From Flavobacteriales bacterium (GTDB taxonomy: Bacteria > Bacteroidota > Bacteroidia > Palsa-965), in contig JBEIPA010000001.1 in the NCBI GenBank assembly GCA_040377305.1, forward strand, positions 203,324 through 267,323: 64,000 nt of DNA. Direction: 5' to 3'. A program made the position numbers and the translations under genes. Under the pieces are notes generated by a model. It did not search any database and was not told the origin of the DNA. It worked only from the letters and a program-made list of their open reading frames with translations. Positions 1 to 64,000 of the stretch are shown in pieces (the stretch's first letter is position 1; each line of letters opens with the position of its first letter).

Positions 1-73
1 TCTGGTGCGCGATTTCAAGACCGATAATACGTATATCATTACAAGACACGATATTATTAAGGCTTTGTGTTAG
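1..73 (+). CDS. 3' end of a gene entering the window, probably cystathionine beta-synthase (C-terminal CBS domain)
   Basis: Frame from position 2 reads LVRDFKTDNTYIITRHDIIKALC* (TAG 71-73); resembles the IIT(R/K)HD end of Bacteroidota CBS-domain cystathionine beta-synthases. Only 23 codons visible. Confidence 0.55.
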   Translation, partial: LVRDFKTDNTYIITRHDIIKALC

Positions 74-150
74 CAACAGGTTAAGTTGCTCTTCCTTTTA
101 GTCTGAATAATCATCGGCCTGCTAACCGCTCGATTCCCCAAGTATTCGCT

Positions 151-158
151 TATATTTG
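151..158 (+). promoter_or_regulatory. Bacteroidota housekeeping promoter -7 element (TATATTTG)
   Basis: Exact TAnnTTTG 5 nt before ATG 164. Confidence 0.6.
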
Positions 159-163
159 GATCA

Positions 164-2596
164 ATGCCTTTCCGCATTGCCATACTACTTCTTTTTCTTG
201 TTTCGCGTTTATCTGCGCAAATAAGTCCTGCAATTGATTCACTCGAAACATTGCTAGATGCTGAAAAAACAGAAGTACGTAAGATCGAATTATACAACCT
301 GTTGGCCGCAGAATACAAAAGCATCGATCCGTATAAAACACGTGAATACGCCAATACCGCTTACGAAATTGCATCCAGGCGAAACGACAAACGGGGACAG
401 GCGGATGCGTTGCACAAGCGGGGAGTTAGTTACTACTACCTCGATTCATACGACACCGCTCTTAATTGTTATCGCCAGAGTTACCAGCTCGCAAAAGCGG
501 CCGGCGACTCACTGTTAGTTGCCCAATCATATCTCGCAATTGGAAATGTATATCGCTTGCAGGGTTTGAATGATACCGCAGTGAGTTATTTATCGCGCGC
601 ACTGAAACTCTACGAAGCGGCAGGCGATCAGAAAAACATTGCTTTCTGCATGAGTACCATTGGCGATACGTACTTGTTTGCCGGTGAATTCGACAAAGCA
701 TTGAAGTATCACCTGGATGCATTGAAAATTGCCATTGCACTAAAGGATGAACACCGCGAAGCATTTTGTTACAGCAGTATTGGTAACAACTATCACATGC
801 GCGGCAAATTTGATACGTCCATCGTTTATCACACGAAATCAATTGAAGTTGCTCAGCGTGTAAATGAAGAAAATATTATGGCTGGTAGTATGGGCGTTGT
901 GGCCGATGCTTATGCAAATCTTTACAACTACCCCAAGGCAATTGAAACGTATCTGGCCGCACTCGACATCGCAGAAAAGAAACAGGACAAACACAACACG
1001 GCATTCATCTACGCTGGCATGAGCGACATTTATTCACGTCAAGGTGATTTTGTCAACGCGGAGAAATATCTCAACATGAGTATTACTCTTTCGTTGGAAA
1101 TTGGCGACTTAAGCCGATCCTCGAATGGAGAATTGACGATGGCGCAACTGCTCATGGAGAAGGGTGATACAGCACAGGCGCGGCTATCGGCAGAAAAGGC
1201 ACTGCAAACAGCAATCGACAACAACTATCCTATTCAGCAGGCGTGGGCATTGCGTTTAAAAGGCATCCTCAAAGAAAGAGAGAACAATCTGGATGTAGCA
1301 ATTGATTACTACCGCAGTTCGCTCAAGTTATCTACCGAACTTCTGGATCAGAAAGAGCAGGCAGAAACGCACAAAGTATTGGCGAATGCACTTTACAAGA
1401 CCGGAAAAAACGAAGAAGCAATTTCTGAAGCCTACATCGCATTTCTGCTGGCAGATACTATCGGTTCAACCGGACTTCGGATGGAGTCGGCAGATATATT
1501 AAGTAAAGCATACGAGAAGAAAGGTGATTTTCAAAATGCCCTTGTGTATTCACGCATCGTAAAAATGCTGAACGACTCACTGAATGATGCGGGCAATGCA
1601 AAACGTCAGGCGGAGCTATTTGCCGAATATGAAAATGAAAAAGACAAAGCAATACAGGATCAGCTGAATGCCGAGCAGGAAGCTAAATTTCAGCAGCAGA
1701 AAATTCTTACGATTGCGGCAAGTGTAGGTTTACTTCTTGTGATCGTGTTGGCAGTTTTCATTTTCCGGGGTTCTCAACAAAAGCAACGTGCGAATGAAAT
1801 CATCTCCGAACAAAAGAAAATTGTAGAAGAAAAAAATCAGGAGATTACGGATAGTATTCATTACGCAAAGAACATTCAGCTGGCCATGCTTCCTGCAACG
1901 GAACTGATCGAAGAATTGTTCAATGAGCATTTCGTGTTCTTTCGTCCGCGCGATATTGTGAGTGGAGATTTCTATTGGGTTGGACAACGTAACGGAATGA
2001 AATACTTTGCTGTTGCAGATTGCACCGGTCATGGTGTTCCGGGTGGATTCATGAGCATGCTTGGAATTACTTTGCTCAATGAAATTCTGGACGAGAAGAA
2101 CATTCTTACGCCGGAGAAAATGCTTAATGAGTTGCGGATGCTCGTCATTCAGTCATTAAACAAAGAACGAAAAGCCGGAACGCAATTTACCCGCGATGGA
2201 ATGGATATCGCTCTGATTAGTTTGGATACCAATTCGAACAAGTTGTACTTCAGCGGAGCCAATAACGGTATTTACATTTTGCGTGGGCAGGAATTTCTGG
2301 AACTGGAACCAGACAAGCAACCAATTGGGGCATACGAAAATGAAAAACCATTTACGCTGAAAGAATTTGATGTTCAGCCGAACGACGTGATCATTGCTTA
2401 CTCCGATGGATATCCGGATCAGTTTGGTGGAGCCAGAGGAAAAAAACTGATGTATCGTCAATTCAGGCAGATCATCGTGAATACAGTTGCTGTTCCAAAC
2501 GATCGTCGCGTGGCATATCTCGATAACGAATTTGATCGATGGAAAGCAGGTCACGCGCAAATCGACGACGTGTGTGTGTTCGGAGTGAAAGTCTAG
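164..2596 (+). CDS. TPR-repeat membrane sensor with SpoIIE/RsbU-type PP2C phosphatase domain
   Basis: Signal peptide, many TPR repeats, one TM helix, coiled coil, then PRDIVSGDFYW, AVADCTGHGVPG, DGMDIAL, YSDGYPDQFGG and QIDDVCV PP2C motifs. Confidence 0.9.
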   Translation: MPFRIAILLLFLVSRLSAQISPAIDSLETLLDAEKTEVRKIELYNLLAAEYKSIDPYKTREYANTAYEIASRRNDKRGQADALHKRGVSYYYLDSYDTALNCYRQSYQLAKAAGDSLLVAQSYLAIGNVYRLQGLNDTAVSYLSRALKLYEAAGDQKNIAFCMSTIGDTYLFAGEFDKALKYHLDALKIAIALKDEHREAFCYSSIGNNYHMRGKFDTSIVYHTKSIEVAQRVNEENIMAGSMGVVADAYANLYNYPKAIETYLAALDIAEKKQDKHNTAFIYAGMSDIYSRQGDFVNAEKYLNMSITLSLEIGDLSRSSNGELTMAQLLMEKGDTAQARLSAEKALQTAIDNNYPIQQAWALRLKGILKERENNLDVAIDYYRSSLKLSTELLDQKEQAETHKVLANALYKTGKNEEAISEAYIAFLLADTIGSTGLRMESADILSKAYEKKGDFQNALVYSRIVKMLNDSLNDAGNAKRQAELFAEYENEKDKAIQDQLNAEQEAKFQQQKILTIAASVGLLLVIVLAVFIFRGSQQKQRANEIISEQKKIVEEKNQEITDSIHYAKNIQLAMLPATELIEELFNEHFVFFRPRDIVSGDFYWVGQRNGMKYFAVADCTGHGVPGGFMSMLGITLLNEILDEKNILTPEKMLNELRMLVIQSLNKERKAGTQFTRDGMDIALISLDTNSNKLYFSGANNGIYILRGQEFLELEPDKQPIGAYENEKPFTLKEFDVQPNDVIIAYSDGYPDQFGGARGKKLMYRQFRQIIVNTVAVPNDRRVAYLDNEFDRWKAGHAQIDDVCVFGVKV

Positions 2597-2598
2597 CC

Positions 2599-3411
2599 AT
2601 GGAATTTCCATACACGTTCATTGATCAGATGAGGCATGAGGTAAAACTCAGTGCTCCTCCGAATCGTATTATCTCGCTTGTTCCTTCACAAACAGAATTA
2701 CTTCACGACCTCGGTCTCGGGGAAGAAGTTGTTGGCATTACCAAATTCTGTATTCACCCCGAAGCGTGGTTCCGAAACAAGACGCGTGTTGGTGGCACGA
2801 AACAATATCACCTCGATAAAATTGCATTGTTGAAGCCGGATCTCATCATCGGCAACAAGGAAGAGAATGATGAAGAGCAGATTCGTCGGCTTCAGAAAGA
2901 CTTTCCAGTTTGGATGAGCGACATTCACAATCTGGGTGAAGCCCTGGAAATGATTCGTCACATCGGCGTACTTACTACCCGACAGGAAAAGGCTGAATGG
3001 ATTGCGCACACTGTCAAGTCGGAATTTGATTTGCTCGAACAGAAAATGTCGGGCATGCGATCACTGAATGTTGCATATCTCATCTGGCGAAATCCATACA
3101 TGGGAGCAGGTCCCGACACATTTATCGATTCCATGCTTCAGCGGCTGCGCATGAATAATGTTCTGACGTCAGGTCGCTATCCGGAAACCACGATTGACGA
3201 ACTGAAAGAACTTTCTCCGGAAGTAGTGCTGTTGTCGTCAGAGCCCTATCCGTTCAAAGAACAGCATGTGCACGAGATACAAGCTGCTATCCCCGGTGCA
3301 ATCGTAGTGCTCGTCGATGGGGAAATGTTTTCCTGGTATGGTTCACGTTTGTTAAAAGCCCCTTCGTATTTCCTGAATGTTATTTCCCGGATTCACGAGG
3401 CAACCCGGTAG
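2599..3411 (+). CDS. Helical-backbone metal receptor, BtuF-like cobalamin/Fe-siderophore binding protein
   Basis: RIISLVPSQTELL, VGITKFCIHP, VGGTK, LSSEPYPF, DGEMFSWYGSRL; start taken at ATG 2599 just after the upstream stop. Confidence 0.85.
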   Translation: MEFPYTFIDQMRHEVKLSAPPNRIISLVPSQTELLHDLGLGEEVVGITKFCIHPEAWFRNKTRVGGTKQYHLDKIALLKPDLIIGNKEENDEEQIRRLQKDFPVWMSDIHNLGEALEMIRHIGVLTTRQEKAEWIAHTVKSEFDLLEQKMSGMRSLNVAYLIWRNPYMGAGPDTFIDSMLQRLRMNNVLTSGRYPETTIDELKELSPEVVLLSSEPYPFKEQHVHEIQAAIPGAIVVLVDGEMFSWYGSRLLKAPSYFLNVISRIHEATR

Positions 3412-3521
3412 AGAAACGTACGTCTTTCGCTGCTGTTTTAACAATTCCTAATTCTTAATTGTACATCGGAAGCTCGCTTGTGAGGAGCTAGTCGAAGGAT
3501 CGAATTCGTATCTTTATCCTG

Positions 3522-5837
3522 ATGTTGAGAATTCCGCTAGCTCTCATTTTTCTACTCTCATTTTCACTTTCTGCATGGTGCCAACCGGAACCTGTAAGAA
3601 AAGAAAAAGTGGGCGTTGTTTTGAGCGGCGGGGGCGCAAGCGGATTGGCACACATTGGCGTTCTGCGTTGTCTCGAAGAGAATGGTATTCCTATTGACTA
3701 CATCTGTGGAACATCGATGGGTGCATTGATCGGTTCACTGTATTGTCAGGGTTACACTCCCGACGAAATTCAGGAACTAATCGTGTCCGATGAATTCAAC
3801 AGCTGGGCTAACGGAATCATCGAACCACAATACGTTTATTACTTCAAGAAAAAAGAAGACAACGCATCGTGGATCACTTTCAAAATTTCTCCGGATACAA
3901 CGTTAAGTACTAGTCTTCCAACGAATTTGATTTCTCCGTTGCCCATGGATTACGCGCTGATGGAGAGAACCGCTGGTGCATCTGCTGCATGCGGATATAA
4001 TTTCGACAGTCTATTCTGCCCCTTCCGCTGCGTTGCTTCTGATGTTGCGAAAAAAGAATCCGTTGTTTTCCGTTCCGGCGATTTAGGTCAGGCGGTTCGC
4101 GCCTCAATGTCCTATCCGTTTTATCTGAAACCGATTCGTGTAAACGGCGCCCTGTTGTTCGATGGCGGATTGTACAACAACTTTCCAAGCAATGTGATGT
4201 ACCAGGACTTCTTTCCGGATTTCATCATCGGAAGTAATGTGGCTTCAGAATTTCCAGATCCGGATGAAGACAATCTTTTTTCTCAGGTTAGAGCAATGCT
4301 TACGAGCCCGACAGATTTCGAGCCGGTGTGTGAGAACGGTGTTATCATTGAACCCGATGCAGATTGGGCTGGGCTGTTCGACTTCGATCAGGCACAACGC
4401 TTGATTGACAGTGGATACGCAGCATGTAAACGAAAACTGGAAACCATTTGCGTTAACTTACAACACCGCGCCGATTCAGCCGATCTTGCTGCACGTCGCG
4501 CTGCTTTCAGAGCCAAGCAACCTCCGTTGGTATTCGACAACATCGAAATCGAAGGTCCGGGAATTAAAAAAGCGCAGGAGACGTACGTTCGCAAAATGCT
4601 TCGACATAACGAACGTTACGTGCCTAACAGCAAGTTGAAGACTGGATATTTTCGTCTCGCTGCGGATGATCAAATACAATCCATCTATCCGCTTGCACGC
4701 TACAACACTTCCACAGGTTATTACGATTTGCGTTTGACGATCAGGAAAGAGAAAAATCTCTTCACGCAATTCGGCGGCAACTTTTCGAACCGACCCATAA
4801 ACATGGGCTTCATTGGTATGCAATATAATTTCTTTGGTAATCCATCAGTGAGCATTAATGCAAATGGTTACTTCGGAAAACTGTATAGTGGTGCAATGGT
4901 AAAAGCGCGTTTCGATTTTCCGACGCGACTTCCGTTTTACATTGAACCATCATTCACCTGGAACCGTTTCGATTTCTATAAGAGTACACCAACTTATTTT
5001 ATTGACACCAAGCCGCCGTTCCTTGTGCACATTGATCGTATGGGTGAAATCTGTTTTGGAATGCCAATCAAGCGAAAGTCGCGACTCGTAGTTGGTTCTG
5101 GTGGTGGTTTCACCCGCTTCCTCTATTATCAGACTGATGCGTTTATATCCAGCGACACTTCCGACAGAACCGATCTCAATTATGTTTCGACCTATCTCCT
5201 GTTCGAACGCAATACACTCAACCGAAAACAATACGCGAGTGCAGGAACACACCTTGCATTCTGCGCGCGTTTTGTGCAGGCAGAAGAATTCTATGTGCCG
5301 GGAACAACTTCTCCTTTCATCGACGCATATCGTGCAATTCACAACTGGGTGCAGTTCAAAGCTTCTTACGACACGTACTTCAAGGAGAAAGGCAAATGGA
5401 GACTCGGATTCCTGGGGGAAGTGGTGTACTCGTTCCAGCCATTCCTCAGTAACTATACCGCAAGTATTCTTTGTACGCCGGGGTTTCAGCCGACGCCCGA
5501 CAGCAAAACACTATTCATTCCCACTTTACATGCTCACCAATATGGAGCAGCAGGATTGAAAAGCATATTCGTGATCTGGAAAAACGTCGATTGGCGGTTG
5601 GAGGGTTATGTTTTTGCTCCATATCAGGCGCTACGCGAAAAATCGGACCACACCGTTGAATATGCAGCACCACTTGCAATCGCAGACATGACCTACATCG
5701 GCATGACAGGACTTGTATGGCATTCTCCGCTCGGTCCGGTGAGTGCAAGCGTTAACTACTACAGCAGTCGTGAGGAACCACTCAGCTTCCTGATTCACTT
5801 CGGGTATATTATCTTCAATAAGAAAGCGCTGGAATAA
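3522..5837 (+). CDS. Patatin-like phospholipase with C-terminal beta-barrel-like region (PlpD-like)
   Basis: Signal peptide; LSGGGASGLAHIG, GTSMG nucleophile and DGG motifs; beta-strand-rich C-terminal half. Confidence 0.88.
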   Translation: MLRIPLALIFLLSFSLSAWCQPEPVRKEKVGVVLSGGGASGLAHIGVLRCLEENGIPIDYICGTSMGALIGSLYCQGYTPDEIQELIVSDEFNSWANGIIEPQYVYYFKKKEDNASWITFKISPDTTLSTSLPTNLISPLPMDYALMERTAGASAACGYNFDSLFCPFRCVASDVAKKESVVFRSGDLGQAVRASMSYPFYLKPIRVNGALLFDGGLYNNFPSNVMYQDFFPDFIIGSNVASEFPDPDEDNLFSQVRAMLTSPTDFEPVCENGVIIEPDADWAGLFDFDQAQRLIDSGYAACKRKLETICVNLQHRADSADLAARRAAFRAKQPPLVFDNIEIEGPGIKKAQETYVRKMLRHNERYVPNSKLKTGYFRLAADDQIQSIYPLARYNTSTGYYDLRLTIRKEKNLFTQFGGNFSNRPINMGFIGMQYNFFGNPSVSINANGYFGKLYSGAMVKARFDFPTRLPFYIEPSFTWNRFDFYKSTPTYFIDTKPPFLVHIDRMGEICFGMPIKRKSRLVVGSGGGFTRFLYYQTDAFISSDTSDRTDLNYVSTYLLFERNTLNRKQYASAGTHLAFCARFVQAEEFYVPGTTSPFIDAYRAIHNWVQFKASYDTYFKEKGKWRLGFLGEVVYSFQPFLSNYTASILCTPGFQPTPDSKTLFIPTLHAHQYGAAGLKSIFVIWKNVDWRLEGYVFAPYQALREKSDHTVEYAAPLAIADMTYIGMTGLVWHSPLGPVSASVNYYSSREEPLSFLIHFGYIIFNKKALE

Positions 5838-5923
5838 AATGTATTCTCACCGGGCAATGAACGTCGGGAAATGCGAACTGATAATCCTACAGAATTTCTC
5901 TGATCGGTAACGTTCGGATTCGA

Positions 5924-6598
5924 TCAGAAAAAAAGCTCCGTGAAAATTGAAATTACCAACGCAGCAATCAACGCACAGATCACGAACACAATAGTCAGCA
6001 AGCCAATGCCAGCAGCTGCAATGCCTTTGTTCTTCACAACTGTTTCATCTTTCGGCTGCTTAACTACAGGCTCGCGCGGATAGAGAAACGAAGCGAGCAT
6101 GATGCAGAGAATACAACAGACAAATGCACCAACGATAAACACTCCAACTGGTGGTGCCGTTCCTTTGATGAACAAACCGGCCATTGCAACAAGAAAAAAA
6201 ATTGCACCAGCTACACCGGCACCAACCGCCTGATTCTTGTCTTTCTTGATTGGTGCAGGTGACTTTGATTTTTCTGAATGTACCAGAACTTCTTCCGGTG
6301 TTTCCTGTTCGCTCTTCCCTGCAACAACATTCGGCAAGGCGCGATCTGCAGTCAGAGAAAGTTCATCTTGCTCCTTCGCGATTACTACTGTTGACGTCGT
6401 ATCCGAGACGCGCAGAATTCGCGTTAGTAATGTCTGCGCTGCTGTGGGTTCATGTACCGAAGCAACTTCCGATTTCTCAGGTACATTTCGATTCCGGTCA
6501 ACGTAAAATCCATCACGGTAATGTCGTTTCTCAATAGTGCAGGAAGTTAATCCCACAATGAGCAGTAGAACAATTCCGAAAATGAATTTCCCTCTCAT
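5924..6598 (-). CDS. Hypothetical lipoprotein-signal membrane protein
   Basis: LTSC lipobox, KRHYRDGFY motif, low-complexity linker, three C-terminal hydrophobic helices. Confidence 0.7.
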   Translation of the reverse strand: MRGKFIFGIVLLLIVGLTSCTIEKRHYRDGFYVDRNRNVPEKSEVASVHEPTAAQTLLTRILRVSDTTSTVVIAKEQDELSLTADRALPNVVAGKSEQETPEEVLVHSEKSKSPAPIKKDKNQAVGAGVAGAIFFLVAMAGLFIKGTAPPVGVFIVGAFVCCILCIMLASFLYPREPVVKQPKDETVVKNKGIAAAGIGLLTIVFVICALIAALVISIFTELFF

Positions 6599-6642
6599 GC
6601 GGTAAATTTTACTCCTGCCTTACTACTGTAGTCTGTCGTCAC

Positions 6643-6963
6643 TTACGCCATTCCCTTCGTGTTCCCGAAGTTCATCGGAAATGCACTCGAGAATTCTGTG
6701 TCATTGATCGGACCATTCGCACTTTCAAAGCGTGTGATGTTTTCTTTCAACGCCTTCATCAAACGCTTTGCATGCTGTGGTGTAAGTATGATGCGCGACT
6801 TCACGCGTGCTTTGGGTACGCCCGGCATTACCTGGATGAAATCAAGTATGAACTCAGAATTTGAGTGAGTGATAATTGCGAGATTGGAATAAGTTCCGCC
6901 TGCAACGTCTTCTCCGAGCTCAATATTCATTTGCTGTTGTTGCGGTTGTTCTTCGTTTGCCAT
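6643..6963 (-). CDS. DUF3467 family protein
   Basis: NIELGEDVAGGTYSNLAIITHSNSEFILDF...ARVKSRIILTPQHAKRL signature. Confidence 0.9.
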   Translation of the reverse strand: MANEEQPQQQQMNIELGEDVAGGTYSNLAIITHSNSEFILDFIQVMPGVPKARVKSRIILTPQHAKRLMKALKENITRFESANGPINDTEFSSAFPMNFGNTKGMA

Positions 6964-6997
6964 GTTAGTGCTTTTTAGTGTCCCGAAGATAGTGAAA

Positions 6998-7040
6998 CAG
7001 TAGGCAGTAGTGCAGTAGTGCAGTAGTGCGGTAGGCAGTC
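6998..7040. repeat. Left microsatellite arm of CAGTAGG/CAGTAGTG units ending GGCAGTC
   Basis: CAGTAGG CAGTAGTG CAGTAGTG CAGTAGTG CGGTAGG CAGTC; inverted relative to 7586-7643. Confidence 0.9.
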
Positions 7041-7100
7041 AAAAAAGTGGAGAATGGGAATTAACTGGTAAATCGCTGAAATTCAATGCGATTATCCGTT

Positions 7101-7140
7101 TACAAACGTTTACAATCACTTACAACCGACTACAAATGTT
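7101..7140. repeat. Four TACAA direct repeats at exact 10-bp period
   Basis: TACAA begins at 7101, 7111, 7121 and 7131. Confidence 0.6.
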
Positions 7141-7170
7141 TATTACCCGACTATTCAATTGCCACTGAAA

Positions 7171-7178
7171 TAGGTTTG
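7171..7178 (+). promoter_or_regulatory. -7 promoter element (TAGGTTTG) for the four-helix-bundle gene
   Basis: Exact TAnnTTTG 17 nt before ATG 7196. Confidence 0.55.
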
Positions 7179-7195
7179 CGGAAAAATCAAACTCT

Positions 7196-7576
7196 ATGGC
7201 ACAAATTAAAGGTTACCGCTCGCTTATTGCTTATCAGAAGTCATTCGCAATGGGAACAGCAATTTTTAAACTGACTGAAAATTTTCCAAAGGATGAGCAA
7301 TTTGAACTCACCAGTCAAATCCGCAGATCGTCACGTTCTGTGGGAGCTAATCTTGTAGAAGGCTACCGCAAGCGCAAGTATCCCAAAATGTTTCTTAATA
7401 AATTAAATACCTCTGACGGCGAATGTTCCGAAACAATTTACTGGTTGGAAGTAGCGCTTGCATGTGAATACATTTCCCAAACAGAATTCGAAAAGTATGA
7501 ATCAATCCTGGATGAAGTCGGAGCTTTACTCGGATCGATGATCAAAGCACCAGAGAAGTTCGCTCCTCGCTCGTAA
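7196..7576 (+). CDS. Four helix bundle protein (23S rRNA IVS-protein / Avd-like family)
   Basis: YRSLIAYQKS, FPKDEQFELTSQIRRSSRSVGANLVEGYRKR, SDGECSETIYWL; 126 aa. Confidence 0.92.
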   Translation: MAQIKGYRSLIAYQKSFAMGTAIFKLTENFPKDEQFELTSQIRRSSRSVGANLVEGYRKRKYPKMFLNKLNTSDGECSETIYWLEVALACEYISQTEFEKYESILDEVGALLGSMIKAPEKFAPRS

Positions 7577-7585
7577 ACTTATCCT

Positions 7586-7643
7586 GACTGCCAACTGCGC
7601 TACGGCACTACTGCCTACTGCACTACTTCCTTACTGCCTACTG
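7586..7643. repeat. Right microsatellite arm, inverted copy of 6998-7040
   Basis: GACTG CCAACTG CGCTACGG CACTACTG CCTACTG CACTACTT CCTTACTG CCTACTG; its reverse complement starts CAGTAGGCAGTA and ends GGCAGTC like the left arm. Confidence 0.9.
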
Positions 7644-7705
7644 AACAGGAGGAATCCGACGGCAGCGTGCGGTCCTCCTTGGTTTGTTCACAATAATTGT
7701 CGGTG

Positions 7706-7813
7706 AAAAAGTACTATCCTCCCGGGATGTTTTCCCCCTCTGAGTGATATTCCGGTATTGGGTTACCGATTAAGATGGCAGACCATCACAATATCAGAGA
7801 CCCGGGCGGATAG
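7706..7813 (-). ncRNA. Putative structured non-coding RNA of about 105 nt, family not recognised
   Basis: Closing stem 7714-7726/7801-7813 (12 of 13 pairs), a second stem and two inner hairpins; TACATTTG promoter just upstream on the minus strand and a U-tract just after the closing stem. Confidence 0.5.
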
Positions 7814-7818
7814 CAATA

Positions 7819-7849
7819 CAAATGTAAATTCACCTTTTTTGCCAGTCAA
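7819..7849 (-). promoter_or_regulatory. Promoter TTG-N20-TACATTTG pointing into the putative ncRNA
   Basis: -7 element at 7819-7826 and TTG at 7847-7849 on the minus strand; no ORF follows. Confidence 0.55.
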
Positions 7850-7913
7850 CCCGTATTACTACGGGATTTTTACCCCCGTATTTATACGGTATTTCACCCC
7901 CGTATTTCTACGG
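7850..7913. promoter_or_regulatory. Three tandem palindromic boxes CCGTA-N4-TACGG (candidate operators)
   Basis: Boxes start at 7851, 7876 and 7900 (spacing 25 and 24 bp). Confidence 0.65.
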
Positions 7914-8033
7914 TATTCCGCTGTTAACCTACTGATAAAGAAGGCATTCTGCGATTCACATAAAATGGGGATACACCATTCTACGTAAAGGCACGATTGT
8001 CGTACTTTCCTCGCTACAACCAAAAACAATCGT

Positions 8034-8285
8034 ATGAAATTCAGAGTCAACCACACAATCTCCAACCCACAAGAGTTCTGGGGACGCGCACAAAAGGCAT
8101 TGCCGAATCTTCCTGAAGGAATTAAGATTCATGTTGTGCTGCCAAACGAAACAATGGATACAGCAACTTGTGTTTGGGAAGCTGCGGATCTTGCAACAAT
8201 CACTGCGTTCCTTGAAGGAGCAACCGGAGATGTAAGCAAGAATGATTACATGATAATCAACGAAGCGAATGCGATGGGTGTTTAA
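8034..8285 (+). CDS. Small hypothetical protein, possibly dimeric alpha+beta barrel (DUF3303/DUF4242-like)
   Basis: 83 aa, A-rich initiation region, ATCVWEA motif; family assignment is inference. Confidence 0.7.
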   Translation: MKFRVNHTISNPQEFWGRAQKALPNLPEGIKIHVVLPNETMDTATCVWEAADLATITAFLEGATGDVSKNDYMIINEANAMGV

Positions 8286-8386
8286 CCCGATACTACAAGA
8301 AAGGCTTCCGTCTCTGTGAATAGTTGAGTGGTGATTCGATGTTACTCCTGCTCTTCTCCGGCGACGTGAAGCCTTTATCTTGCAAA

Positions 8387-9295
8387 CTACTTTTTACGTT
8401 TGAAATTTCCCGGTTTGTTCCTCGGCTTATTTCCGTCGAATTTGCCCTTCGGCTTATCACTTCCCGCCTTACCGGGCTTATGACCTCCAGGTTTTCCCTT
8501 TCCGGATGCACTTCCTTTCGGCTTGCCACTCCACTTGCGGGATTGTGTAACCACCTTCTTCTCCTTACCTGCACTCTCTTCCGATTTTTCAATCGATTTG
8601 AAAATTCCGCGCATCTCATCCGGAGTAAGATCACGCCAGTCACCTTGTGGTAATCCTTTCAAAGTAATGTTCATGATACGCACGCGCTCGAGCTTCACAA
8701 CTTCGTAACCGAAATACTCGCACATGCGACGAATCTGCCGGTTCAATCCTTGTACAAGTATGATTCGAAAAATATTAGGTGTCTCTTTTTTGATCACACA
8801 TTTCTTCGTGCGTTGACCAAGAATCGGCACACCCGCACCCATGCCGCTGATGAAATCGTCCGTGATCGGCTTGTTGACCGTTACCACATATTCTTTCTCG
8901 TGATTATTCGAAGCACGGAGAATCTTATTCACGATATCACCATCGCTCGTGAGGAAAATTAATCCCTGTGAATCTTTGTCTAGTCGTCCAATCGGAAAAA
9001 CGCGACGACTGTGATTAACGAAGTCAATGATGTTCGTGCGATCTCCTAATTCAGTTGTACTCGTCACACCCGGCGGCTTATTCAGTACAATGTAAATCTG
9101 CTGAGACTTCTCCATCGGCTCCAGCGCATTTCCATTGACGTGCACCACATCACCGGGATTAACCTGGTCGCCAATTTTCGCACGCTTGCCGTTGATCTTG
9201 ACGTTGCCTTGTTCAATGAATCGATCAGCTTCGCGACGGGAGCAAACTCCAGATTCAGCAATAAACTTATTAAGACGAACTGCTTGTGACATCAT
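8387..9295 (-). CDS. rluF: 23S rRNA pseudouridine(2604) synthase RluF
   Basis: S4 domain [18 protein letters not shown], catalytic [22 protein letters not shown], Lys/Gly-rich tail; true start may be the second ATG (9292). Confidence 0.92.
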
Positions 9296-9313
9296 TGCAA
9301 AGATACTTCAAAC

Positions 9314-9347
9314 AAAAAGTCCCGACAGCAATGCTATCGGGACTTTT
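9314..9347 (-). terminator. Intrinsic terminator after the S8 peptidase
   Basis: AAAAGTCCCGA...TCGGGACTTTT hairpin with A/T tracts on both sides. Confidence 0.8.
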
Positions 9348-9364
9348 ATGCATTGGAATGCAAT

Positions 9365-11008
9365 TTATTTCTTCGGTGTTCCTGATGCCATTTGCACAGC
9401 AGCATAAAGGTCCACTACTCCACCTGTTCTGCTGAGTGTTTCGAACTTCCCTGTAATTGCTTTCTTGGCTTCACCTTTCTTGTTGAATTTGAATTGACCC
9501 GGGATGTTGACTTTCTTCTTGGACAACGACTTGTCGGATGAAGTTTCAACAATTCGCTTAATGTCTACTGCAGAAAGATTCGGGAAATATGTTTTCAATA
9601 CCGCACATACTCCTGCAGTCACAGGCGATGCCATTGAAGTTCCGCTAGCGTTTGCATAACCGTTCTCAGGTTTAGTTGAGTAAATATCAACGCCAGGTGC
9701 AAACACATCTACATTGTTCTTACCGTAGTTAGAAAACGGAGCAGGTGAATCTTTTCCAGTTCTCCAGTTGAGTGCACCAACTTCAATCCAGTTGGTTGCA
9801 ACTCCACCATCCAGATATCTTGGATTCGGGAAGTTGTTCGTTTTGTCGTTATTCTTCGCATCATTTCCAGCAGCGTGAACAAGTAATACACCTTTGCTCT
9901 CTGCATATTTAACCGCTTTGTCAACGATTGCTTTGTTGTAACCGTAAGATTTTCCAAAACTCATGTTGATGATCTTCGCACCATTGTCAACGGCATAAAT
10001 AATTCCGTTCGCAACATCCTTATCGCGCTCGTCACCATCCGGAACTACGCGAATGCCCATGATCTTCACTGCATTTGAAACGCCATCAATTCCAAGGTTG
10101 TTCCCGCGCTGCGCTGCAATGATTCCTGCAACGTGCGTTCCGTGGAATGCATCTGGTCCTTTGATGTCGGCATTGCCGTAATACTTCTCTTCCTGGTTTT
10201 CGTAGTCATCACCCACAATACTGCGTGGATCATAATCAGTGTTCAAATGATAATCAAGCATGCTGTTGTAAGCTTTTACGCCCTCTGCGATCTCAGCATT
10301 AAGTGAAGTCCACTCTTCCGCCGATCTTACAACCAATGTCTTCAGCAACAAGTGATACTTGCTGTACATCGGACTCGCGTTGTGATTCTTGAAATCATCG
10401 TACGTCACCGTGTCTTTTCCGGTTCTTGATTTGATTTCATCTTTGAAACCGTCGTTCATTTTCTGGAAACCTACGATATCATCAAGCGTTTTCTTTACTT
10501 CATCGTACTTCGCGTTGTAGTCTGTCTGTACAATGATGTAACGTGAAAATTCTGCTGTATCACTTGCAGGAAGATCCTCACGCGTTTTACCCTTGAATTT
10601 TTTCTTCATACGACGATACTCGCGCGTAAGCTCCAGATTATCGTGCTCCACATTTTCTCCGTTCGCACCACCGATGAAATTCCATCCGTAAATGTCATCT
10701 ATGTAACCGTTTTTGTCATCATCGATTTTGTTCGCAGGAATTTCGCCCGGGTTGTGCCACATCACGTTCTTGAGATCTTCGTGATTGTAGTCAACGCCAC
10801 CGTCAATTACGGCAACAATAATTGTATCGGGAGTTTTTCCGTTCAACAGATCATTGTAAGTCTTCTCAGTTCCAACACCGCGTGTTCCGTTGTCTTTGTA
10901 AGAAAGATTGAACCAGCTCTTTGGTGCTTCAGTAGGATCACCAGTCTGATAAAATGTTGCGCTTATAGCAAAAGCCGCAATGGGGATAATCAAAAGAAAT
11001 TTCTTCAT
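9365..11008 (-). CDS. Secreted S8 family (subtilisin-like) serine peptidase
   Basis: Signal peptide; triad motifs VAVIDGG, HGTHVAG, GTSMASP; AAGN oxyanion motif. Confidence 0.95.
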   Translation of the reverse strand: MKKFLLIIPIAAFAISATFYQTGDPTEAPKSWFNLSYKDNGTRGVGTEKTYNDLLNGKTPDTIIVAVIDGGVDYNHEDLKNVMWHNPGEIPANKIDDDKNGYIDDIYGWNFIGGANGENVEHDNLELTREYRRMKKKFKGKTREDLPASDTAEFSRYIIVQTDYNAKYDEVKKTLDDIVGFQKMNDGFKDEIKSRTGKDTVTYDDFKNHNASPMYSKYHLLLKTLVVRSAEEWTSLNAEIAEGVKAYNSMLDYHLNTDYDPRSIVGDDYENQEEKYYGNADIKGPDAFHGTHVAGIIAAQRGNNLGIDGVSNAVKIMGIRVVPDGDERDKDVANGIIYAVDNGAKIINMSFGKSYGYNKAIVDKAVKYAESKGVLLVHAAGNDAKNNDKTNNFPNPRYLDGGVATNWIEVGALNWRTGKDSPAPFSNYGKNNVDVFAPGVDIYSTKPENGYANASGTSMASPVTAGVCAVLKTYFPNLSAVDIKRIVETSSDKSLSKKKVNIPGQFKFNKKGEAKKAITGKFETLSRTGGVVDLYAAVQMASGTPKK

Positions 11009-11162
11009 TGGAAATTTTTATTTACGTGTCAAAAGTAAGTATTTGAGAGGGAGAATAAACCCCAAAAATGGTGAAGATGACGGACGGTAGTGGTACCGGA
11101 TGATCAGCGAAAATCAGTCGGGAACGGTCGGCTTTTACACCGAAATCCGTAGCTCAAGCTTC

Positions 11163-11273
11163 TTAAATCAGAATCAGAATTCCCACCACCGCGGTAATCA
11201 AAATCGTGGTCCAGAATGTGTAAATCTGAATACTCTCAACCGAGTTGAAGCGAGGAAAAAGCCTTTTCAGCAT
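11163..11273 (-). CDS. Unannotated 36-aa small membrane protein
   Basis: MLKRLFPRFNSVESIQIYTFWTTILITAVVGILILI*; basic N-terminus and C-terminal TM helix; below the ORF-track cutoff. Confidence 0.6.
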   Translation of the reverse strand: MLKRLFPRFNSVESIQIYTFWTTILITAVVGILILI

Positions 11274-11396
11274 GCGTACAGGGGTGTGATAAATGTATTG
11301 CCGGTACAATTATAGGGCGATTTTGAGCCATATACCAGACAATTTCGATGAAGCACACAGCGAAACCCACGAAATTCATGCCGGACAAGACAAAGC

Positions 11397-11434
11397 AAAA
11401 AGTCCCTTCGGGCCGCAGCCTAAAGGGACTTTTT
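11397..11434 (-). terminator. Intrinsic terminator after the acyl-CoA dehydrogenase
   Basis: AAAAAGTCCCTT...AAGGGACTTTTT. Confidence 0.8.
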
Positions 11435-11452
11435 ACCGTATCAAGTATCTGT

Positions 11453-12594
11453 TTATTCTTTGATAATCTCCCGTGCGATCACCATTTTCTGAATTTCTGA
11501 AGTTCCCTCGCCGATCGTACACAGCTTGGAATCGCGGTAAAACTTCTCTGCCGGGAAGTCTTTTGTGTATCCGTAACCACCGAAAATCTGAACACCTTCT
11601 GTAGCCACACGCACACAAACTTCAGATGCGTAATACTTCGCGAACGCCGATGCTTTGGTCACTTTCTCTCCACGATTCTTGAGATCTGCAGCCTTCATGG
11701 TCAAAAGCTCAGCAGCATCAATTTCCGTTGCCATATCAGCCAACTTGAAAGCAATTGCCTGGAAATGAGAAATTGGTTTGCCGAATTGCTGTCGCTCTTT
11801 CGAATACTGCAACGCGGCTTCGTATGCTCCGCGCGCAATTCCCAATGATACGGCTGCGATAGAAATACGTCCGCCATCAAGAACTTTCATCGCCTGAACA
11901 AATCCTTCACCAACTTTTCCGAGAATCTGGCTCTTATGTACACGGCAATCTGTAAACACCAACTCGGCTGTTTCAGATGCACGCATCCCAAGCTTATTCT
12001 CCTTCTTCCCTGGTGCAAATCCTTTCGTGCCCTTCTCAATAATGAAAGCGGTTGTAGAATTAGACGCACCCTTTTCTCCGGTACGTACAATCACAACTGC
12101 AACATCACCGGAAATCGCGTGGGTGATAAAATTCTTTGATCCGTTGATAATGTAATCATCTCCGTCAGGCACTGCTGTGGTTAACATTCCACCAGCATCT
12201 GAACCTGTATTCTGTTCCGTGAGCCCCAGGCGCCAATCCACTCACCAGTAGCAAGCTTCGGCAAATATTTTTTCTTCTGCTCTTCGTTTCCGAATGCAAG
12301 AATGTGACCTGTACAAAGGGAATTGTGTGCAGCTACTGACAGGCAAATTGATCCGCAGATCTTACCGATTTCAGTCAGCGCAGTTACGTATTCGAAATAT
12401 CCGAAACCCGCTCCACCGTACTCCGGCGGAACCAGAACTCCAAGCAACCCAAGATCGCCGAGCTTCTTCATCACCTCCACAGGAAACTCTTGCGATTCAT
12501 CCCACTCCATCAATTTCGGACGAATATGTTCTGCGCCGAATTTGCGGATCATTTCAGCAATCATTACTTGATTCTCATTCTGTTTGAACTCCAT
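11453..12594 (-). pseudogene. Acyl-CoA dehydrogenase split by a 1-nt frameshift (pseudogene or sequencing error)
   Basis: N-terminal part ends GEWIGAWG and C-terminal part resumes LTEQNTGSDAGG in another frame; one extra G in the run at 12224-12227 restores a full gene ending IGEGTSEIQKMVIAR. Confidence 0.85.
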
Positions 12595-12681
12595 AGGGAA
12601 AAGTGTGTTTTTCGGAGGTCAAAAATAACAGAAAAAAGGGATGAGGAATCGGTAATACCGGATGAGTGACAAGAAAAAGGA

Positions 12682-13203
12682 TTAATCTCTCAACAAACTC
12701 ACAATTTCATTGGAATAAGCGGTCAGCACTTCGCGCCCCTTGAGAAAATCCAACTCAACTACAAACGAAAACGCCGCAACAGTTCCACCTTGAAGCTCCA
12801 CAAGCTTAGCAGCAGCAACAGCCGTTCCTCCTGTTGCAAGAAGATCGTCGTGAATCATTACGTTCCAGCCTGCTTTCACCGCATCCTCATGCATTTCAAT
12901 GCGCGCGGTTCCGTATTCCAAAGCGTAATCAATTCCAACAGTTTTCCAAGGAAGCTTTCCTGATTTACGTATCGGAATAAATGGAACGCCCATTTTCAAG
13001 GCCAACGCATAGCCAAACAGAAATCCACGGCTTTCAATTCCGGCAATCGCATCAATCTTTTTGTTTAAGAAATGATTTGCGAATTCATCAACAATTGCAA
13101 CACCGATTTTGGCATCGTGCAAAAGCGGAGTTACGTCTTTGAACATAATTCCTTTCTTCGGGAAGTCGGGAACGAGGCGAATTGCGTTGCGAATGAGATC
13201 CAT
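12682..13203 (-). CDS. apt: Adenine phosphoribosyltransferase
   Basis: PDFPKKGIMFKD, GIESRGF, RKSGKLP, YALEYG, HDDLLATGGT. Confidence 0.97.
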   Translation of the reverse strand: MDLIRNAIRLVPDFPKKGIMFKDVTPLLHDAKIGVAIVDEFANHFLNKKIDAIAGIESRGFLFGYALALKMGVPFIPIRKSGKLPWKTVGIDYALEYGTARIEMHEDAVKAGWNVMIHDDLLATGGTAVAAAKLVELQGGTVAAFSFVVELDFLKGREVLTAYSNEIVSLLRD

Positions 13204-14102
13204 TAAAGCGTGAGGTAAGGAGAAAGTTTATCGTAGAGATCTTGCGTAATCAATTTACACTGCATGATATCGCTGAGCTGCTTAAAATTGCCGTGTTGTT
13301 TTCTGTAGTTCACCAATGCGCCAGCCACCGTTGGTGTGAAATAAGGATGTTTCTTCAGTTCCGAAACTGTGGCTGTGTTTACACTCAACTTTGTGACGTA
13401 CGACGGATCACACGTGAATGAAGACTCTATCTCCGTGTACTTCGTCTGATCAATTCCATAAACTTCCATTAACTGTTCTTTGGAATGAAATCCTCCAAGT
13501 CGAAAACGATAATCCACAATTCGTTTTGCAACAGATGGCCAGATTCCCCACACCTTGACTAGCTCGGTCGTATCAGCCGTATTCAACTCCATGATAACTT
13601 TTGGCTTTTCCTTCTTCACGAAAGTGTTAGAGCTGTCGCGCGGAATCACAATGTATTGCTCCAACTCATTGTATTTCTCCGGTGAAATCACGTAGAGCTT
13701 CTTTACATCATCTTTCGATTTGAAGTTTCCACCCTTCGCTTCAAAATTTTTCACCGACTGCGCTTGCTTCGGAGTAAGTCCGAGACGTACCCAATCACTT
13801 TCGGCAAGTCCGTTCGGATTAAACAGAAACAATTCATTCTGCTGATACACTGATCGCTGACCAGCCATGAAAGCAACCTCCACCTCCACTTTCTCGGCAA
13901 ACACTTTCACAGCCTCACCTTCTTCGGCCTTATTCAGTTGCTCGTAATATTCAGCCGGAATTTCAGTCGGTACAGATGCTGGCTCAAACAAAGCGGGCTT
14001 CAAAACGAGATAGGCAATTACACCCACCAGCAAAAAGCACAACACGCCAATGCCGTTCCGCTCTTGCTTTGTAAATGAGAATAATTCCTTCCAGTTTTTC
14101 AT
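13203..14102 (-). CDS. ComEA-like helix-hairpin-helix DNA-binding membrane protein
   Basis: FSFTKQERNG plus TM helix, FNPN, LNTAD...GI...AKRIVDYR..LGGF and VNTA repeats; TAATG overlaps with both neighbours. Confidence 0.88.
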   Translation of the reverse strand: MKNWKELFSFTKQERNGIGVLCFLLVGVIAYLVLKPALFEPASVPTEIPAEYYEQLNKAEEGEAVKVFAEKVEVEVAFMAGQRSVYQQNELFLFNPNGLAESDWVRLGLTPKQAQSVKNFEAKGGNFKSKDDVKKLYVISPEKYNELEQYIVIPRDSSNTFVKKEKPKVIMELNTADTTELVKVWGIWPSVAKRIVDYRFRLGGFHSKEQLMEVYGIDQTKYTEIESSFTCDPSYVTKLSVNTATVSELKKHPYFTPTVAGALVNYRKQHGNFKQLSDIMQCKLITQDLYDKLSPYLTL

Positions 14103-15586
14103 TACTGCTGAATGGCTTTCTTGTCGATTACGTTTTTCAGGAAGTAATAAATCGGAACACCGAGTCCGACAAGAATTAATCCTGCAACGGAGTTTCGCGT
14201 ATCCATGAATATCAAGTCAATGCAAATCGCAGATGCAACAATGATGTACAACGCAGGCACAATCGGGTAACCGAGCGCTTTATAAGGTCGTGGTGCATCG
14301 GGCTCTTTCTTTCTCAGCACAAACAATCCTGCGATGGTCACACAATAGAAAATCAGTGACGCGAACGTTGCATACGAAAGCAGATCTCCATACTTGCCGG
14401 AGAAGCACAAAGCACACGCCCATATTGCTTGTATCCATAACGCAAATGCCGGCACACCGTTTTCGTTGAGCTTACCAGCGCGTGGAAAAAACAATCCGTC
14501 TTTCGACATTGCGTAAAACAATCTTCCGCCCGCGAGAATAATTCCGTTGTTGCAACCGAATGTTGAAACCATGATGAGGACAGCCATCATTATAGAAGCA
14601 GATGATCCGAAAATCATATACGCAGCGGAAGAACCTATACGATCATTTTCTGCATGTTGAATTCCCTGCGTGACAATATCATTTCTCGTGATTTCTGCAC
14701 CCGGCAATATATTCACAGGATCGCCTTCGAGTGGGAGCAAAGAGAGATAAGCAAGATTGGCAAGCAGGTATAATACGGTTACAATTGCAGTTCCCAGAAT
14801 GAGGCTTCGTGGAATATTTTTCGCCGGTTCTTTAATTTCTCCTGCGATGAATGTCACGTTATTCCATGCGTCGCTGGAGAAAAGTGAATTGATCATCGTG
14901 AAACCAAGCACCATCATCAGACCGATTCCTGCTAATGGAGAATTGGTGGTGGTGCCGTCATCCGCAACTTCTGTGCGCGAAGCAGTCCACGAATCAGTAA
15001 AATTAAGATCGAGTACATCCGTGCTGAATCCTACATACAATCCCAGTACAATCAACGCCAGAAGTGCCAGCAATTTCGCAGAAGTAAAAATCTTCGCTAC
15101 CCACGCTCCTCCTTCTACTCCACGTGTGTTCCACATGGTCAGCAAAAGGATCAACCCGACGGCAACAAGATGTGCTCTGGTAATTTTCAACCAACCCGCT
15201 TCAACGATGATATGTTTCGAACTGAGTGCAGGAATTAATTCCGAAGTATAATTCGCGAACGCAATAGCTACTGCCGCAATCACTCCGGTCTGAATTACAC
15301 TGAATACTGTCCATCCGTACAGAAACGCAGTCAACCTTCCGAATGCGCGACGAATGTAAACGTATTGCCCTCCCGCTTCCGGCATCATGCCTGCGAGCTC
15401 TCCGTAACTCAACGCCGCTGCGAGTGTAATTACTCCGCTGATGATCCACGCAAGCATGAGCCATCCTGCAGAGCCAACGTCGCGCGACATTTGCGCACTC
15501 ACGAGAAATATTCCGGAACCAATCATGGAACCCGCAACAATCGAAGTGGCGTCAATTAATCCTAAACGTTGTTTGAATCCAGACAT
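14102..15586 (-). CDS. APC family amino acid permease
   Basis: GSMIGSGIF, ELAGMMPEAGGQYVY, FIAGEIKEP, RPYKALGYP; about 12 TM helices. Confidence 0.93.
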   Translation of the reverse strand: MSGFKQRLGLIDATSIVAGSMIGSGIFLVSAQMSRDVGSAGWLMLAWIISGVITLAAALSYGELAGMMPEAGGQYVYIRRAFGRLTAFLYGWTVFSVIQTGVIAAVAIAFANYTSELIPALSSKHIIVEAGWLKITRAHLVAVGLILLLTMWNTRGVEGGAWVAKIFTSAKLLALLALIVLGLYVGFSTDVLDLNFTDSWTASRTEVADDGTTTNSPLAGIGLMMVLGFTMINSLFSSDAWNNVTFIAGEIKEPAKNIPRSLILGTAIVTVLYLLANLAYLSLLPLEGDPVNILPGAEITRNDIVTQGIQHAENDRIGSSAAYMIFGSSASIMMAVLIMVSTFGCNNGIILAGGRLFYAMSKDGLFFPRAGKLNENGVPAFALWIQAIWACALCFSGKYGDLLSYATFASLIFYCVTIAGLFVLRKKEPDAPRPYKALGYPIVPALYIIVASAICIDLIFMDTRNSVAGLILVGLGVPIYYFLKNVIDKKAIQQ

Positions 15587-15611
15587 AAAAAAGGGCGGGA
15601 GTTACCCGCCC
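15587..15611 (-). terminator. Terminator-like hairpin between the two permeases
   Basis: Minus strand GGGCGGG-TAACT-CCCGCCC-TTTTTT directly before ATG 15586. Confidence 0.65.
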
Positions 15612-15628
15612 GATATAAGAAGCTTAAA

Positions 15629-17209
15629 TTAATTGCCTTTGTTGAGCTTGCTGTTCTTCTTTCCGTAGAGGAAATAAATAACAAGACCAGCTGCCATCCA
15701 ATAACCTGCGACTTTCAGTGTTTGTACATCAAGTGCCACAATCATCATAAGGCAGATCGCCGCACCAAGAATCGAAACAACAGGTGCCATGGGTGTACGG
15801 AAAGGACGTTCCATGTCTGGTTTCTTCACACGAAGAACCCAGATGCCGATGCAAACAAGTACGAATGCGAACAGTGTTCCGAACGATGTAAGATCGCCTG
15901 CGACACTTCCCGGTACAAAAGCAGCGAACAACCCAACCATTACGAAAAGGATCATGTTTGCTTTGTAAGGTGTTTTGTATTTCGGATGCAGTTCACCGAA
16001 TGCTTTTGGAATCAAACCATCTGTACTCATGTTGTAGAATACACGGCTCTGACCCATCAACATCACCAGAATTACAGAAGAGAATCCTGCGAGAATTGCA
16101 ATCGTCACAGCTGTGCCCAACCACGCATAACCAGTCATGTACGTGTTAATCGCATAAGCTACTGATGCTTCTTTACCTGCAGTTGCAAATTCCTGATAAG
16201 GAGCAACGCCTGTCAATACGTGTCCGAAGAGAATGTAAAGTACAGTACACACAGCAAGTGATCCAAGAATTCCGATCGGCATATCGCGCTTCGGATTTTT
16301 CGCTTCCTGCGCAGCTGTACTTACCGCATCAAAACCAATGAAGGCGAAGAACACAATTGCTGCTCCTCCAAGTACACCGCCCCAGCCATGTTTGAATACA
16401 CCTTCGTGTCCAGCAACGCCTTCCGGAATCAGATACGGCGTGTGGTTTTCAGAATTAATGAAGCCCCAACCGATTGCGATGAACACAAGAACGATTGCAA
16501 CTTTGATGAAAACGATAATACCATTCACAATCGCCGACTCCTGAGTTCCTTTGATCAGAAGCAACGTGAGTAAGAAAAGAATTACAAGTGCAGGTGCGTT
16601 CATCATTCCGCTTGTCTGATTAACTGTTCCCTGAAGAGCTGCTGGCAAATGCGTGAACTGATCTTCAGAAAGAAGAAGGACCCCATCTTTTACACCTTTT
16701 ACAGTTTCAGGCAATGCGGTATTGATTGCAGTTATAGCATCGCCGCTTACTTTATATAAAGTTTCAAAAGGAGAGTGACACCATTCATACGGTATGCCGC
16801 CGCCTAAGAGATTATTCAGATATTCACTCCACGCAATTGAGACAGTCGCTGCACCCAGTGCGTATTCCATAATCAAAGCCCAACCGATAATCCATGCAAC
16901 GAGCTCACCCATGGTAACGTATGTATATGCATACGCGCTACCGGAAATCGGCATCATCGCAGCAAACTCCGCATAACACAGGCCCGCAAAAGCACAACCA
17001 ATAGCAGCAACAATGAATGACAACGTTACACCTGAACCCGCAGCTTCCGAAGCTGCAGCAGCAGTTCGAACGAAAAGTCCGGCCCCAATAATAGCACCGA
17101 TACCCAATGCAACCAGGCTCCATGCCGTTAACGTGCGTTTCATTCCCTTCTCGTTGTCAGCAGCCTGCGCGAGCATGACTTCAATAGATTTCTTCCTGAA
17201 TAAGCTCAT
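15629..17209 (-). CDS. Amino acid permease (cationic amino acid transporter-like, APC family)
   Basis: LGIGAIIGAGLF, AGLCYAEFAAM, FFAFIGFDAVSTAAQEAKNP. Confidence 0.93.
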   Translation of the reverse strand: MSLFRKKSIEVMLAQAADNEKGMKRTLTAWSLVALGIGAIIGAGLFVRTAAAASEAAGSGVTLSFIVAAIGCAFAGLCYAEFAAMMPISGSAYAYTYVTMGELVAWIIGWALIMEYALGAATVSIAWSEYLNNLLGGGIPYEWCHSPFETLYKVSGDAITAINTALPETVKGVKDGVLLLSEDQFTHLPAALQGTVNQTSGMMNAPALVILFLLTLLLIKGTQESAIVNGIIVFIKVAIVLVFIAIGWGFINSENHTPYLIPEGVAGHEGVFKHGWGGVLGGAAIVFFAFIGFDAVSTAAQEAKNPKRDMPIGILGSLAVCTVLYILFGHVLTGVAPYQEFATAGKEASVAYAINTYMTGYAWLGTAVTIAILAGFSSVILVMLMGQSRVFYNMSTDGLIPKAFGELHPKYKTPYKANMILFVMVGLFAAFVPGSVAGDLTSFGTLFAFVLVCIGIWVLRVKKPDMERPFRTPMAPVVSILGAAICLMMIVALDVQTLKVAGYWMAAGLVIYFLYGKKNSKLNKGN

Positions 17210-17293
17210 AGATTTTATCTCGTTTTGTGAAAAGTAAGAATCACCAAATATAACAAAACCGACATACCGGAATTCCGTAATTTGCGGTCAATT

Positions 17294-18583
17294 ATGATGA
17301 TTCTGCTGGTTTTTATCATTGGATATATTGCGATCACTTTGGAGCATCCGTTGAGGATGAATAAGGCTGCAACTGCTTTATTAACAGGTGCTCTCTGCTG
17401 GACGATTTACTGCATCGGCGACACAAGTCATTCCGCCGCTGAATCGCTCACGCATCATATTTCCGACATTGCCGGTATTCTCTTCTTTCTTCTTGGAGCG
17501 ATGACAATTGTTGAACTCATCGACGCGCATGAAGGATTTGAAATCATTACAACCAGAATCACCACATTATCCAGACGCCGCCTGCTCATTATAGTTGCTA
17601 TTGTCTCGTTCGTTTTATCAGCCTTACTGGATAATCTTACGACTTCAATCGTCATGGTTTCACTGGTGAGAAAATTGGTTCGCGACGAAAAGGACAGGTG
17701 GCTTTTTGCGGGCGTTCTCATCATCGCAGCGAATGCTGGAGGTGCGTGGTCGCCAATCGGCGATGTAACTACAACCATGTTATGGGTGGGCAACCAGATT
17801 TCCAGTATCGCGATTATGAAAAGTCTGATACTGCCCTCACTTGTTTGTCTGGCAGTTCCACTGGTGATCATGGCGTGGAGAATGAAGGGTAAGTTCGAAC
17901 GACCTGAATCATTAAATGAGGCGAAAACAATTCCCGCATCACCCGGTGATCGGTATATCGTATTCTTTACAGGAGTTCTTGTGTTGTTTATGGTACCGGT
18001 ATTCAAAGCCGTAACCGGTTTACCGCCGTTCATGGGCATACTCTTCGGAGTTGGTATACTTTGGTTAGTTACCGAAATCATTCACAAGAAAAAGAATGAC
18101 GATCATAGAAACGTGTTGTCTGTCGCAGGTGCATTACAGCGGATTGATACTCCTAGCATCTTGTTCTTCCTGGGAATTCTTCTCTCGATTAGCGCACTTG
18201 ATTCAGCCGGATTTCTCACCACACTTTCCGGATGGATGGATGCGAAATTCGAAAGCACAAATACAATCAACATCATGATTGGTCTAGCCTCTGCAGTGGT
18301 TGATAACGTACCATTAGTTGCCGCCGCCCAGGGAATGTATCCCTTAACGAACGACCCACTTGCATTGGAACAAGTCCGTGCGTTTTCAACCGATCATACG
18401 TTCTGGCACTTTCTTGCTTACTGCGCGGGCACCGGTGGAAGTATCTTAATCATCGGCTCTGCAGCTGGCGTTGCAGTAATGGGTATAGAGAAAATCAGTT
18501 TCTTCTGGTACCTGAAAAAAATCTCGCTGCCTGCACTTGCCGGATACTTAGCCGGCGCTATGGTTTACATTGCAATGAATTGA
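17294..18583 (+). CDS. nhaD: Na+/H+ antiporter NhaD family
   Basis: GAMTIVELIDAHEGF, LDNLTT, AANAGGAWSPIGDVTTTMLW, VDNVPLVAA, AGTGGSILIIGSAAG. Confidence 0.92.
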   Translation: MMILLVFIIGYIAITLEHPLRMNKAATALLTGALCWTIYCIGDTSHSAAESLTHHISDIAGILFFLLGAMTIVELIDAHEGFEIITTRITTLSRRRLLIIVAIVSFVLSALLDNLTTSIVMVSLVRKLVRDEKDRWLFAGVLIIAANAGGAWSPIGDVTTTMLWVGNQISSIAIMKSLILPSLVCLAVPLVIMAWRMKGKFERPESLNEAKTIPASPGDRYIVFFTGVLVLFMVPVFKAVTGLPPFMGILFGVGILWLVTEIIHKKKNDDHRNVLSVAGALQRIDTPSILFFLGILLSISALDSAGFLTTLSGWMDAKFESTNTINIMIGLASAVVDNVPLVAAAQGMYPLTNDPLALEQVRAFSTDHTFWHFLAYCAGTGGSILIIGSAAGVAVMGIEKISFFWYLKKISLPALAGYLAGAMVYIAMN

Positions 18584-18584
18584 C

Positions 18585-19280
18585 ATGGCTAAGAAGCATC
18601 AGTTCAATGTTGGTGAATACATCGAAGCAATTGAAGGTGAATTCTCACGACACGCAAATCCAAAACGTGCTGCCGGATCAAAAGCCTACGTTCGTGAGCA
18701 ATTTGAATTTTACGGATTAACAGCACCTGAACGTCGCGAAGTACAGAAGGTGTTTCACGAAGATGTAGCACTTCCTCCATTCGAATATATTCCGGAAATC
18801 ACCAAACTTCTTTGGAATAAACCGCAACGCGAATTGCAATACTTCGCCATGGAATTGTACGGGAAGTACAAGAAGCAGTTCACCAAAAAAGATGTTCCGG
18901 TTTTCGAGTACATGATTCAAAATAAAAGCTGGTGGGAAACGGTAGATTTCATTTCACCGAAACTCATTGCCGCTTTACACCTCAAACATCCGGAACTGCA
19001 GGAAGAAAACTGCAAACGGTGGATGAAGTCAAATCACCTGTGGCTCATGCGGGCTGCGATCATTCATCAGCTCCTTTACAAAACAAAGACCAATGAAAAA
19101 TTGCTCTTCTCGTTGATTCTGCAGTGTGCTGATCATCCGGATTTTTTTATCCGCAAAGCGATAGGATGGTCGCTCCGACAATATGCGCGGACAAATCCAG
19201 CTTCGGTAAAATCATTCCTCAAGCGGCATAAGGAGCAACTCAGCCCGCTGAGTTACAAAGAAGCAACGAAACACCTGTAG
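18585..19280 (+). CDS. DNA alkylation repair protein (AlkD-like)
   Basis: LWNKPQRELQY, SWWETVD, FFIRKAIGWSLRQYA, LSPLSYKEATKHL. Confidence 0.9.
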   Translation: MAKKHQFNVGEYIEAIEGEFSRHANPKRAAGSKAYVREQFEFYGLTAPERREVQKVFHEDVALPPFEYIPEITKLLWNKPQRELQYFAMELYGKYKKQFTKKDVPVFEYMIQNKSWWETVDFISPKLIAALHLKHPELQEENCKRWMKSNHLWLMRAAIIHQLLYKTKTNEKLLFSLILQCADHPDFFIRKAIGWSLRQYARTNPASVKSFLKRHKEQLSPLSYKEATKHL

Positions 19281-19349
19281 CCCTATCTGTTCTTACATTC
19301 CTGATTCTTCTCAGGAGACAACCTCCACCTCTTATATTATCTTTACCAC

Positions 19350-20363
19350 GTGTTCACCGGTAAACTCGTCAGGCAGATTGTCAAACCAATTTCTTTGTTG
19401 CTCGCAGTTGTTGCGATTGGCACCATCGGTTTCCTGCTTCTCGATCCACGGTACAATTTCACGGATGCTTTATACATGACTGTAACCACCATTGGTACAG
19501 TTGGCTTTCGTGAGGTTCACCAACCCTCGGTTGGCGCACAATATTTTATCATTTTCCTCATCGTGACTGGTTTTGGTACATTTGCTTATACGATCAGCAG
19601 TATTACATCGTACATACTAAGTGACGAATTCAGAAATTCCTATAGAACGAAGACCATCATGAAATCGATCAACAATATTTCCGGTCACGTAATCATCTGC
19701 GGTTACGGAAGAAATGGTCGACAAGCAGCCCACGTATTGAAAATGCATGGTCGTCGATTTGTAGTTATTGAACAGAAAAAAGATGTGACCGATGAGCTTA
19801 CACACAAACATTCGCACCTTGTGCTTAATGGTGACGCTACACAAGATGAAATATTGGAAAGTGCCGGCATAGACAGGGCGGCTGCCTTGATTTCTACATT
19901 GCCTACGGATGCTGACAATCTCTTCATCGTACTCACTGCACGTTCATTAAATCCGAAACTCACGATAATTTCAAGGGCATCAGATGACAGTTCCGATAAG
20001 AAATTGAAAAAAGCGGGTGCCAATAATGTGATCATGCCCGATAAAATCGGCGGCGCACACATGGCTTCTTTGGTTCTGAAACCGGATGTAATTGAATTTG
20101 TAGATCACATTACAGGTCAGGGTGGCCCGGATATAAATCTCGAGGAAATCACCTTCGAAAATCTTCCTGAACATTTACGAAACAAAACCATCCGCGATCT
20201 TGAAATCAGAAATAAGTCAGGTGCAAACATTGTTGGATTCAAAACTGCTCAAGGAGATTTTGTGATCAATCCGAATGCCGACACCCGACTTATTCCTGAA
20301 GGAAAATTATTCGTTCTCGGTACTCCGGAACAGATTGCATCACTCAAATCATTGCTCCAGTAA
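19350..20363 (+). CDS. Potassium channel protein with TrkA-N/TrkA-C (RCK) domains
   Basis: Two TM helices with TIGTVGF pore motif, HVIICGYGRNG Rossmann motif, GDAT, INP C-domain; GTG start. Confidence 0.92.
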   Translation: MFTGKLVRQIVKPISLLLAVVAIGTIGFLLLDPRYNFTDALYMTVTTIGTVGFREVHQPSVGAQYFIIFLIVTGFGTFAYTISSITSYILSDEFRNSYRTKTIMKSINNISGHVIICGYGRNGRQAAHVLKMHGRRFVVIEQKKDVTDELTHKHSHLVLNGDATQDEILESAGIDRAAALISTLPTDADNLFIVLTARSLNPKLTIISRASDDSSDKKLKKAGANNVIMPDKIGGAHMASLVLKPDVIEFVDHITGQGGPDINLEEITFENLPEHLRNKTIRDLEIRNKSGANIVGFKTAQGDFVINPNADTRLIPEGKLFVLGTPEQIASLKSLLQ

Positions 20364-20372
20364 ATTCACCTG

Positions 20373-21311
20373 ATGAAAAACATACTGATTACAGGATCCA
20401 ATGGTCTTCTCGGACAGAAGCTCGTCTACGCTCTACTGAAACGTAATCAGTCGGGTGTCAACTGGAATATCATTGCTACTGCACGTGGCGCAAACCGATT
20501 GAAAGTTCAGGATGGCTACACGTATGCAGAGATGAACATCGGCGATCGGAATTCGGTGCTCGCAACTCTTGCGAAGTTCATGCCGCATGTTGTGATTAAT
20601 ACGGCTGCAATGACAAACGTAGATGCATGTGAAACTGCGCGTGAAGAAGCCGAATTGCTAAATGCAACTTCCGTGAGTTTCATGACTGAAGCACTGACTG
20701 ACTTGCAAAAGACAAATGCAAATTACAAGTGCCACTTCATTCACCTCTCCACCGATTTCATTTTCGATGGTGAAGATGGACCTTACGATGAAACGGCAAT
20801 GCCGAATCCGCTTTCACATTATGCTGCAACAAAATTGCGCGGTGAAGTTTTCGCCATGCAGAAAGAAGTGAAGTGGTCAATTCTCCGTACCATCATTGTT
20901 TACGGTATTGCAGACGACATGAGCCGTTCGAATCTCGTTCTTTGGGCGAAAGGTGCGCTCGAGAAAAGACAGAAAATAAATGTTGTCGACGATCAATTCC
21001 GTTCACCAACACTCGCAGAAGACCTTGCAGAAGGTTGCATTATCTGTGCCGAACAAGGGGCAGAAGGAATTTTCAACATCAGCGGAGAAAAAACATACAG
21101 CATTCTCGAACTCGTGCACAAAATTGCCGACTACTGGAAACTCGATAAGTCGCTGGTGAATCCTGTTTCATCTGCAACAATCAATCAGCCTGCAAAACGT
21201 CCGCCACGCACGGGATTCATCATTGATAAAGCGAAAGAAGTTCTAGGTTACAAGCCGCATTCGTTTGAAGAAGGGCTGGCTGTGCTGGATGCGCAGTTGA
21301 AGGCGAGATAA
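20373..21311 (+). CDS. dTDP-4-dehydrorhamnose reductase-like SDR oxidoreductase
   Basis: ITGSNGLLG, AAMTNVDACE, STDFIFDG, YxxxK, DQFRSPT. Confidence 0.88.
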   Translation: MKNILITGSNGLLGQKLVYALLKRNQSGVNWNIIATARGANRLKVQDGYTYAEMNIGDRNSVLATLAKFMPHVVINTAAMTNVDACETAREEAELLNATSVSFMTEALTDLQKTNANYKCHFIHLSTDFIFDGEDGPYDETAMPNPLSHYAATKLRGEVFAMQKEVKWSILRTIIVYGIADDMSRSNLVLWAKGALEKRQKINVVDDQFRSPTLAEDLAEGCIICAEQGAEGIFNISGEKTYSILELVHKIADYWKLDKSLVNPVSSATINQPAKRPPRTGFIIDKAKEVLGYKPHSFEEGLAVLDAQLKAR

Positions 21312-21313
21312 GG

Positions 21314-21506
21314 GGAACGCGGATTTTTATGTCCGTTGTTTGCTACTGCCTCGCTCGGATGACTCTACTTAAACATCAAAATTCGTTATCGGATTTAATG
21401 AGATAAACTCAAACGTATCTCATAAGATCCAATTCACAGTCAAACTATCCACCACACTGATCCGAGCGTGACGCTAACACGTTCCGCAATTCAAAATCCG
21501 CGTTCC
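21314..21506. repeat. 193-bp nested inverted-repeat element (MITE-like or rod-shaped RNA)
   Basis: Perfect 14-bp terminal IR GGAACGCGGATTTT, a 9-bp IR (21352-21360/21460-21468) and an 8-bp IR (21398-21405/21416-21423), placed symmetrically. Confidence 0.7.
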
Positions 21507-21663
21507 ATTTTAACAAACTTAACGATCGTTAACTCGCGTCGCTTCATCAAGTGTTCTACTTTGCGCTCGTTCTTCGGCAAACAAGAACATAAAAACCTAC
21601 ATCATGAAATCCTGACGTTTACAGTCAGGATTCACGAATTCCGAAACCAAAAAATAGATACCA

Positions 21664-22434
21664 ATGAGTAAACTCCTCTACACTCTACCAGCAGTGGTAC
21701 TTGGCAGCGCCTTGTTCTCTTGCAAACCAGTACCCAGCGAAATTGCAGCAACACCAACGCGCGATTCAACCGGTGTAATCATTGGAAATCCATTCTCATA
21801 CGGACTTTCCAACTACATGATATTTCCTGTTGGATGTAATTACAGTCCGAGTATTTACGAAGCGCCACAAATTGCTCAGGACTTCGTTACAATGAACGGT
21901 GCAGCCGGATGTTCGTTCACCGTTAACGTTGCAGATGCTAACGCGTATTGGGATTCGAATACACAGGCGGGCTACGAATACATTAATCCGTATTCACAGT
22001 TCTACGACATTAGAAATATTCTTTTCTATGACATGAAGTCAGGTGAAACACACCCGCTGACTAAAGACACTGTTCACATTCTCTCATTTGCAATTCATCA
22101 CGATTACTATCGGCCGCAGATATTTTACCGTATTGTGAAAGAAGACATCAACAACGATAGAATGTACAATGAACTCGATCCCGTGATGTTGTACACTTCC
22201 AATCTACTTGGAGATAGTTTGGTGCAACTTACCCCTGATAACGAACAATATGCGGAGTACTTCTATTACGAGAACACGCAAACAATTCTCATCAAAACGA
22301 ACATGAATCCGGATAATGATACTTCCTTCGCAACCGTGATGGAAACCAATTTCCGTGAAGTGCGTTTGAGCACTCCTGCTATGGGTAAAGAAATTTTCTC
22401 ACAGGGATTGCGTGATTCCTTAAGGGTTAACTAG
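21664..22434 (+). CDS. Hypothetical lipoprotein
   Basis: LFSC lipobox; EDINNDRMYNELD Ca-binding-like loop. Confidence 0.75.
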   Translation: MSKLLYTLPAVVLGSALFSCKPVPSEIAATPTRDSTGVIIGNPFSYGLSNYMIFPVGCNYSPSIYEAPQIAQDFVTMNGAAGCSFTVNVADANAYWDSNTQAGYEYINPYSQFYDIRNILFYDMKSGETHPLTKDTVHILSFAIHHDYYRPQIFYRIVKEDINNDRMYNELDPVMLYTSNLLGDSLVQLTPDNEQYAEYFYYENTQTILIKTNMNPDNDTSFATVMETNFREVRLSTPAMGKEIFSQGLRDSLRVN

Positions 22435-22530
22435 GCGCGATCCTGTTTAGTAGTAGCTGCGAGTGGCAACTCATGGCAAACCACGAACCTTTTTAACAGG
22501 CGGCTCGCGGTTTTTTCTATAAATTAGGGT

Positions 22531-22755
22531 ATGCTTTCCAAACTGATATTGCCTTGTGCTTTAGCCATTACAGCGGCAACTATTTTCACTGTGAGTTCCT
22601 GCAGTAAAGATGACGGTTGCTATGATGCACGTATGCAACGTCAACATCAAAACGACATTTGCACGGCGGATTGCCCAGGTGTAACTGGTTGCGATGGCAA
22701 TTTCTATTGCAACGAGTGTGAAGCCACACGTAACGGAATCCGGGTTGTACAATGA
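22531..22755 (+). CDS. Small Cys-rich lipoprotein with Kazal-like domain
   Basis: VSSC lipobox; ICTADCPGVTGCDGNFYCNECEA. Confidence 0.7.
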   Translation: MLSKLILPCALAITAATIFTVSSCSKDDGCYDARMQRQHQNDICTADCPGVTGCDGNFYCNECEATRNGIRVVQ

Positions 22756-23018
22756 GAATCGTAGAATGGCTTGTGGAAGCTTTCTTCACCATTAAACTAT
22801 TTTTCTCTCCAACTTTGATTGGTGGACTAATCGGTCTATACGTTTACATCTCTGCAAACTCTGAAACACAAGTCTACCTCGCTTATGCGATCTGGACGAT
22901 TGGTGTACTTGTAGGAATTCTTCTTGCCTGGAAAGTGAAGAAGAAAAAGGCGGCTACCGAATTTCTTGGAGATATTCTCGCAACACCAGATATCGGCAGC
23001 AAGAAAAAGTCAGACTAG
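22752..23018 (+). CDS. Small hypothetical membrane protein
   Basis: Two hydrophobic helices; ATGA overlap with the upstream gene. Confidence 0.7.
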   Translation: MRIVEWLVEAFFTIKLFFSPTLIGGLIGLYVYISANSETQVYLAYAIWTIGVLVGILLAWKVKKKKAATEFLGDILATPDIGSKKKSD

Positions 23019-23027
23019 CACCGTTCT

Positions 23028-26000
23028 CTACTTGCTTTTCATCGGTCGCACAGGTTTAACCGTGAAGTCATCCGATGTACCTGCCAGTTGCAAATGCAGG
23101 AAACGAACATTCTTGTCGTCATCCATATACTGAATTTCGTCCGCTTCATTCGATGGCTCATCCTGCTTTCTTCCGAAGATCAGATTCTTGCTTGCCGTAG
23201 CAACCATTGACATGGGTACACGGAAGTGAAAATTCATCATACCTGCACCGATCATTTCCTGCTCACCGTCAATCTGCATAAAGCCTAGTGTTGAGTTGAT
23301 CGTCATCAGCGGAATAAACAGCTTTCCATGCTTGAGCGCGAATGAATTGGTGAGCGTGTCGAAACGTACAGCGGCAAGATTTTTATCAGGGAAATAAGTC
23401 GCCAACGCGAGGAATGGTGCGTAGTTCTGCACAATGCCGTCGTATACCGTTGCGTCAATGGCTACATCCGATTCTTCGAGGATCGGAACAAGATCTGCGT
23501 GCACGCGAATCTTACCGCTGATGCGTGACGTCATAGTACCCACGAGATTTTCCGACACCACATAATCCTGTCCAAAATTATCGAACTTGAAAAGCAACTG
23601 ATCCAGATGCACACGATCAGTTGTAATCACAGGATTCAAATAAATGTGATTCGGATCATGTCCGTTGAAAACTCCGTGCATGGTCATTCTGCCTCCGGCA
23701 ATTCCCATCGACAAGGAATCAATGTGCAGGTAATGTCTTGACGTGGTGTGAAAATCTCCGTGCAGTTGTGTAAGCAGATACTTGTGATAATTGAGCTGAC
23801 CAATATTGAGCTCGTAACTCATATCCGGAAAAGGAACGGTGTAAATATTAAAAACACTGTCGTGTGCATCACCGCGGCGTTCATCCGCTTTCTCGGGAAT
23901 GTATGTAAACAACTCGTCAAAATTCAGCACATCCGATTCCAGAACAAGTTTGTCCTTTCGTTTTCGCTTGGTGGTGTCCTCCCCGAAAAAATAATCGAGA
24001 TCAAACAACCAATCGGAATGTCCAGCCTTGCCTTTGCATTGCGTAACCGTCAACTGACCATCTTCAACGTGAAATCTTCCACCAAAACGTTCAAGCTTTA
24101 ATGGATGTACAGTAAACGCGGCATCAAGACGATCCATATATACATCTGCCGATCGCAATCCTTCATTGAAATGCAAATCAGCATGACCGTGAAACTTTAC
24201 ACCATTCAGGTGCTCGTGGCGCCAATCTTCCGGAACGTAATTCTCACCGTTGTACGAGAATAAATCTTCCAGTTGCAAGAGCTTCGACGTAAGATCAAAC
24301 TCCAGACGTGTATCTCCATGCGGGTGTTCCATAAACCACATGTCGTAATGCGTCAGCTTTCCATCAAAATGAAAATCACTGGTATCGATAATTCCACTGA
24401 AATCAATCACCTTGAAATCTATCGTATCGATGAGCACATCCGCATGAAAGTCGTGAAGACGGTGCGGATAATTCTGCATACTTGCATACAGATCGTCTAT
24501 ATAAAATTCACCGACAGGAAGATTCGGCGATTCAGTAAATGCTCGCGCTGAACTCTTGAAGTGAAACCCGAGACTCAGATCGGATATAATTTCATTGACC
24601 GGATTCGATTTTGCAGAATCTCCTGAAGTGAGTTCGAGTATATCAAGCTTCTTAGATTGGATGATAAGTTTCGATTCAACTTCAGTCGAGGTATGATGCA
24701 CAATGGCCGGTAAGTCACTGATGCTTCCGGTGATTGCGACATCACTATTCCCCGCTTTGATGTTGCAATAATCAAGCAAGGCTTCATGTCCGTTCATGTG
24801 TGCGTGCAAATCCAAATCATCCAAAGGCACATGAAAATCTGAGCTCTTGAAGCTGAGATCTGTTACTTGCAGTTCTGTTTCATACGATTCATTGAATTTC
24901 TCCAGACTGTGTTCCGGATGCAAAGGGTCAATGAGATCATGAAACTTCATGGACAACACGACTCGCCCTTTCAAATCCTGCAGTGATTCAACGTTCAGAA
25001 ATTTCACAAGGAAATCAAGATCGAAATCAGATTCTAGCGCCAGATCGATATCCGGCGTTTCGAAATTTCTCACAACCAGATTGCCGCTGAACTTTCCTGC
25101 GTCTGGCTTCGCGAAGAAATCGTTCAGGTGAAATTCCATGGTAGAAAAATTGAGACTGTCTCCATTCGTGAAAGAGCCCGAGAAATGCATTTGATCCAGC
25201 TTCTTATCGGTGTTCACATTCGAGAAGTAAGCCTCTTCACACGAAAACTCGGCGTTGATAGCAGGTTGCTGACCGTTCCGCGTTTTCCCTTTGAGCGTGC
25301 AATCAAAATAAATCTTTCCTCGATTGTCGTACTGCGCTAGAAAAGGCTGAAGCTCGGGTGGTGCAAATGCCATGAAGAGCTCGAAGTTTGGCTTGTTTCC
25401 TTCGAACTCGAGATCAAGATTGATGTCGTCGAACAAATCAATTCCTCCCTTCATTCCTAACTCTGCTCCTTCGATTTTCAGAATGGAATGATCAAACGTA
25501 AGCTTGCCTTTCTTGTGCTCGAGCAGAATTCCGGTTTGCAGATCAATGTGTTTGTCGTGAAGGAACGTCGTATCCCCACCGGTCATGATAGTCACAATCG
25601 AATGCATATCCACTTCAAAATCGAAGTGATCATCAGACATACTCACGGTAGATGTTCCATTAAGAATTAGTGCGTCGACCTGCAAACCGGTTGCCTCGTT
25701 GATCTTGCGGATATCAATGGAATCGAGCGTCACCTGATGCAGATCGATCTGTGAGCCCGCCGAAGTATCCACACCCGTAGTGTCGTTTGGAGCGAACACA
25801 TTCGAAATATTTATCGATCCATCGGCATGCTGAACTACACGAATATTGCCATTGCGCAGCTTAACTGATTCGAGTTTGAATGAACCTCCAACAATCGACC
25901 AGAGATCAAAGCCAACAAACAAGTGCTTCACATCAGCAATGGATTCCGCATTCGGATCTTTGGATTGAAATAGTTTGACGTCGTGCAGATCAACGGTGAT

Positions 26001-26213
26001 GTATGGAAAATCAGCAAACGGAGCTACACTGCTGTAACTCATCGTTACTTTTCCTTTGATGTCTCCGTTGACTTCCTCCAGAATGTGTTGCGCGATTTTT
26101 TCCTGGTTGTAATAGACAATCAGAACCGCAAGTGAAAATAAAAGTATGGGGGCGAGCAACACCGATATCATGAAGCGTTTCCAGAATCTTTTCGAACGAA
26201 GAATCTTCTTCAT
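23028..26213 (-). CDS. AsmA-like family protein
   Basis: N-terminal TM anchor followed by about 1000 aa of beta-rich sequence with an AsmA-like C-terminus (FDTLTNSF...INSTLG). Confidence 0.8.
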   Translation of the reverse strand: MKKILRSKRFWKRFMISVLLAPILLFSLAVLIVYYNQEKIAQHILEEVNGDIKGKVTMSYSSVAPFADFPYITVDLHDVKLFQSKDPNAESIADVKHLFVGFDLWSIVGGSFKLESVKLRNGNIRVVQHADGSINISNVFAPNDTTGVDTSAGSQIDLHQVTLDSIDIRKINEATGLQVDALILNGTSTVSMSDDHFDFEVDMHSIVTIMTGGDTTFLHDKHIDLQTGILLEHKKGKLTFDHSILKIEGAELGMKGGIDLFDDINLDLEFEGNKPNFELFMAFAPPELQPFLAQYDNRGKIYFDCTLKGKTRNGQQPAINAEFSCEEAYFSNVNTDKKLDQMHFSGSFTNGDSLNFSTMEFHLNDFFAKPDAGKFSGNLVVRNFETPDIDLALESDFDLDFLVKFLNVESLQDLKGRVVLSMKFHDLIDPLHPEHSLEKFNESYETELQVTDLSFKSSDFHVPLDDLDLHAHMNGHEALLDYCNIKAGNSDVAITGSISDLPAIVHHTSTEVESKLIIQSKKLDILELTSGDSAKSNPVNEIISDLSLGFHFKSSARAFTESPNLPVGEFYIDDLYASMQNYPHRLHDFHADVLIDTIDFKVIDFSGIIDTSDFHFDGKLTHYDMWFMEHPHGDTRLEFDLTSKLLQLEDLFSYNGENYVPEDWRHEHLNGVKFHGHADLHFNEGLRSADVYMDRLDAAFTVHPLKLERFGGRFHVEDGQLTVTQCKGKAGHSDWLFDLDYFFGEDTTKRKRKDKLVLESDVLNFDELFTYIPEKADERRGDAHDSVFNIYTVPFPDMSYELNIGQLNYHKYLLTQLHGDFHTTSRHYLHIDSLSMGIAGGRMTMHGVFNGHDPNHIYLNPVITTDRVHLDQLLFKFDNFGQDYVVSENLVGTMTSRISGKIRVHADLVPILEESDVAIDATVYDGIVQNYAPFLALATYFPDKNLAAVRFDTLTNSFALKHGKLFIPLMTINSTLGFMQIDGEQEMIGAGMMNFHFRVPMSMVATASKNLIFGRKQDEPSNEADEIQYMDDDKNVRFLHLQLAGTSDDFTVKPVRPMKSK

Positions 26214-26232
26214 GATTGTCAGAGGTTACAGA

Positions 26233-27054
26233 TCACGTAGTCATTAACTTGTCCAATAATTCCGACATCTCCTGCTGCATTTTCAACGCTTCGGCTCTCG
26301 CTTTATCAGCAAAATCTTCTCCATCCGAAGCATAAAGAATACTTCGCGATGCATTCACCAGTAATCCGCAATCTTTATTCATTCCGAATTTCGCAACTTC
26401 TGCGAGTGAGCCGCCTTGTGCACCAACCCCAGGAACGAGGAGAAAATTATCAGGAGCGAATGCGCGTATGTGTGCAAGGTGCTCTGCCTTCGTTGCACCT
26501 ACCACAAACATGAGTTGTTCGGGTGTTGCCCAGGTCATGCACTTACGAATAACTTTCTCGTAGAGCTTTTCGCCCGAAGAAGATTCAACAAATTGGAAAT
26601 CGGCAGCGCCTTCGTTGGAAGTAAGTGCAAGTACAATCACCCACTTGTCTTTGAACGCAAGAAATGGCTTAACAGAATCGCTTCCCATGTACGGAGCAAC
26701 TGTAACGGAATGAAACCCGTAATGCTCGAAGAACGATTTCGCATACATTGAAGAAGTGTTTCCGATATCGCCACGTTTCGCATCTGCAATCGTAAAAATA
26801 TTCGGAGGAATTTGTCCAAGCGACTTCTGCATACTCAGCAAACCCATCACGCCGGCCGACTCGTAGAAAGCCAGATTCGGTTTGTAGGCTACACACAAAT
26901 CCTGCGTTGCGGCAATGATCTGCTTATTGAACTCATAAATCGGATCATCGAACTTCAGCAGGAACTTTGGAATCTTGTTAACGTCCGTGTCTAAACCGAT
27001 GCAGAGAAAACTGCGTTTGGTTTTGATCTGTTCTACAAGTTGCGCTCTGTTCAT
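26233..27054 (-). CDS. pyrF: Orotidine-5'-phosphate decarboxylase
   Basis: [46 protein letters not shown]. Confidence 0.97.
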
Positions 27055-27103
27055 CTTTTATGTCGATTTATGCATTTTGCCAGATTTGGCCGCATCCAAC
27101 AAT

Positions 27104-27138
27104 GACTGCCAACTGCCAGACTGCACTACTGCCTACTG
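27104..27138. repeat. Solo copy of the four-helix-bundle cassette arm overlapping the prfA stop codon
   Basis: GACTG CCAACTG CCAGACTG CACTACTG CCTACTG; shares TGACTGCCAACTGC and GCACTACTGCCTACTG exactly with 7585-7620. Confidence 0.85.
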
Positions 27139-28206
27139 AATTCCGCCTTCTTTCATGCGCTCTGCATTCTCCGCAACATGCAATGCATCAATCATGCTCT
27201 GAATATCGCCTTCCATAAACGCAGGCAAATTGTGTTGCGTCAATCCGATCCGGTGATCAGTCACACGACTCTGCGGGTAATTGTACGTCCTGATTTTCGC
27301 TGAGCGATCGCCCGTGGAAACAATCGTTTTACGTCGCGATGATTCCTTCTCGTTCTTCTTATTCAGCTCAATCTCGTAAAGCTTTGTACGCAACATCTGC
27401 ATCGCACGCTCACGGTTTCCGAGCTGAGAACGTTCTACCTGACACATAATCTGAATTCCACTCGGCTTGTGAACGAGAATCACTTTCGTCTCAACTTTGT
27501 TTACGTTCTGTCCACCTGCTCCTCCCGAACGTGCAGTTGTTATTTCAATATCTGCGGGATTAATCACAACATCTACTTCGTCGGCTTCCGGCATCACAAC
27601 CACAGTGGCTGCAGAAGTGTGCACACGACCCATCTGCTCCGTTTCCGGCACACGTTGCACGCGATGAACTCCAGATTCGTATTTCAAAGTGCCATACGCA
27701 TCCTCACCGATTACATTCACTGTAACTTCTTTATAGCCACCCATCGTTCCTTCACTCACATCCACAACCTCCATCTTAAAGCCGTGTGTTTCGCAGTAAC
27801 GGGTGTACATACGCCACAAGTCCCCGGCAAATATTGCGGCCTCATCTCCACCTGTACCCGAACGGATTTCCAAAACGGCGTTCCGTGCATCCTCAGGATC
27901 CTTCGGAACTAAAAGATTTTTGATCTCTTCTTCTAATGCAATCTGCCGCGGTTCTAATTCCATCAATTCAGCTTTCGCCATTTCAATAAAATCCGGATCC
28001 TTCTCCGTTGACAACACGTTCTTTGCAGATGCGATGTTTCCAACTACACTTCGATATACGTGATACGCGTTTACGACCTTTGTTAGGTCCTTGTATTCTT
28101 TGTTGAGCGTCTTGAACTTCTTCATATCCCCGATTACTCCAGGATCTGAAAGCTGCATCTCAACATCTTTCCAGCGGTTTTCTATTGCGGCTAACTTGTC
28201 TAACAT
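27133..28206 (-). CDS. prfA: Peptide chain release factor 1
   Basis: [46 protein letters not shown]; ATG 28206 lies downstream of TAACTTTG (28225-28232). Confidence 0.97.
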
Positions 28207-28296
28207 TTCAATTTTTTGACGGCGCAAAGTTAGCCAATTACAGCTAAAGAATGAGGGGTTTGCTACCTTAGAACCGAGCTACAAGCGCTTGTTATT

Positions 28297-29649
28297 GTGA
28301 AAAAACTGCAGGAAACCGTATCACTCATTTTCGGAGCACTTGTCTTGTGCTGGATTGCGTTTTACAATGGCTTTCCCTTGGTTTATTCCGATACTGGAAC
28401 ATATCTCGAGTCGGGCTTCACATTAGAAACACCGCTGGATCGTCCGATAATGTATGGGCTTTTCCTTCGCATGGCCAGCCTCAATGGCCTGACACCCTGG
28501 ACCGTGATATTTGTCCAAAGCCTGCTGCTCGTGTGGCTGCTTCGAGAAACAATCCGGATTACATTTCCCGGTAAAAACACAACGGTATTTTTTGTTGTTG
28601 CTGTGATCGTACTCTCGCTCTTCACCGGATTGCCCATTGTAACGTCGGAATTGATCGCAGATATTTTCACGCCCATCAGTGTGCTTGCACTATTCGCACT
28701 GCTCTTCGGCAGGTATACGGCACTAAAAACTGTCGGACTGTCTTTTCTTCTGCTACTTGCATGCGCTTGTCACATTTCGCATGTTGCAATTTGTTTCGCG
28801 ATTGCAGCTTCGGTCGGAACTATCTGTTTTTTCAGATTTCGCCGAAAGAAAGAATTACTTACTGACGTAAAACGAATTTCAGCCGCACTAATTATTCCGC
28901 TCCTGGCATTGCTCACCATGGTTTCCTCCATTTCTAAATCGCGGCACGTTTTCATGATGGGACATCTGGTTGAAACCGGAATTCTCAATGCCTATCTGGA
29001 CGATCATTGTCCGAGTGAAGAAATTTCCTTCTGCGCTTATCGGGATCGTATTCCTCCGGGAGCAGAAACGTTTATCTGGAACAGCGATGGCGACAGTGCA
29101 TTGATTCTGACCGGTGGATGGCTGGGTTCAAAAGAAGAATACTCACGCATCATTTCAGAAACTTTCTCCCAATGGAAGTACGTGAAAATGCACTTAGGCG
29201 CGGCGGTTTCAGGAACATTCCGGCAGCTTTATTACATCCGTGTTGGAGAAGGACTGGGCCGATATGATTCAACATACGTGGTATCTCAGCGCATTGCTAA
29301 ATATTTTCCGGCAGCAAATAATAAGTACCTGCGTTCCCGGCAGAGTAACGATGAATTTGGAGATTCTCCGTTGATTGACACAACAAACAAAATAGTAACG
29401 TCTCTGGCAGTGATCGTTATTGCAGCATGGCTGTTGATGCGAAGAAACAAAACAAACACCCGAATTGTGCTGGCGTTAATTTTGTCCACGGCATTTGCCT
29501 ATCTGCTTAACTGCGGAATATGTGCAACGCTCGCAACCGTAGCAAACCGATTCGGAGCCAGACTATCGTGGTTGGCTGTATTCGTTGCAATCATGCTCAT
29601 CTACGAATGGATCTCAGCAAAAAGGAACGCGGAAGTGTTCAATAAGTAA
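28297..29649 (+). CDS. Polytopic membrane protein, possibly a GT-C fold glycosyltransferase
   Basis: About 10 TM helices, first-loop YSDTGTY...DRPIMYGLF and a large soluble loop; function inferred only. Confidence 0.65.
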   Translation: MKKLQETVSLIFGALVLCWIAFYNGFPLVYSDTGTYLESGFTLETPLDRPIMYGLFLRMASLNGLTPWTVIFVQSLLLVWLLRETIRITFPGKNTTVFFVVAVIVLSLFTGLPIVTSELIADIFTPISVLALFALLFGRYTALKTVGLSFLLLLACACHISHVAICFAIAASVGTICFFRFRRKKELLTDVKRISAALIIPLLALLTMVSSISKSRHVFMMGHLVETGILNAYLDDHCPSEEISFCAYRDRIPPGAETFIWNSDGDSALILTGGWLGSKEEYSRIISETFSQWKYVKMHLGAAVSGTFRQLYYIRVGEGLGRYDSTYVVSQRIAKYFPAANNKYLRSRQSNDEFGDSPLIDTTNKIVTSLAVIVIAAWLLMRRNKTNTRIVLALILSTAFAYLLNCGICATLATVANRFGARLSWLAVFVAIMLIYEWISAKRNAEVFNK

Positions 29650-30814
29650 ATTCTCCAAACTCACTTTTGATCGTGAGTTTCGCGCCACTGCTCTTCTCTA
29701 CACGACCAACAATTTGCGCATCGATATTGAACGACTTCGAAATAGCCATGATGGACCCGGCGATTGAAGCAGGAACATAGAGTTCCATTCGGTGACCCAT
29801 GTTGAACACTTTGTACATCTCTTTCCATTCGGTGCCGCTTTGTTCGTGAATGAGCTTAAACAAGGGCGGAACTGCGAAGAGATTGTCCTTAATAATGTGA
29901 ACGTCTTTTACAAAGTGCAATACTTTCGTTTGAGCACCACCACTGCAGTGCACCATGCCGTGAATATCAGCGCGATGTTTTTTCAGCACTTCGGTAATCA
30001 CCGGCGCGTACGTTCTCGTTGGAGAAAGTACAAGCTTGCCCGCAGTCATTGTTTGTCCACTTCCGATATCAATCGGTTGCAGCAAATCAATACTTCCACT
30101 GTACACCAGATCTGCCGGAACATGCTGATCGTAACTCTCCGGATATTTTGTTGCCAGCGTTTTGCTGAACACATCATGGCGCGCAGATGTTAATCCATTG
30201 CTGCCCATTCCGCCATTGTATTCGCTCTCATACGTTGCTTGTCCGGAAGAAGCCAATCCAACAATCACATCGCCATCCTGAATGTTGTGATTCGAAATAA
30301 CATCACTGCGCTTCATTCTCGCAACCACTGTTGAATCCACAATGATACTTCGAACGATATCGCCAACATCTGCAGTTTCTCCACCGGTGCTCGTAATTCC
30401 GAACCCAAGTTTTCTCAGGTCTGCAAGAACTTCTTCGGTTCCGTTAATGATCGCAGAAATAACTTCACCGGTAATCAGATTCTTATTTCTTCCAATGGTA
30501 GACGAAAGCAGAATGTTGTCAGTTACACCAACGCAAAGAAGATCGTCGGTGTTCATCACTACCGCATCCTGTGCAATTCCTTTCCACACGCTCAGGTCGC
30601 CGGTTTCTTTCCAGTACATATAGGCGAGCGACGATTTCGTTCCTGCACCATCGGCATGCATTACAAGACAATACGCTGCGTCACCACTCAGGTGATCAGG
30701 AATGATCTTGCAAAATGCCTGAGGGAATAATCCTTTGTCGATATTCTTGATCGCAGCATGCACATCTTCTTTTGATGCTGAAACTCCGCGCTGATTATAT
30801 CTGGTATCGCTCAT
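29639..30814 (-). CDS. purM: Phosphoribosylformylglycinamidine cyclo-ligase (AIR synthase, Bacteroidota type)
   Basis: RGVSASKEDVH, HADGAGTKSSLAY, TGGETADVGD, SNGLTSARHD, VFNMGHR. Confidence 0.93.
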   Translation of the reverse strand: MSDTRYNQRGVSASKEDVHAAIKNIDKGLFPQAFCKIIPDHLSGDAAYCLVMHADGAGTKSSLAYMYWKETGDLSVWKGIAQDAVVMNTDDLLCVGVTDNILLSSTIGRNKNLITGEVISAIINGTEEVLADLRKLGFGITSTGGETADVGDIVRSIIVDSTVVARMKRSDVISNHNIQDGDVIVGLASSGQATYESEYNGGMGSNGLTSARHDVFSKTLATKYPESYDQHVPADLVYSGSIDLLQPIDIGSGQTMTAGKLVLSPTRTYAPVITEVLKKHRADIHGMVHCSGGAQTKVLHFVKDVHIIKDNLFAVPPLFKLIHEQSGTEWKEMYKVFNMGHRMELYVPASIAGSIMAISKSFNIDAQIVGRVEKSSGAKLTIKSEFGEFTY

Positions 30815-30836
30815 TCTTGATTTGGAACCGTCTGAA

Positions 30837-30880
30837 AATTTTGAATCCCATTCTGAGGATTCAGAATGGGATTCAAAATT
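30837..30880. terminator. Perfect 20-bp hairpin after the PorE-like gene; contains a -7 element facing purM
   Basis: AATTTTGAATCCCATTCTGA-GGAT-TCAGAATGGGATTCAAAATT; TAATTTTG on the minus strand at 30874-30881. Confidence 0.65.
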
Positions 30881-30900
30881 ACTGATTATTGCTTGGCTTC

Positions 30901-33150
30901 TTAGAACCCGTCAGGGCGAAGTGCTGCATTTGTCTCATCCATCAGATCACCAGGAACTTTTGGTTTAGGTGCTGGAGCTGGAGCTGGTGCAGGAGCCGGA
31001 GCGTTTCCGCCCTGATTGTGTCCATCCTGTTCAACGTCTGCGCCGGTTGTGTCACCGAAATCATCGAAGTCACCCTTGATTACTTTTGGAGTAATCTTAC
31101 GTGTATTCTGATCTTTCGGAGCTTTTGGATCAACGTAGTTCCAGCTTACAACGCGGAACGCCGTACGACGATTCAATTGGTGAAGTGACTCACGCTCCTG
31201 TGTTGTTTTCTTCGAATTGATGTATTTCTCAGTCAATACAGTTCCGTCAGCCATACGCAACGGACGTGTTTCGCCGTAACCTTTTGACAACAGACGCTCT
31301 TTAGCGATTCCTTTTTCATTCACCAGATAATCTACGCATGCTTTCGCACGAGCATCAGAAAGCTTGTTGTTAGCTGGATCCGAACCACGGCTATCTGTGT
31401 GAGATCCGATCTCAATAATAGCTGTTGGGTTGTCCAGAAGTGTTTGGTAAAGGAAGTTCAGCGAGTCTTTTGACTCAGGACGAAGTGTTGCTTTTCCAAG
31501 GTCATACATTACCGCCGGGAAACGAATCTCCATCTCCGCAGGAATAAGACAGAAGTCAAGTGTCCAGTTTTTAGAAACCATTTCACCTACTGTAGTGAGC
31601 TTGCCTTTGTCTTTATCAGGAAGGTTAAGGTATGCATCAGCTTTTGAGCTGTGTCCTTTATCACCGTATACCATCAATACATAAGACACGTTAGGATCAA
31701 GTTCGAAGTGATACTTGCCGTCTTTTGCAACAGTATCTTCCAGTGCAGATCCATCAGATCCAACCATACGAACTACTGCACCTTCTACCGTGATAGATGG
31801 GCCGTATTTGCAGTCAGTGATTGTTCCGTCAAGTTTGAATACCAGTGGTGGCAGGTAGAACGACCAGATGTCATCAGCACCTTTTGTGCCTTCACGGTTT
31901 GAAGTGAGGTAACCTTTTTCTTTGAGTCCATCGAATACAATACCGAAGTCATCACCAGAAGAGTTCATTGGGTATTGAAGATTCTCAGGAGCTCCCCATT
32001 TCCAACCTTCAGCAGACTTAGGAGCCTTGAAGATATCAAGTCCACCCATTCCGAGAAGACCGTCTGAAGAGTAATAAAGATCGCCGTTCTCAGCAATGTA
32101 AGGGAAACCTTCACGGCCGTTCGTGTTCAAAGTAGCACCAAGGTTAGTTGGCTTGTTCCACTTCTTCGACTTCTTGTCGTATGTAGACATCCAAAGATCA
32201 GACTTTGTTCCACCGATCACACCAGTCATGTCTGAAGAGAAAACCATTACCTGGTCATCTGCAGAAACTGTTGGGTGACGGAAGTTGAATGAATCAAGAA
32301 TTGCTGCATCCAAACCGAAATCAACTACCTCAGGAGTACCCCAAGCATTACCTTTTTTAGGAGCCACGTAGATTTTGCAGGTTATCCACTTCTTCTTCGC
32401 CTGATCGCAACGTGTGAAATAGATTTTGTCTGCTTTCTTAGTTACGTGCGATGCACCTTCGTTAGAAGCCGCAGTGTTCACTTCGCCCTGAACAACACTA
32501 GGTGTGCTCCACTTTCCGTTCTTGTCAACTTTCGTTGTGAACAGGTCAGAGTACATTGTTCCTGATACAGGATCAATTTTGCTTCCGGTTTGTCCTTCAC
32601 GCTTAGACGTGAACACAAGCTCAGTATGTTTTTTATCACCGTAAGTTGGAGAGAAATCATAGTCTTTGCTATTGATCAAAGCCATGTTCTCAACTACCCA
32701 ACGGGTTGGAGAGTCTTTCCATTTCTGAGCGAGCTCAGAAGATTTGATTCCATTCTCACCTGCCGGATCCGACGGTACGAGTTTCTGGTAGTCCTGGAAA
32801 GCGGGAATCGCTTCTTCGTACTTCTGGTTGATCTTTTTCGCCTCAGCAAACCAGAGATACATCACGTCATTCGTGTGCTTCGCTTTGATTGCTTTGCCAT
32901 ACCATGTTTCTGCTTGCTTCCAGTCGTTCATCTTACGATAACACTCAGCAATCTGAAACGTGATGCGGGCTTTTTCCTGCTTGTTTTTGATTTTGGACAT
33001 ACCCTTTTTGTAGAGCTCAACAGAATTGTAATACTGTTCGCCTTCAAAAGCGCGGTCCGCATCTTTAATGTAGTTCTTCTGGGCGTACGCATTTACCGTA
33101 AGCGCCAAAATGAAAACCACTACAACAGAGAGTACCTTATTTAGTTTCAT
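30901..33150 (-). CDS. PorE-like OmpA family protein (TPR + PD40 propeller + OmpA C-terminal domain)
   Basis: TPRs, GMGGLDIF and SSGDDFG PD40 motifs, GSHTDSRG...LSDARA...GYGE...NRRTAF; (PA)n tail. Confidence 0.9.
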   Translation of the reverse strand: MKLNKVLSVVVVFILALTVNAYAQKNYIKDADRAFEGEQYYNSVELYKKGMSKIKNKQEKARITFQIAECYRKMNDWKQAETWYGKAIKAKHTNDVMYLWFAEAKKINQKYEEAIPAFQDYQKLVPSDPAGENGIKSSELAQKWKDSPTRWVVENMALINSKDYDFSPTYGDKKHTELVFTSKREGQTGSKIDPVSGTMYSDLFTTKVDKNGKWSTPSVVQGEVNTAASNEGASHVTKKADKIYFTRCDQAKKKWITCKIYVAPKKGNAWGTPEVVDFGLDAAILDSFNFRHPTVSADDQVMVFSSDMTGVIGGTKSDLWMSTYDKKSKKWNKPTNLGATLNTNGREGFPYIAENGDLYYSSDGLLGMGGLDIFKAPKSAEGWKWGAPENLQYPMNSSGDDFGIVFDGLKEKGYLTSNREGTKGADDIWSFYLPPLVFKLDGTITDCKYGPSITVEGAVVRMVGSDGSALEDTVAKDGKYHFELDPNVSYVLMVYGDKGHSSKADAYLNLPDKDKGKLTTVGEMVSKNWTLDFCLIPAEMEIRFPAVMYDLGKATLRPESKDSLNFLYQTLLDNPTAIIEIGSHTDSRGSDPANNKLSDARAKACVDYLVNEKGIAKERLLSKGYGETRPLRMADGTVLTEKYINSKKTTQERESLHQLNRRTAFRVVSWNYVDPKAPKDQNTRKITPKVIKGDFDDFGDTTGADVEQDGHNQGGNAPAPAPAPAPAPKPKVPGDLMDETNAALRPDGF

Positions 33151-33290
33151 AGTAAAAGAGATTGTGTTCTTGGTTTGTCTAATAGCCTGCTAAGATAATA
33201 AACTTGTGAAAAAATCGAAATTCCAAGGGTGTTAAAATCGCTTGAATTCCAGTAATTTCTCAGGTTTATAACGGGATGCGAACTAAAGGA

Positions 33291-33319
33291 TACAGCCCCG
33301 CAGCTACACGGGGCTGTAC
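33291..33319 (-). terminator. Hairpin after the second PorE-like gene
   Basis: TACAGCCCCG...CGGGGCTGTA 10-bp stem; weak U-tract. Confidence 0.55.
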
Positions 33320-33349
33320 GAATTCACAACCTGTTGATTATCAGAGATA

Positions 33350-35536
33350 TTATTCATCCTTTTCAGAAATTTCGTCGATAATCTCCCCGCCCTCCCAGGT
33401 TGCGTCGCTCGCATCGAAATAGCCTTTGCGCACGATTGGGGGTTTAGGTTTCTCCAGAATTCCGGTTTGCCCCTTTGGTGCGTAGTTGTAATTGAGAACA
33501 CGGAACACCGTTCGGCGGTTCATCTGATGATACGCTTCCTGTTTGTCCTTCGGCTGCTTCATGATCCACGCCTCCGTTAGCTGAGTTTCTCTATCCATGT
33601 GAAATGGCTGATCTTCTCCGTAACCTTTCGCTACAATTCGTTCACGTGGAATTCCTTTTTTCACGAGGTAGTCAACGCACGATTGAGCACGACGTTGTGC
33701 AAGTTCGCGATTGTACTTTGCAGAACCTCTTGCATCCGTATGCGATCCGAGCTCAATGACCATTGTAGGATTGTCAATAAGCAAGCGGTATAAAAAATCA
33801 AGTGAGTCTGTTGAACCTCCAACGAGATCAGCACTGTTGTACGGATAAAGAACAGCCGGAAAACGAATTTCATCGGGCAATACCGGATCGAGCGTGCACT
33901 TAACGATTGTTGCGCAAGGACACTCCATTGCAACAGATGCCTTCATGGTTTGCGACTCCGGCAGATTGAAATATGATTCTGCACTTGCGCTACGCGCGTC
34001 TTTTCCCTCTACGGTCATTGTGTAAACAATATCCTTCTTCGCCTTGAAGCTATATTCTCCAATAGAATCAGTGAGCAAATCGAAACGGCTTCCGTCTGTT
34101 CCTGTTACGTGAACAAGTGCGTTCTCTACCGGACACGCGCACTTACTGTCTTTCACACTTCCTTCAATTCTCATTGGACACGCTGCAGGATCAATTGAGA
34201 ACGACCAGATGTCATCACCGCCTTTTGTTCCTTCTCGCGATGAAGTCATGTAACCACTTCGCTTATCGCTTGCCATGATCAAACCGAAATCATCCGCAGA
34301 AGAATTCATCGGGTACTTCATGTTCTCCGTTTCATTCCACTTCCAGTCTGTTGCAGATTTTTTCGAAGTGAAAATATCGAGTCCACCCATTCCTGCATGA
34401 CCATCAGAAGCGAAATACAAGGTTCCGTCTTCGTGGAGATAAGGAAATCCTTCCCGTCCATCGGTATTCACATCACCACCCAATCGTGTTGGCTTGCCCC
34501 ACTTCTTTCCTTTTGTATCGTAAACGGACATCCACAAATCCTGTCCTTTGCTTCCGGTCATGTCAGAAGAAAATACCATCACTTCTCCATTTGCACTCAA
34601 CGCAGGATGACGGAAATTGAATGAATCGAGAACTGCTGCATCTAAACCGAAATCAATCATTGTTGATTTGCTCCAACCGTTTCCTTGTTTATCGGCAGTA
34701 TAAATTTTGCATGTCACAATTTTATTTTTCGCCTGATCGCAACGGGTGTAGAAAATCTTGTTTCCATTTTTGTTCATCACGGTTGCTCCTTCGTTCGACT
34801 CTGCCGTATTCACATCTCCAGCAACGGGTGCCGGTGAACTCCACTGTCCGTTTTTCGATTTACGCGATTCGAAAATATCGCAATACATCACACCGGAAAT
34901 CGGATCAACTTTAGAACCACTTTGTCCCGGACGTTTTGATGTGATGAAAATTCCATTGCGTTTTTTATCCGACCAGGAAGGACAGAAATCGAGATCGCGC
35001 GAATTCAATTCGTTCTCGTTCCTGATCAGCCACCACGATGCTGAGCAATCCGCTTCACCTTGCATCCAACCTGCAGCAAGTTCACACGACTGAATTCCGA
35101 TGGCACCGGCAGGATCACTTGGTACACGCTTCTGATATTCTTCGTAATCTGCCATCGCGAGATCATACTTTCCGAAGTAACGGTACGTATCTGCCCGACG
35201 CAAATACACTTCATCATTCGCGTAGCCCGACTTGATTGCTTTGTCGTAGTACTTCAACGCTGCATCCTGTTTCAGCATGACGCGATTGCATTCTGCCATC
35301 TGAAAATAGATGTAAGCCTTGTCGGCCTTGTTCGGCTTTTTAGAAAGCGCCAACTCGTATTTCGTAAGCGCAGTAGAATAGTTTCCGCACTCGCGTTCAT
35401 GTTCAGCATCGCGCAGCGGAGTATTGAATGACATTATTCCGAATGGAATAATAAGAATCAATACGAGAGAGAATAATCGTTTACTCGCACGGATTGATTT
35501 TTTTAACTGAGTTCGTGAATCTTCCGATTTCATCAT
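33350..35536 (-). CDS. Second PorE-like OmpA family protein (tandem paralog)
   Basis: Same architecture; shares IDFGLDAAxLDSFNFRHP and other blocks with 30901-33150. Confidence 0.9.
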   Translation of the reverse strand: MMKSEDSRTQLKKSIRASKRLFSLVLILIIPFGIMSFNTPLRDAEHERECGNYSTALTKYELALSKKPNKADKAYIYFQMAECNRVMLKQDAALKYYDKAIKSGYANDEVYLRRADTYRYFGKYDLAMADYEEYQKRVPSDPAGAIGIQSCELAAGWMQGEADCSASWWLIRNENELNSRDLDFCPSWSDKKRNGIFITSKRPGQSGSKVDPISGVMYCDIFESRKSKNGQWSSPAPVAGDVNTAESNEGATVMNKNGNKIFYTRCDQAKNKIVTCKIYTADKQGNGWSKSTMIDFGLDAAVLDSFNFRHPALSANGEVMVFSSDMTGSKGQDLWMSVYDTKGKKWGKPTRLGGDVNTDGREGFPYLHEDGTLYFASDGHAGMGGLDIFTSKKSATDWKWNETENMKYPMNSSADDFGLIMASDKRSGYMTSSREGTKGGDDIWSFSIDPAACPMRIEGSVKDSKCACPVENALVHVTGTDGSRFDLLTDSIGEYSFKAKKDIVYTMTVEGKDARSASAESYFNLPESQTMKASVAMECPCATIVKCTLDPVLPDEIRFPAVLYPYNSADLVGGSTDSLDFLYRLLIDNPTMVIELGSHTDARGSAKYNRELAQRRAQSCVDYLVKKGIPRERIVAKGYGEDQPFHMDRETQLTEAWIMKQPKDKQEAYHQMNRRTVFRVLNYNYAPKGQTGILEKPKPPIVRKGYFDASDATWEGGEIIDEISEKDE

Positions 35537-35699
35537 GTTCGTTTTTGTAAGGACAAAATCCTCGTTCCGGGAATTCTCCCGTAGATATTACGAACACAGG
35601 CCTGTGTTTCTGTTTGCTGCATATATAACAGAACACAAAACAATAGTTACAGCCGAAAAACGTTAAAAAGATTTTCTCACACTTTTTACGTACCGTACC

Positions 35700-35731
35700 A
35701 CAGCGGCACGGCGGAAAAGCGGCGCGGCGGA
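35700..35731. repeat. Short 8-bp tandem repeat, four copies
   Basis: ACAGCGGC ACGGCGGA AAAGCGGC GCGGCGGA. Confidence 0.55.
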
Positions 35732-35820
35732 ATTTTTCTGTGTTACTTTTTTATTGTCCAGCGTTATAGAAGTGGCACGCACGTCGAAAACACTTGCCGT
35801 TACGATGCGTTGACATGAAA

Positions 35821-35859
35821 GCAAAAGGCGTTCTGACTATACTGTCAGAACGCCTTTGC
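35821..35859 (-). terminator. Intrinsic terminator after glutamine synthetase
   Basis: GCAAAAGGCGTTCTGAC-TATACT-GTCAGAACGCCTTTGC. Confidence 0.8.
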
Positions 35860-35879
35860 AGTTTTGTTCTATTAAACGA

Positions 35880-38069
35880 TTACTTCGTAAACAAAATCTC
35901 TCTGTATTTCGGGAAAGGCCATGCGTCATCCGCAACCAACATTTCGAGTTTGTCTACATGGTCGCGAATTGAATCGAAGTACGGCTTCACCTTGTTACAA
36001 TAAGCATAGGCACGCTTCTGCATATCATCGATATTGTTTGCCTTCTTTCGTTCCTCGATCATCGCATCAGTCTTGTGCTTGATTCCTGCAACGTGTTCAG
36101 AAATTTCGCTGATCATGTCTAACTGAATCGCACCTGCCTTCTTGTATTCAGCTGCACCGAGTACGTCTTTCAATCCCTGAACGTTATTAATAAGCATGTT
36201 CTGATATTGCAGTGCTACCGGAATAATGTTGTTCGTTGCAAGATCACCGAGTACACGCGCTTCAATCTGAATTTTCTTCACGTACGTCTCGAGATAAATC
36301 TCGTAACGTGCATGTTGCTCACGCTCCGAAAGAACTCCATGACGTTCAAACAGTTTGATGAACTTCTTATCGTGCCATGCTTCGAGTGCTTCAGGAGTTG
36401 TCTTGAAGTTACTCAGCCCGCGCTTCTTCGCTTCCTTCACCCACTCATCACCGTAACCGTTTCCTTCGAATCGGATGCGTTTTGTTTCGGTGATATATCC
36501 GGCAAGAATCTGGAAGATTGCGTCGTCCTTGTCTTTGCCTTTAGCGATGAGCGCATCCACTTCCTTCTTGAATGTGATAAGCTGATCCGTCATAATCGTA
36601 TTCAATACAGTCATCGCACCCGAACAATTCGCAGAAGAACCTACTGCGCGGAACTCGAATTTATTTCCGGTAAATGCAAACGGCGATGTACGGTTACGAT
36701 CTGTGTTGTCAAGCAGAATATCCGGAATCTTTCCGATTGACAACTTCAATGCGGTACGCTCGTCAACCGACATTTTTCCTTTTGCTTTTTTCTCAACTTC
36801 ATCGAGAACTGCAGACAGTTGTGAACCGAGGAACACAGACATAATTGCAGGTGGCGCTTCATTTGCACCGAGACGATGATCGTTACCGGCTGATGCGATA
36901 GTTGCACGCAGCAAGTCAGCGTTATCATGGAATGCTTTCACCGTGTTGATGAAGAAAGCAAGGAACTGCAAATTCGTTTTCGGCGTTTTGCCTGGACTCA
37001 ACAGGTTCTTGCCCGTGTTTGTTGCAAGCGACCAGTTGTTGTGTTTCCCGGAACCGTTTACACCTGCGAATGGCTTCTCGTGCAACAATACGCGGAAGTT
37101 GTGACGACGGCCAATTTTCGCCATCAAATCCATCAGCAATTGATTGTGGTCAACCGCGATATTGATCTCTTCATACACAGGAGCACACTCGAACTGATTT
37201 GGTGCAACCTCGTTGTGACGTGTTTTGATCGGAATTCCAAGTTTGTGTGCTTCGATTTCCAACTCACGCATGAAAGAAGTTACGCGATCAGGAATCGAAC
37301 CGAAATAGTGATCTTCCAACTGCTGTCCTTTCGCCGGAGCAGCACCGAAGAGAGAACGTCCTGTGATAGACAAGTCAGGACGTGCGTTGTGCAACGATTC
37401 ATCGATGAGGAAATATTCCTGCTCCCAGCCGAGTGTTGCAATAACTTTCGTGATGTTCTTATCGAAGTACTGGCAAACATCAACTGCCGCTTTGTCAAGT
37501 GCCGTGAGCGCTTTGAGCAACGGTGTTTTGAAATCAAGAGCTTCGCCCGTGTATGAAACGAAGATGGTAGGAATGCAAAGTGTATCGCCGATGATGAATG
37601 CCGGAGAAGAAGGATCCCATGCCGTATATCCCCGTGCTTCGAATGTATTGCGGATTCCACCATTTGGAAAGCTTGAAGCGTCGGGCTCCTGCTGAACAAG
37701 CTGACTGCCTCCAAAGCGCTCAATGGCACGACCGCCTTCTACCGGTTCGAAGAACGCATCGTGCTTTTCAGCAGTTGCTCCGGTGAGTGGCTGAAACCAG
37801 TGCGTATAGTGACCAGCGCCTTTTGAAACTGCCCATGCTTTCATTCCGGCAGCAACTTCATCGCCCATCTTGCGATCGATACGCGCGCCACTATTATCCA
37901 TTGCGGCTTTTACGCTGTTGTATGCACCTTCAGATAAAAACTCGCGCATTGCATCGAGTCCGAACACATTGGATCCGAAATAAGCGGCAACCCCGCCTAC
38001 GGGTGTAGGAACCGTCAGCGGCTGACGATTCATCGAATCTTCGATGGCTTTAAAGCGAATTCTTGACAT
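35880..38069 (-). CDS. glnA: Glutamine synthetase type III
   Basis: HYTHWFQPLTG, EPDASSFPNGG, HNEVAPNQFE, GVNGSGKHNNWS, DRNRTSPFAFTGNKFEFRA; 729 aa. Confidence 0.96.
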   Translation of the reverse strand: MSRIRFKAIEDSMNRQPLTVPTPVGGVAAYFGSNVFGLDAMREFLSEGAYNSVKAAMDNSGARIDRKMGDEVAAGMKAWAVSKGAGHYTHWFQPLTGATAEKHDAFFEPVEGGRAIERFGGSQLVQQEPDASSFPNGGIRNTFEARGYTAWDPSSPAFIIGDTLCIPTIFVSYTGEALDFKTPLLKALTALDKAAVDVCQYFDKNITKVIATLGWEQEYFLIDESLHNARPDLSITGRSLFGAAPAKGQQLEDHYFGSIPDRVTSFMRELEIEAHKLGIPIKTRHNEVAPNQFECAPVYEEINIAVDHNQLLMDLMAKIGRRHNFRVLLHEKPFAGVNGSGKHNNWSLATNTGKNLLSPGKTPKTNLQFLAFFINTVKAFHDNADLLRATIASAGNDHRLGANEAPPAIMSVFLGSQLSAVLDEVEKKAKGKMSVDERTALKLSIGKIPDILLDNTDRNRTSPFAFTGNKFEFRAVGSSANCSGAMTVLNTIMTDQLITFKKEVDALIAKGKDKDDAIFQILAGYITETKRIRFEGNGYGDEWVKEAKKRGLSNFKTTPEALEAWHDKKFIKLFERHGVLSEREQHARYEIYLETYVKKIQIEARVLGDLATNNIIPVALQYQNMLINNVQGLKDVLGAAEYKKAGAIQLDMISEISEHVAGIKHKTDAMIEERKKANNIDDMQKRAYAYCNKVKPYFDSIRDHVDKLEMLVADDAWPFPKYREILFTK

Positions 38070-38097
38070 GACTGGCTGGTTTTTTAAGTTTTCGGAG

Positions 38098-38174
38098 CAA
38101 AGGTACCCGAAAAATCAGGGGGCGAATACCAAAAAAGCTAACATTTTATGAAGGGACCCCTAAAAACCGGGGGT
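38098..38174 (-). promoter_or_regulatory. Glutamine synthetase promoter (TACCTTTG) with two CCC-N-AAAAA-YCR-GGGG boxes
   Basis: -7 element at 38098-38105; boxes at 38104-38122 and 38156-38174, 52 bp apart. Confidence 0.55.
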
Positions 38175-38236
38175 GCGGTCCAGAAATTCGTCTTTTTTCG
38201 GCTCACACAGAGAATTCGATCGAAATGAGGGAGCCC

Positions 38237-38311
38237 ATGTGCTGATTTGTAGTTATGCCGATTTGCAGATGTCAGGCATCAGCATATCAACTAATCTGCT
38301 TATCAGCTAAT
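38237..38311. repeat. Head-to-head inverted arrays of 8-bp units (ATNWGCWG) with no cargo
   Basis: ATGTGCTG ATTTGTAG TTATGCCG ATTTGCAG ATG / TCAGG / CAT CAGCATAT CAACTAAT CTGCTTAT CAGCTAAT. Confidence 0.7.
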
Positions 38312-38368
38312 CATTTGGGATCGTCTTCGAAGACGCAATGGAGAGAAATCTTTGTTGGGATGAAGAAC

Positions 38369-38740
38369 CTAGATCTCCCGTTTAAACGAATCATCCGGCT
38401 TGAGCGGATTATTAGGATCGTCTTCCGGACGCTCGGGGAGCGAAGCCGTGGTATTCTCATCCTCTATCTTCGTTCCCTCGAGAATTCGTTTGCTGATATC
38501 GTTGGCACTTTCTTTAAGATCGTCAAGTGCACCATTGACATTCATCTCACGTTGAATCTCGGAAGTGCTGTTCTGGATTTCTTTTTGAATTTGCGTCGTT
38601 GCATCCTTCATTTGATTCACACCCCGACTGAAGTTGCGAACCATTTCAGGAAGCTTGTCGGCTCCGAAGAACATAATAATCACAATGACGATGATGAAGA
38701 TTTCACCGGTCCCGAGATTCAAAAAAAGAGGATGAATCAT
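38369..38740 (-). CDS. Twin-arginine translocase TatA/TatB family subunit
   Basis: LFLNLGTGEIFII...FFGADKLPEMVRNFSRG; ATG 38740 lies downstream of TACCTTTG (38759-38766). Confidence 0.88.
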   Translation of the reverse strand: MIHPLFLNLGTGEIFIIVIVIIMFFGADKLPEMVRNFSRGVNQMKDATTQIQKEIQNSTSEIQREMNVNGALDDLKESANDISKRILEGTKIEDENTTASLPERPEDDPNNPLKPDDSFKREI

Positions 38741-38780
38741 TTGTGTTTGTTCTTGACACAAAGGTACTGAAAGGTGAGAG

Positions 38781-38850
38781 ACAATGTTGCCTGTTTCATG
38801 GGTTCTCCCCTTTGGGGAGTTAGAGGGGCGCATGAAACAGGCAACATTGT
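38781..38850. repeat. Perfect 20-bp inverted repeat enclosing a REP-like G/C-rich hairpin
   Basis: ACAATGTTGCCTGTTTCATG / CATGAAACAGGCAACATTGT around GGTTCTCCCCTTTGGGGAGTTAGAGGGGCG. Confidence 0.8.
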
Positions 38851-38851
38851 T

Positions 38852-38898
38852 AAAGCAAAACGGCTACCCTGTTAAAAGGATAGCCGCTGTTTTGCTTT
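38852..38898 (-). terminator. Intrinsic terminator after secDF
   Basis: AAAGCAAAACGGCTACCCT...AGGATAGCCGCTGTTTTGCTTT. Confidence 0.7.
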
Positions 38899-38908
38899 AG
38901 AAAAGCTT

Positions 38909-41900
38909 CTACGATTTCGTAGCCGTATTCTTTCTGTCGAAATCCATTACAATCGGAGTAGCGATACACAGTGAAGAGTAAGTACCGATAACGATACCAA
39001 TCAACAATGCGAACGAGAATCCGCGAATTGTATCACCACCGAAGATGAAGATTGCTAGGAGTACGAAGAACGTGATCATCGACGTATTGATTGTACGGGA
39101 AAGCGTACTGTTCAATGCGTAGTTGATTGTAGATGTATTGTCCGCAATAGAATCTTTCGTTTGTGTACCAAGGAACTCACGAATACGGTCAAATACCACG
39201 ACTGTATCTGTCATCGAGTAACCCATTACCGTGAGGATCGCAGCAACGAAATGCTGATCAAGCTCAAGCGGGAAAGGAAGGATACCGTCGAAAATCGCAT
39301 AGAATGAGAATACAATAAGTACGTCGTGTACGAGAGCGGCAACCGCACCCAAACCGAACTGCCACTTACGGAAGCGGAAGAGGATGTACAAGAACATCAG
39401 GACGCACGATACACCAACAACTAAGAACGACTTCGCAATTACTTCGTTGGCAACAGATGGACCCACCTTGATGGAACTTACAATCTTATAAGGAGTGTTT
39501 CCGGCAGCTGCGTTCAAACCTGCGTCAAGTTTCGCACGAACATCCGTATCTGCAGAAGTATCAACATCAGCCGCACGGTAGTTGGTTGTGATCTTCAATT
39601 GATTTTCATCACCTGCTGTTTTTACAATTGGTGCAATAGTCAAAGACTTTTCGAGTTCTGTACGAACCAGTTCACGATCAACTTTCTCGTCGAAACGAAC
39701 TGTATATGTACGACCACCTGAGAAGTCAACACCCAGAGAGAATCCGCCGTGCTTGAACGCCATGATAGCACCAAGCAAAATGATTACACCTGAAATAGCG
39801 TAGAACATTTTACGTTTTTCAACGAACTTGAAGTTCTTGTTGCGAAGTACGTTTTCAGTTGCCTTCGTTGAGAAAGCAATAGCCTGATCCTTCTTCAGCA
39901 TCCAGTCGAAAATCAAACGCGTGATAAAAATCGCGCAGAACATTGAGCTGATGATACCGATAATAAGAGTAGTTGCGAAACCTTGTACCGGACCTGTACC
40001 GAAAGCGTAAAGGATGATACCGAGGATGAGCGTTGTCAAGTTCGAGTCAAGAATTGAAGACATCGCATGCTTGTAACCATCAGCGATTGCATTCGCAAGA
40101 TTCTTGCCTTCACGTAATTCTTCACGAATACGTTCGAAGATCAGGATGTTCGCATCGACAGAAAGTGCGATCGTAAGTACAACACCGGCGATGCCAGGAA
40201 GTGTAAGTACTGCGCCAAGTGAGGAGAGAATTCCGAGGATGAAGAATACGTTTACGAACAACGCGATATCTGCAACGATACCCGCTTTGCTGTAATAGAA
40301 CGCCATGTAGATCAATACTACGATAAGCGCAACGATGAACGACAGAAGACCTGCTTTTACAGCGTCATCACCAAGTTCAGCACCTACAACTGTTTTCTCT
40401 ACGATATAACAAGTAGCAGGAAGCTTACCCGTATTCAGGAGTTTCACGAGATCGTCCGCTTCAGCGTTAGTGAAGTTTCCGGTGATCTGCGATTGTCCGC
40501 CAGTAATCTCCTGGTTAACATTCGGGAACGAGTACACTTTCTTATCGAGAACGATGGCGATGCTCTTTCCAACGTTGTCTTTAGTAATACGAGCCCAGTC
40601 GCGTGAACCTTCTGCGTTCATCGTCATGGAGATCTCAGGGCTTGCAGAACCGCTCATCTGATTGAACGTTTTGCGGGCGTCTGTTACTACATCACCTTCG
40701 AGAACCGGACCACCTTTGTTGCTTTCTTTCAAAGCAAGAAGGAATACAAATGGTTTCCCGTCATCCGTGAATTCTGGTTTTGCAGTCCATACCAGATTCA
40801 AATCCGAAGGAAGCATATCAACAACTTCCGGCATGCGTAACATTTTCATTACCGCAGCAGTGTCTTTTGTCTTTACGCCAATTGTGATCGGACCTTTCTG
40901 ATCTGGATCAGGGTTCCCAGAAACAACGTACTGACCTATTGGGTTGCGCTCATTTGCAAGACCAGTTGTGTCTGTTGCCTTGATGCTATCCAATTTTACA
41001 ACCGCGCTATCCAAACGCACTTTCGCGATTGAATCGGCACGCATTGTATCCGATTTGGTTTTCAGCCCGTCATATTTAGCTTGATAAAGTGTGCTATCAA
41101 CATGAACAGTGTCCACTTTATAGCCCAGGATTTCTTTCAACGCTTCGTTAGCTGCGTTGATTGCACCGTTTACTTCGAATGCATCGTAAGTTTCCCAGAA
41201 TTCGAGGTTCGCAGATGAAACGAGGATTTGCGATACGCGCTCTTCGTCTTTCACACCTGGCAACTCCACGATAATTCTGTTCGTAGACTTCAAGTGCTGA
41301 ACGTTTGGTTGCGCTACACCGAACTCGTTAATACGTGTTTCGATTACAAGCTTCGCACGCTCAACAGCGTCGTCTGCCTGTTTACGAAGTGCGGCTTCCA
41401 CCTGTTCGTCGGTTGAATTGAACGTGATGTTATCACTCTTCAACTGTGCCGCGAACAACGAAGCGAGCTTCGCAGTTGGATTTACTTCTTTATAAGCACG
41501 AAGGAAAAGCGTGATGTAGTCCTCGTTCGAAGTTGACTGTGCAGCAATTGCTCTACGTTCAGCTTCTTTGAAGTCTTGTGCTTCTGAATAGTTAGCGAGT
41601 GCACGAATGATGTCTGGTGTTGAAACCTCCATCGTAACGTTCATACCGCCCTGCAAGTCAAGACCGAGACTCAACTCTTTTTCTTTACAGCTCTCGTACG
41701 TGTACATGCCGAGGTAAACTTTCTTACCGGCGATAGAATCGTAGAGGAAAAAATGCCGGCGTTCAGTCATGATCGCCGCACGGATTTCTCCGGCACGGTT
41801 CACGTCACCATTAGCCATTGCATCTATCGAGTCCTTAACTTCCTGACGCTCAACATAAGCTTTCGCGTATGTATCTGCTTTCTTTTCCCAACTGCGCGTT

Positions 41901-41983
41901 ACAAACGTAAACGACAAGTAAAACACGCAACTTAACGCCATCAGGATGGCGAAAATTCGAATAGCTCCTTTAATGTTTTGCAT
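38909..41983 (-). CDS. secDF: Protein translocase subunit SecDF
   Basis: LGLDLQGGM, RINEFGVAQP, VDANILIFERIREE, GVDFSGGR, DTVVVFDRIRE; start MQNIKGAI; TATATTTG at 42049-42056. Confidence 0.97.
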   Translation of the reverse strand: MQNIKGAIRIFAILMALSCVFYLSFTFVTRSWEKKADTYAKAYVERQEVKDSIDAMANGDVNRAGEIRAAIMTERRHFFLYDSIAGKKVYLGMYTYESCKEKELSLGLDLQGGMNVTMEVSTPDIIRALANYSEAQDFKEAERRAIAAQSTSNEDYITLFLRAYKEVNPTAKLASLFAAQLKSDNITFNSTDEQVEAALRKQADDAVERAKLVIETRINEFGVAQPNVQHLKSTNRIIVELPGVKDEERVSQILVSSANLEFWETYDAFEVNGAINAANEALKEILGYKVDTVHVDSTLYQAKYDGLKTKSDTMRADSIAKVRLDSAVVKLDSIKATDTTGLANERNPIGQYVVSGNPDPDQKGPITIGVKTKDTAAVMKMLRMPEVVDMLPSDLNLVWTAKPEFTDDGKPFVFLLALKESNKGGPVLEGDVVTDARKTFNQMSGSASPEISMTMNAEGSRDWARITKDNVGKSIAIVLDKKVYSFPNVNQEITGGQSQITGNFTNAEADDLVKLLNTGKLPATCYIVEKTVVGAELGDDAVKAGLLSFIVALIVVLIYMAFYYSKAGIVADIALFVNVFFILGILSSLGAVLTLPGIAGVVLTIALSVDANILIFERIREELREGKNLANAIADGYKHAMSSILDSNLTTLILGIILYAFGTGPVQGFATTLIIGIISSMFCAIFITRLIFDWMLKKDQAIAFSTKATENVLRNKNFKFVEKRKMFYAISGVIILLGAIMAFKHGGFSLGVDFSGGRTYTVRFDEKVDRELVRTELEKSLTIAPIVKTAGDENQLKITTNYRAADVDTSADTDVRAKLDAGLNAAAGNTPYKIVSSIKVGPSVANEVIAKSFLVVGVSCVLMFLYILFRFRKWQFGLGAVAALVHDVLIVFSFYAIFDGILPFPLELDQHFVAAILTVMGYSMTDTVVVFDRIREFLGTQTKDSIADNTSTINYALNSTLSRTINTSMITFFVLLAIFIFGGDTIRGFSFALLIGIVIGTYSSLCIATPIVMDFDRKNTATKS

Positions 41984-42154
41984 AGTATTTTGAAGTATCT
42001 CCACACGGAATTCTGTCCAATCGACAGTACCTTCCAAAATGGAGGCTGCAAATATATAAGAAAAACCTTAACGGGCAATCGCCGTATAATGACCTTAAAG
42101 GCCCTGATTTTAAGGTATATTTGTCTCCCGGCAAAGGTTCCAAAACAGACATTT

Positions 42155-44377
42155 ATGTCCTTCAGAATAACCACACTTTTAGGCGCCCTGAGCCTCATCA
42201 TTTTAGTGGTTCCTACCCGTGCGCAAGTGGCTATGGGATTTGTCCGTTACGACTCCATTCCGGTTTCCGACGGAACTCAACTTTTAACAATGGCATGGGG
42301 TGGTGGAATGGACATGCTCCAGTATTCTGAAATCGATTTGGACCAGGATGGCACCAAGGACCTGTTCGTTTTTGACCGATCCGGCGACAAAATCACAACA
42401 TACATTAATACAGGTACACCGAATCAGGTATCGTACGTATTAGCGCCTCAATACATTTATAGCTTCCCGCTTCTTCACGATTGGGCATTGATGCGCGATT
42501 ACAACTGCGATGGCAAGGAAGATATTTTTACTGCAACAGTAGCTGGGATCAGGGTGTACGAAAACATTTCGACCATTCCGAACGGAATTCAGTTTCAGGT
42601 GGTTGACTCTTTGATACACACGGATCGCTCTCCGAATAGCAGCCATTGGATGGGCAACCTATATGTGAGCTTTATTGATTTACCCGCTATTCGTGATGTT
42701 GATGGAGACGGCGATCTTGACATTCTTACTTTCCAGAACGGCGGACCGCAAATCGAATACCATGTTAATATGAGCATGGAGCGTTACGGAACCTGCGACA
42801 GCATTCAATATGAAGTGCGTTCGAATTGCTGGGGAAAAATCACTGAGAACGGACAGAGTGCTGCGATCACGTTGAATTTCGGTTGTCTTCCGGTTCCGAT
42901 GGTGCCCCCCCACAACGAAACAGATCGTGTCATGCATTCCGGATCTTGCCTCGAGTGTTTCAATTTCGATGGCGATACTGTGCAGGATGTACTAATTGGA
43001 GATGTTGGAAGTGCGAACATTGCATACATCCACAATTCAACCTGGCCCGATTCGGCAATCATAGACTTTGTGGATCCGTTGTATCCTTCCGCTAATGTTC
43101 CTGTTAACCTCGATCTGTTTCCTTGTCCGGCACACATTGACGTAAACAACGATGGTAAACGCGATATGCTTTTCTCAGGGGCAGCACCAACGTATTCAGA
43201 AAACAAAAGAAGTTCGCTCTATTATATGAATACCGGATCGAATAGTGCCGTGCAATCGACATTCGTGCAGGATGATTTTCTTCAGGAGAACATGATTGAC
43301 GTGGGTGAAGGTTGTTATCCTGTACTATTTGATTACGATTCGGACGGCGACAAAGATCTTCTGATCGGGAATCGTGGTTACCATGTTGTTGCTGGACCTA
43401 TGGAATCGAAGATCGCGTTGTACAGAAATATAGGCACTCCAACCACTCCCCACTTTATTTATACTACGGATGATTTCGCCGGCGTACACGCGAACAATCC
43501 TTCTTTAGCGAACCTCGTTCCTACCTTCGGAGATTTGGATGGTGATACTGATCTGGACATGCTCATTGGCGACTACAACGGTGAGCTGCACTATTTTCAG
43601 AAAGGTCCCGGAGCTGGAAACTATTCTTTGGCCGCTTCTTCGTATCAGGGAATTGATGTGGGCGATTTTGCTGCACCGCAATTGTACGATGTAGATGGTG
43701 ACAATAAACTCGATTTGCTGATTGGTGAAGACAACGGAATGATTCGCTACTATCGAAATACAGGGACTGTTGCAGCACCGGTTTTCACTTTGGTTACCGC
43801 GGCGTTCGGTGGAATAAATATCAGTCAGCCGGGCTGGCCGGGAATGAGTGTTCCGTTTATGTTTGATGATAATGGCAGCAGTGCACTTGTCGTTGGTTCG
43901 CAACGCGGAAGGGTGTATCGTTACGACAACATCGATGGAAATCTGAGTGGGACATTTACACTTACCGATTCCCTTTACATAAGCTGGAGAGAAGGCGGAA
44001 ATCTTGCGGTGGCAATCGATGATCTTAATGGAGATGGATTGTATGATGCGATCATTGGCAACTACGCTGGTGGGGTTTCATTTTTCATGGGGGACAGCAA
44101 CGTATCTACTTCCAGCATTGGCGGAACATCGCCTGGACAGATTTTCGTTTATCCAAATCCCGCGAATGAATTCCTGTCATTCAAAACAGATTTCATTCCA
44201 GACGACAACACGGTTTACGAATTGCATAATGCCGCAGGAAGCTTATCACGCAAAGGTCATATTTATCATCAGCAAACAACAATTCAGTGCGGTGATCTGA
44301 GTGCCGGCATTTATATTTTGTCGGTTACAACACCGAAAGGAATTCTTCACCGTAAAGTGGTGATCGCACATCAGTAA
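42155..44377 (+). CDS. FG-GAP/VCBS repeat protein with T9SS type A sorting domain
   Basis: Signal peptide, repeated DxDGDGDxD loops, C-terminal VYPNPA...LSAGIYIL...KVVI. Confidence 0.9.
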   Translation: MSFRITTLLGALSLIILVVPTRAQVAMGFVRYDSIPVSDGTQLLTMAWGGGMDMLQYSEIDLDQDGTKDLFVFDRSGDKITTYINTGTPNQVSYVLAPQYIYSFPLLHDWALMRDYNCDGKEDIFTATVAGIRVYENISTIPNGIQFQVVDSLIHTDRSPNSSHWMGNLYVSFIDLPAIRDVDGDGDLDILTFQNGGPQIEYHVNMSMERYGTCDSIQYEVRSNCWGKITENGQSAAITLNFGCLPVPMVPPHNETDRVMHSGSCLECFNFDGDTVQDVLIGDVGSANIAYIHNSTWPDSAIIDFVDPLYPSANVPVNLDLFPCPAHIDVNNDGKRDMLFSGAAPTYSENKRSSLYYMNTGSNSAVQSTFVQDDFLQENMIDVGEGCYPVLFDYDSDGDKDLLIGNRGYHVVAGPMESKIALYRNIGTPTTPHFIYTTDDFAGVHANNPSLANLVPTFGDLDGDTDLDMLIGDYNGELHYFQKGPGAGNYSLAASSYQGIDVGDFAAPQLYDVDGDNKLDLLIGEDNGMIRYYRNTGTVAAPVFTLVTAAFGGINISQPGWPGMSVPFMFDDNGSSALVVGSQRGRVYRYDNIDGNLSGTFTLTDSLYISWREGGNLAVAIDDLNGDGLYDAIIGNYAGGVSFFMGDSNVSTSSIGGTSPGQIFVYPNPANEFLSFKTDFIPDDNTVYELHNAAGSLSRKGHIYHQQTTIQCGDLSAGIYILSVTTPKGILHRKVVIAHQ

Positions 44378-44393
44378 TCATTGATAATATCAA

Positions 44394-46634
44394 ATGGGCA
44401 AAAAGATTTTAGCATTCGCATTCGTTCTGACTTCTTTGTGTGGATCCGCACAAAGTAATTTGCAGTTTCTTCGTAACGATACAGTTCCTGTCATTAGCAA
44501 CAGTGACACGCTCGTGAATCCCTGGGCGGGCGGACTGAATTTCTGTCAGCATTCTGAAATCGACCTTAATCTCGATGGCATAGATGATCTTTTCATTTTC
44601 GACCGAAGTGGAAATCGTGTTTCGACTTACATCAACAACGGAACCCCGGGTCAGGTTGACTATCACGTGGCGCCGCAGTATGTAAGTGCATTTCCAGCGA
44701 TGGAAGGTTGGGCAATTCTCCGCGACTACAATTGCGATGGAATGATGGACATTTTCACGTATGGCAACGGGATGTTTGGGGGAATAGACTTGTATGAGAA
44801 CGTTTCCTCCATCCAGAATGGATTACAGTTTCAGTTAGTGCTTCACTTACTCCAAACAAACACCACTCCAAACTCAACTAATGTGTATGCCGACATTCAC
44901 ATTACGAAGTTTGATATTCCTGCGGTTCGCGACATTGACCACGATGGTGATTTAGATATTCTCACATTCGACGTTGGTGGAACAACAGTTGAGTGGTATC
45001 GCAATCTCAGTATGGAATCTTACGGTGTTTGCGATTCCCTTACCTATCGTTTAGAAACGCGTTGCTGGGGATTGTTCACAGAAGACAATTCTACTTCAAC
45101 CATCAATCTGAACCAATCTTGTCCTTCGGTTCCGATTGCCCAACCTCCTTCAAGTATGGAAAGAGAACGGCACGCGGGCTCTTGTCTCGAATGCATCAAT
45201 ACAGACGGCGACAACGACGAAGATTTACTGATTGGTGATTTAACAAATCCACGCATTGTCTACACGCAAAACGGAGGCACGCAAGCGTCTGCGAACATGG
45301 TTTATCAGGACGCGAGTTTTCCGTCGTATGATACATCTGTATTCATGAACCTGTTCGTGTGCGGACACCATCTTGATGTGAATAATGATGGACTTAAGGA
45401 TGTAGTGATATCACCGAACGTTTCTCAAACAGTAGAGAACTTCAATTCGAACTGGTTGTTTTTAAATGTCGGTGCGAATGACTCAGTCGTTCTCGAGTTT
45501 CAGGAACGCAACTTCATGCAGGGCGGAATGATTGATTGCGGAGAAGGATCAGTGCCTCGTTGGTTCGATTACGATAGTGACGGTGATCTCGATTTATTCA
45601 TTGGTAATTACGGATACTATCGTCCATCCGGAATTTACCCGTCGAAAATTGCTCTGTATAAGAATACGGGAAACTTCAATGACCCGCAATTCACTTTTAT
45701 CACTGACGACTTCGCGAATATCCACACGAACAACCTGAGCATCATTTCACCGATTCCAACATTTGGAGATTTGGATGGTGATGGCGATAAGGATATGTTA
45801 GTTGGTGATATTCTCGGCCATCTCTTCATGTTCAGAAAAGATCCGGGTCCGGCAGACAATTTTGTTTTGGTTCCCGGATTTTATCAATCGATCGATGTTG
45901 GTAGTAATGCAGCTCCGCAACTCATAGACGTTGATCGTGATAACAAGATTGATTTGCTGATTGGTGAACAATCGGGAAACATCAACTACTACCTCAACAC
46001 GGGCACCAACCTTGCACCAGTATTCTCACTTGCGTCAACTTCATTCGGGGGGGTGAGTGTCAATGCACCAGCATCAATCTCCGGATTTAGCGTTCCTTGC
46101 TTATGGGATAATAATGGAACGTATCAGTTACTTGTGGGTTCAGAGCGCGGATTCATTTATCGCTACGATAACATTGATGGTAACCTCGCCGGAAATTTTA
46201 CACTTACTGATTCGATGTACATCACTACCCACGAAGGTTTACGCGTTGCTCCATGGGCAGGTTACCTGAATGGTGATACTTTGATCGATGCGGTCATCGG
46301 AAATTACGCAGGTGGAGTAGTCTTGTATTATGGTGATATCACCAGCGATATACACTCAATCACGCAAACTCTAACACCAACCCTCGGTGTATTTCCAAAT
46401 CCATCGAACACCGAATTTTACATTTCCGGTTGGAACACAGCGGCTCGTTTTCCGGCAACACTGGAAATTGTTGGGATGAACGGACAAGTAGTGAAGTCAG
46501 TACTTGTTACAAATCGAGATCAATCTATTAGTGTAGCTGAATTGTCGGCGGGCTGCTATTTCGGAAAGGTTACCGATGCGGAAGGCGTTACTTCTACGCT
46601 CCGCTTTGTCGTCGCGAAAAGTGATGAACGGTAG
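44394..46634 (+). CDS. FG-GAP/VCBS repeat protein with T9SS type A sorting domain (tandem paralog)
   Basis: Collinear with the upstream gene (RDYNCDG, GSCLEC, FDYDSDGD, YRYDNIDGNL); VFPNPS...LSAGCYF CTD. Confidence 0.9.
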   Translation: MGKKILAFAFVLTSLCGSAQSNLQFLRNDTVPVISNSDTLVNPWAGGLNFCQHSEIDLNLDGIDDLFIFDRSGNRVSTYINNGTPGQVDYHVAPQYVSAFPAMEGWAILRDYNCDGMMDIFTYGNGMFGGIDLYENVSSIQNGLQFQLVLHLLQTNTTPNSTNVYADIHITKFDIPAVRDIDHDGDLDILTFDVGGTTVEWYRNLSMESYGVCDSLTYRLETRCWGLFTEDNSTSTINLNQSCPSVPIAQPPSSMERERHAGSCLECINTDGDNDEDLLIGDLTNPRIVYTQNGGTQASANMVYQDASFPSYDTSVFMNLFVCGHHLDVNNDGLKDVVISPNVSQTVENFNSNWLFLNVGANDSVVLEFQERNFMQGGMIDCGEGSVPRWFDYDSDGDLDLFIGNYGYYRPSGIYPSKIALYKNTGNFNDPQFTFITDDFANIHTNNLSIISPIPTFGDLDGDGDKDMLVGDILGHLFMFRKDPGPADNFVLVPGFYQSIDVGSNAAPQLIDVDRDNKIDLLIGEQSGNINYYLNTGTNLAPVFSLASTSFGGVSVNAPASISGFSVPCLWDNNGTYQLLVGSERGFIYRYDNIDGNLAGNFTLTDSMYITTHEGLRVAPWAGYLNGDTLIDAVIGNYAGGVVLYYGDITSDIHSITQTLTPTLGVFPNPSNTEFYISGWNTAARFPATLEIVGMNGQVVKSVLVTNRDQSISVAELSAGCYFGKVTDAEGVTSTLRFVVAKSDER

Positions 46635-46655
46635 TTTGCGGAATTCAACATTGTG

Positions 46656-46663
46656 TACTTTTG
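46656..46663 (+). promoter_or_regulatory. -7 promoter element (TACTTTTG) for the uORF/TonB receptor unit
   Basis: Exact TAnnTTTG 7 nt before ATG 46671. Confidence 0.6.
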
Positions 46664-46670
46664 TTGTGAA

Positions 46671-46994
46671 ATGAAGAAAGGATGTACATATTTCGTCTCC
46701 ATGGTGGTGCTGGTAGTGTTTTCACTCTATCTGGTTCCGCATGAAGCTGTACACGTTTTTTATGATCACCACGACACAGAACATGGTGTTGCACATGGAA
46801 CCGAAACAACTTTTTCTTCTATTCACATCCACTGCGATTTCCTTTCAACAGATTTAACCGACTTTCTTCCGGCTGCTGAATCCGCTCCTGTTGAATGCTC
46901 GATAGTGATTCCCTTTCACTACAAAACCATCGACGTACAAACCGTTCGTTGCGTTTCTGTTCTGCGTGATTCCCGCGGACCACCTCTTGCTTAA
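46671..46994 (+). CDS. His-rich upstream ORF with N-terminal hydrophobic segment and C-terminal RGPP (DUF2946/CruR-like leader)
   Basis: 107 aa; hydrophobic residues about 7-22; 8 His in residues 24-54, then CDF; ends RDSRGPPLA*. Confidence 0.8.
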   Translation: MKKGCTYFVSMVVLVVFSLYLVPHEAVHVFYDHHDTEHGVAHGTETTFSSIHIHCDFLSTDLTDFLPAAESAPVECSIVIPFHYKTIDVQTVRCVSVLRDSRGPPLA

Positions 46995-47053
46995 TAAAGT
47001 CTGACATCCTTCTAGTCTGCCGCGAACCTTCGTGGCGAAACAACTTTATTAAG
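46990..47053 (+). promoter_or_regulatory. RNA stem linking the uORF stop codon to the receptor initiation region
   Basis: CTTAATAAAGT (46990-47000) is the exact reverse complement of ACTTTATTAAG (47043-47053); inner hairpin GCCGCGA/TCGTGGC at 47019-47036. Confidence 0.65.
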
Positions 47054-47060
47054 AAAAATC

Positions 47061-49502
47061 ATGAACAAAATACTACTACTGGTAGTGCTCAGCGCTATAC
47101 ATATCATTCCTATTGATGCACAAAATGCAATTCAGGGAAAGATTACCGATAAAGAAGATGGTACGCCGATTTATGGTGCGAGCATCTATATATCTGAATT
47201 GCATGCCGGAGCTTCGACCGATACGAATGGCAGATTTTCTATTGCGAACGTACCGCTGGGAACCTTCCTTGCGGAAATCCGCATGATTGGATACGCAACA
47301 GTTGCCGTGCAGGTTCAGGGGCAACCCATCAACGGAGCATATCTTTCCGAGCAACAAATTCAACTTACAAAAACGCCAGCCGAATATGCCCCGGTGATCA
47401 TCACGGGAACTTCCGGCACCATTGAGCGAATGCGAAATCCTGTACCTAATACACTGCAAACCCGCGATCACTTTTTGAAACATGGCGCAACCAATGCAGT
47501 GAATGCGCTGAGTGAACTCCCGGGAATTTCCGTTGTGAGCACGGGTAACGCAATTTCAAAACCAGTGATCCGTGGACTAGGATATAATCGCGTTGTGGTA
47601 CTACGAAACGGAATTCGTCAGGAAGGACAACAGTGGGGCGACGAACATGGAATTGAAATTGATGAATTTGAAATTGATCGGGTTGAAATCATAAAAGGTC
47701 CTGGCAGCATCATTTACGGTTCAGATGCTATGGCTGGTGTAATCAACTTCATTACTCCGCGAAATGTTCAGGAAGGAATGATTACGGGTGAGTACACCGG
47801 AACGTTTCAGTCGAATGGAATGTTAATTGGAAATTCCCTGATGACCGCTGGAAACATAAAAGGTGTGAGCTGGCAGGTTCGCGGAAGCCAGAAGATGGCT
47901 GGCAATTATTTCACACCTGCAGATGGTTATGTGGCCAATTCCGGATTCAAGGAATACAATGCCAGTGGATTTGTCGGAATCAATCGCAGTTGGGGCGTTT
48001 CCAAAATCAGCTTCAGCACGTTTAACCAGCAGGTCGGTTTGCCTGAAGGAGAAAGAGATTCATTGGGAAACTTTATGGTGCCTTATGCAGTGAATGATAC
48101 GACCGAAGACATGCAATCGTTCACAAGTGATGAGTTGAAAAACTATTCGCATCATCTCGAAACTCCGCAGCAACGCATCAATCATAACCGACTGGTATTC
48201 TCAAATAGTTTGTACTTCAATGATGTGTCGGTAAAAATTGATTTGGGTTATCAGTCAAATCTTCGTCGTGAATTCGGAAACGTACTGGACCCGGATGAAA
48301 CGGAAGTTGCAATGAAGCTCGAAACAACAAACCTGAATGCTGCGATATATTCTCCGGAGAAGAATGGAAAACAAATCATTGGAGGGATATGTTTGCAAAG
48401 ACAAAGCAATGCAAATTCAGGAGAGGAATACATTGTTCCGGATTACATCGCGCAGGATGCAGGAGCGTTCATCCATTTCAAGTATGTGACGCCCAAATGG
48501 TATTTCGGGACAGGATTGCGCGGCGATGTTCGACAACTTTCAACGCAGGCTTTGTATATCGATAGCCTTGGAAATTTCATACACGAAACAACGGAAAACG
48601 TAAAGTTCAATGCACTTAACAAAACGTTTTCATCATTCTCAGCAATTGCAGGTACATCTTATCAACCCGCAACTCCGGTTGTTTTTCGTGTGAACCTCTC
48701 ACGTGGTTTCCGTAATCCGAATATTGCAGAACTTTCTTCAAACGGACGGCACGAAGGAACTTTCCGTTATGAATCCGGGAATTCAAATCTGAAATCGGAA
48801 ACAAGCCTGCAGCTCGATCTCGGAATGACATACACGTCTGATCACTTCAATGTGGAGCTCAGTACCTTCGTGAACGACATTCAGAATTTCATTTATCTAA
48901 GCAAGATAAATTCGGTGTTCGGCGGAGACAGCATCCTTGATCCCAATGATCCTGCACCCGTGTTCACATTCTCACAAGGTCATGCGCGTTTGTACGGTGG
49001 AGAAATTTTCACTGACATTCACCCTCACCCACTCGACTGGCTCCATTTTGAAAACTCTGTGTCGTTTGTAATCGGAGAGCTCCTTGCGCAACCTGACTCT
49101 ATGAACTGTTTGCCATTTATTCCCCCCTTGAAATACCAATCGGAAGTTAATGCTCACATCGAAAAACAATTTGGGCCATTCACTGAAACCTACTTCAGTG
49201 CGTCCATTTCTGTTTATATGAAGCAAGACAGAATCTACTCTGCATACGGAACGGAAACCGCAACTCCGGGGTATTCACTCGTGGAATTTGGCGCAGGAAC
49301 ACAGCTCGTGAATGCGAAAGGAACCACGCTGTGCAAAATCTATTTCTCAGCAAACAATTTGTTAAACGAGAAATACCAGTCGCATTTGAGTCGTTTGAAA
49401 TACGCACCGGTAAATCCCGCAACCGGCAACGGTGGTATCTATGGTCAAGGTCGCAGCTTCTGTGTGCGGATGCTGATTCCATTTAGCATTTGGCAGCATT
49501 AA
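47061..49502 (+). CDS. TonB-dependent receptor, probably for a metal
   Basis: Signal peptide, carboxypeptidase-regulatory-like N domain, plug KPVIRGLG...QEGQQWGDEHG...VEIIKGPGSIIYGSDAMAGVIN, NNLLNEKYQSHLSRLK C-terminus. Confidence 0.95.
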   Translation: MNKILLLVVLSAIHIIPIDAQNAIQGKITDKEDGTPIYGASIYISELHAGASTDTNGRFSIANVPLGTFLAEIRMIGYATVAVQVQGQPINGAYLSEQQIQLTKTPAEYAPVIITGTSGTIERMRNPVPNTLQTRDHFLKHGATNAVNALSELPGISVVSTGNAISKPVIRGLGYNRVVVLRNGIRQEGQQWGDEHGIEIDEFEIDRVEIIKGPGSIIYGSDAMAGVINFITPRNVQEGMITGEYTGTFQSNGMLIGNSLMTAGNIKGVSWQVRGSQKMAGNYFTPADGYVANSGFKEYNASGFVGINRSWGVSKISFSTFNQQVGLPEGERDSLGNFMVPYAVNDTTEDMQSFTSDELKNYSHHLETPQQRINHNRLVFSNSLYFNDVSVKIDLGYQSNLRREFGNVLDPDETEVAMKLETTNLNAAIYSPEKNGKQIIGGICLQRQSNANSGEEYIVPDYIAQDAGAFIHFKYVTPKWYFGTGLRGDVRQLSTQALYIDSLGNFIHETTENVKFNALNKTFSSFSAIAGTSYQPATPVVFRVNLSRGFRNPNIAELSSNGRHEGTFRYESGNSNLKSETSLQLDLGMTYTSDHFNVELSTFVNDIQNFIYLSKINSVFGGDSILDPNDPAPVFTFSQGHARLYGGEIFTDIHPHPLDWLHFENSVSFVIGELLAQPDSMNCLPFIPPLKYQSEVNAHIEKQFGPFTETYFSASISVYMKQDRIYSAYGTETATPGYSLVEFGAGTQLVNAKGTTLCKIYFSANNLLNEKYQSHLSRLKYAPVNPATGNGGIYGQGRSFCVRMLIPFSIWQH

Positions 49503-49521
49503 AACGTAACTTTACATAGTT

Positions 49522-51018
49522 GTGAAATCGCGTATTGCATATTTTGTTGTTGCATTAGTTGCACTTGCATCTGTTTATTCAGGATGCAAAAAAGATGCGC
49601 CTTCCATTGACTTAGAAGGTTCTCAGTATCCGGATGAAATCGGACAAATCATTCTCGGCAATTGCGCCACCAGCGGATGTCATAACGACGCCAGTTCACA
49701 CGTAGCTGCCGGCCTTAACCTTTCTTCCTGGGAAAAATGTATGCAGGGCGATCGCAACGGGGCTGTTGTGATTCCGTATTCGCATGAGTTCAGTACGATG
49801 TTCATGTATTGCAACACGTATCCTGATCTCGGACTGACAGCGGAACCGACAATGCCCTTCAACGACGATCCACTTACACGTGCCCAGGTAATAACACTTC
49901 GTAACTGGATCAATGCGGGTGCACCTTCGCGTACGGGAGAAATTCCGTTCTCCGGAAATGCATCGCGCAAAAAAATCTACGTTACGAATCAGGGCTGTGA
50001 CGTAGTTACGGTGATCGATGCTGCGACTGGAATTCCCATGCGTTACATTTCCGTTGGAAGTTCATCAAGTATTGAATTGCCACATGGCTTGCGCTTGTCT
50101 CCCGATGGTGAATACTGGTACGTGTGTTTTGCGAATGGAAGTTACCTGGAGAAATACAGAACTTCCGATGATGCGTTTGTGGGAAGAATTCTTCTGGGCG
50201 CAAACACATCTGCAGCATTCGGAAGCTGGAACACATTCACCATTACTTCTGATTCGCGCAATGCATACGTGGTACACTGGGATCCAAATGGAGCCGGAAG
50301 AATTGTACGCGTTGATCTGGAAACGATGCAGTACACACATATCATAGCGAGTTCCATCTTCAACCAGACTCATGGATCGGCAGTTTCTGCCGATGGAAAC
50401 ACGTTGTACGTAACGACCACGCGGGGAAATTTTATTTACAAAGTCGATCTAAGTAATCTGTCGCAAATTACCGCTGACCAAATTATTATTGACGGTGTAA
50501 GTCCGACTCCGCAACCCGGCAACTCTGAAAACGGACATGAAATTGCAATCGCTCCCGATGGTACAAAATATTTCATAACCTGTGAAGGCACAAATAATGT
50601 CCGTGTCTTTGATATCGCAACAGATGCGTTGATTGCAACAATTCCGGTTGGTGTGAGACCCTTAGAAATTGTTCTTTCAAACACGACGCCTTACGGATAT
50701 GTAACGTGTTCTGACGATACACTCACATTTCCCGGCAAACGCGGCTCCGTGCATTGCTTCAACTGGCAATCGAACACTGCTGTTGGTTCAGTGTATCCCG
50801 GGCATCAGCCACATGGAATAACGTTGGACGAAGATCAGCAGCAAGTGATCATCGCTAACCGCAATATATCCAACGACGGACCCACCCCGCATCACGTGGG
50901 CACCTGCGCTGGAAGAAACGGAAGTGTTGCTTTCATCGATATGTTTTCACTTGCCGTTCTCGATGACAAAGACCTCGAAGTAAGTGTTGATCCTTATGCT
51001 TGCCTCTATCGCCCATGA
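49522..51018 (+). CDS. Lipoprotein with cytochrome c-like N domain (CX4CH) and YncE/YVTN beta-propeller
   Basis: YSGC lipobox; CATSGCH...MP...LRNWINAGA; YVTNQG..VTVID, PHG and VG..P blades; GTG start. Confidence 0.85.
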   Translation: MKSRIAYFVVALVALASVYSGCKKDAPSIDLEGSQYPDEIGQIILGNCATSGCHNDASSHVAAGLNLSSWEKCMQGDRNGAVVIPYSHEFSTMFMYCNTYPDLGLTAEPTMPFNDDPLTRAQVITLRNWINAGAPSRTGEIPFSGNASRKKIYVTNQGCDVVTVIDAATGIPMRYISVGSSSSIELPHGLRLSPDGEYWYVCFANGSYLEKYRTSDDAFVGRILLGANTSAAFGSWNTFTITSDSRNAYVVHWDPNGAGRIVRVDLETMQYTHIIASSIFNQTHGSAVSADGNTLYVTTTRGNFIYKVDLSNLSQITADQIIIDGVSPTPQPGNSENGHEIAIAPDGTKYFITCEGTNNVRVFDIATDALIATIPVGVRPLEIVLSNTTPYGYVTCSDDTLTFPGKRGSVHCFNWQSNTAVGSVYPGHQPHGITLDEDQQQVIIANRNISNDGPTPHHVGTCAGRNGSVAFIDMFSLAVLDDKDLEVSVDPYACLYRP

Positions 51019-51422
51019 GTGAACTAAAAGACAAAGGAATTGTGCTGTTCGACGGTGTATGTAACTTCTGCAACTCGAGTGTGAACTTTATGATTCGCAA
51101 AGACAACACAGACTATTTTCGTTTTCTTCCACTGCAATCGGAAAAAGGAAAATCAATCGTCGAGCGTTTTAATCTCGATCCTGAAAATCTGCAAACAGTG
51201 ATTCTTCTCGAAGATGGGAAAATTTACACCCGTTCGACAGCAGCATTGCGTATTGTGCGAAAGTTAAAAGGTGGGTGGAAACTGATGTACGGATTTGTAA
51301 TTGTACCCACATTCATACGCGATGTGTTTTACAACATCATTGCAAAAAATCGTTACCGCTGGTGGGGAGAAAAAGAATCGTGTATGGTTCCGACTCCTGA
51401 CGTAAAAAAGAAATTTCTCTGA
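51015..51422 (+). CDS. DCC family thiol-disulfide oxidoreductase
   Basis: VLFDGVCNFC, FLPLQS, RSTAALRI, YNIIAKNRYRWWG; ATGA overlap with the upstream gene. Confidence 0.92.
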   Translation: MSELKDKGIVLFDGVCNFCNSSVNFMIRKDNTDYFRFLPLQSEKGKSIVERFNLDPENLQTVILLEDGKIYTRSTAALRIVRKLKGGWKLMYGFVIVPTFIRDVFYNIIAKNRYRWWGEKESCMVPTPDVKKKFL

Positions 51423-51423
51423 T

Positions 51424-51912
51424 CTATTTCTTTTTCTTCGCGGAAGATTTTTTCCGGCTACGGCTCACGTGCTTTACAGGTTTCTTCGGAAAAGAAAGAG
51501 AAAGCAATTTTTTGGGGAAATCAATTACAGCTTTGTAAGCAACGAGCACATCACTTCCAAGCACTCCGGCTATCGCAGCAAATCCGATTGCAGCATACGT
51601 GTGATTCACGTGCTGTAAATCCAGAACAACCGCTGGGAACTTATCGATCTTCAGTTTACCCAACGAAAAACTATCCAGTGTTACTACCTGGCTGATCATG
51701 TCGGATGTTCCGAGACCGGTTGAAACCTGATCGTGTTCGGCAATTTCTTCCGTACGCAGATATTTCAGAATTTCAGTTTTATCGAATACGGTTCGCGATG
51801 CTCCGGTGTCAACAATTACCAATGCGGGCTTACCGTTGATTTTCACCTTTGCCTGGAGGTGAAATCCATCGCCTTCTATATTGAGTAACCGCAGTGGAAT
51901 TTTTATAATCAT
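51424..51912 (-). CDS. Retropepsin-like (clan AA) aspartic protease
   Basis: IVDTGASRTV and GVLGSDVL motifs. Confidence 0.88.
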   Translation of the reverse strand: MIIKIPLRLLNIEGDGFHLQAKVKINGKPALVIVDTGASRTVFDKTEILKYLRTEEIAEHDQVSTGLGTSDMISQVVTLDSFSLGKLKIDKFPAVVLDLQHVNHTYAAIGFAAIAGVLGSDVLVAYKAVIDFPKKLLSLSFPKKPVKHVSRSRKKSSAKKKK

Positions 51913-51920
51913 CGCTCTAT

Positions 51921-51950
51921 AAAAAAGAAGGTTGGAAATAACTCCAACCT
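51921..51950 (-). terminator. Intrinsic terminator after mdh
   Basis: AGGTTGGA-AATAAC-TCCAACCT with a minus-strand U-tract. Confidence 0.7.
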
Positions 51951-51973
51951 CCCGAATTGATTTTCATCCTATG

Positions 51974-52915
51974 CTAAACGGCTGCATTCATTCCATCGAG
52001 AACGCTCATCACTTCCTTCACTGCTTTTGCAGAGTCAGCGAGTAATTTTTTCTCGTCGTCATTCAATTTGAGTTCGATAATCTTCTCAATACCATTCTTT
52101 CCAAGAACACATGGTGCTCCAAGATAAATGTCCTTCATGCCATACTCGCCCTGCAACCATGCACACACCGGATAAATACGCTTCTGATCGCGCAGAATAG
52201 CTTCCACCATTTGTGCAGCTGCTGCTCCGGGCGCGTACCATGCAGATGTTCCGAGAAGATTTACAATTTCTCCACCGCCTTTTTTCGTGCGCTCGATAAT
52301 TGCATCCAGTTCAGCTTTACCGATCAATTCTGTAACCGGAATTCCACCTACAGTTGTATAACGCGGAAGCGGAACCATGGTATCTCCATGACCGCCCATA
52401 AGAACAGCCTGAATATCTTTTGGTGAGCAGTTCAGTGCCTCAGCAAGGAACGCGCGGTATCGTGCAGTGTCAAGAATTCCTGCCATACCGAAAACCTTGC
52501 TGCTGTCGATTTTTGCAGTGAGGTATGCACAGTACGTCATTACGTCGAGTGGATTCGAAACGATAATGATGATTGCGTTAGGCGAATACTTGATGATGTT
52601 TTCAGTAACGTGCTTTACAATGGCAGCGTTGGTTGAAATCAGGTCATCGCGGCTCATGCCCGGTTTACGTGGAAGTCCCGATGTAATTACAACCACATCT
52701 GAGTTCGCAGTTTTCGAATAATCATCTGTCGATCCTTTTACGCGGGTGTCGTAAAGATCGATGGGTGCAGTTTGCCAAATGTCGAGTGCTTTACCTTCAG
52801 CAAAATTTGGTTTGATGTCGAGCAAAACAAGTTCGTTGCAAAGCTCTTTGTGTGCAATAACATCAGCGCATGTTGCTCCAACGTTACCCGCACCTACTAC
52901 TGTTACTTTAGACAT
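51974..52915 (-). CDS. mdh: Malate dehydrogenase (LDH-like)
   Basis: VVGAGNVG, PRKPGMSRDDL, VSNPLD, LDTARYR, GGHGD, GSAWYAP-like TSAWYAP. Confidence 0.97.
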   Translation of the reverse strand: MSKVTVVGAGNVGATCADVIAHKELCNELVLLDIKPNFAEGKALDIWQTAPIDLYDTRVKGSTDDYSKTANSDVVVITSGLPRKPGMSRDDLISTNAAIVKHVTENIIKYSPNAIIIIVSNPLDVMTYCAYLTAKIDSSKVFGMAGILDTARYRAFLAEALNCSPKDIQAVLMGGHGDTMVPLPRYTTVGGIPVTELIGKAELDAIIERTKKGGGEIVNLLGTSAWYAPGAAAAQMVEAILRDQKRIYPVCAWLQGEYGMKDIYLGAPCVLGKNGIEKIIELKLNDDEKKLLADSAKAVKEVMSVLDGMNAAV

Positions 52916-53072
52916 TGTGTATCGTGTTTATGTGTGAGTTCATTCAGATTCGGCTCAAAATTAGAAATAGAACGGTTTGACCTGACCTCTGGCACGATTT
53001 TTTCGACCACTTATTAACCCGCACGGTGAATTGAGTAACCGATCTAACCGCCTAACGTATATTTGAATCGAA

Positions 53073-55448
53073 ATGCCCCGCATCCTAACATCCCTCCTTG
53101 CTTTTGTCGCTTTGTTCGCGTCAACTTCAGTTTACGCGCAAATGCCAACAAATCAGGACTGTCTGAATGCTATTCCGATTTGCCAGAACGTATATAGCAC
53201 GGTCGTTTCATATAGCGGAGAAGGAAACTATCCGAATGAAATTAACAGCGGAAATTCGTGCCTGGGATCGGGCGAATTAAACGATGTTTGGTACACGTTC
53301 ACAGTACAGCAAAGCGGAAATCTCAACTTTCTCATCACACCAAATAACAGTGCCGACGATTACGATTGGGCGGTTTACAACCTGACGAATAACAACTGCG
53401 CTGACATATTTACAAATCCAGGGCTTGAAGTTAGTTGCAACTATTCGGCTCAAGGAGGAGCTACCGGACCAAACGGTGGTTCAGCGTTCAATTCTCAGAA
53501 TGCAGCGGGAACACCTTTTAATAACGTTATTCCGGTTACCGTTGGGCAAACGTATGTAATCAACGTCAGTAACTTCAGTTCTACTCAAAACGGTTACACA
53601 ATCGATTTTTCTGCTTCTACGGCAGTGATTTTTGACCAGATTCCTCCCCAAATTTTGTCTGTAACGAATCCCGGTTGTGGCGGCAACACACTCACCGTTA
53701 CTTTCTCTGAAAATATTTTGTGCAGTACCGTGCAGAATGGCGACTTCACATTCACTGGTCCCGGCGGACCCTACACTGTTCTGGGTATAACATCTGCGGC
53801 GTGTGCTGCTGGTGCGCAATACGACAACACATTTACGTTTACAATAAGTCCAAACATTGCAGGCGCTGGAACTTATTCTGCAAATCTCGTTGGGCCTGTA
53901 ACCGATTTGTGTGGTAACGTCTGCATTTTCCCTGCATCACTTCCGTTTAACGTTGGCTCATTTACATATACAACTTCATCTATTCCCGCAACGTGTGTTG
54001 CTAGTAATGGTACCGCTAGTGTGAACGTTTCCGGTGCAGGTCCATTTACTTATACATGGTCGCCAAACGTGAGTAGCACCAACACAGCTTCGAATGTTGC
54101 TGCAGGTATTTACACTGTTACAATCACCGACCAGTCGAATGGTTGCACAAGCACGGATACAATCCACGTTAACTCCAACACAACACTGAATACCGTAACC
54201 TCCGGTGATGACACAATTTGTCCGGGAACTCAGGCCACAATGAGTGTGAATGTCATTGGAGGAAATAATCCGATTACATATACGTGGAGCAATGGTTTGC
54301 CAAATTCGCCGACTGTAACCGACAATCCTACTGTAACCACAACCTATACGTTGAACATTGTTGATGCTGCAGGTTGTACTGCGGGTCCGCTCCTGTTTAC
54401 AATTACAGTTGCTAGTCCGGTTGGATTGACAATTTCAGGTACGTCCCCAATATGTGTAGGAGGTGGGACATCGTTAACTGCGAATGTCACAGGTGGATTC
54501 GGCACTATAAACTACAACTGGCTACCGGGCAATATGAATACCCCGACTGTTGCAGTGACGCCAGCAGTAACAACTACGTATACACTTACTACTACTGATC
54601 AATGTGGTCAAACTGCAACGCAAATGTTTACAGTGGTTGTATCTCAGGTTCCTGTAGTGGATTTCTACGCGGACACAATTTATGGTTGTACTCCGTTGCT
54701 GGTAAATTTCTTCGTAGACACCACTGGTTTCGGCAGTGGTGCAACATTACTCTGGGATTTTGGCGAGAATGGAGTTACATCATCTGCCGTAAATCCTTCT
54801 CATTCCTACGTTGTGCCGGGATGTCATGATGTTTCATTAACCGTAACAGTTCCACCAGGATGTTCTGTTACACAAACGTACACATGCATGATCACCACAC
54901 TTGCGCAACCTGTGGCACAATTCACTGCGAATCCGCAGAACGCTAGCATACTTGATCCCTTGGTTTCGTTTACCAATCAATCTATAGGAGCCACCAACTG
55001 GATCTGGAATTTTGGTGATAGTACAACAAGTAACGATTGGTCACCACAGCACTTGTACGATGCAGTTGGAGTATACTCTGTGTACCTCGCAGTTTCGAAT
55101 GCATCCGGTTGTACTGATACTGCATGGTTGGAGATCACGGTGAACGACTATCACACATTCTTTATTCCAAATGCATTCACCCCAAATGGAAATGGAACCA
55201 ACGATGAATTTGGCCCGGAGTTCACAAACATTCTTTCCGAGGGATATGATTTCTTCATCTTCGATCGCTGGGGAAACATTGTTTATGAGTCACACGATCC
55301 GTACAAAAAATGGAACGGGCGTTGGCAAAACAGCGGTGATAAGGTGCAACAGGACGTTTACGTCTACAAAATCGCGTACCTCGATAATATGTATGGCGAA
55401 CACCACGTTATCGGATCCGTTACAGTGTTGCCAGGGAACAAGCCCTGA
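53073..55448 (+). CDS. T9SS type B CTD (gliding-motility-associated C-terminal domain) protein with SprB/PKD repeats
   Basis: Signal peptide, QDCLNAIPIC N domain, WDFG/WNFGD PKD repeats, FIPNAFTPNGNGTND...IFDRWG...WNG...DVYVYKI. Confidence 0.9.
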   Translation: MPRILTSLLAFVALFASTSVYAQMPTNQDCLNAIPICQNVYSTVVSYSGEGNYPNEINSGNSCLGSGELNDVWYTFTVQQSGNLNFLITPNNSADDYDWAVYNLTNNNCADIFTNPGLEVSCNYSAQGGATGPNGGSAFNSQNAAGTPFNNVIPVTVGQTYVINVSNFSSTQNGYTIDFSASTAVIFDQIPPQILSVTNPGCGGNTLTVTFSENILCSTVQNGDFTFTGPGGPYTVLGITSAACAAGAQYDNTFTFTISPNIAGAGTYSANLVGPVTDLCGNVCIFPASLPFNVGSFTYTTSSIPATCVASNGTASVNVSGAGPFTYTWSPNVSSTNTASNVAAGIYTVTITDQSNGCTSTDTIHVNSNTTLNTVTSGDDTICPGTQATMSVNVIGGNNPITYTWSNGLPNSPTVTDNPTVTTTYTLNIVDAAGCTAGPLLFTITVASPVGLTISGTSPICVGGGTSLTANVTGGFGTINYNWLPGNMNTPTVAVTPAVTTTYTLTTTDQCGQTATQMFTVVVSQVPVVDFYADTIYGCTPLLVNFFVDTTGFGSGATLLWDFGENGVTSSAVNPSHSYVVPGCHDVSLTVTVPPGCSVTQTYTCMITTLAQPVAQFTANPQNASILDPLVSFTNQSIGATNWIWNFGDSTTSNDWSPQHLYDAVGVYSVYLAVSNASGCTDTAWLEITVNDYHTFFIPNAFTPNGNGTNDEFGPEFTNILSEGYDFFIFDRWGNIVYESHDPYKKWNGRWQNSGDKVQQDVYVYKIAYLDNMYGEHHVIGSVTVLPGNKP

Positions 55449-55565
55449 TTTTTCGCGAATTTCGTAGGTTACGGCTGATTTTCTGCTAGCCATAAGCCTC
55501 ATAATCAGTTGCTATTAAGGAGTGCTTGAACTACATTTACACGGCACACCTTAAAGTACCCTTAC

Positions 55566-58500
55566 ATGACCACCATTAAAATTCCCCTTAATGGCATTTT
55601 ACTGTCTTTACTTTTCTCCCTATTCGCATTTTGCGGACTGAACGCTCAATTGGTTGTAACGCCTGGCGGGACTCCGGCGTCAATCGTGAATGGTTTGATC
55701 GGAGGAGGAATGACGGTTTCGAATGTCACCATGAACTGTCCTACGAATGCGTACGGTACGTTCTCCAATGGAAATACTACAAACCTTGGCCTCACAAATG
55801 GAATTGTCCTTACAACAGGAACAGCTGCTATGGCTATTGGTCCAAACAATAGCGTGAGCGCGGGTTTCTGTAATAACACATCCTCCAGCGATCCTCAGCT
55901 TGTTGCGATTGAGCCGCAAGCAACTTATGACTTGTGCGTTCTCGAATTTGATATCGTTCCGGAGTGCTCTCAACTTACGATACGCTTCGTTTTCGGTTCT
56001 GAAGAATATCCTGAATTTGTGAACGCGTCTTTCAACGATGCATTCGGCTTTTTCATCTCGGGACCAGGACCAACCCCTGCTTGTACGCCTAACTTTTATA
56101 ACAATACAAACGTCGCAACACTTCCGAATAACGTTACGCCGGTTTCTATTGACAATGTAAATGCTGGTAATAACGCCGGCTTCTATGTGGACAATACCGG
56201 AGGTACAACAATCCAGTACGATGGATTTACAACAGTCCTCACGCGTACGATTAACCTGTGTCCATGTCAAACCTATCACTGGAAATTTGCAATTGCGGAT
56301 GCAGGTGACTGTATTTATGATTCGGGGGTATTCCTTGACTTCCTTTCCTGCTCCAATGCACTAACCGTTACACCGCAATCAACTCCAGTAACAAGTTGCA
56401 CCGGTTGTGATGGAACTGCCGGTGTTACACTTGTTGGTGGAACCGGACCCTTCACTTACAGCTGGTCACCTGGCGGATGGACAACACCTACGGTTTCTAA
56501 CTTGTGTGCTGGCACATACACAGTAACTATTACTGATCAACTTTCCTGCTCACCTCCAACAACAATGGCAATCACAGTTGGTGCTACTGTTCCAACAATC
56601 ACATTAACTCCGACACAAACAAACGTTGCATGTTTCAATGCTTGTAATGCAACCACGTCGGTAGCAGTTGTAGGTGGTACACCACCTTATTCATACAACT
56701 GGTTGCCTTCTGGTGGAACAGGACCTTCTGCAACTGGATTATGTCCGGGTGTTTACACGTGCGATGTCTCTGACAACGGTGGCTGTACCGCTACTCTTAC
56801 ATTCACCGTTACGGAACCGAGTCAATTAACTGCATCCGACACATCGACACCAGCCGCCTGTGGGAACAACAACGGTACGGCCACCGTTACGCCGGCGGGC
56901 GGAGTAGGACCTTACGGTTGTACATGGGCACCAAGCGGCGGACCTGGTTTAAATGCTACTGGGCTGGGTGCAGGAACGTACACATACACGGTAACCGACG
57001 CGAACGGATGTACGCTAACTCAAACGGTAAACGTTCCATCAACGGGTGGATTGTCTACGAACATAGCAGGTACTGATGCATTATGTTTTGGTGGAGCCAC
57101 AGGATCAGTCACAGTTACACCTGTAGGTGGTAATCCGGGCTATACTTTTGCATGGACACCAAACGTTAGCGCAACGGGAACGGCTTCTAACCTTATTGCT
57201 GGAACATACTCTTGTATTGTTACCGACGCGAGTGGATGTACTTCAATGTCATCTTACACCGTTGCAGAGCCACCACAACTCACAGCTTCTTCGGCAGGAT
57301 TTAATGTATCGTGTAATGGTGTATGCGATGGACAAATTGTTACCATTCCGGCTGGCGGTTTCGGGTCTTATACATTCTTGTGGAATACCGGATGTACAAC
57401 GGCATCGTGTAACAACATTTGCGCCGGAACTTATACCGTGACTGTTACAGATCAAAATGGTTGTACTGTTCAAGACACAGCTATCGTAACTCAACCAACT
57501 GCGGTTGTTGCGAATGCGAATACAACGCCTGCAACCTGTGGTCAGTCCGATGGATCTGCAACTGCAAACGCTGCTGGCGGAACTGGCGTTATTACTTATC
57601 AGTGGATCGGTGGGCCAGCCACTGCGACATACAATAACATTTCGGCTGGAACCTATAGCTGCATTGCAACAGATGCAAACGGATGTGCTGATACAGTTAC
57701 GGCAATTGTTACAAACCTTAATGGAGTAACACTTGCAAGCTGCGGCACTACAGACATAAGCTGTTACGGTTTAACCGATGGAGACATTACGGTTTGTCCG
57801 AATGGAGGTACGCCGAACTTCACCTACTCATGGTCACCTAACATAAGTGCAGCCGCGAACGCGAGCAATCTCGCCGCGGGGATTTATGTAATCACGGTTA
57901 CTGATGCGAACGGATGTTCAAGTACCACAACTGTTACTCTTACTCAACCACCGCAATTGCTCATTACCGCTGTTGCGAATCCATCGTCGGTTTGTGTTGG
58001 ATCGCAAGTAACATTGACAGGAACGCCTGCAGGAGGTGCACCAGCTTACAACGTAGGTTGGATGCCGGGTCCGCTCGTCGGAAACACGGTGAATGTTACA
58101 CCACCTGCAACTTCAACTTACACAGCTACTGTTGTTGATGCGAATGGCTGCACTGCGGACACTACAGTTCTGGTCACAGTGAATGCACTGCCTGCTGCAT
58201 CATTCAGCGGAGATTTGCTGGCAGGCTGCGCACCTCTTTGTGTAAACTTCAGTGATCTCTCAACGATTGCTGCTCCATCTGTAATCACAAGCTGGAATTG
58301 GGATTTCGGCGACAATGTTACATCAACACAGCAGTCTCCTAATCATTGTTACAGCACCCCTGGAGTGTATACTGTTTCATTGACGGTTACAACTGGCGAT
58401 GGATGCTCGCACACCTTCGTATTGAACAATTACATCAACGTTTGGGCATCACCGGTTGCAGCATTTACAGCAAGTCCGCAACCAACAACAATTCTTGCCT

Positions 58501-58985
58501 CCACAATTTATTTCACAGATCAGTCTACAAATGCTGCAACATGGAACTGGAGTTTCGGTGATATTTCCGGCGCGACATCCATATTGCAAAATCCATCATA
58601 CACTTATACCGATGCGATTTGCTATCAGGTTACCTTAGAAGTTGAATCGCAAAATGGATGTGTTGATTCTACCTCTGAACTAATCTGCATCGACCCTGAT
58701 GTAGGCATTTACGTTCCGAATACTTTCACTCCAAACGAAGATGGAATCAACGAAGGATTCATTCCCGTTTGTGTTGGGATCGATCCCGATCGCTATGAGT
58801 TCTGGGTATTTGACCGCTGGGGTAATTTGATTTTCTACACCGACGACATCAACGAAAAATGGGATGGAAAAGTTTTAGGGCATTCTGATTTATGTCAGGT
58901 AGACACTTACGTTTGGAAAGTTAGATGTGTCGATGTGCTTGACAAAAAGCATAACCTAATTGGTCATGTTAATCTGATCAGATAA
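55566..58985 (+). CDS. SprB-repeat/PKD adhesin-like protein with choice-of-anchor L domain and T9SS type B CTD
   Basis: FVFGSEEYPEFV...FNDAFGFFISGPG...IADAGD..YDSGVF; GGT.PYTYSW...AGTYTVTVTDANGC repeats; YVPNTFTPNEDG...FDRWG. Confidence 0.9.
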   Translation: MTTIKIPLNGILLSLLFSLFAFCGLNAQLVVTPGGTPASIVNGLIGGGMTVSNVTMNCPTNAYGTFSNGNTTNLGLTNGIVLTTGTAAMAIGPNNSVSAGFCNNTSSSDPQLVAIEPQATYDLCVLEFDIVPECSQLTIRFVFGSEEYPEFVNASFNDAFGFFISGPGPTPACTPNFYNNTNVATLPNNVTPVSIDNVNAGNNAGFYVDNTGGTTIQYDGFTTVLTRTINLCPCQTYHWKFAIADAGDCIYDSGVFLDFLSCSNALTVTPQSTPVTSCTGCDGTAGVTLVGGTGPFTYSWSPGGWTTPTVSNLCAGTYTVTITDQLSCSPPTTMAITVGATVPTITLTPTQTNVACFNACNATTSVAVVGGTPPYSYNWLPSGGTGPSATGLCPGVYTCDVSDNGGCTATLTFTVTEPSQLTASDTSTPAACGNNNGTATVTPAGGVGPYGCTWAPSGGPGLNATGLGAGTYTYTVTDANGCTLTQTVNVPSTGGLSTNIAGTDALCFGGATGSVTVTPVGGNPGYTFAWTPNVSATGTASNLIAGTYSCIVTDASGCTSMSSYTVAEPPQLTASSAGFNVSCNGVCDGQIVTIPAGGFGSYTFLWNTGCTTASCNNICAGTYTVTVTDQNGCTVQDTAIVTQPTAVVANANTTPATCGQSDGSATANAAGGTGVITYQWIGGPATATYNNISAGTYSCIATDANGCADTVTAIVTNLNGVTLASCGTTDISCYGLTDGDITVCPNGGTPNFTYSWSPNISAAANASNLAAGIYVITVTDANGCSSTTTVTLTQPPQLLITAVANPSSVCVGSQVTLTGTPAGGAPAYNVGWMPGPLVGNTVNVTPPATSTYTATVVDANGCTADTTVLVTVNALPAASFSGDLLAGCAPLCVNFSDLSTIAAPSVITSWNWDFGDNVTSTQQSPNHCYSTPGVYTVSLTVTTGDGCSHTFVLNNYINVWASPVAAFTASPQPTTILASTIYFTDQSTNAATWNWSFGDISGATSILQNPSYTYTDAICYQVTLEVESQNGCVDSTSELICIDPDVGIYVPNTFTPNEDGINEGFIPVCVGIDPDRYEFWVFDRWGNLIFYTDDINEKWDGKVLGHSDLCQVDTYVWKVRCVDVLDKKHNLIGHVNLIR

Positions 58986-59005
58986 CGTGGAAATCTGTTT
59001 TACCT

Positions 59006-59037
59006 AAGGGTCCTGTACGCGTTCAGGACCCTTTTTT
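59006..59037 (+). terminator. Intrinsic terminator
   Basis: AAGGGTCCTG-TACGCGTT-CAGGACCCTT followed by a T tract. Confidence 0.85.
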
Positions 59038-59187
59038 CTTGATACGTTTTTATTTCAAAGGGATTGGAATATCCATGTTACTACATACGTTAATTTAATG
59101 TTTCGTCTACTTCAATAACCTCCCTGTCGACAATAAATTATGCTTTAGCGAAGCTGGAAAAGGGTTAATAATTACCAACCTAAATAA

Positions 59188-59218
59188 TTGACTTCTAGGC
59201 TCCTAAATCGTATGTTTG
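59188..59218 (+). promoter_or_regulatory. Promoter TTG-N20-TATGTTTG
   Basis: Matches the Bacteroidota -33/-7 consensus upstream of ATG 59246. Confidence 0.65.
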
Positions 59219-59245
59219 GTAAGGCACACATGCAAATCCCTCTAC

Positions 59246-62200
59246 ATGAAACAACTGTACTTTAAGTATACGGCGTTTTCACGGCGCGTAATATTTCTTC
59301 TCTGCTTGTTCGCGTTTTCACAGAATGTTAATGCACAGTTAACTGTAACCACTGGTGTAACACCAGCGACACTTGTTGCAAATCTTGTAGGTGCGGGAAT
59401 GACTGTGAGTAATATCCAGTTGAACTGTCCGGCTGCCGGATACGGAACATTCAACAATGGTAATACTACAAACATTGGCTTGACCAATGGAATTCTGTTA
59501 ACCACGGGAAACGCAACTAGCGCGATCGGTCCAAACAATAGTACTTCCACTAGCATATGTACCAGTAATTCCGGAACCGACGCTCAGCTTATTGCAATAG
59601 AACCGCTGGCCAATGAAGATCTCTGTATTCTGGAGTTTGATGTGGTACCACAGTGCAATACCATGCAAATCCGCTTCGTGTTCGGTTCTGAAGAATATCC
59701 GGAATTCGTTAACTCCTCGTTCAATGATGCATTCGGATTTTTCATTTCAGGTCCTGGTCCTGCATGTCAGCCGAACTTTTACAATAACACGAACGTTGCT
59801 ACACTTCCGAATAACGTTACACCTGTTTCAATCGACAATGTAAACGCTGGAAACAATGCTGCATACTACGTCAATAACACGCCGGGGGCAACCATTCAGT
59901 ACGATGCGTTCACAACTGTACTCACCCGAAACATTGCCCTCTGTCCTTGTCAAACGTATCACTGGAAGCTGGCCATCGCAGATGCGGGCGACTGTTCGTA
60001 TGATTCCGGAGTATTCATTGATTTTATTTCTTGTGCTACTGCACTAACCCTCACTGAAACACACACAAACGCGGGTTGCTCGGGTTGTACGGGAACTGCA
60101 AGTGTTACACTTAACGGTGGTACAGGTCCATTCACATACAATTGGTCTCCAGCTCCAGGTGGTGGACAGGGAACTCCTAACGCAACCGGACTTTGTCCTG
60201 GAACATATACCCTTTCTGTAGTGGATGCTCTTTCATGCTCCCCTGCATCTACTATCGCAGTAACGATAGCTTCAACAGGCACGCTCGTACTTTCGGGAAC
60301 ACAAACAAACATAACATGTAATGGTGCTTGCACAGGATCGGCAACTACAACAATTGTAACTGGTACTGGACCTTATTCTTACTCATGGGCACCGTCTGGA
60401 GGTACGGGCGCTTCGGCCACAGGATTATGCGCAGGAACCTACACGTGTACCGTTACCGCATCCGGCGGTTGCACGGCCCAACAAATATTTACAATTACAC
60501 AACCACCCGTCATAAGTCTGGTGCCAACGCAAACCAACGTTCTATGTAACGGGGGCTGCACCGGCGCGGCTTCGGTCGTCGCCAGTGGAGGCACGGGAAC
60601 GTATACGTATTCATGGGCCCCGTCAGGTGGAACGGGGCCAAATGCAACCGGATTATGTGCGGGAACTTATACAGTTACCGTATCGTCGCCTGCTGGTTGT
60701 ACGAGGACACAAGTATTTACAATAACCCAGCCGCCTGCGTTAACTGCAACGCAATCACAAGTCAACGTGGCGTGTAATGGACAGTGTACAGGCGTAGCTT
60801 CTGTTACGCCAAGTGGCGGCACAGCACCGTATTCATATTCCTGGGCGCCAAGTGGAGGAACTGGTTCCAGTGCAACCGGTCGTTGTGCAGGAACTTATAC
60901 TGTGACTATTACCGATGCGAACGGATGCGTGATCACACGATCATTCAACATCACACAACCACCGGCATTAAGCACTACCGGAGCACAGACAAATATTTTA
61001 TGCAACGGTTTGTGCACTGGTTCTGCAACAGTAACACCAAGTGGCGGTACAGGACCTTACAGTTATTCGTGGGCACCAAGCGGTGGCACAGGCGCATCAA
61101 CAACTGGTCGCTGTGTTGGCGTATATACGGTTACAGTAACTGATGCGAATGGTTGTACAACAACACGCACATTCAACATTACACAGCCACCTGCAGTTAC
61201 TTCGACTGGTTCACAAACCAACGTTTTGTGCAATGGTAGTTGTACAGGTAGTGCGGCCGTTGTACCAAGCGGAGGTACAGCTCCGTTCACTTATTCATGG
61301 GCACCTTCAGGTGGAACAGGTGCTTCCGCTACATCACTATGTGCAGGAACTTACACGGTAACATTTACTGATGCAAATGGATGCACCGGAACGAGAATAT
61401 ATTCCATTACTCAACCGCCTGCGCTTACAGCGGTGACATCTGTGACTGCAGCAACCTGCGGAAACAACAACGGTTCAGCCTCTGTTACAGTTGGCGGAGG
61501 TGTTGGTCCGTTTACCTATTCATGGTCACCCTCCGGCGGAACTGGTTCAACAGCAACAGGACTTGGTGCGAATTCATACGTTGTAACTGTAACGGATGCA
61601 AACGGATGTACACGAACTGCAACAGCAGTAATTGTAAATGCCGGCTCTCCAACTGTAACTGTTACTTCAACCACGAATGTGGGATGTTTCGGCGGTGCAA
61701 CAGGTGCAGCAACGGTTTCAGTTGCGGGCGGATCTGGTCCGTATAGCTACAACTGGACACCAGGTAACCCAACCGGCGATGGAACTGCAAGTGTATCAGG
61801 ATTGACTGCAGGAACGTGGACTTGTACAGTAACAGATGCAATGGGGTGCATTACGATTGCAACTCTTACGATCACACAACCTCCTGCAATAACATTAACA
61901 CCAACTCAAACCAACATTTTATGTAATGGTCAGTTAACAGGAAGCGCATCCGTTACGGCAACAGGTGGAACTGGAACATACACTTATGCTTGGGCTCCTT
62001 CGGGTGGAACAGGTTCATCAGCGACGGGTCTTGGCGCAGGAGTATATACTGTGACTGTTACTTCTGGTCCGGTAGGATGTACTGCAACACAAACGTTCAA
62101 CATCACACAACCACCAGTAATTAATGCAACACAATCTCAAACGAACGTATTGTGTAATGGTGTTTGTAGTGGTGCGGCTTCCGTAACTGCGAGCGGTGGC

Positions 62201-64000
62201 ACAGGAACGTACACGTATTTGTGGGCACCATCGGGTGGAACAGGTTCTTCTGCAACCGGATTGTGTGCAGGAACTTATACGGTAACAATTACTTCCGGTC
62301 CGGCAGGTTGTACAATCACTCGTACATTCAATATTACACAACCCACGGCACTCGCCGCAACAACTTCAAACACAGCTGCAACTTGCGGTAACCCGAATGG
62401 TTCTGCTTCTGTTTCTGCATCGGGAGGTACACCAGGTTACACTTACTTGTGGACTCCGTCCGGTGGCACTGGTGCAACAGCAACGGGATTGCTCGCAGGA
62501 TCATACACATGTACAATTACAGATTTGAATGGTTGTACGATAACGCGTACGGTTACAATTATTAATAGTGGTGGTCCGACCGCAAACATTTCGGCACAAA
62601 CCAACGTCAACTGCTTCGGAAGTTCTAACGGATCTGCTACAGTTGCAATGGTTGGTGGTACTGGTCCTTTCACTTACGTTTGGGCTCCGGCACCAGGTGG
62701 TGGACAAGGCACGGCGACTGCAACAGGACTACCCGCAGGAACATTTGTTGTAACAGTAACCGATGCGAATGGATGTATTGCAACAGCAACAGCCATCATT
62801 ACACAACCACCTGCTATCACACTCACACCTACGCAGACTAACGTTAACTGTAACGGAACATTGACTGGTAGTGCAACTGTAACAGCTACGGGTGGCACAG
62901 GAACGTACACTTATGCATGGGCTCCATCAGGTGGTACCGCTTCATCAGCAACAGGTCTTGGTGCAGGAACATATACAGTTACGGTTACTTCTGGTCCTGC
63001 AGGATGTACTGCAACCCAAACATTCAACATCACGCAACCACCAGCAATCACTGCAACAACTTCTCAAACGAACATTTTATGTAATGGTCTTTGCACAGGA
63101 GCTGCGTCTGTAACTGCAAGTGGTGGATCAGGAACATACACGTACGTGTGGGCACCTTCGGGTGGAACAGCGGCCAGTGCAACCGGATTGTGCTCTGGTA
63201 CATACACATGTACAATCACTTCTGGCCCTGCCGGATGTACAATAACCAGTACGTTCAACATCACTCAGCCTACTGCATTAACTGCAACAACTTCATTCAC
63301 GCAGGCAACATGCGGAATGTCAAACGGTGCTGCTTCCGTTACTGTTTCAGGTGGGACACCGGGATACACCTATTCATGGGCACCAACAGGTGGAACTGGT
63401 GCAACCGCTACAGGATTACCTGCTGGAGGTTACACAGTAACTTTTACTGACGCTAATGGTTGTACAGGAACTGCTTCTGTAAACGTACCGAACGCGGGTT
63501 CGCCTACTGCAACGATTACAGCAACAACAAATGTGTTGTGTTTCGGTGGCAATAACGGCTCAGCTACTGTCGCTGCTTCCGGCGGTACAGGTCCATACAC
63601 TTACGCGTGGGCACCAACTGGTGGAACAAGTCCAATAGGAACTCCTCTTATTGCTGGAAACTACACTGTAACCGTAACAGATGCGAATGGTTGTTCTACA
63701 ACTGCAACTGTTGCAATTACGCAACCTCCCGCATTCACTTCCACCGCAGTTGCAACACCAGTGTTGTGTAACGGAGGATCAACAGGAACTGCATCGGTTG
63801 CAACAACAGGCGGCGCAGGTGGCAACACATACAACTGGACTCCAGGTAACCCAACAGGCGACGGCACAGCAAACGTAACAGGACTTACTGCGGGAACGTG
63901 GTCGATTACTGTGACAGATGCAAACGGATGTACAACTCAATCAACTGTGTCTGTGACGCAACCACCAGCAATCACAACAACAATGGCTGCAACGCCGGTG
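59246..64000 (+). CDS. Large SprB-repeat adhesin with choice-of-anchor L domain, truncated by the window end
   Basis: Absent from the ORF track, consistent with no stop in the window. Reads MKQLYFKYTAFSRRVIFLLCLFAFSQNVNAQLTVTTG and is in the same frame at the window end (at least 1585 codons); tandem ~75-aa TQPP...C.G...GGT..YTYSW...GTYTVTVTDANGC repeats. Confidence 0.9.
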   Translation, partial: MKQLYFKYTAFSRRVIFLLCLFAFSQNVNAQLTVTTGVTPATLVANLVGAGMTVSNIQLNCPAAGYGTFNNGNTTNIGLTNGILLTTGNATSAIGPNNSTSTSICTSNSGTDAQLIAIEPLANEDLCILEFDVVPQCNTMQIRFVFGSEEYPEFVNSSFNDAFGFFISGPGPACQPNFYNNTNVATLPNNVTPVSIDNVNAGNNAAYYVNNTPGATIQYDAFTTVLTRNIALCPCQTYHWKLAIADAGDCSYDSGVFIDFISCATALTLTETHTNAGCSGCTGTASVTLNGGTGPFTYNWSPAPGGGQGTPNATGLCPGTYTLSVVDALSCSPASTIAVTIASTGTLVLSGTQTNITCNGACTGSATTTIVTGTGPYSYSWAPSGGTGASATGLCAGTYTCTVTASGGCTAQQIFTITQPPVISLVPTQTNVLCNGGCTGAASVVASGGTGTYTYSWAPSGGTGPNATGLCAGTYTVTVSSPAGCTRTQVFTITQPPALTATQSQVNVACNGQCTGVASVTPSGGTAPYSYSWAPSGGTGSSATGRCAGTYTVTITDANGCVITRSFNITQPPALSTTGAQTNILCNGLCTGSATVTPSGGTGPYSYSWAPSGGTGASTTGRCVGVYTVTVTDANGCTTTRTFNITQPPAVTSTGSQTNVLCNGSCTGSAAVVPSGGTAPFTYSWAPSGGTGASATSLCAGTYTVTFTDANGCTGTRIYSITQPPALTAVTSVTAATCGNNNGSASVTVGGGVGPFTYSWSPSGGTGSTATGLGANSYVVTVTDANGCTRTATAVIVNAGSPTVTVTSTTNVGCFGGATGAATVSVAGGSGPYSYNWTPGNPTGDGTASVSGLTAGTWTCTVTDAMGCITIATLTITQPPAITLTPTQTNILCNGQLTGSASVTATGGTGTYTYAWAPSGGTGSSATGLGAGVYTVTVTSGPVGCTATQTFNITQPPVINATQSQTNVLCNGVCSGAASVTASGGTGTYTYLWAPSGGTGSSATGLCAGTYTVTITSGPAGCTITRTFNITQPTALAATTSNTAATCGNPNGSASVSASGGTPGYTYLWTPSGGTGATATGLLAGSYTCTITDLNGCTITRTVTIINSGGPTANISAQTNVNCFGSSNGSATVAMVGGTGPFTYVWAPAPGGGQGTATATGLPAGTFVVTVTDANGCIATATAIITQPPAITLTPTQTNVNCNGTLTGSATVTATGGTGTYTYAWAPSGGTASSATGLGAGTYTVTVTSGPAGCTATQTFNITQPPAITATTSQTNILCNGLCTGAASVTASGGSGTYTYVWAPSGGTAASATGLCSGTYTCTITSGPAGCTITSTFNITQPTALTATTSFTQATCGMSNGAASVTVSGGTPGYTYSWAPTGGTGATATGLPAGGYTVTFTDANGCTGTASVNVPNAGSPTATITATTNVLCFGGNNGSATVAASGGTGPYTYAWAPTGGTSPIGTPLIAGNYTVTVTDANGCSTTATVAITQPPAFTSTAVATPVLCNGGSTGTASVATTGGAGGNTYNWTPGNPTGDGTANVTGLTAGTWSITVTDANGCTTQSTVSVTQPPAITTTMAATPV

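Follow-up and report, generated by a model that had tools for sequence, protein, structure and literature searches.

A candidate zinc-responsive ribosome-arrest leader with a predicted masking stem upstream of a ZnuD-like TonB-dependent receptor in Bacteroidota

CruR (Bp2923, DUF2946/PF11162) of Bordetella pertussis is a copper-responsive upstream protein that exerts control by Rho and whose export signal is dispensable (PMC9426467); its ribosome arrest was shown in PMC12992588. CutF of Rhodobacter capsulatus (PMC9973294; bioRxiv 10.1101/2025.02.05.636593) belongs to 5,334 CutF-like proteins in 29 clusters, which carry Cys, His or mixed motifs, come in many cases from Bacteroidota and are often encoded before TonB genes. 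The same study (PMC9973294) described a masking stem of cutO and found His-only CutF-like clusters adjoining HupE/UreJ genes. In its available sections, PMC12992588 calls RGPP leaders before TonB receptors universal in Gram-negative phyla, counts RGPP among the most avoided bacterial tetrapeptides and states that RxPP alone is insufficient for arrest, upstream context also being needed; as given there, the survey does not assign metals to the Bacteroidota members, analyse stems in them or define them as a family. SecM and the RQH-family peptides, of which Bacteroidota-derived members were arrested in vitro, use a RAPP-like stall to open a stem over the downstream start (PMC10987492). Roy et al. 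pointed out that riboswitches for Cu or Zn had not been described, and within the literature searched tests of metal-sensing arrest peptides were reported for copper only. The class to which the present locus may belong is thus published (CruR, CutF, RGPP-leader surveys), which makes the locus less new than the earlier note had scored it; copper switches of this type are known, and zinc would be the new part.

The window analysed was a 64,000-nt stretch of contig JBEIPA010000001.1 from a Flavobacteriales bacterium (assembly GCA_040377305.1), and the features of interest are given in Table 1. Rereading of the sequence confirmed those claimed in the earlier note, namely a TAnnTTTG promoter motif, a 107-aa ORF with a 46-residue linker and RGPP, and an 11-bp stem with an inner hairpin.

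Table 1. Features of the leader-receptor locus (positions within the window)
Feature	Position	Strand	Basis or remark
Predicted promoter: TTTG 46635-46638 plus TACTTTTG 46656-46663	46635..46663	+	sequence
Leader ORF, 107 aa	46671..46994	+	TM helix, His/His...HxHC site, 46-aa spacer, RGPP
Hydrophobic stretch (residues 4-22), putative export signal or membrane anchor	46680..46736	+	hydropathy, AlphaFold2
Codons of conserved putative metal ligands H28, H33 (D35), H52, H54, C55	46752..46835	+	homolog alignments
RGPP arrest-type motif, two codons ahead of stop	46974..46985	+	homolog conservation
Masking stem, predicted 5' arm, leader stop codon inside; +11 to +21 from predicted P-site codon	46990..47000	+	folding, arm tests
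Inner GC-rich hairpin, joins both arms; sequence not conserved	47018..47037	+	folding
Masking stem, predicted 3' arm, -18 to -8 of receptor ATG, over A-rich initiation region	47043..47053	+	folding, arm tests
ZnuD-like TonB-dependent receptor, 813 aa	47061..49502	+	sequence, profile, structure comparison
Cytochrome-c-like + beta-propeller protein, 19 nt downstream of receptor	49522..51018	+	possibly co-transcribed

The leader has His at positions 24, 28, 33, 34, 38, 42, 52 and 54, plus 83, so that the eight-His cluster claimed for residues 24-54 is present, although only four of these His are conserved. Cys55 is followed by Asp-Phe (HIHCDF), 46 residues lie between C55 and R102, and RGPP is followed by Leu-Ala-stop. 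The peak 19-residue hydropathy window coincided with residues 4-22 (mean 2.17). The AlphaFold2 model (pTM 0.30) gave a helix at 2-21, a kink at P23, a helix at 24-30 and low-confidence coil beyond, with no folded metal site. Neither the leader nor the gap was assigned to a family in Pfam, NCBIfam and Rfam searches; the window leader matched no Pfam model, PF11162 (DUF2946) included, and Rfam gave 0 matches over 46400-47300 at E up to 1. Three small ORFs in the genome ended in R[AG]PP, and only the window leader had a long ORF start within 250 nt. In size, PP position and downstream gene the leader also fell within the CutF-like filters of PMC9973294, with 107 aa (<150), PP at 104-105 (last 15 residues) and a same-strand downstream gene after 66 nt (limit 1,000 nt).

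Like CruR, the leader is a small upstream ORF with an export signal (putative here), is the first gene before a TonB-dependent metal transporter, has a similar distance from the Cys motif to the C-terminal RxPP (46 residues here, 45 in CruR) and is predicted to have the same sign, metal turning the transporter off. It differs from CruR in having HxHC plus TM-proximal His rather than CxxC, in lacking a DUF2946 match above cut-off, in its Bacteroidota host, in a 66-nt gap with a predicted masking stem instead of a 162-nt gap with Rho termination, and in a ZnuD-like rather than CrtA-type receptor. It would resemble CutF as an exported nascent sensor, and does so in the 45-residue spacing and the predicted stem-loop over the initiation site of the next gene. 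CutF differs in being copper-on, in acting on an oxidase for detoxification and in concealing a Shine-Dalgarno sequence; here a metal-off importer is predicted and the masked region is A-rich without one. As in the RAPP/RGPP ORFs of PMC12992588, RGPP lies close to the end of a small protein of membrane or secretory type that is encoded before a TonB receptor. The stall-opened stem predicted here is like that of SecM and the RQH family, but those peptides monitor Sec/YidC and precede secA/secDF, and the available text of PMC10987492 describes no conserved metal site in them.

The leader belongs to a large Bacteroidota family (1,116 clusters) without a curated profile, which conserves the layout TM-His/His…HxHC, 46-residue spacer, R[AG]PP. 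RGPP was invariant in 23 of 23 close homologs, and of the 150 best-scoring representatives of the family 147 had RGPP or RAPP; the Cys-to-Arg spacer was 46 residues in 124 of 149, the His-to-Cys loop varying from 25 to 35. Among the HxHC leaders (n=45), P23, H28, H33, D35, T36, H52, H54 and C55 were conserved, with H52, H54 and C55 invariant and H28, H33 and D35 at 90% or above. CxxC replaced this motif in 27 of 83 related leaders, at CruR-like spacing; these kept the H28 equivalent and had their first Cys at the same spacing as C55, and the H28 and C55 equivalents were invariant in an alignment of 30 leaders (26 CxxC and 4 HxHC). The suggestion that a His cluster in place of CxxC marks a distinct metal version was rejected: the two types interleave on the tree of one receptor family, and because both precede the same family, the exchange of Cys for His does not in itself point to another metal. 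PF11162 gave weak matches to 3 of 61 homologous leaders (15.5-17.7 bits, cut-off 23.7), and DUF2946-named Bacteroidota clusters in the ESM Atlas (0.95-0.97) are a lead only. When 80 homologous receptor loci were picked by the receptor alone, 61 had a leader (53 canonical and 8 variant).

The TTTG and TAnnTTTG elements at 46635-46663, which we take to be the Bacteroidota housekeeping-type promoter consensus, end with TACTTTTG 7 nt ahead of the leader ATG, which probably makes the mRNA of the leader near-leaderless. Of the 80 leader loci, 53 had the motif in the expected 180-nt window, compared with 58 of 951 coding windows, and at 29 of those 53 it ended 3-8 nt ahead of an in-frame start. The claimed absence of TAnnTTTG from the 66-nt gap between the leader and the receptor ATG (47061) was borne out, and this gap was likewise free of the motif at all 80 leader loci, the window included.

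The perfect 11-bp stem and inner hairpin were present in both the MFE and centroid structures (z -4.18). None of 200 shuffles folded as well as the locus RNA, and an 11-bp match between the two 25-nt arm regions arose in 1 of 20,000 shuffles. Over the starts of this genome (n=641), A was most frequent at -13 to -10, and 0.8% of them had words resembling a Shine-Dalgarno sequence, in keeping with the claim that the masked initiation region is A-rich and non-Shine-Dalgarno. The stalled ribosome was placed with its P site at the first Pro, the position that toeprinting gave for CruR (PMC12992588). The earlier proposal that it covers the 5' arm then needed correction, since the footprint reached no more than the outermost 3-5 of the 11 pairs of the predicted stem; at a +13 footprint the remaining pairs were predicted to hold (pair probability 0.7-0.9), and at +15 to be melted (about 0.2).

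Across the leader loci, MAFFT failed to align the 3' arms because gap lengths differ, and arm-swap, shuffle and duplex-permutation tests were therefore used in place of column covariation. A stem of at least 5 bp joining the stop region and the receptor start was predicted at 41 of 78 leader loci. The control rates were 15% when arms were swapped between loci (n=624), 9% when they were shuffled (n=390) and 16% for gene pairs of the window genome (n=400). Own-arm duplexes were better than swapped arms, with 0 of 20,000 permutations doing as well. The arms were locus-specific, and each 5'-arm position showed several pair types in a table that is based on the fold of each locus itself and serves as an illustration. 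The arms occupied +9 to +19 and -20 to -7; the 3' arm stayed at -20 to -7 of the ATG across gaps of 41-175 nt, which suits masking of initiation. No stem of this length was found at 37 of the 78 loci, among them all Hymenobacter and several Chitinophaga. Over the 41 stem loci, a +13 footprint left a median of 4.2 bp and removed the stem (<3 bp) in 14, and a +15 footprint removed it in 24.

The best solved relative of the receptor by sequence was ZnuD of Neisseria meningitidis (PDB 4RDR; PMC4557270), with E 1.7e-23 and a profile value of 1.9e-40 versus 1.5e-27 for the next, at about 19% identity. Receptor residues E195/H196 and H564 aligned with ZnuD D99/H100 and H499, three of the four zinc ligands; they were invariant in 63 receptors, the WGDEHG segment being partly a search word. 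For the fourth ligand, E340, an invariant E404 lies in the same region, where the HMMER alignment is off register. No Cys or internal Met was found among the invariant or near-invariant receptor columns. The receptor differs from ZnuD in an extra N-terminal CarboxypepD_reg domain and in its NCBIfam ZnuD score (NF038289, 118.6 bits, cut-off 950); heme-receptor models of NCBIfam ranked above ZnuD, all far under cut-off. Foldseek placed ZnuD (4.6e-40) and the copper-linked OprC (3.3e-39) almost level and was rejected as a discriminator between the two. ZnuD is controlled by Zur, whereas the receptor here is preceded by the leader.

An operator, TGCAAC-n3-GTTGCA, was present at 12 of 18 leaderless loci versus 6 of 61 leader loci, against a background of 9 in 210,840 nt, and at the leaderless loci it overlapped the promoter or the start. 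At the level of sequence comparison, leader and operator showed an either/or pattern, and box-only receptors required at least 4 changes on the receptor tree. Elsewhere the operator preceded MerC-domain, Fur-like and one ZigA-like gene, the last at 1 of 24 loci and just under the cut-off (542 of 600); several sites adjoined Fur-like or oxidoreductase genes, and many of the MerC genes were divergent from a SCO gene. The window genome encodes one Fur-family gene, and the Fur paralog linked to the operator had no match in it; among 32 genomes that carry a canonical leader, the paralog was also present in 13. Homologs of ZnuA, ZigA and MerC were not found in the window genome with the queries used, and a ZIP gene was found. 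No published Bacteroidota Zur box was found ('Zur' is absent from the main text of PMC3878776, and PMC2770081, in its available part, covers other phyla), so that the Zur-like nature of the regulator is something we infer. PMC9431628 does not flag the DUF2946 gene of P. aeruginosa as Zur-regulated, and that gene contributes nothing to the present case.

The leader with its terminal RGPP and the two complementary arms probably act together as a switch of translation, and the core idea of the earlier note, an arrest leader with a masking stem and metal-off control of an importer, passed all comparative tests run. When zinc is scarce, the ribosome would stall at RGPP, by analogy with CruR with Pro104 in the P site, the stem is predicted to loosen and the ZnuD-like receptor would be translated. 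The TM helix would enter Sec, and H28/H33 and HxHC, the latter 46 residues from the arrest site, could meet near the periplasmic channel mouth. There the His3Cys site (His2Cys2 in CxxC members) would bind metal and the pull of folding would end the arrest; termination two codons on would free the 5' arm, which could re-pair over -18 to -8. The metal would be zinc, and the leader would take the role that falls to a Zur-like repressor in other lineages. We lean slightly towards this reading, a zinc-off arrest switch in the place of a Zur-like repressor; what speaks for zinc is the ZnuD likeness of the receptor and the operator, not the His-for-Cys change. That such a nascent-chain sensor, with His3Cys or His2Cys2 at the Sec exit and a stem over a start without Shine-Dalgarno sequence, replaced a Zur-like repressor in many Bacteroidota is an evenly balanced proposition. 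If true, it would be a zinc-sensing arrest peptide and a post-transcriptional zinc sensor, of which none is described for the phylum within the literature searched, and DNA operator and arrest leader would have been swapped repeatedly on one transporter family.

The same switch might instead sense copper, as both tested relatives (CruR and CutF) do, or Ni/Co, and the CxxC leaders at CruR-like spacing, the near-level fold match to OprC and the HupE/UreJ neighbours of His-only CutF-like clusters (PMC9973294) point that way. We consider this unlikely, given that the ZnuD-type Asp/Glu-His and His are invariant where Cys and Met are not, that the alternative operator also precedes a ZigA-like gene, and that 51 scanned downstream neighbours included no PCuAC, SCO or HupE gene and instead DUF4625 (2) and CDF zinc-transporter domains (5). 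Control could also lie mainly in Rho-dependent termination after release of the arrest, the stem being secondary, for example a pause site. This is the CruR mechanism, the window genome encodes Rho, 37 loci lack the stem, and the 120 nt ahead of RxPP had a C>G skew of 0.20-0.23 versus -0.06 in the receptor genes. However, at synonymous positions the skew vanished (0.04 vs 0.08), with no bias for a Rho site, so that a selected Rho-loading site was not supported; the fixed place of the 3' arm over 41-175-nt gaps also argues against this mechanism, which we regard as quite improbable.

Plain translational coupling, in which each terminating ribosome opens the stem without regulated arrest and the peptide has another metal-handling role, would draw on a report of such a basal effect in a different arrest peptide (PMC10987492) and on the stop codon inside the 5' arm, because of which a terminating ribosome covers more of the stem than a stalled one. 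It seems very doubtful in view of R[AG]PP being kept in 147 of 150 representatives, though RGPP is much avoided, and of the fixed 46-residue distance from Cys to motif. There is scarcely any chance that the leader monitors protein export as SecM does, or that, in the manner of CutF, metal lengthens the stall and so switches the receptor on: export signal, arrest motif and masking stem do make up the SecM/CutF layout, but the downstream gene is an importer, not one for export or detoxification, and a repressor-type operator replaces the leader at 12 of 18 leaderless loci.

For the favoured zinc-off switch, the leader family makes it possible to test directly if this device can also sense zinc, and could show an arrest-opened stem working without Shine-Dalgarno pairing at initiation. 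The fixed 46-residue spacing with two ligand sets makes it a good model for metal-binding pull ending an arrest. Leader carriers include cultured strains of Chitinophaga, Pedobacter, Adhaeribacter and Hymenobacter that are not pathogens, some with the leader only and some with leader and operator, so that a laboratory comparison of the two is possible. A cytochrome-c-like/beta-propeller gene similar to that downstream of the window receptor also followed the receptor in L001, L112, L113, L114 and L116.

All features listed in the earlier note, which proposed an arrest switch for the leader, stem and receptor, were confirmed at their coordinates in the window sequence. Among 23 close homologs of the leader, including the window's own protein, H24, H28, H33, H38, H52, H54, C55 and RGPP were invariant. 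A profile made from 45 leaders with the HxHC motif retrieved 1,116 clusters at 50% identity. In the best 150 of these, 147 had an RGPP or RAPP ending, 149 had HxHC, and the spacer from Cys to Arg was 46 residues in 124 of 149, unlike the first-His-to-Cys distance, which varied from 25 to 35. The eight His residues described as a metal cluster are present, but at family depth only H28, H33, D35, H52, H54 and C55 are candidate ligands. At the level of sequence, the leader represents a genuine and large family. The family had a single match in 30 of 101 same-class genomes, among them 27 of 34 same-family genomes besides this genome (GCA_040377305.1). No Pfam or NCBIfam model matched the leader at its cut-off. 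The DUF2946 profile gave weak matches in 3 of 61 leaders; by profile the leader is not a member, and in the ESM Atlas the leader peptide lay near DUF2946-named Bacteroidota clusters.

Features of the leader, its variants and associated loci (L-numbers are homologous loci)
Feature	Location	Strand	Description
Leader ORF	46671-46994	+	107 aa; 8 His within residues 24-54; Cys55; C-terminus RGPP-Leu-Ala
Variant leaders KGPP/KAPP	L021, L031, L035, L042, L044, L046		Lys replaces Arg; CxxC, usual spacing
Variant leaders RGSP	L037, L053		Ser replaces Pro; CxxC, usual spacing
Second small ORF after receptor	L022:6395-6769, L027:6499-6879, L030:6499-6873, L045:6466-6831		about 125 aa, hydrophobic N-terminus
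Palindrome loci	L004, L013, L017, L023-L025, L048, L055, L063, L064, L066, L076; L129-L152		receptor promoters; MerC-domain, Fur-like, ZigA-like genes

Receptor loci, the best 80 of at least 592 confirmed matches in GTDB genomes, were chosen irrespective of a leader. In this comparison, which the earlier note had proposed as a check, leader ORFs preceded most of these receptors with the Cys-to-Arg spacing kept: a canonical R[AG]PP leader was present in 53 loci (51 in a stricter first pass), a variant in 8 and none in 18, and one could not be judged. The motifs of the 8 variant leaders may extend the range of arrest motifs beyond the RAPP-like ones already tested, or may be weakened forms. Among 83 leaders, duplicates counted (L059 is identical to L060), 53 were of the HxHC type and 27 of the CxxC type. 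In both types the Cys, or first Cys, stood 46-47 residues ahead of Arg and the His that closes the TM helix was kept, and the two interleaved on the receptor tree. The minimal site would therefore be His, His and Cys plus Cys or His, presumably a tetrahedral zinc-type site. Loci of Bacteroidota type lie on the contigs of L059 and L044, titled Citrobacter and Bifidobacterium respectively; L059 matches Chryseobacterium L060, and both contigs are probably mis-binned. Possibly broken leaders are seen in L075, whose leader-like His/CxxC frame lacks a PP ending, and in L099, which has an in-frame TAA within the leader match.

The putative promoter element TACTTTTG (46656-46663) was found ahead of the leader ORF. 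Of 80 loci, 53 had TAnnTTTG at the start of the leader, against a background of 58 of 951, and none had it in the leader-receptor gap. The end of this -7 element was 3-8 nt ahead of an in-frame start in 29 of the 53 motif-bearing loci, which suggests that the leader mRNAs are leaderless or near-leaderless. Many leader starts in homologous loci are GTG or TTG. Two tandem genes with FG-GAP-like repeats (41978-46634), to the second of which Pfam assigns a T9SS sorting domain, stop 36 nt upstream of the leader, whose promoter overlaps that short gap.

The receptor start was 66 nt after the leader. Both the MFE and the centroid fold contained the predicted 11-bp stem (z -4.18), which was matched once when the two arm regions were shuffled 20,000 times. 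Its conservation was analyzed across canonical-leader loci whose gaps measured 30-200 nt, a non-redundant set of 78 in which 46 had been selected by receptor and 32 by leader. The set omits duplicates, loci whose gap exceeds 200 nt (L010, L012), those with a truncated leader (L029, L068) and those in which no start was called (L014, L015, L065, L077, L099), and starts were set by hand in five loci (L002, L032, L039, L090, L095). A stem, counted as at least 5 expected pairs between the region directly after RxPP and receptor positions -30 to +2, was present in 41 of the 78 loci (19/46 receptor-selected and 22/32 leader-selected; HxHC 28/50, CxxC 13/25), or 40 of 77 without L094 from the unpublished genome G012, a locus on which no conclusion rests, and by this measure absent from 37. 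The controls gave 15% of 624 arm swaps, 9% of 390 arm shuffles and 16% of 400 same-strand gene pairs of this genome. Own-arm duplexes in the 78 loci averaged -8.6 kcal/mol versus -4.6 for swapped arms (matched by 0 of 20,000 permutations), and the own arm was the row best in only 15 loci; kin loci are not independent, so that these statistics are not formal p-values. On conservation of the stem, a check set by the earlier note, both arms were further seen to vary in concert, the stop codon (TAA or TGA) and the bases opposite it among them, while the 5' arm stayed within +9 to +19 of the P-site codon and the 3' arm within -20 to -7 of the ATG. Starts in this genome are rich in A between -13 and -10, and SD-like words occur in 0.8%; the 3' arm therefore probably spans a region relevant to initiation.

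In the available text of PMC12992588, toeprinting of CruR, a copper-linked arrest leader, shows its first Pro occupying the P site at arrest, and the leader's first Pro was placed there likewise in our footprint calculation. The stalled ribosome was proposed to cover the 5' arm; it is predicted to overlap this arm but to clip only part of the stem, the remaining pairs having predicted probabilities of 0.7-0.9 with a +13 footprint, about 0.6 with +14 and about 0.2 with +15. Like the 37 loci with no stem, this counts against the masking role. The computed cost of opening -18 to +2 was lowered from 7.3 kcal/mol to either 3.2 or 1.3.

The best solved relative of the receptor, by single sequence and by profile, was ZnuD; OprC was nearly level with it in the fold search. 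The ZnuD ligands D99, H100 and H499 (available text of PMC4557270) align with receptor E195, H196 and H564, which were invariant in 63 receptors; the 14-residue numbering offset of the PDB chain was derived from the His-His distance. ZnuD E340 had no clean match.

The reading that we hold most likely, with slightly more confidence than doubt, is that under zinc scarcity the ribosome would stall at RGPP and loosen the stem, so that the receptor is translated. Zinc, when present, would bridge the TM-end His and HxHC close to the exit of the Sec channel and fold the chain, whereupon arrest would end and the stem close. The same type of switch responding to another metal has a smaller but appreciable chance. 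Rho-dependent termination is unlikely, and the C>G skew is absent at synonymous sites, which argues against it. We consider plain translational coupling more doubtful again, and export monitoring or a metal-on response the least probable of all.

The leader/stem element is real, and the zinc-scarcity switch proposed for it would be a variant of the CruR/CutF kind. The same architecture, the 45-residue spacing argument and a masking stem were published for CutF (available text of PMC9973294), and CruR is a published case in which metal turns a TonB transporter off (that of PMC9426467); Bacteroidota are covered by both surveys, as far as the available text of PMC9973294 and PMC12992588 extends. 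In the literature search, where survey supplements may list the leader's family, no paper was found on a zinc-responsive arrest leader, the stem in Bacteroidota or the alternation of operator and leader. The present data are of value for the comparative evidence behind the stem and for the zinc argument.

An independent hint about the metal came from the leaderless loci, 12 of 18 of which had TGCAAC-n3-GTTGCA (at most one core mismatch) at the receptor promoter or start. This palindrome was near leaders in only 6 of 61 loci, all Chitinophaga-type (background, 9 in 210,840 nt), and on a quick tree of 63 receptors, those with the box alone imply no fewer than 4 changes. The exact box occurred in 24 of 61 genomes of the Chitinophaga-type family (reversed-sequence control, 0); of 24 such loci examined, 15 had the box upstream of a MerC-domain gene, 3 of a Fur-family gene and 4 of an oxidoreductase. 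One box-linked Fur-family gene is divergent from a ZigA-like GTPase gene (542 bits, cut-off 600). This Fur paralog had a strong match in 9 of 12 leaderless, 13 of 32 canonical-leader and 0 of 6 variant-leader genomes, many being incomplete MAGs. We infer that the box is a candidate Zur-like operator; no description of it was found in the literature searched. This genome has one Fur-family gene and no match to the Fur paralog, ZigA or MerC, and one Fur match was found in 23 of 29 relatives tested (this genome counted). Genome G141 (2.2 Mb) has 14 exact palindrome copies, compared with 0-3 in each of the remaining 60 genomes, and these copies may represent a repeat element instead of a regulon.

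Starting 19 nt past the receptor gene, 49522-51018 encodes a protein that combines a beta-propeller with a cytochrome-c-like segment of the atypical CxxxxCH form, and which is kept in five related loci and is possibly a receptor partner. The second small ORF after the receptor had no Pfam match in its four loci, where it lies upstream of Cys-rich secreted proteins, and is possibly another leader type.
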